In this document: positions 1 through 20,000 of the stretch, in pieces
How positions within the stretch are numbered: position 1 is the first letter of the stretch
Layout: the number at the start of each line of letters is the position of its first letter
From: Eremomyces bilateralis CBS 781.70
Taxonomy: Eukaryota
Assembly (NCBI GenBank): GCA_010015585.1
Contig: ML975154.1
DNA: 20,000 nucleotides
Reading direction: 5' to 3' (one strand)
The notes under the pieces: model-generated
What the model saw: only the letters and a program-made list of their open reading frames with translations
Databases searched by the model: none
Told to the model about the DNA's origin: nothing
Translations under genes and position numbers: made by a program

Positions 1-238
1 CGCCATTGAAGCCGCTACCCGATAGCCGCTCGTCGCGCTTCGAGGGCGGGAGGCCCAAGGATTTTAGATCGGGCAGGTTGAGCGATGTCGACGGCTTGTG
101 GCGTGGCACGGCGGGGAAGTCGAGGGTCGAACGATCTGTCTGCGTCGGTTGTGGAGGGGAGGTTGACGCAAATGGCTGGCGTGGTGATTGCGATTGCGAG
201 TAGGACGGAGGACGACTCCGTGGTTGTTGTAGCTCCAT
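1..238 (-). CDS. Partial (5' end only) hypothetical S/P/Q-rich protein, possibly a regulator N-terminus; runs off the window start
   Basis: ATG at 238 in a good context (GCAACGATGG), with an in-frame stop upstream at 248-250. The frame stays open to position 2: MELQQPRSRPPSYSQSQSPRQPFASTSPPQPTQTDRSTLDFPAVPRHKPSTSLNLPDLKSLGLPPSKRDERLSGSGFNG. A pyrimidine-rich, promoter-like tract lies on the minus strand at about 590-720. Not in the ORF track because it has no stop in the window. Confidence 0.55.
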   Translation of the reverse strand, partial: MELQQPRSRPPSYSQSQSPRQPFASTSPPQPTQTDRSTLDFPAVPRHKPSTSLNLPDLKSLGLPPSKRDERLSGSGFNG

Positions 239-1158
239 CGTTGCGGTTTAGATATGTCAACCGCACCGCTTTGCAGAAGGATGTGGCTCTGCGGGCTCGG
301 TGTCGCCCATACACGGCCTCGCTTCTGGATGTTCCAGTACTGAGCAACTGATGTCTTCCTCGTCCAGTATTTTGACCCGGTGGAAATTCGTGGTGATGAG
401 CGAAACCGGCGTCAGATTCACCCAGGCCGTGTTGGATGTCTTGGCGGCTCGTGATAGTTCAATCCTCCAGTTTCAATAACGACGACCGACTAGGTTTGCA
501 TGTGCAAGAGGGTCCGTTCCAGCGGGTTCGTCAGCGCGGATGGCTCTGCTCGATCGCGGATGGATTTTGAGGCCTGCAAACGGAACGGATGTAGGTAGGA
601 TGGATGGCCGGTGGGAGGTCGAAAGAAATATCGGACCGGATGGTGTAAGGATAGATCGTAGGAGAGATAGGGTAGGGTAGGAAAAGACAGGATGAGACGG
701 AAGGTAATCCAGGGCGGATGATGGACTATGGTTGGTTGGATAGCATCTAGCTTTCGTTCTTTGCATGTGAGAATTCCACTATAGACGGTTTTAATAGTAT
801 GTATTGCCGGTAAGAAGGAGGGAGGGATTCGATCTAACTGTGAGTGAGAGAGGAGCAGCATGTGATACAGCCATATTCCTTCGGATCCCCCACGACGACC
901 CTCTCCCATTCTCCCCCATTTCCCCCCACCACCCTTGGTGCTGAACATAATTAGAGTAGAAACAGGGAGGGGCACGTGAAAGGGACATGGAAGCTCCTAC
1001 TGATGCTTATGGTGGGGGAAGCGCCAGTCAGATTGGCTGGATTAACCCTTATACATCGTTACAACTTACAATAGGTGAACAGATTAATTGCCATTCACAT
1101 TTCGCTTCCAAAGCTAAAACAAGTGTAGTAACCTATAGACATCATATCATAACCACCG

Positions 1159-2884
1159 CTAGAAATGTTCCTTCCAAAACTTAAACTTCACCTCCCGACA
1201 ATCCGCCTCCTGACACGCCCGCTTGATATCCCTCGCCGCCACGCTCGGCCCGCAGAAATACACCCCCACCTCTGTCCTTAACGTCGCCTCGAGCCCCCTC
1301 CCCCCCAAATCCCGCATATAACTCCCCTCCACAATCCCATCCCTTAGCCCCGTCAACAAGCGCGGAAAGTCCGGCCGCCCAAAGTTCGTCCGACTCCGCA
1401 GCTCCGTCAGCGGATCTTTCGCCTGCCCCACGCTGTTCAGCACGATATTCTGCGCCGCGTCCACGTCCAGCCGCTGCGTCAGGTACGTATGGATGCGCAG
1501 GAAGTCGTCCTGCCCGTCGCCCGCGGCGCCCATGCTCTGCGCCTCGAGGCTGGAGAGCAGCGCCTGGAACCACTCGAAGGACGCGGTGTCCTTGCACACC
1601 CAGATGAACTCGACGCGGCGGAGGCGGCGCGGCGGGTTGGGGCCCTGGCGGAGGTGGTAGATGTTCTTGAGGATTGACGCCCATGGGGTGACGCCGATGC
1701 CGGTGCCGATGAGCACGGCGATCTCGTTGGAGAACACGTCCTCGGCGGGCGCGCCGTACGGGCCGTCGATGCGGATCTGCGGCATCGTCTGCCCGGCTTG
1801 GAGGGCCACTTCATACATGCCGGAGGGGTCGACGGGGCAGCTGGTGATGGTGAAGGGGTGCCATTGGTAGTAGGAGATGGAAGGGCAGTTGAGGAAGAGC
1901 CATTGGCCGGGTTTGTAGTGCATCGAGGGTTTGCGGAATTGGATCTCGACGGCGTCTGGGGCGGTTAGTGGATTCCGCTGAGTAGGGAAGGTAGGTCTTA
2001 CCGTATGGATGCTTGACGACCTTAACGATCTCCGTCGCTTGCCGGGCGCGGATTTCACGGTAGATCCGCTCGAGCAGGTATAAACCGCCCCCGACTAACT
2101 CCCATCGCCAGCCCTCGTATCCAATGCAATGATTCCAGAAATTGGCACCAGCAAACGGGCTATAAGGATCCGTCGTGTCACGCACGAAGCATCCGGTCGC
2201 ATGCGTATACATGCCCAGGAGGAACGGGATGAAGAGGTGATGCGCATACCAAAACGTCTCATACGACTGCTGTCGTACCCGGTGATGAGCGGTAGTGTAC
2301 ATCAAGAGCATGCACAGCAGCATGATATGCCCGGTAATCCCACCCGCCTGGGTATAATGAATCTGCAGCGCCAGTTCCGGGCGGAGCTGCGCCTTCTCTA
2401 CGTTGATGAAGCTGAATCACACGTTAGTATTGACCTGGCAGCACAGCACTCGTTACCTACTTGACGTAATGACTGGCGACATGAACCATCGTCCACCACA
2501 GCAGCTGATAGGCCACCTGCCGATGGAACCATTGCGATTCATCTAGCGGAAGCCATCGAATTTTCGGTCGAACGTATCGGAGGATCGTCCGACACATGGG
2601 TAACAGAATGATCATCGTATCGACCGACAGAACCAACCCGGCTCCTCGCGAGAACCACACCGAGTACGTGAGCGTGTTCAACCCCGCGAGACGGGCATCA
2701 CTTTGCTGCTTCCACCTGGACATAGCAGTTAGTATCGGATCGCGTCATCTGGTCGGGTTGCGCTCTGGGACACTCACCATCCAACGGCAAAAAGCGCCCA
2801 ATGAAGTCCATGGAAAGCGAGGTAGAAAATCAACTTCCGCGCCGTGAAATGCTTCTGCCAGAACGTCCGCTCCGTTTGACCCAT
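1159..2884 (-). CDS. noxA: NADPH oxidase NoxA/Nox1 (gp91phox homologue), 4 exons, 522 aa as assembled; carries an apparent internal in-frame deletion
   Basis: Exons 2884-2778, 2715-2461, 2411-2002 and 1955-1159 total 1569 nt and stay in frame. Introns are 62, 49 and 46 nt, GT..CAG, with CTAAC branch sites. Motifs: heme-ligand His pairs (WFHRQVAYQLLWWTMVH; FWYAHHLFIPFLLGMYTH), HPFTITS, IDGPYGAP, LIGTGIGVTP, VYFCGP and terminal FWKEHF. No EF hands and no long N-terminal extension, consistent with NoxA. Confidence 0.96.
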
Positions 2885-5366
2885 TTTGCAACGATAGGTC
2901 TCCCTTTATCCAAAGTAAACCAGCGGGATGACTTCTGAGGTGCTAGAGGTACTGAGGCGAAGCAAGGAAGCTATCGTCCGATTCCTTCGAATACGCAATC
3001 AAACCCCGAGAAGAAAGAGATGTCGTCCGTGAGGGGTATATACAACCAACCCCGTGATTCGTAACGAGTAGCTAACAAAATGCAAAGTCGTTTCCAAGAG
3101 ATTATCGTACGGAAGGGAACGCCGACAGGTGTACCCAGCGCAAAAAAAGAGCGACAATTAGACCTGCAGATGGTAAAAAGGAAAGGTCACCGGCCAGCCA
3201 GATCTAGGAATGAAAGTAGAGATGAGGGAGAAACCTGCGAATGCCCTAGAGTGGACGAGCGGTAGGTATGTGCGGTGGATGAGTTATGAGGAAATTGTAA
3301 ATTTGGATCAGTCGCGGATCGCCTGCGCTGCGTATTGGACTGCTTTGTGAAGAGAGGAATGCAATTCCTTTTTCAGATGTAATTGTTTGAGGCAGCTCGG
3401 GACCAGAGCTGCGAGATCCCGGTGGCCGACGACTTCTGTAGTTCGCCTTCACCTAGTCCTCGGTCTGAAACTGCCGACACTCGTTAACAGCAGTGTGAAT
3501 TCTCTCGAGTAATGGGTCCCGGGGGTTGGGTTTGACGTGTTGCTTTCCCATGTACTAGTTGAGAAGTTCAACCATGCAGGTAGGGCGGTCTGATCGAGGT
3601 TGTCTCAGATGTGTATCGGACTGGGACAGAGTCTGAGGGGTCAGGGAGATGTGGTGCGGGATTATCGTGATACAATGCTTCGGTGGAGTATTCGGAAATG
3701 TATGAAGGAAGTCCGTCTGATTTTAACTCGACGGTGGAAATGCGATTTGGATCTAAGGCGCGGAATCCGATATTCCCAGATGAGTTTCGAATGAAGTAAC
3801 AGGACACGGTTCCTGATAAAGGTATTTCTCCCGTTCCAGCTCCTAATCCCAGCGTCAATCGTCCGCCAACCTCTTCCAGCAATCCTTTAATTCTTTCAAA
3901 GTGTGCGGCGCAAATCGCGCTGTGCGGCGATCCAGGGCGAAGGGGGGGCGTTGGTATGGGATGTCGGATCTGAGACGTACAGCCGTCAGAAGTCCGCCTG
4001 ACTGAAACGCTGGTGGGCTGTCAGCGGAAGGCGGGGCGCAGAGGTGCTTTCGGCGGTGTGGATAGGTAGCCCGGGGATGGCAGTGCGCGGCGAGCTCATT
4101 GCGGGCGATTGAGGCACATCGTGAGGCGGAAGGAATGGAAGGGAAGATACAGTGTGGAAGGATACGGTAGTGATGCAGAAATGTTGGCGATGGGCGTTCG
4201 CATGTCCAAGTGTGGACTATGGAGAAGCGAGGGACCACCCGATGTACCGACTGGGATCTTCCCGTGAAATCCACCACACTAATCGGGATCCTCAAAACCT
4301 AAAGCGAGTCAGGAGTAGCGAGGAGGGGTATCAAAGACCAAGGCGAATAGTACGGAATATGCAAGTCAGGATATCACCGACTGACATTTCCAGAATAACC
4401 AATTCGTTGAGATATCGAATCGGAGACCATTGTTCTCAGTCGATTCTCCCAGAGTTTCCGTGTCTCGTCCAGTCTCCAGGAAGATAGAGGAGCTATTTTT
4501 GCTCGCACATGGTTCTGCAGCGACAAGGACTGGTCACCAACGGATTGGTGACGTGCGACCCGGAGCATGCAAGGTCCAACCAATCTGCATGGTGCTGCAA
4601 CCGCCCGAAAACAGACTACCCAACGCCCCGGCTTGTCAGTCCTGGAAGGTTGTGGATGGTCACACTTGGTATTCAGCTCTCGTAATGCCCTTGCATTGTG
4701 CTGGTTCGGAACCTGTTGTACTTCGAGGGACTTTTCCAATGAGCCGACATGAAGCGACTCGGCGCTCTGGGTGGGTACGACGGAAAGTAAAATCGGGTTC
4801 ACTGACATCCTCCACAGCCCAAACATCACTCTCGACGGGCGTGTTGCCAAATTACCAAAATCTAATTGACAAATGTTACGATCGAAGTCAACGCCGAGGA
4901 CACGCCAAAGATCAAGTAAGATTTGAACTAAGAAATTCAGACTTCGCTTCGAAGGATATTGCTAAACTCATCACGCCAAGAGCGACAACCCCGCTCGACT
5001 TGCGGTCGATCTGACATGCGGAAAACTGGTGGCTGGGGATTGGTGACGCATTTAGGGCTCACTCAAGGAATTCAATGTAGCACGAATACGGAGTATCCGA
5101 GTCGCAATCAGCAAAGCAGCCGGGATAAAAGGTGATCCATATGTGATAATCAAGACCGTATCAGTGGGTTGAAGAAGAGGGCATCCACGGCGCCGGGATA
5201 TCCATTCTGGTTGGAGATCTAGATGGGAGATGGAAAGATGGTGGGAGGGTGGGATGGTGAGTTGGTGATGGTGTGTAGCTGTGGGAGGGAGGAAGCGAAG
5301 CCGAAGGTGACGGTCCGAATCGAGGGGCGGCCTTGGGCGGTCAGGCCCCCTGCAAGCTCCATTTGG

Positions 5367-5411
5367 TTCACAATTCACATTTACATTTCACATTTCACAT
5401 TTCACACTTCA
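5367..5411 (+). repeat. Imperfect heptamer tandem repeat (TTCACAT)n, about 6 copies
   Basis: TTCACAA TTCACAT TTACAT TTCACAT TTCACAT TTCACAC TTCA, read directly. Confidence 0.85.
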
Positions 5412-5601
5412 TGCGCATTACGAACTCTCGGTGTACAGGATTTGATAATTGGATTCGCACTAATATCTATCCTCCATATTCCATGTCATTGAAGCGAGCG
5501 GGAATATCTGTCCACTGTCCATATACTGCTCCAGAAGATCCTCAAACACTTCCTGGAGCCGCAACTGGTTGACTGATGCCACGGCGGTAATCTGGTACGG
5601 C

Positions 5602-5609
5602 TAAGCGCC
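5602..5609 (-). promoter_or_regulatory. Candidate PRO1/ADV-1 (Zn2Cys6) binding site GGCGCTTA
   Basis: TAAGCGCC on + equals GGCGCTTA on -, the recalled Sordaria PRO1 consensus. A CGG triplet flanks it. It lies between noxA and noxD, whose orthologues belong to the PRO1/ADV-1 regulon. Confidence 0.4.
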
Positions 5610-6606
5610 ACCCCTCCATTTCCTGCCAGTCAATTCCAACGTGCGCGCCTCGTGGCCGACCCAATTGCTGGTTCCGAACCATCCGATTGCCGCATGATAA
5701 ACTCCTATTGATGTCCTGGATACCATTGTAATATCCGGACAATCCAACCGACCACGGGGCACAACAAGTTGAGCCAGCAAGTGCCCAACGATAGAATGAT
5801 AAATGAGAATATGAGGCAATGGATGAGACAAACACCAATCATCTCGTGTATCACCTTGCGCCTTCCCTGGCGCTTCCACCCTGGCACGGTTCACCTCCCT
5901 TTAGCTCTTTTGGGTAGGCATGTCCCTGCGATACCCTTATAACGACCCCGGCCCTTGGCTCTTCCCGGAGCTAATACCCCGGTCGATCGATGAGAATCAC
6001 GGATCCTCGGGCTGGGATTGGCTGGAGGGCCGTGCCTGTAGCCGCCCACCATGCATGGACTCCACATGCACCCAGATTCCCCTCCCCAACCCCATGTCTT
6101 GCACTGATTGACTGATTTCACAGTGAGCTTCTCGTCCACACCATGAACCCGGTGGGAGGAGGGCGGCAGACTCTGGTGATGTCTCTTGCTCGAATGTCAG
6201 TGGAACCACTTATCACATCACCCAAGAGGTTCCTTTCGAGCTATCGTCAACTAACTTCATGCTTCTATCCGACTTGGTCCGCTTCGATATCCTGCTATCG
6301 TAAAGATTGATACGAGTCTCCCCCGCTCGTCCACTTCCCACTGGTAGAGAATCGCATGAAATACCTCCTCCTACCCGCCACTCCCTCACACCACAATCCG
6401 CGACACCTCGAGTTGCAGATTCGTATTTCTGCCTCTTTCACTGCCTCACCTCTGAACCTCCTGTCAGCGAACATTCCCCACCGAGAAGACATCGCCTCCA
6501 TTGAATCCATCCCGCAATTAGCCATCGACTCGCCACGATGTCCGCCGCATAACCGCCGCTTGACTGCTAATTTCGGAGCGAAGTAAGAGAAGGAAATCGA
6601 AGTCAA

Positions 6607-6630
6607 GCGACCTCAAACGCGACCTCAAAC
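6607..6630 (+). repeat. Perfect 12-bp tandem duplication GCGACCTCAAAC x2
   Basis: Copies at 6607-6618 and 6619-6630, read directly. Confidence 0.85.
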
Positions 6631-7367
6631 GGCGTCGACCAATTTCTCCTCGCCTATTACTCACGTCGCTACTACCATTCCTCCCCGTGGACGCCTTGAT
6701 ACTTCCGCCTCCTCGTCGATCCTTCGCCTCTCTTAAAATTAGTCTTCGATCCCATTCCAGATCCCTATATACGGCAAGGAAGCGACAGAAACCACGCTTT
6801 GACAGCGCCCCTTAGACCGACCATTTCTTCGTTCCCATCTCCACCCGTAACGCACTTCCGACACCCACCGCCGCTAACCACCTCGCCCACGAACCCATCC
6901 AATTTTCCTCGAACACGCCGTATCCCCACCCGGCACAGATCGCTCCCCACGGCAAGGTTCGATCACGCCCACAAATCCTGAACTCGGCACCCCGCACCGT
7001 TCCAGCGCGGACGGCGATGGAGTCTGGGTGCTAGTGCCCAGGCTGGACGATGCAATTCGGGGTTTACATATACCAGGCTCTACCCGTGTGCGCTTGTGCT
7101 TAGTTCTCCGCTCTTCGTACTTTCGTTGAGCGTTGACCGTGCAGCGTGGAACTGCCCTGGTGGAGTGAAGCCCTTCTTTCTTGCATCTCGCTTTTCGCTG
7201 TTGCGGCCGGGTCCGATCTTTGGGTGATATCTTGCTCTCCTGCTCATCATCGGTTGGCTGCGTCACTCGTTGGAGGAAGCTAGCATCTCGAGATATATCA
7301 CACCCGAACCAACCTCTCCCAATCGGCATACGAGCCTACCTAATCATCAACTGATATTCAAACCATC

Positions 7368-7912
7368 ATGGGTCGCCTAATAAAGAATCACTGGGCCCGC
7401 CTCATCGTCCTCACAGCCGCAGCCTGTAAGCTCCCCCATCCCCCTCCAATCCACCCACTAACCCCCCAGACCAACTCGCCGCCGCCCTCGAAGCCTTCTT
7501 CTGGCCCAAAATCTTCTGGGACTTCCTCTCCCACAACCTTGACCGCGCCGTCACCCCGATCCCCTTCCTGCAGGTCATCAACCTCATCTTCGCCGTCTCC
7601 GCCCTCGCCCTCGAGTGGCCGCTGAAGTACATCGCCGGGACGTCGCTCCATCGGAGCATCGAGCTGAGGTTGATTATAATCCCGCTGTATGCCTTGGCGT
7701 CGATCTTGTTGTACCAGGGGACAAATCCCGCGATCTACTATATCATCGCTGAGGGTATCTATTTCTGGGGTTTCTCGGAAGGAGAGGTGAGTCGCCGTCG
7801 ACTGGTTTAGCTTTCGAGAACTCGGCTGATTCGATGATAGACTATTTGCGAACGACCGTGGACATTACCAGTCCGCGTGCGACGATCGGAACTAGGCGGT
7901 TCAAAGGTATAA
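7368..7912 (+). CDS. noxD: NoxD/Pro41/HAM-6, fungal p22phox homologue, 3 exons, 148 aa
   Basis: Exons 7368-7425, 7470-7786 and 7841-7912. Introns are 44 nt (GTAAGC..CTAAC..CAG) and 54 nt (GTGAGT..CTGAT..TAG). The protein MGRLIKNHWARLIVLTAAAYQLAAALEAFFWPKIFWDFL...LEWPL...LLYQGTNPAIYY...FWGFSEGETICERPWTLP... matches the Pro41/NoxD family signature. Confidence 0.93.
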
Positions 7913-8259
7913 CCCTTGCGGTTACCTTTCCAGTTTCTGTTTCTGTGCATATCCGTCCAACCGTCCGTAAATACTCTCTGGACGACGGTGACGATGATGG
8001 CGCGTGGGTTGTGAAAGGTCGGGGAACTTTGCATAGCGTGGCGCATGGCCTTTGGGGGCCTTTTTACACCATGCCTCTCAAGCGTCGGGCAATATATTGT
8101 GTTATTTCGGACTGCGAGCGAATATCTTGTTGATGGAAGTTTGTTGTAGAGTAATGACGGCTCGAGCCCATGTGGCTCGATATGAATCTAGCATTATATA
8201 TGAATTCACCATGTTTTCATTATCATGCACAGAGCTGACTCTTCTCATCATCCTTACAT

Positions 8260-9764
8260 CTAATACCTCGTCAACTCTGGACTTCCCTCCGCCCTCGGCG
8301 CGGAGAACCGCGTCTCCGCAAACACCTTCTGCATACCGTCCGCCTTCTTCTCGAACTGCCCGTACACCTTGTCCAGATCCTCCACCCGCACCCGATGCGT
8401 CACCATCCGCAGCGGATCGATTTCTCCGGACCGAACCTTCTCCAGCAGCTCCTCCCAGTACTTATGCACGGGCGCCTGCCCGTTCCCGATGAGCCGGATG
8501 CCCCTCTCCATGAGCGAGCCGATATTGAAGTGATTCGTCTGTTATTTGTTAGTGGTTTGTGATTTGTGTTGTCTGTTGATCCGAGCGATGAACGTACGAA
8601 TCCAACATACACCCCCGTCACGCCGACCCGTCCATAGTTCCGCACGCTTGTAATCATCTCATTCAACACCTCCGACGAATCTGTCTCCGCCCCCACCGCC
8701 ATTTCCACCGCATGCACCCACCCCTTCGCATACTCCCCCGCCACGCACTCCAGCCCCACATCCGGTCCCCGCCCCCCCGTCATCTCCTTCAACCGCTCCG
8801 TGACGCTCGTCCCCGCCGGCAGCTCCGCGTAGTTCAGCGTCTCGAGGCGTGGCTGCTGGGATTGACAGAAGGCGAGCCGCCAGTTGCGGTCGATGAGGAT
8901 GACGCGGGCGGCGCCGTGGTGGAAGGCGAAGTCGGCGCTCATTTGCCCGATGGGGCCGGCACCCCAGATGGCGACGACGTCGTCTTTGGTGACACCGGTG
9001 TCGACGACGGCGTGCCAGGCGGTGCAGAGGACGTCGGAGAGGTAGAGGCCTGGGAGGTCATCGTCAGTACTCCCTTACTGATCCCACTGATCTGATACCA
9101 CTGATCTGATCCCACCGATCCCACTGGATGGCGTAGAATCGGCCCGAGCTAGGGGGAATCACGAACCTTTCTCATCCGGCACATCATCCGGTAATTTCAA
9201 CAGGTTCACGTCTCCCAACGGCACCCGCACATATTCCGCCTGCCCGCCCGCAAACCCCCCGGTGAAATGACTATACCCAAATATCCCCGCCGTCCTTCCC
9301 CCATACATCGTCCGCTGCGCCCGATTCCCACTCGTCCGCTCGCACTGGCTGCTCAACTTCCTCTCACAATACCAACACTCCCCGCACGCGATCTGAAAAC
9401 TCGCCACCACGCGATCGCCCGCCCCGACGTTCTTCACCGCCGATCCCACCGCGTCCACCACCCCGCAGAACTCATGTCCCAGGATATCCCCCGGCGATAG
9501 CTCGATCACGACGCCATGCAGGAGGTGCAGATCGCTGCCGCAGACCGTACTGCCGGTGACGCGGAGGATCACGTCGGTGGGCTCGAGGAGGGTGGGTTGC
9601 GGGACGGTGCGCATGGCGACATGGTTTTTGCCTTGCCAGGTGAGGGCGCACATGGAGGTGTGTGGGGTGGTGGCGGGGGGTTTGCTGATGTCTTGGGCGG
9701 TGATGGGGTCGCCGGTGTGGCCGAGGGTTTTCTCGGCGGCGTAGGCGGCGCGGGAGGCGGCCAT
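8260..9764 (-). CDS. Zinc-dependent medium-chain dehydrogenase, glutathione-dependent formaldehyde dehydrogenase-like (YbdR-type), 3 exons, 442 aa
   Basis: Exons 9764-9167, 9049-8598 and 8538-8260; introns 117 and 59 nt. Catalytic Zn motifs VCGSDLH and GHEFCG, structural Zn motif CGECWYC..SQC, GYSHFTGGFAGGQAEY, LYLSDV, Rossmann motif WGAGPIG. Confidence 0.9.
9077..9127 (+). repeat. Degenerate minisatellite of ACTGATC(TGAT)CC-type units inside intron 1 of the dehydrogenase
   Basis: ACTGATCCC ACTGATCTGATACC ACTGATCTGATCCC ACCGATCCC ACTGG. Confidence 0.8.
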
Positions 9765-10208
9765 GGTGGTTATGGTGATGGGTCGTGAGGTGGATTGGGT
9801 TGGTGGGTGGGTTGGGTTATGGTGGTGCGGGGAGAAGTGAGTGGGAGGTCAGCCATTTAGATCGAGTTGTTGTGGAGGACTTCATGATATAGATAGACGA
9901 GGTTGAGGGGCCCGGAGTCATCATGACGTTGGATGGTATATTGGTGGAATGCATCAAATCTGAGGGATCGTGATGATCGATGGATGATGCGGCCACCCCT
10001 GTTGCTCGTTCAGACGACGTCATTCGTTCTGATGATAGTCCCCGTGTTGTGCGTCAATGGTAGGATATTATTCCTTACCTCGAATTTCAATAGTCCATTG
10101 TATATAACCTTACTATTGTGTATAGTACAATAGTTAGCACGAAACAAAATTTTATTGGGAACTACAGCCGTATATTCCCAGCGCTCATAGACCATCCCGT
10201 TGTACCCC

Positions 10209-11210
10209 TTACCCCTGACCAGCATCAAACCATGCATACGCGCACGTCGCCGCCTTCCCCCCAGGTTTCTGTTCCTCCGGCACCTTTCCATCGAGCCACA
10301 TGCAATGCATATCTGGCCCCCCCACCGCAAATCCTGCGTGCTCGAAGGCCGACTGCGCCGCTATATTGTCCACAGGAATCTCCGCCGCGAAGTCCCCCTC
10401 CGCGCGCTGCAAGTTCTCCAGCACTGCGTGCACCAGGACGGACGCCAGCCGCGCCGACTCCGCATACAATGGCCCGATCCGATGGCCCGTGATGGACGTC
10501 CGGGAGAGAATCCACCCCCGCAATCTCCCTCCGTCCGCGCCGACGATCGCGAACCCCGTTGTGTCCGTCCGATGGAATAGCGCGTCGTCCGTCCACAGAC
10601 TCCGCCGCTCCATCCCCGTATGTTTAAAATCGCTCCCCACCAGGGCCTCCTTCGCGATCTCCCGTACATCCACCAGCCGCTCCCCAACCACGGTCCTACC
10701 CCTCGGTGCCTCCAGCGGCATCTCCGCGAACGCCGGCCGAATCATCGTCCGCACCCGCGCCACGTCGACGAATCCCCGCCGCGTATACGTCCCCACCTGC
10801 TGCTCCACGGCGTCCAGCCCGACAAACTCCATGCCTCTCGCTTTGAACAGATCCAAACTGGCCTGGAAGAGTGGCGTGCCCCACCCGCGGCCGCGATAGG
10901 GCGCGTTGATGCAGAAGAAGCCGATCCAGCCGGTGGCATTCGCGGAGGTGAAGGCGCAGATGAAGCCTTCGGGTTTGGGGGAGTCGGTGGGGCAGAGAAG
11001 GAACCAGGACGCGGCGCCGGCGGTTACGTAGTGGGTGAGTCCATCGAGTTTCGAGCGGTTCTGTGTGGTTGAGTGGAGGTTGTTTTGGGGTTATCAGGAC
11101 GGGCTTACCCAGCCTAACTCATTCATAAACGGCCAGAAGAGCGCTTGGACTTCTTCCACGTTGTCGGGGTTGCGGATGATATATCCATCGCCTTTCGAGA
11201 TGATTGCCAT
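10209..11210 (-). CDS. GNAT N-acetyltransferase with a second C-terminal GNAT-like (YitH-type) domain, 2 exons, 317 aa
   Basis: Exons 11210-11109 (MAIISKG...MNELGW) and 11060-10209; intron 48 nt, GTAAGC..CAG. Acetyl-CoA motif A: GWIGFFCINAPYRGRGWG, then VGLDAVEQQVGTYTRRGF. The C-terminal RIGPLYAES motif is typical of YitH-like tandem GNATs. Confidence 0.85.
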
Positions 11211-12028
11211 TTTGGTTGATTTGGCAGACGTCGGTTCTCGTCGCAATGTGCTTTGAAATCTCTCGACTTGAGGAAGCGCAAAAGTGCGTATATCCCCTTG
11301 GTGATCGCTGGGGGTCTAATATTCCGATCAACTTGAAGAAGGTGGTATTGCGGCAGGATAAGTGTAACAGACAGCTCCTTTGTTCATGGGAATAGGTAGG
11401 TAGCTTGACTGATGGCACGCTTCATGAGACTCTGGAATGGAAACCTCTAGATCAGAGAAACGTTGTAATACCGGTACTTTTGTCCTGGAATCCTACTTCC
11501 TTCATTCTTAACTCAGGTACCCAATTCCTGATGTGAGATAAGCCGCTATCGCTGTCGGACAGCTTAGAAATCAATACTAGTTATGAACCAGCAGAGGATC
11601 ACTGTAACACTGTAAGACATGATTTGTCATGTATAGGCCTAAATACGGGAATATCAATAACTAACCCTGCTGTTAATCGTGCTCAGCCGATCGTTTGCGG
11701 CGTTGGAAAAATAGGTGAAAGTGGTAATTAGGATTTCATGTCTGGGACAAGTTCAGCGCTATCTGTAGTTAGGGGTCCGTGATTTAACTACGTAAATAAT
11801 CAAGAATGACCTCACTCCAGGCGGAACATCCATCCTAACCATCACTTATAGGTGCTCTCTTAATTTCCATCGCTGGTCCCCAATGTCACATCGGTAGTGG
11901 CCTGGACACTTCTTGTGTTCAATTCGATGGCGGAGATCAGTCCAAACGAGAGGACACCGTTCCATCCTCTAGCAATTAATACTACCATGCATACGATATA
12001 GATATAGCGGCACGATAGCGCAACAAAC

Positions 12029-13192
12029 ATGCGATTCCCACACATCCGATTACCACGCATCCCGTTCTTCCGCATCTGGTACTCGACCACCTACACCCTC
12101 CTCTTCTTCGTCATCTTCGTCCTCTCCGCCGTCATCCCCGGCGACCTCATCTACCAATCCATCCGTAAACCCCCCTCCCTCTCCCGCTTCAACACGAACA
12201 TCGCCAACATCTTCATCGTCGCCGGCGTCTACCTCCTCACCGGCCTCCTCATCGTCTTCATCTACGCTAGCCGCCTCTATACCAACCGCATCGTCCTCAC
12301 CGCCATCCCCAAATTCTACATCCCCGTCGAGGCCCCCGAGGTTGGGAAGAAGGTCCGCAAGCTGATCGAGCGCGAATGGGACCGCAGCGCCCTCATCGCC
12401 TGGGAGTCCCGCCCCCGCGACCTGGCCGCCGAGAACGACGCGCTCCATCCGTCCGCCACCCACGACACCACGGAGGAGATCCCGCATCATGCGCTGCCTG
12501 TCATGCGAAAGCGGACGCGCACGAAGGGTCGCGACTCGCCCGCCATGCCCATCGACCCGCTTAATCCGCCGTGGGGGATCATTTCACATCCAGGCTGGGA
12601 TACCGCGGATACGACGTTGGGGAATGTCGCGGATCTGGTGAGCTACGGGACCGTCATTGCGGAGTTGCCGAATCTCATCGAAGCGCGAGCCGTGTCGCTT
12701 GCTCCGGTGGATCCAATGCCCGTGCCACAGCTGGACAGCGACGATAATGCACCAAACATACCCGTCTCCAGGGTTGTAGCTTTGCTGCAGCGGTCCGAGA
12801 CGGCGGGGTTGCGGGAATATCTCATGCAGCTGGAAGGGCTTGGGGTGGTTCAATCATTCGATATGGCAGAAGAGTTTATTGGACGGTATGAACGAGCGAG
12901 GTTCTCCACGATCCCGGCGTCCAAAGACGAGTTCGATGAGCTCATGGTTGTGTTTGCGGAGCTCTTGAATGGGATGGAGCCCATAGATCTCGGGCTGGCT
13001 GATGAGATGCTGGCGTTTCAAGATCAAACCATGCATGGCATAGGCAGCTCGGATACGTATGAAGCCTCGTCTACTCCCGATGGCTCCGTTTTCAGATCTG
13101 CGATGCTGGCACAGGAGGAAGACGACGGCTCGGTTGGCGGGAATGCGAGTTTGTCGTCTGTGATTCGGAACACGGGGACCGAAACCAGGTGA
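12029..13192 (+). CDS. DLT1: Defect at low temperature protein 1 (Dlt1)-like membrane protein, 387 aa, intronless
   Basis: Two N-terminal TM helices with the family signature FFRIWYSTTYT..IPGD.IYQ and NIFIVAGVY..IYASRLYTNR..L.AIPK.YIPVE. Later conserved motifs PPWG.ISHPGW, ELPNLIEARAVSLAP and YERARFS. Confidence 0.85.
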   Translation: MRFPHIRLPRIPFFRIWYSTTYTLLFFVIFVLSAVIPGDLIYQSIRKPPSLSRFNTNIANIFIVAGVYLLTGLLIVFIYASRLYTNRIVLTAIPKFYIPVEAPEVGKKVRKLIEREWDRSALIAWESRPRDLAAENDALHPSATHDTTEEIPHHALPVMRKRTRTKGRDSPAMPIDPLNPPWGIISHPGWDTADTTLGNVADLVSYGTVIAELPNLIEARAVSLAPVDPMPVPQLDSDDNAPNIPVSRVVALLQRSETAGLREYLMQLEGLGVVQSFDMAEEFIGRYERARFSTIPASKDEFDELMVVFAELLNGMEPIDLGLADEMLAFQDQTMHGIGSSDTYEASSTPDGSVFRSAMLAQEEDDGSVGGNASLSSVIRNTGTETR

Positions 13193-13343
13193 AAGCAGCA
13201 ACCTCATGATATTGAAATATTCATCGATGCGCGCTGAAGTCGGCCTTCCAATCAGGTCCAGCCGCCTGGAATCGAACACCATCTAACGATCTATGACTCT
13301 ACCGAAACTAACGCCACGGCCTACAAGACGAAACAAGAACCAA

Positions 13344-14403
13344 TCACCAACTAACCACCCCCTTCTCCCGATCAAAACCCCCCCTTAACTGTCGCTCGGG
13401 CTTCACCACCTTCCCCTTCAAAACCGAATACCTCACGATATTCTCACAATCCTCCGGCCGCACCCTCCCCAACCAAATACACTGCGTCGCCCCATCCCCC
13501 TCCGCCTCACCCCGCCGGTAGATGACCACGTTGGCCGCAAACTTGTGCCCGCCGAAATGCGACACGAAGTACACCCCCGCCCCGCCTGGCCGTTCGTCGT
13601 CTATGTCCCGGAAGAGGCCGTGCGTGCGGAGGTGCCGGGCGAATTCTTTGTACAGGAGGGGGGCGGACTGGCCGCAGCGCGCGTCACGGGTGCGGTGGCT
13701 GCAGAGGAGGATGATGTATTTGTGGGGGCAGGGGCGGGGAAGCAGGTGGGGGGCCTTCTCACTGGAAGGTTGCGATGATAGGGATTCTTGTTTGCTCAGG
13801 GTCTTCTGGAGTTCTGGCGCTGGAGAAGGACTGGGGGTTTCTCGTTTCGTTGTGAGAGGGGTTGAGTTGGTTAGTGCAGTGTTGATGTGCTGCGAGATGA
13901 GGGTGGAGGTGTTGGACGGGACCACATTATCGATGATGGTGAAAGATGGGAGTAGGAGCACGGTCGTCGTGTCGTTGGACAAGGAGGCGGGCATGTTGGA
14001 GGCAGACACTATCAGTCGCCCGTCCGTCACCTTCTCATCCGATTTGGCGATCGCCTGCATGATGGAATCCGTCTCATCCGCGACATCGTGTTTCTAGCTA
14101 TCATCAGTTCCGAACCGGGACACACACATATATCTTTCGACGCACCCAATCGCTCTTCCCCGTAGCCACCAATATATGTCTATTCCACGGTTTTAGGTTG
14201 CCGTAGAGTTCCATGTCCTCGTTGATTTTGAATTTGGCGGGCAGCGACACGCTGCAGTTTTCGCAGTCATGCTCGCAATCTTCTCCGTCTATTGCCGGGT
14301 CGGTCTTGGAGAATAGTTCTTCTTTCTTCGCATGTATAAAGCCTGTCTGGTTCGGATCGGTTCCGTACACTCGGTTGACGATGCCTCGAAGCAATGACGC
14401 CAT
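13344..14403 (-). CDS. APD1: Apd1/Aim32-family thioredoxin-like [2Fe-2S] protein (sucrase/ferredoxin-like), 2 exons, 335 aa
   Basis: Exons 14403-14146 and 14093-13344; intron 52 nt, GTGCGT..CTGAT..TAG. Spliced motif ATGKSDW|KHDVADE, C-x8-C (CSHRTRDARC) and HxGGH (SHFGGHKFAAN), the 2Cys/2His ligand signature. The N-terminal CEHDC.NC motif and the lack of an obvious mitochondrial presequence favour Apd1. Confidence 0.85.
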
Positions 14404-14946
14404 AACTACAAGAATGGATGGACGAACTCGAATAGATCTCGACCTCTCAACTTTCAGATGCAAGATAGGGAAGGATAAAGTTTGGTACGAAGTGTGGGCG
14501 TGGAAGGAAATAATAGAAATTACTCTTCAAACATTTTTGCATGGAATATCGGCAGTATAAGGATATTTCTACACTCGATGGCAACGGCATTCGGCTGGCC
14601 CCATCGGCACTACAAATTACTACGGTACCATTCTACCGTTAACTAGCAAGGTATAAGACTTAAGAGTCATCAAATAAGCATTTTGATATTGCCTTAAATC
14701 TCCCCATACGGTATCAATGCGGTTAGTCTTCACCTGTAATTCCGCACTACTTTTAGTTGCGTCATTGCATCAGATTACGAATTCTGTCCATCTGATAATT
14801 GAAGCCCTGGGGTTCGGCGTCGCGCATGTGGAGGGTGCAATATTCATCCCACAGACACCCACTGCAACCTCCGTACGCACGTCCCAACCACGACACGTAA
14901 TCAGATGTACACGACGACATTTGAACAGCTGCACATAGCAGAATAA

Positions 14947-15975
14947 ATGTCAGCCACCTCTATCCTCCTCACCGGAGCTCCCACATGGGCGGACTTGGAC
15001 TGGGATGAAGCGGGTCTGCTGAAGGATTCCGACCTAAAGGCGCAACTCTCGGCGATTAGATCTCCCAGTCCGGCAAGACCGAGATGGCGGACCCTGGGAC
15101 TTGCAGATCTGGATATCACGACGACGCGGCCGGTTAGGTCGGGATTATCCGATGCAGCGACGCGACGAAATAGGCATGTTTCTTCGAATGAATCAGTGGG
15201 GGAGGATGAAGAGCTGGGAGACGATGCGGAGCGGACGTTTTTGGATGACTCGTTCGCGATACACGAGGAATTCGACGACCAGTCCAATAGCTCGATTTTA
15301 GCGACAGAAGAGTCCTCGTTTCGGGCTACGGGCGACTCTTCCACCAGCGCACCATACGTCCTCCAATCCTCCCCCATAACCGCCGCCCATCTTTCCTCCC
15401 TCCCTCGCATCCTCGACCTCTCCGCGCTTCCCACCGCCACCCACGTCTTCCGATCCCGCCACGGCCCGTGTCTCTCAGTGATCAAAGCCCACCTCCTCGT
15501 CGCCGTCGTCGCGATGTGCCCGCCGAAAGCGGTAACGGTGCGCAGTCCGCAGCAGCGCGGTCAGCGGATGGAGATCGTGGAGCTGGAAGTGGCGGACGAG
15601 ACGGCGGGGCGGTTTCGGATCTCGTTCTGGTTTGAGCCGTCGGAGCGCGGGGCGCGACGGGAGGCGGGGGAGGCAGATATGAGGGTGCAGCTGCGGCGTC
15701 AGGTCGAGACGCTGGAGATGGGCGATATGGTCTTGTTGACGGACATTGCGCTCAACGTGTTCAATGGGAGGGTGTGCGGACAGAGTGTTCGGGGTTGGGG
15801 GAATCGGGCAGGCACGAAGCTGTACCACCTGAGCGGTGTAGACGTGGTGCCAGGAGCGAGCCCTATCACGGAAAAGCTACAGAGAGTGAATAGGTGGCAA
15901 TTGGAAATGCTTGACCCGAGGAAAAGGAATCCCAAGCGACGTTGGCACGAGAGCCTTCCTCCAGATACACAGTAG
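14947..15975 (+). CDS. OB-fold nucleic-acid-binding protein resembling SHLD2/FAM35A (N-terminal motif plus first OB fold), 342 aa
   Basis: Single long ORF. Order of elements: N-terminal ILLTGAP..W(R/K)xL motif, acidic disordered linker, OB-like region (HLLVAVVAMCPPKAVTVR..MEIVELEVADET..FRISFW..GDMVLLTDIAL..VCGQS), basic NLS-like RKRNPKRR, terminal LPPDTQ. Confidence 0.75.
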   Translation: MSATSILLTGAPTWADLDWDEAGLLKDSDLKAQLSAIRSPSPARPRWRTLGLADLDITTTRPVRSGLSDAATRRNRHVSSNESVGEDEELGDDAERTFLDDSFAIHEEFDDQSNSSILATEESSFRATGDSSTSAPYVLQSSPITAAHLSSLPRILDLSALPTATHVFRSRHGPCLSVIKAHLLVAVVAMCPPKAVTVRSPQQRGQRMEIVELEVADETAGRFRISFWFEPSERGARREAGEADMRVQLRRQVETLEMGDMVLLTDIALNVFNGRVCGQSVRGWGNRAGTKLYHLSGVDVVPGASPITEKLQRVNRWQLEMLDPRKRNPKRRWHESLPPDTQ

Positions 15976-16128
15976 ATGAATGCACAATACAATATTGGCG
16001 CAAGACGTCGTTCAAGGTAGCAACTGCTGCTTGGATGATATTCTCTAATGTGATGTAGCCGTCCACCATTGCTCCGCATCCCGTTAACCCTCCTATAATC
16101 GTCAAGTCATTCCCATACGTTCATCATC

Positions 16129-17115
16129 TTACAGCACCGTCCCAAACCCAAACGTCATCTTTATACTCCGCACGTAATACTCCCCCCAATTCCGCTTCGT
16201 CACCTCCTCCTGGCCCGCCGGCACCCCCTCCCAGTTCACCCGCATCACCGTCACTCCGTCCACGTTGTTCTGATCGAAGTGGATCGCCAGCGTCGAGAAA
16301 TGCCCCGCCGGCCACTGTGCGAGCCGCCATTTCTGCACGATCCGCGTCGGCGCCGCCAGCTCCACGAACTCCCCGCTGACGTTCCCGCCGAACAACTCGA
16401 ACTTGCCGCCTTGCCGCGCGCCCTCCCATTGGCTGGGTGCGGCACGCGTGAAGGCGGCGACGCGTTGGGGATCAGTGAAGGTCTGGTAGAGTTGGTCGGC
16501 GCTGGTGCGGAACTCGGCGTCATCGTTTAGGGTCACGACGTTGACGTTGCTGGTGGGTGTGTGCAATGAACTTGCCGGTTTTGATGCATCGCTACCTTTC
16601 GGCGTTGAAGTGCTTGACACGTATTGTGGGGTGGTGAAGCCGCTGGATGGGTTGGCGCCCGGTGCATGCTGCAGGTCTTTGCCATGCTCGGCGATGAGGG
16701 CCGGGGCGAGCTCGACGAGTTTCTTACGGAGTTGGGGAGTGAGTTTGGAGCGGACGAGGTCTTTGACGGCTTGCTTCTTCTCCGACTCGGAGTAGACATC
16801 CACGTCAAAGACGAACTCGTCCTCCTCGGTATCGTGAGCGACCTCAGGGACCGTGATGGTGCCGCTGACGTCCTCTCCTTCCGCGTTCTTGCCGCTGTAT
16901 TCCAACTGCAGCTTCACGTCGAACAAGGTGATGACCTTGTTCTTCCGTTGGCTCACGTCGACGTCCCCGTCCATGCTGATGATTTTATCGACCTTGGCGG
17001 TGATATCACCGTCCTGGGCTTCGACAGTGGAGAGTTCTTTCTCCAACCACTCCTTCGCCCACACAGAAACATCTTTATTGACCCAATGCCAATTGTTGGG
17101 GTTGTGAAGCACCAT
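16129..17115 (-). CDS. AHA1: Hsp90 co-chaperone Aha1, 328 aa, intronless CDS
   Basis: Starts MVLHNPNNWHWVNKD (NxNNWHW motif) at the ATG at 17115, in a GCCACCATGG context. Contains RKNKVITLFD, PEVAHD and a C-terminal START-like domain ending SIKMTFGFGTVL. Confidence 0.96.
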   Translation of the reverse strand: MVLHNPNNWHWVNKDVSVWAKEWLEKELSTVEAQDGDITAKVDKIISMDGDVDVSQRKNKVITLFDVKLQLEYSGKNAEGEDVSGTITVPEVAHDTEEDEFVFDVDVYSESEKKQAVKDLVRSKLTPQLRKKLVELAPALIAEHGKDLQHAPGANPSSGFTTPQYVSSTSTPKGSDASKPASSLHTPTSNVNVVTLNDDAEFRTSADQLYQTFTDPQRVAAFTRAAPSQWEGARQGGKFELFGGNVSGEFVELAAPTRIVQKWRLAQWPAGHFSTLAIHFDQNNVDGVTVMRVNWEGVPAGQEEVTKRNWGEYYVRSIKMTFGFGTVL

Positions 17116-17162
17116 GGTGGCGAGGTGAAGAGTTTTGTTGATATCCAACGGGTATGTTTCGG

Positions 17163-17354
17163 CTAAGCTCAAAATTGTCAGCCTGTGTCCGCTCAAAATT
17201 GAATTAAGCCAGTTATGACAATGAAGGTCGATCAGTTAATGCATATAAGGTGAAATGTCCACATTGTAATGAGTACAAGTCGTTCGGATTGGTGCACAGC
17301 ATGTATAATCATCATTCGACGCGGGAAACGGAGGGGATTGGAAATCAGACATAC
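17163..17354 (-). other. Predicted 192-nt 5'-UTR intron of AHA1 (snoRNA host intron)
   Basis: Donor AAG|GTATGT at 17354, branch site GCTGAC near 17178-17183, acceptor TTAG| at 17163. It ends about 47 nt upstream of the AHA1 ATG. Confidence 0.75.
17227..17320 (-). ncRNA. snR40: Box C/D snoRNA, likely snR40 orthologue (guide for 18S Gm1271, yeast numbering)
   Basis: Terminal stem GTCGA/TCGAC, box C ATGATGA (17315-17309), D' CCGA (17287-17284), C'-like TGTGGA, box D CTGA (17235-17232). The D' guide GCTGTGCACCA pairs with conserved 18S UGGUGCAUGGC (11 bp, 2 GU). The D'+5 rule lands on the G equivalent to G1271. Confidence 0.85.
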
Positions 17355-17556
17355 CTTTTGTATTTTCAGCTGCTAAAGAGCTGTCGAGGCAACTCAGCTA
17401 GCGAGATGGAGTGTCATTAAGGTGGATGAAGGTTTTGTAACCAAATAAACATGAGAGGAGGTGTGAGAGGAGGTGTGGTTGATGGATGGGCTCTTGAAGA
17501 GCGAACAGCCCGGGCTGGAAAGTTGTAGAAGTTCATGGACGAGAGGTGAAGTAAAG

Positions 17557-17564
17557 TTTTTATA
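17557..17564 (-). promoter_or_regulatory. TATA box of the AHA1/snoRNA transcription unit
   Basis: TATAAAAA on the minus strand. A CT-rich tract (minus strand, about 17450-17490), typical of fungal TSS regions, follows downstream. Confidence 0.5.
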
Positions 17565-17891
17565 CTTCGTGAGCCTAGGGTTAATTCTCTGGGACCCACC
17601 TTTGACCCTCTAAAAAAACCCTCCTCGCTACAGGCCTAGAGCTATGTGCGAATTGCGATTAGACACGCGAATATTAATACGACAGATTACGCAGCACCAT
17701 GGAGCAGAAATTTGTTGAATTTACGTGGATATCATTGAACCCGTCACGCTTAACATACAAATTCCGCAAATTTTATCTCAGTTCATCCAAACCGAGCTCC
17801 GGTTCTGCCGAACCTTTAAGACGCCTCACTCCATGCGAACCACGGATTCGTGGAGATGCTAAGACTGCTACCGACTCATCTAGAGACTAAT

Positions 17892-19011
17892 CTAGATCTT
17901 GATGGCGTTCTCGATAGCCTTGCGCTTCTTCTCCTGGCGAGCATTGGCCTTGGCGCCCATGATACCACCACCCCAGTGACGACGGGCCTCGTCAGCCTTC
18001 TCACCATAGCCCTCCTTGATGGCGGAAACGAGCTTGGAGAACTCGTTCTTGTCCTCAGCGCGGACCTCGGTCAGAGCCAAGACAGCAGCGGTCTGGAAAA
18101 GTTAGTTTCAGTGTATCGATGTAGAGTTTGTTGAATTACCTTCTTGTGGACAACAGTCCCCAATCGGGCCTTGCCCTTGACAATGGCGTAAGGGACACCC
18201 ATCTTTTTGCAGAGAGTGGGGAGGAAGATGACAAGCTCGATGGGGTCAACATCGTTGGCAATAAGGACCAGAGATGCCTTCTTGTTCTCGATGAGCCCAA
18301 CAATATGGTTCAAGCCGTACTTGACGGTGTAGGGCTTCTTGCTGACGTCCTCCTTCTTCTTTCCCTCGGCAACAGCGGTAGCCTCCTGGTGCAGACGATC
18401 CTTCTTCTCAGGCTTAGTCTCAGGTCGGTACTTGTTGAGCAGCTTGAAGCTCTGAGCGGCGGTGTTGCGGTCGAGAGTGTGCTGGAATTGGGCGATTTGC
18501 GGCGGGACCTTCAGGCGCATGTTGAGGATCTTCTTCTGGCGCTGAAGACGGACATACTCGGGCCACTTCACCATGCGCCCGAGGTTGCGCTTCGGTTGGA
18601 TGTCTTGGCCGATACCGAAGTTTCGGGTGCGCTTCTCGATGAGAGGGTTCTACATGATGTGAGCGCAATGAAATATATGATAGGAAGATGTTACGAACCT
18701 TGACCTGCTTCTTGCTGCCAGCCTTCCCTCCTGCGAAGGGCGCGGGCGCGGGCGCCGCTTTCTTTCCTTTGGGTGGCTGTCATTGAGAGAGAACCATCAG
18801 CAACTGTTTATCCAGAAGAGGTTTCTCGTCTCTAAGAGCAAGGTTCCACCAGTGGAAGACCTTGCTCAGCCGTTTCTCATCCATTATTAGCAAGGACGAT
18901 GAAATCGTCCTGCTTGGATTGAGTGCACGAACACGACGACCATGGGTTGTCGCATTGTATTGCAATTGGGGAAAGGGTCAACGACCCGAGGGGAAGATGC
19001 TAGCTTACCAT
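17892..19011 (-). CDS. RPL8: 60S ribosomal protein eL8 (yeast L8 / L7a), 4 exons, 263 aa
   Basis: Exons 19011-19009 (ATG only), 18776-18699, 18649-18140 and 18092-17892; introns 232, 49 and 47 nt. Protein [70 protein letters not shown]. Confidence 0.97.
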
Positions 19012-19578
19012 GATGAAGGATATTGTATCAAGAACTTGAAGCTGACACAGAAAGGAAGATGTAGAGGTTGACAAAGGATGTTGAAGTGGACGATGAAAAG
19101 CGAAGATATTGTGTGGAATCGCTTATGAATTTTTGTTTCCGAGGATCTGCCGAAGTGTGGGTCAAATTGGTGCCTTAGGCCTCAACTTCCAGCCAGACAT
19201 GGCCAGCCGCTTCTACTTTATCTCAGTTGGGACTCAGGCGGCAATGGTGCCCCCTGGCCATTATGGGGCTCCGCTATACCCAATGAAGCCCAGCCTCTTC
19301 TTTAGCACACGCCACTAAATATTGACCAATCATGCGCCTTGAAGGCAGAGGGCACCACTGCCGTCTGAGAGACTCTTGCATAGTTTGTGTGGAGGTGTAC
19401 AGCTTCATATCGTGAAATAGGTGAGAGAACTCCCATCGCTAAGTGTACTTGATACAGAATGGCTATCGCTAATATGTTTTCAGAAATTGATTCTACGCGT
19501 TGACTTCTACATTTCATCAAGTTTTAGGACCAACCCAACCACTCTACAGTCCAAGAACGCATCATCTTCCTCTTCACC

Positions 19579-20000
19579 ATGTCGACCGCGTCCTTCCTCT
19601 CAAGTGAGTTATCTTCTATACCGCCAGATGAGATATATTTATCATCATCGCCCTCTCCTTCGTCTTCACCCTCAGATTCGACACCCCGACCAAAACGTCC
19701 TTCCCCAAGACGATCCCCTACAAGATATCGGCAGATTCGGCGTGTTACAGGGAAGAGAAGGCTTCAACCATTTGACAAATTCCGCGAAACAATGTACCTG
19801 TGGCGAGAGCAGCGGTTCACATTTAAAGAATTTCTCCGCGTCTGGTTACTATCGGATAAGCACCATGGTACCTTGGGAAGGACTACAAGGGTTGGATTAT
19901 TCCGTGAACTCTTAGAAGAGGAGGAAATCCGTGAGGTTGTTGGCCATCACCCCTCAAGCCGCCGTAATTGGCAACCTCTCCTCAAAGAACTTGATGGCTT
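19579..20000 (+). CDS. Partial hypothetical protein (5' end; open to the window end), divergent from RPL8
   Basis: ATG in a TTCACCATGT context after a CT-rich tract, followed by 140 uninterrupted codons: MSTASFLSSELSSIPPDEIYLSSSPSPSSSPSDSTPRPKRPSPRRSPTRYRQIRRVTGKRRLQPFDKFRETMYLWREQRFTFKEFLRVWLLSDKHHGTLGRTTRVGLFRELLEEEEIREVVGHHPSSRRNWQPLLKELDG... Confidence 0.65.
   Translation, partial: MSTASFLSSELSSIPPDEIYLSSSPSPSSSPSDSTPRPKRPSPRRSPTRYRQIRRVTGKRRLQPFDKFRETMYLWREQRFTFKEFLRVWLLSDKHHGTLGRTTRVGLFRELLEEEEIREVVGHHPSSRRNWQPLLKELDG

Follow-up and report, generated by a model that had tools for sequence, protein, structure and literature searches.

An uncharacterised family of single OB-fold proteins in Pezizomycotina is a candidate for a fungal shieldin component

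The window, a stretch of 20,000 nucleotides from contig ML975154.1 of Eremomyces bilateralis CBS 781.70 (assembly GCA_010015585.1), carries an intact and intronless coding sequence at 14947..15975 on the plus strand. According to the ORF list and its translation it runs from ATG to TAG and specifies a protein of 342 amino acids in 342 codons plus a stop. An ORF of 194 amino acids overlaps it on the antisense strand, and no MluI-box promoter element was seen by eye upstream of it. An unspliced transcript-type contig of 1294 nt from run X1 matches positions 14693..15982 (plus strand) with 0 differences and 0 gaps and takes in the entire ORF together with a 5' leader and 7 nt past the stop. In neighbouring minus-strand genes, further contigs from this run leave out five short stretches that have CT..AC ends, so that run X1, which has no RNA record, looks like spliced mRNA. 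From these intron-like joints we infer that the run is RNA-derived and that the gene is expressed as well as intronless.

The product aligns over its full length with relatives, with neither frameshift nor stop, and 64 of them align from M1 through the C-terminal DTQ; it is almost certainly a real protein of a conserved family. At E<=1e-3 it is matched by 452 representative proteins, 195 of them at E<=1e-10, and the best match other than itself (7.9e-25) spans the protein end to end. The family occurs in several classes of Pezizomycotina, has no name, and every label attached to its members is hypothetical. A word-indexed homologue search with the single protein found no match besides itself, and the same search with the family alignment (A1) found 5 proteins, all of them Dothideomycete hypotheticals or the query.

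Members of the family are about 340-400 amino acids long and share one layout: the N-terminal half is disordered and carries three short conserved motifs, and it is followed by one OB fold of the RPA70/POT1 class, a helix, a basic patch and a tail of the form LPPD[TS][QP]. This is an uncharacterised but real family of OB adaptors. Conservation was counted over 150 relatives of the 342-aa protein, and at several conserved OB columns the protein itself deviates from the family consensus. The strings on which the original prediction relied are all present in the translation: TSILLTGAP (residues 4-12), RPRWRTLGL (44-52), an acidic stretch (about 85-112), LLVAVVAMCPPKAV (183-196), IVELEVADET (210-219), ISFW (225-228), GDMVLLTDI (259-267), GQS (278-280), the basic RKRNPKRRW (325-333) and a terminal TQ (341-342).

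The first N-terminal motif (residues 4-25, 14956..15021, plus strand), recognised by family conservation, consists of a hydrophobic strand, G-A-P and L-x-W-x-E-x-x-L-L. Its proximal part is kept at L8 (121/150), G10 (137/150), A11 (121/150) and P12 (136/150), its distal part at L17 (129/150), W19 (120/150) and L24 (122/150). Residues 11-36 are partly helical in the AlphaFold2 monomer model at a pLDDT of about 78, so this motif may pack in cis. The second motif, P-[KR]-W-R-x-[LVI]-x-hydrophobic (residues 45-52, 15079..15102, plus strand), likewise defined by family conservation, lies in a disordered linker where residues 44-88 have pLDDT below 50; 137 of the 150 relatives have W47 and as many R48, and L, V or I stands at position 50 in 138. 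Because it is disordered and nevertheless kept, this W-R motif behaves as a partner-binding linear motif. The third, F-[LY]-[ED]-H-S-x-A, belongs to an acidic helix at residues 92-112 (15220..15282, plus strand) that is defined by the model (pLDDT about 80) and by conservation of F98 (124/150), S102 (144/150) and A104 (116/150).

The OB-fold barrel, of the RPA70/POT1 class, covers residues ~147-300 (15385..15846, plus strand) and is delimited by AlphaFold2, Foldseek, VIA, conservation and Pfam. In the model pLDDT exceeds 90 across most of residues 150-325 and the OB strands lie at 180-294. A single OB fold had been predicted; the model indeed has one barrel, backed by matches in Foldseek and VIA, and it contains a G-D-E-T turn, the invariant W228 and an aromatic residue at 272. 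Foldseek against the PDB gave 43 matches at E<=1e-3 (8aa9_A, E 7.8e-6), led by RPA1 OB-1, RPA70 DBD-A/B, human SSB and Sulfolobus SSB. The top solved folds in VIA were POT1 OB1 (Z 12.3, rmsd 3.2, 128 aligned), RPA70 DBD-B (Z 11.6, rmsd 3.3, 126 aligned) and TEBP-alpha (Z 10.7). By both methods the modelled five-stranded barrel appears closest to ssDNA-binding OB domains. The Foldseek run proposed in the original prediction bore out an OB fold of the ssDNA-binding class; together with VIA it gave POT1 and RPA70 as the nearest solved folds.

Compared with the PDB by sequence, the single 342-aa protein had 0 matches and the full-length family profile matched Sulfolobus SSB alone (E 0.007). The profile alignment places W228 on W56 of that protein, and the turn V-G-D-E-T-G is common to both. 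W56 of Sulfolobus SSB presumably stacks on DNA. D217 and W228 are each found in 150/150 relatives and F, Y or W at 272 in 149/149, so both canonical base-stacking aromatic positions, on strands 3 and 4/5, appear from the aligned residues to be kept in the family. It is likely that the OB fold binds ssDNA.

Past the barrel, the model and conservation define a helix at residues 306-322 (15862..15912, plus strand) with K310 in 133/150, V314 in 137/150, W317 in 145/150 and F321 in 134/150; the 342-aa protein has M at 321 against the F of the family. The helix is a possible partner interface. The basic patch RKRNPKRRW (residues 325-333, 15919..15945, plus strand), taken from the translation and from family columns that are mostly R, K and G, would by its composition be NLS-like. 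The tail L-P-P-D-T-Q (residues 337-342, 15955..15972, plus strand) is defined by family conservation of L337 (137/150), P338 (144/150), P339 (110/150) and D340 (136/150), followed by T341 in 130/150 (S in 13) and Q342 in 115/150 (P in 19, L in 7). The terminal TQ had been read as a PIKK site; it is present at 341-342 but is not universal, the protein ending in TP in 19/150 relatives.

According to the original prediction, the protein retains both the REV7-docking motif and the first OB fold (OB1) of SHLD2 and lacks the further OB folds. The most serious competitor of this reading is that the family is a fungus-specific ssDNA-binding protein of the RPA/POT1 class whose partners do not include REV7 and which might act, for instance, at telomeres, stalled forks or recombination intermediates. 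The SHLD2_OB1 match would then reflect general OB similarity, and the N-terminal likeness chance or convergence. We regard this explanation as tenable, if somewhat doubtful. The order of the top solved folds, with POT1 OB1, RPA70 DBD-B and TEBP-alpha at its head, is in its favour, as is the fact that Sulfolobus SSB is the only match of the family profile in the PDB. On the other hand, the PDB fold lists from Foldseek and VIA contain no SHLD2 OB chain, hence these searches give no comparison with SHLD2 and its absence from them cannot rank it.

The N-terminal motifs speak against it. In a gapless alignment on G-A-P, L8, A11 and P12 of the family correspond to F10, A13 and P14 of human SHLD2 (residue 12 of which we take to be Gly), and W47-R48-x-phi50-x-phi52 corresponds to W36-K37-x-I39-x-L41. 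According to passages of Liang et al. (2020), human F10, A13, P14, W36, K37, I39 and L41 contact O-REV7, REV7 Tyr63 and SHLD3 in the crystal structure. The columns that match these contacts are the most conserved N-terminal columns among the 150 relatives, and the two best-conserved N-terminal motifs thereby match the REV7/SHLD3 contacts in order and in register. Conservation of the GAP and W-[RK]-x-hydrophobic motifs in orthologues had been set beforehand as a refutation test, and both are kept, as G10 and W47 show with 137/150 each. An N-terminal profile (A3, built on 25 hand-picked N-termini of the 65 in alignment A1) did not bring up any SHLD2 chain among PDB matches at E<=10, which favours the fungus-specific explanation; its two matches, to PEG10 (E 0.37) and a histone methyltransferase (E 0.88), were at chance level. 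A search of the ESM Atlas with residues 1-120 gave no usable match. The proposed docking motif, a putative counterpart of the N-terminal beta1/beta2 segment by which SHLD2 binds O-REV7 and SHLD3, shows matching and conserved contact residues and no profile match to SHLD2.

For OB1 the evidence is also divided. Pfam SHLD2_OB1 (PF21669) matches residues 180-230 on profile positions 20-70 of 138 at E 1.5e-6, scoring 28.4 bits where the cut-off is 26, and it is the only Pfam family for the 342-aa protein even at E<=10, which argues against a merely fungus-specific OB protein. The suspicion that a domain-level annotation might already exist was correct: PF21669 is precomputed for this protein, and the label is to that extent already known in databases. 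Among the relatives, at E<=0.01, 5/150 match SHLD2_OB1, 9/150 REPA_OB_2 and 2/150 Ssb-like_OB, a distribution that favours the RPA/POT1 class. The 342-aa protein is itself one of the 5 that match SHLD2_OB1, and of the remaining four at least two score below the cut-off. Because the 342-aa protein deviates at conserved OB columns, its match above the threshold may be partly accidental. That OB1 is kept is supported for the protein itself by PF21669 above its cut-off, but the OB folds of the family as a whole do not clearly favour SHLD2.

The nearest fungal clusters in the ESM Atlas are listed with PF21669 as their sole Pfam family (19% of 114 and 26% of 70 members), which again counts against the fungus-specific explanation. 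The Atlas also points to possible members in Basidiomycota, in a cluster of 306 amino acids. By predicted structure the first named non-fungal neighbours are chordate SHLD2 clusters, with TM values of 0.42 and 0.40 that lie under the bar of the tool. By features the fungal clusters are followed by POT1PC and POT1 clusters (0.81-0.79); these favour the RPA/POT1 class, and the tool offers them as leads only. Nor did the full-length family profile pick up a SHLD2 chain of the PDB at E<=10, and a profile search with alignment A1 among longer proteins gave nothing at E<=10, a result that the tool itself rates as weak evidence. PF22779 and PF15793 (second and third OB folds, SHLD2_C), which make up the module of SHLD2 that binds ssDNA and SHLD1, are present in 98-100% of the members of the SHLD2 clusters in the ESM Atlas, and neither matches the 342-aa protein at E<=10. 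With its 342 amino acids and one barrel the protein is therefore without the further OB folds, as predicted, and this architecture, with no second and third OB folds and no C-terminal domain, rules out a full SHLD2. Taken together, the SHLD2 reading of the family is partly supported.

A second alternative is that the protein is a stand-alone, SSB-like protein in which the first motif, together with the acidic helix at residues 92-112, covers the DNA-binding face of the OB fold as a cap or auto-inhibitor and the tail regulates this, with no docking to REV7. It would fit that residues 11-30 (pLDDT about 78) and the helix are modelled fairly confidently and the linkers between them are not, and that the helix is acidic, as expected of an ssDNA mimic. 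The W-R motif, however, is kept in 137/150 relatives in spite of a pLDDT below 50, and we consider the intramolecular cap improbable. That the ORF arose by chance in GC-rich DNA or is a pseudogene in decay, as the antisense ORF and the departures of the 342-aa protein from consensus at conserved columns might suggest, is refuted for practical purposes by the full-length alignment, the gapless transcript-type contig and the confident OB model.

Returning to the SHLD2 reading, we propose that the protein would be a compact nuclear ssDNA adaptor that operates on the SHLD2 principle. Its single RPA70/POT1-class OB fold may grip ssDNA by W228 and the aromatic residue at 272. The hydrophobic strand with G-A-P and the W-R-x-hydrophobic motif some 35 residues further on would form a two-strand element for partner docking. 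For the partner, the leading candidate is REV7, a HORMA protein, probably joined by a SHLD3- or Njf1-type seat-belt ligand. Another small subunit might pair with the C-terminal helix, and the LPPD[TS][QP] tail could be a phospho-regulated or docking motif. That the protein docks REV7 and acts like SHLD2 is a good possibility, though short of probable; true common descent with SHLD2 is somewhat more doubtful. Somewhat less likely again is a minimal shieldin of Dikarya in which the one-OB protein is the counterpart of SHLD2, docks REV7 by its G-A-P and W-R strands together with a fast-evolving ligand of the SHLD3/Njf1 type, binds ssDNA at resected ends and favours end-joining or fill-in by Pol zeta / Pol alpha.

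The family is a testable fungal shieldin candidate, not a proven one, and it resembles SHLD2, a factor that protects DNA ends in animals, in the docking tip and the first DNA-binding domain of the latter. Shieldin is generally regarded as a vertebrate invention. NHEJ dominates in filamentous fungi. For ascomycetes the family offers a concrete and easily tested candidate, and if the proposal is true, the SHLD2-REV7 module predates the split of fungi and animals, the Aspergillus and Neurospora models gain a missing factor in NHEJ choice, the evolutionary picture of DSB-pathway choice changes, and there is a new lever to raise the efficiency of gene targeting in filamentous fungi. If the SHLD2 link fails, the family, unnamed and conserved, remains a probable ssDNA-binding protein whose four linear motifs still call for an explanation.

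Our literature search found no paper naming a fungal SHLD2-like protein. Passages of a 2024 Cryptococcus preprint (PMC11526942) describe the shieldin subunits besides Rev7 as undetectable outside vertebrates and state that following the fungal shieldin-like pathway past the basidiomycetes needs experiments. A study of yeast Rev7 in eLife takes as its starting point that several eukaryotes lack orthologues of SHLD1-3. The same Cryptococcus preprint reports, in its passages on this point, that an NHEJ pathway associated with Rev7, Rif1 and Rev3 is present in Cryptococcus, and those passages (PMC11526942) name no ssDNA-binding component of the Njf1 pathway.

Njf1 of Cryptococcus neoformans (CNAG_00817) is, according to those passages, required in NHEJ and purifies together with Rev7, Rif1 and Rev3; it is a fungal factor linked to a shieldin-like route (PMC11526942). 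It is described there as a SHLD3-like seat-belt ligand of Rev7, not an OB protein, and the supplement gives it 650 amino acids, no predicted domain and conservation in Tremellomycetes only; by this description no link between the family and Njf1 is established. None of the 9 proteins looked up among the top 49 rows of the single-replicate Njf1 zeocin AP-MS list in the preprint has an OB annotation, and the domain table of the preprint has no entry for 'shieldin', SHLD2 or PF21669.

POT1 OB1, RPA70 DBD-B and TEBP-alpha are the best solved structural matches of the barrel (Z 12.3 to 10.7 over some 126-132 residues). These proteins, however, place two or more tandem OB folds on ssDNA, whereas the fungal protein has one, and they lack a sequence-level family match except for the weak REPA_OB_2 in 9/150 relatives. 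Sulfolobus SSB and human SSB1/NABP2 (SOSS-B1) share with the family one RPA-like OB fold, a G-D-E-T-G turn, a tryptophan in strand 3 and a flexible tail that binds partners. In these proteins the OB fold comes first, at the N-terminus, with the tail after it, while the disordered motif half of the fungal protein precedes the OB fold, and identity in the fold alignments is 13-19%.

Vertebrate SHLD2 (FAM35A/RINN2) is larger, with 775-913 amino acids in its Atlas clusters against about 340-400 in the fungal family, and it has three OB folds with PF22779/PF15793 where the fungal protein has one. The statistical sequence link between the two is confined to OB1, and the fungal motifs L-x-W-x-E..LL, F-L-E-H-S and LPPDTQ have no demonstrable counterpart in SHLD2. 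The order of parts is nevertheless the same: the docking element comes first, right at the N-terminus, and a long disordered stretch separates it from an RPA-like OB fold. The motifs phi-x-phi-phi-x-G-A-P and W-[KR]-x-phi-x-phi coincide with the residues by which human SHLD2 contacts REV7 and SHLD3.

The gene at 14947-15975 (+) is real. It is one uninterrupted ORF of 342 codons, with ATG as start and TAG as stop, and its translation contains all the sequence strings quoted in the original prediction, which proposed a compact fungal SHLD2-like protein. One public sequencing run covers the locus, although its record does not give RNA as the type. Contigs of this run jump five short stretches in the adjoining minus-strand genes (joints 14093>14146, 17162>17355, 18092>18140, 18649>18699 and 18776>19009). 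Their CT..AC ends are those of GT..AG introns seen from the opposite strand (14094-14145, 17163-17354, 18093-18139, 18650-18698 and 18777-19008). A 1294-nt contig on 14693-15982 spans the whole ORF with 0 differences and 0 gaps. From the contig joints we take the run to consist of spliced cDNA, with the gene present as an unspliced transcript. When 65 near-full-length relatives are aligned, the alignment extends from M1 as far as the terminal DTQ, and nothing in it points to a missing exon. The transcript-type contig starts at 14693, and its first ATG opens an upstream ORF of 73 codons (14717-14938, +) in another frame than the main ORF, with a stop 9 nt short of the main start codon (14947); this upstream ORF may restrict translation of the main one. 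On the other strand, an ORF of 194 aa (14901-15485, -) overlaps the gene's 5' half and has probably arisen as a side effect of GC-rich coding sequence.

No link to DNA repair is evident for the neighbouring sucrase/ferredoxin-like (13344-14463, -), Aha1 (Hsp90 co-chaperone; 16129-17400, -) and L7Ae-family (17841-19038, -) genes. A 387-aa ORF (12029-13192, +) has no Pfam family at E<=1e-3, and one contig of the run described above spans it without gaps (12000-13295); it is an uncharacterised expressed neighbour.

In a library-wide HMMER search, 452 representative proteins matched at E<=1e-3, and 195 of these also passed E<=1e-10. Most have 320-420 aa, and the top match other than the protein itself aligns with it end to end (37% identity, E 7.9e-25). 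Relatives are found in Dothideomycetes (Saxophila, lineage checked; Rhizodiscina, Oleoguttula, Polyplosphaeria, Cladosporium, Elsinoe, Myriangium and Bogoriella), Eurotiomycetes (Uncinocarpus, lineage checked; Penicillium and Aspergillus tanneri) and Thelocarpales (lineage checked), and also in Caloplaca and Squamulea, which we take to be Lecanoromycetes, Sclerotinia borealis (presumably Leotiomycetes) and Chrysothrix (presumably Arthoniomycetes). All named relatives are annotated as hypothetical or uncharacterised. The ESM Atlas suggests a basidiomycete cluster of 306-aa proteins (feature score 0.96) as putative further relatives.

Among 150 representatives, two N-terminal motifs are strongly conserved. 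Motif 1 (residues 4-25) consists of a basic residue, a hydrophobic strand, G-A-P and L-x-W-x-E-x-x-L-L (L8 in 121, G10 137, A11 121, P12 136, L17 129, W19 120, L24 122); the misses are mostly N-terminally truncated gene models, with 12-14 gaps per column. Motif 2 (residues 45-52) reads P-[KR]-W-R-x-[LVI]-x-hydrophobic (W47 in 137, R48 137, L/V/I at position 50 138). By regular expression, G[AS]P lies within the first 45 residues in 129/150, and WR follows it in 126/150. The conservation of G-A-P and of the tryptophan motif in orthologues, which had been proposed as a test, is thus borne out. Next come an acidic helix (92-112) with the motif F-[LY]-[ED]-H-S-x-A (F98 124/150, S102 144/150), an OB barrel (about 147-300; D217 150/150, T219 142/150, W228 150/150, an aromatic residue at 272 in 149/149, and G-Q-S-L at 278-281 kept in 146, 142, 137 and 141 of 150), a C-terminal helix (306-322; K310 133/150, V314 137, W317 145, F321 134) and a basic patch (325-333). 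The protein ends at residue 342 in the tail L-P-P-D-T-Q, with its final three columns at window 15964-15972 (L337 137/150, P338 144, D340 136, T341 130 with S in 13, Q342 115). The terminal TQ had been read as a PIKK consensus; D-T-Q does occur in most relatives, but the last position is P in 19 and L in 7 of the 150 and S replaces T in 13, so the conserved feature is L-P-P-D-[TS] and not a strict or universal PIKK S/T-Q site.

Judged by this alignment, the protein is a divergent member of its own family. At near-invariant positions it has H for P at 172, S for Q at 177, V for T at 178, K for T at 180, H for N at 182, R for G at 222, E for R at 257 and M for F at 321 (within window 15460-15910), and it carries a 4-residue insertion at 173-176.

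With the 65-sequence alignment as input, AlphaFold2 gave a model of mean pLDDT 74, with most of 150-325 above 90, residues 11-30 and the helix 92-112 at about 78-80, and 44-88 and 116-138 below 50. Foldseek returned 43 matches in the PDB at E<=1e-3; archaeal RPA1 OB-1 (8aa9, E 7.8e-6) heads the list, with RPA70 DBD-A/B (1fgu, 1jmc), human SSB (5d8f), Sulfolobus SSB (1o7i), TEBP-alpha and POT1 among the other leading matches. VIA, independent of Foldseek, ranked POT1 OB1 first (Z 12.3, rmsd 3.2, 128 aligned), followed by RPA70 DBD-B (11.6), Ustilago RPA70 (11.1), Pyrococcus RPA1 OB-1 (10.8) and TEBP-alpha (10.7). Sulfolobus SSB was the only match of the full-length family profile to PDB sequences (E 0.007). 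Its V-G-D-E-T-G turn aligns with that of the family, and its W56, as counted from the alignment, with the family's invariant tryptophan; W56 stacks on ssDNA. We therefore class the domain as an OB fold of the ssDNA type that keeps its stacking positions, and it would be expected to bind DNA.

SHLD2_OB1 (PF21669) is the sole Pfam family that the protein matches, also when the threshold is relaxed to E<=10; the match scores 28.4 bits, above the family's cut-off of 26, and the label was already precomputed, as the original prediction had anticipated for a domain-level annotation. It is also the only Pfam family listed for the nearest fungal clusters of the ESM Atlas (19% of 114 members, 26% of 70). 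When Atlas clusters are compared by predicted structure, two chordate SHLD2 clusters come first among the named neighbours outside fungi (TM by query 0.42 and 0.40) and rank before MEIOB; all of these lie below the tool's bar. By Atlas features, the named clusters following the fungal ones are POT1-type. At E<=0.01, SHLD2_OB1 is found in 5/150 relatives (3/65 and 2/85, the latter two short of the cut-off with 18.2 and 22.0 bits) against 9/150 for REPA_OB_2 (4 and 5; best E 1.7e-4, the matches shown all below that family's cut-off of 27) and 2/150 for Ssb-like_OB. Because the protein departs from the family at conserved OB columns (172, 177, 178, 180, 182, 222, 257, 321), its above-threshold match could be partly luck.

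SHLD2 chains are expected in the PDB since Liang et al. 2020 (PMC7181697) report the SHLD3-REV7-SHLD2 complex as a crystal structure; none was among the matches at E<=10, either with the full-length profile or with a profile of 25 hand-picked N-termini. The best matches of the latter, PEG10 (E 0.37) and, ranked second, a K-W-R-S-L-P string in the histone-lysine methyltransferase chain 6nzo_S (E 0.88), are at chance level. Among longer proteins the family profile had no match at E<=10, which is weak evidence according to the tool's note.

The N-terminus is the strongest point for a link to SHLD2. In a gap-free alignment on G-A-P, with position 12 of human SHLD2 presumably glycine, L8, A11 and P12 of the family correspond to human F10, A13 and P14, and W47-R48-x-phi50-x-phi52 corresponds to W36-K37-x-I39-x-L41. 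In the complex described by Liang et al. 2020 (PMC7181697), V7, I9, W11, K37, I39, L41, Y43, L48 and L50 of human SHLD2 pack on SHLD3 and F10 on O-REV7, and the conserved Tyr63 of REV7 makes contact with F10, A13, P14 and W36. In the N-terminal part of the fungal family, conservation is highest at the aligned columns named above (L8, A11, P12 and those of the W47-R48 motif).

The SHLD2-like reading thus stands in part, through the SHLD2_OB1 match and the matched contact residues, and is weakened by the domain counts and the PDB searches. Tentatively, at somewhat less than even probability, we favour a compact adaptor on the SHLD2 principle, in which the OB fold would sit on ssDNA, the N-terminal two-motif element would dock REV7 or a REV7-ligand pair, and the tail would be regulated. 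The main rival, at a probability only slightly lower, is an ssDNA-binding adaptor of the same kind with another partner. In the literature searched there was no mention of such a fungal SHLD2-like protein.

A fungal shieldin-like pathway has been described in Cryptococcus neoformans, where a knock-out atlas found Njf1 (CNAG_00817) to be required for NHEJ; Rev7, Rif1 and Rev3 co-purify with Njf1, which is modelled as a Rev7 seat-belt ligand (PMC11526942). According to these authors, Rev7 is the only detectable shieldin subunit outside vertebrates and Njf1 orthologues are seen in basidiomycetes only. Njf1 is listed in their supplement as 650 aa without predicted domain, and by these descriptors it is set apart from the OB family. 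None of nine proteins looked up in the domain table, from the top 49 rows of their single-replicate AP-MS list, has an OB annotation.

Compared with SHLD2, which has further OB and C-terminal domains, the fungal protein has one OB fold only, as originally predicted, and no Pfam match to the second-OB and C-terminal SHLD2 families (PF22779, PF15793). The architecture therefore fails one defining SHLD2 feature, and on this ground full SHLD2 family membership should not be assigned. The two are alike in the order of docking tip (putative in the fungal protein), disordered region and OB fold. Njf1 resembles SHLD3 in its role, which leaves a SHLD2-like ssDNA-binding role vacant.
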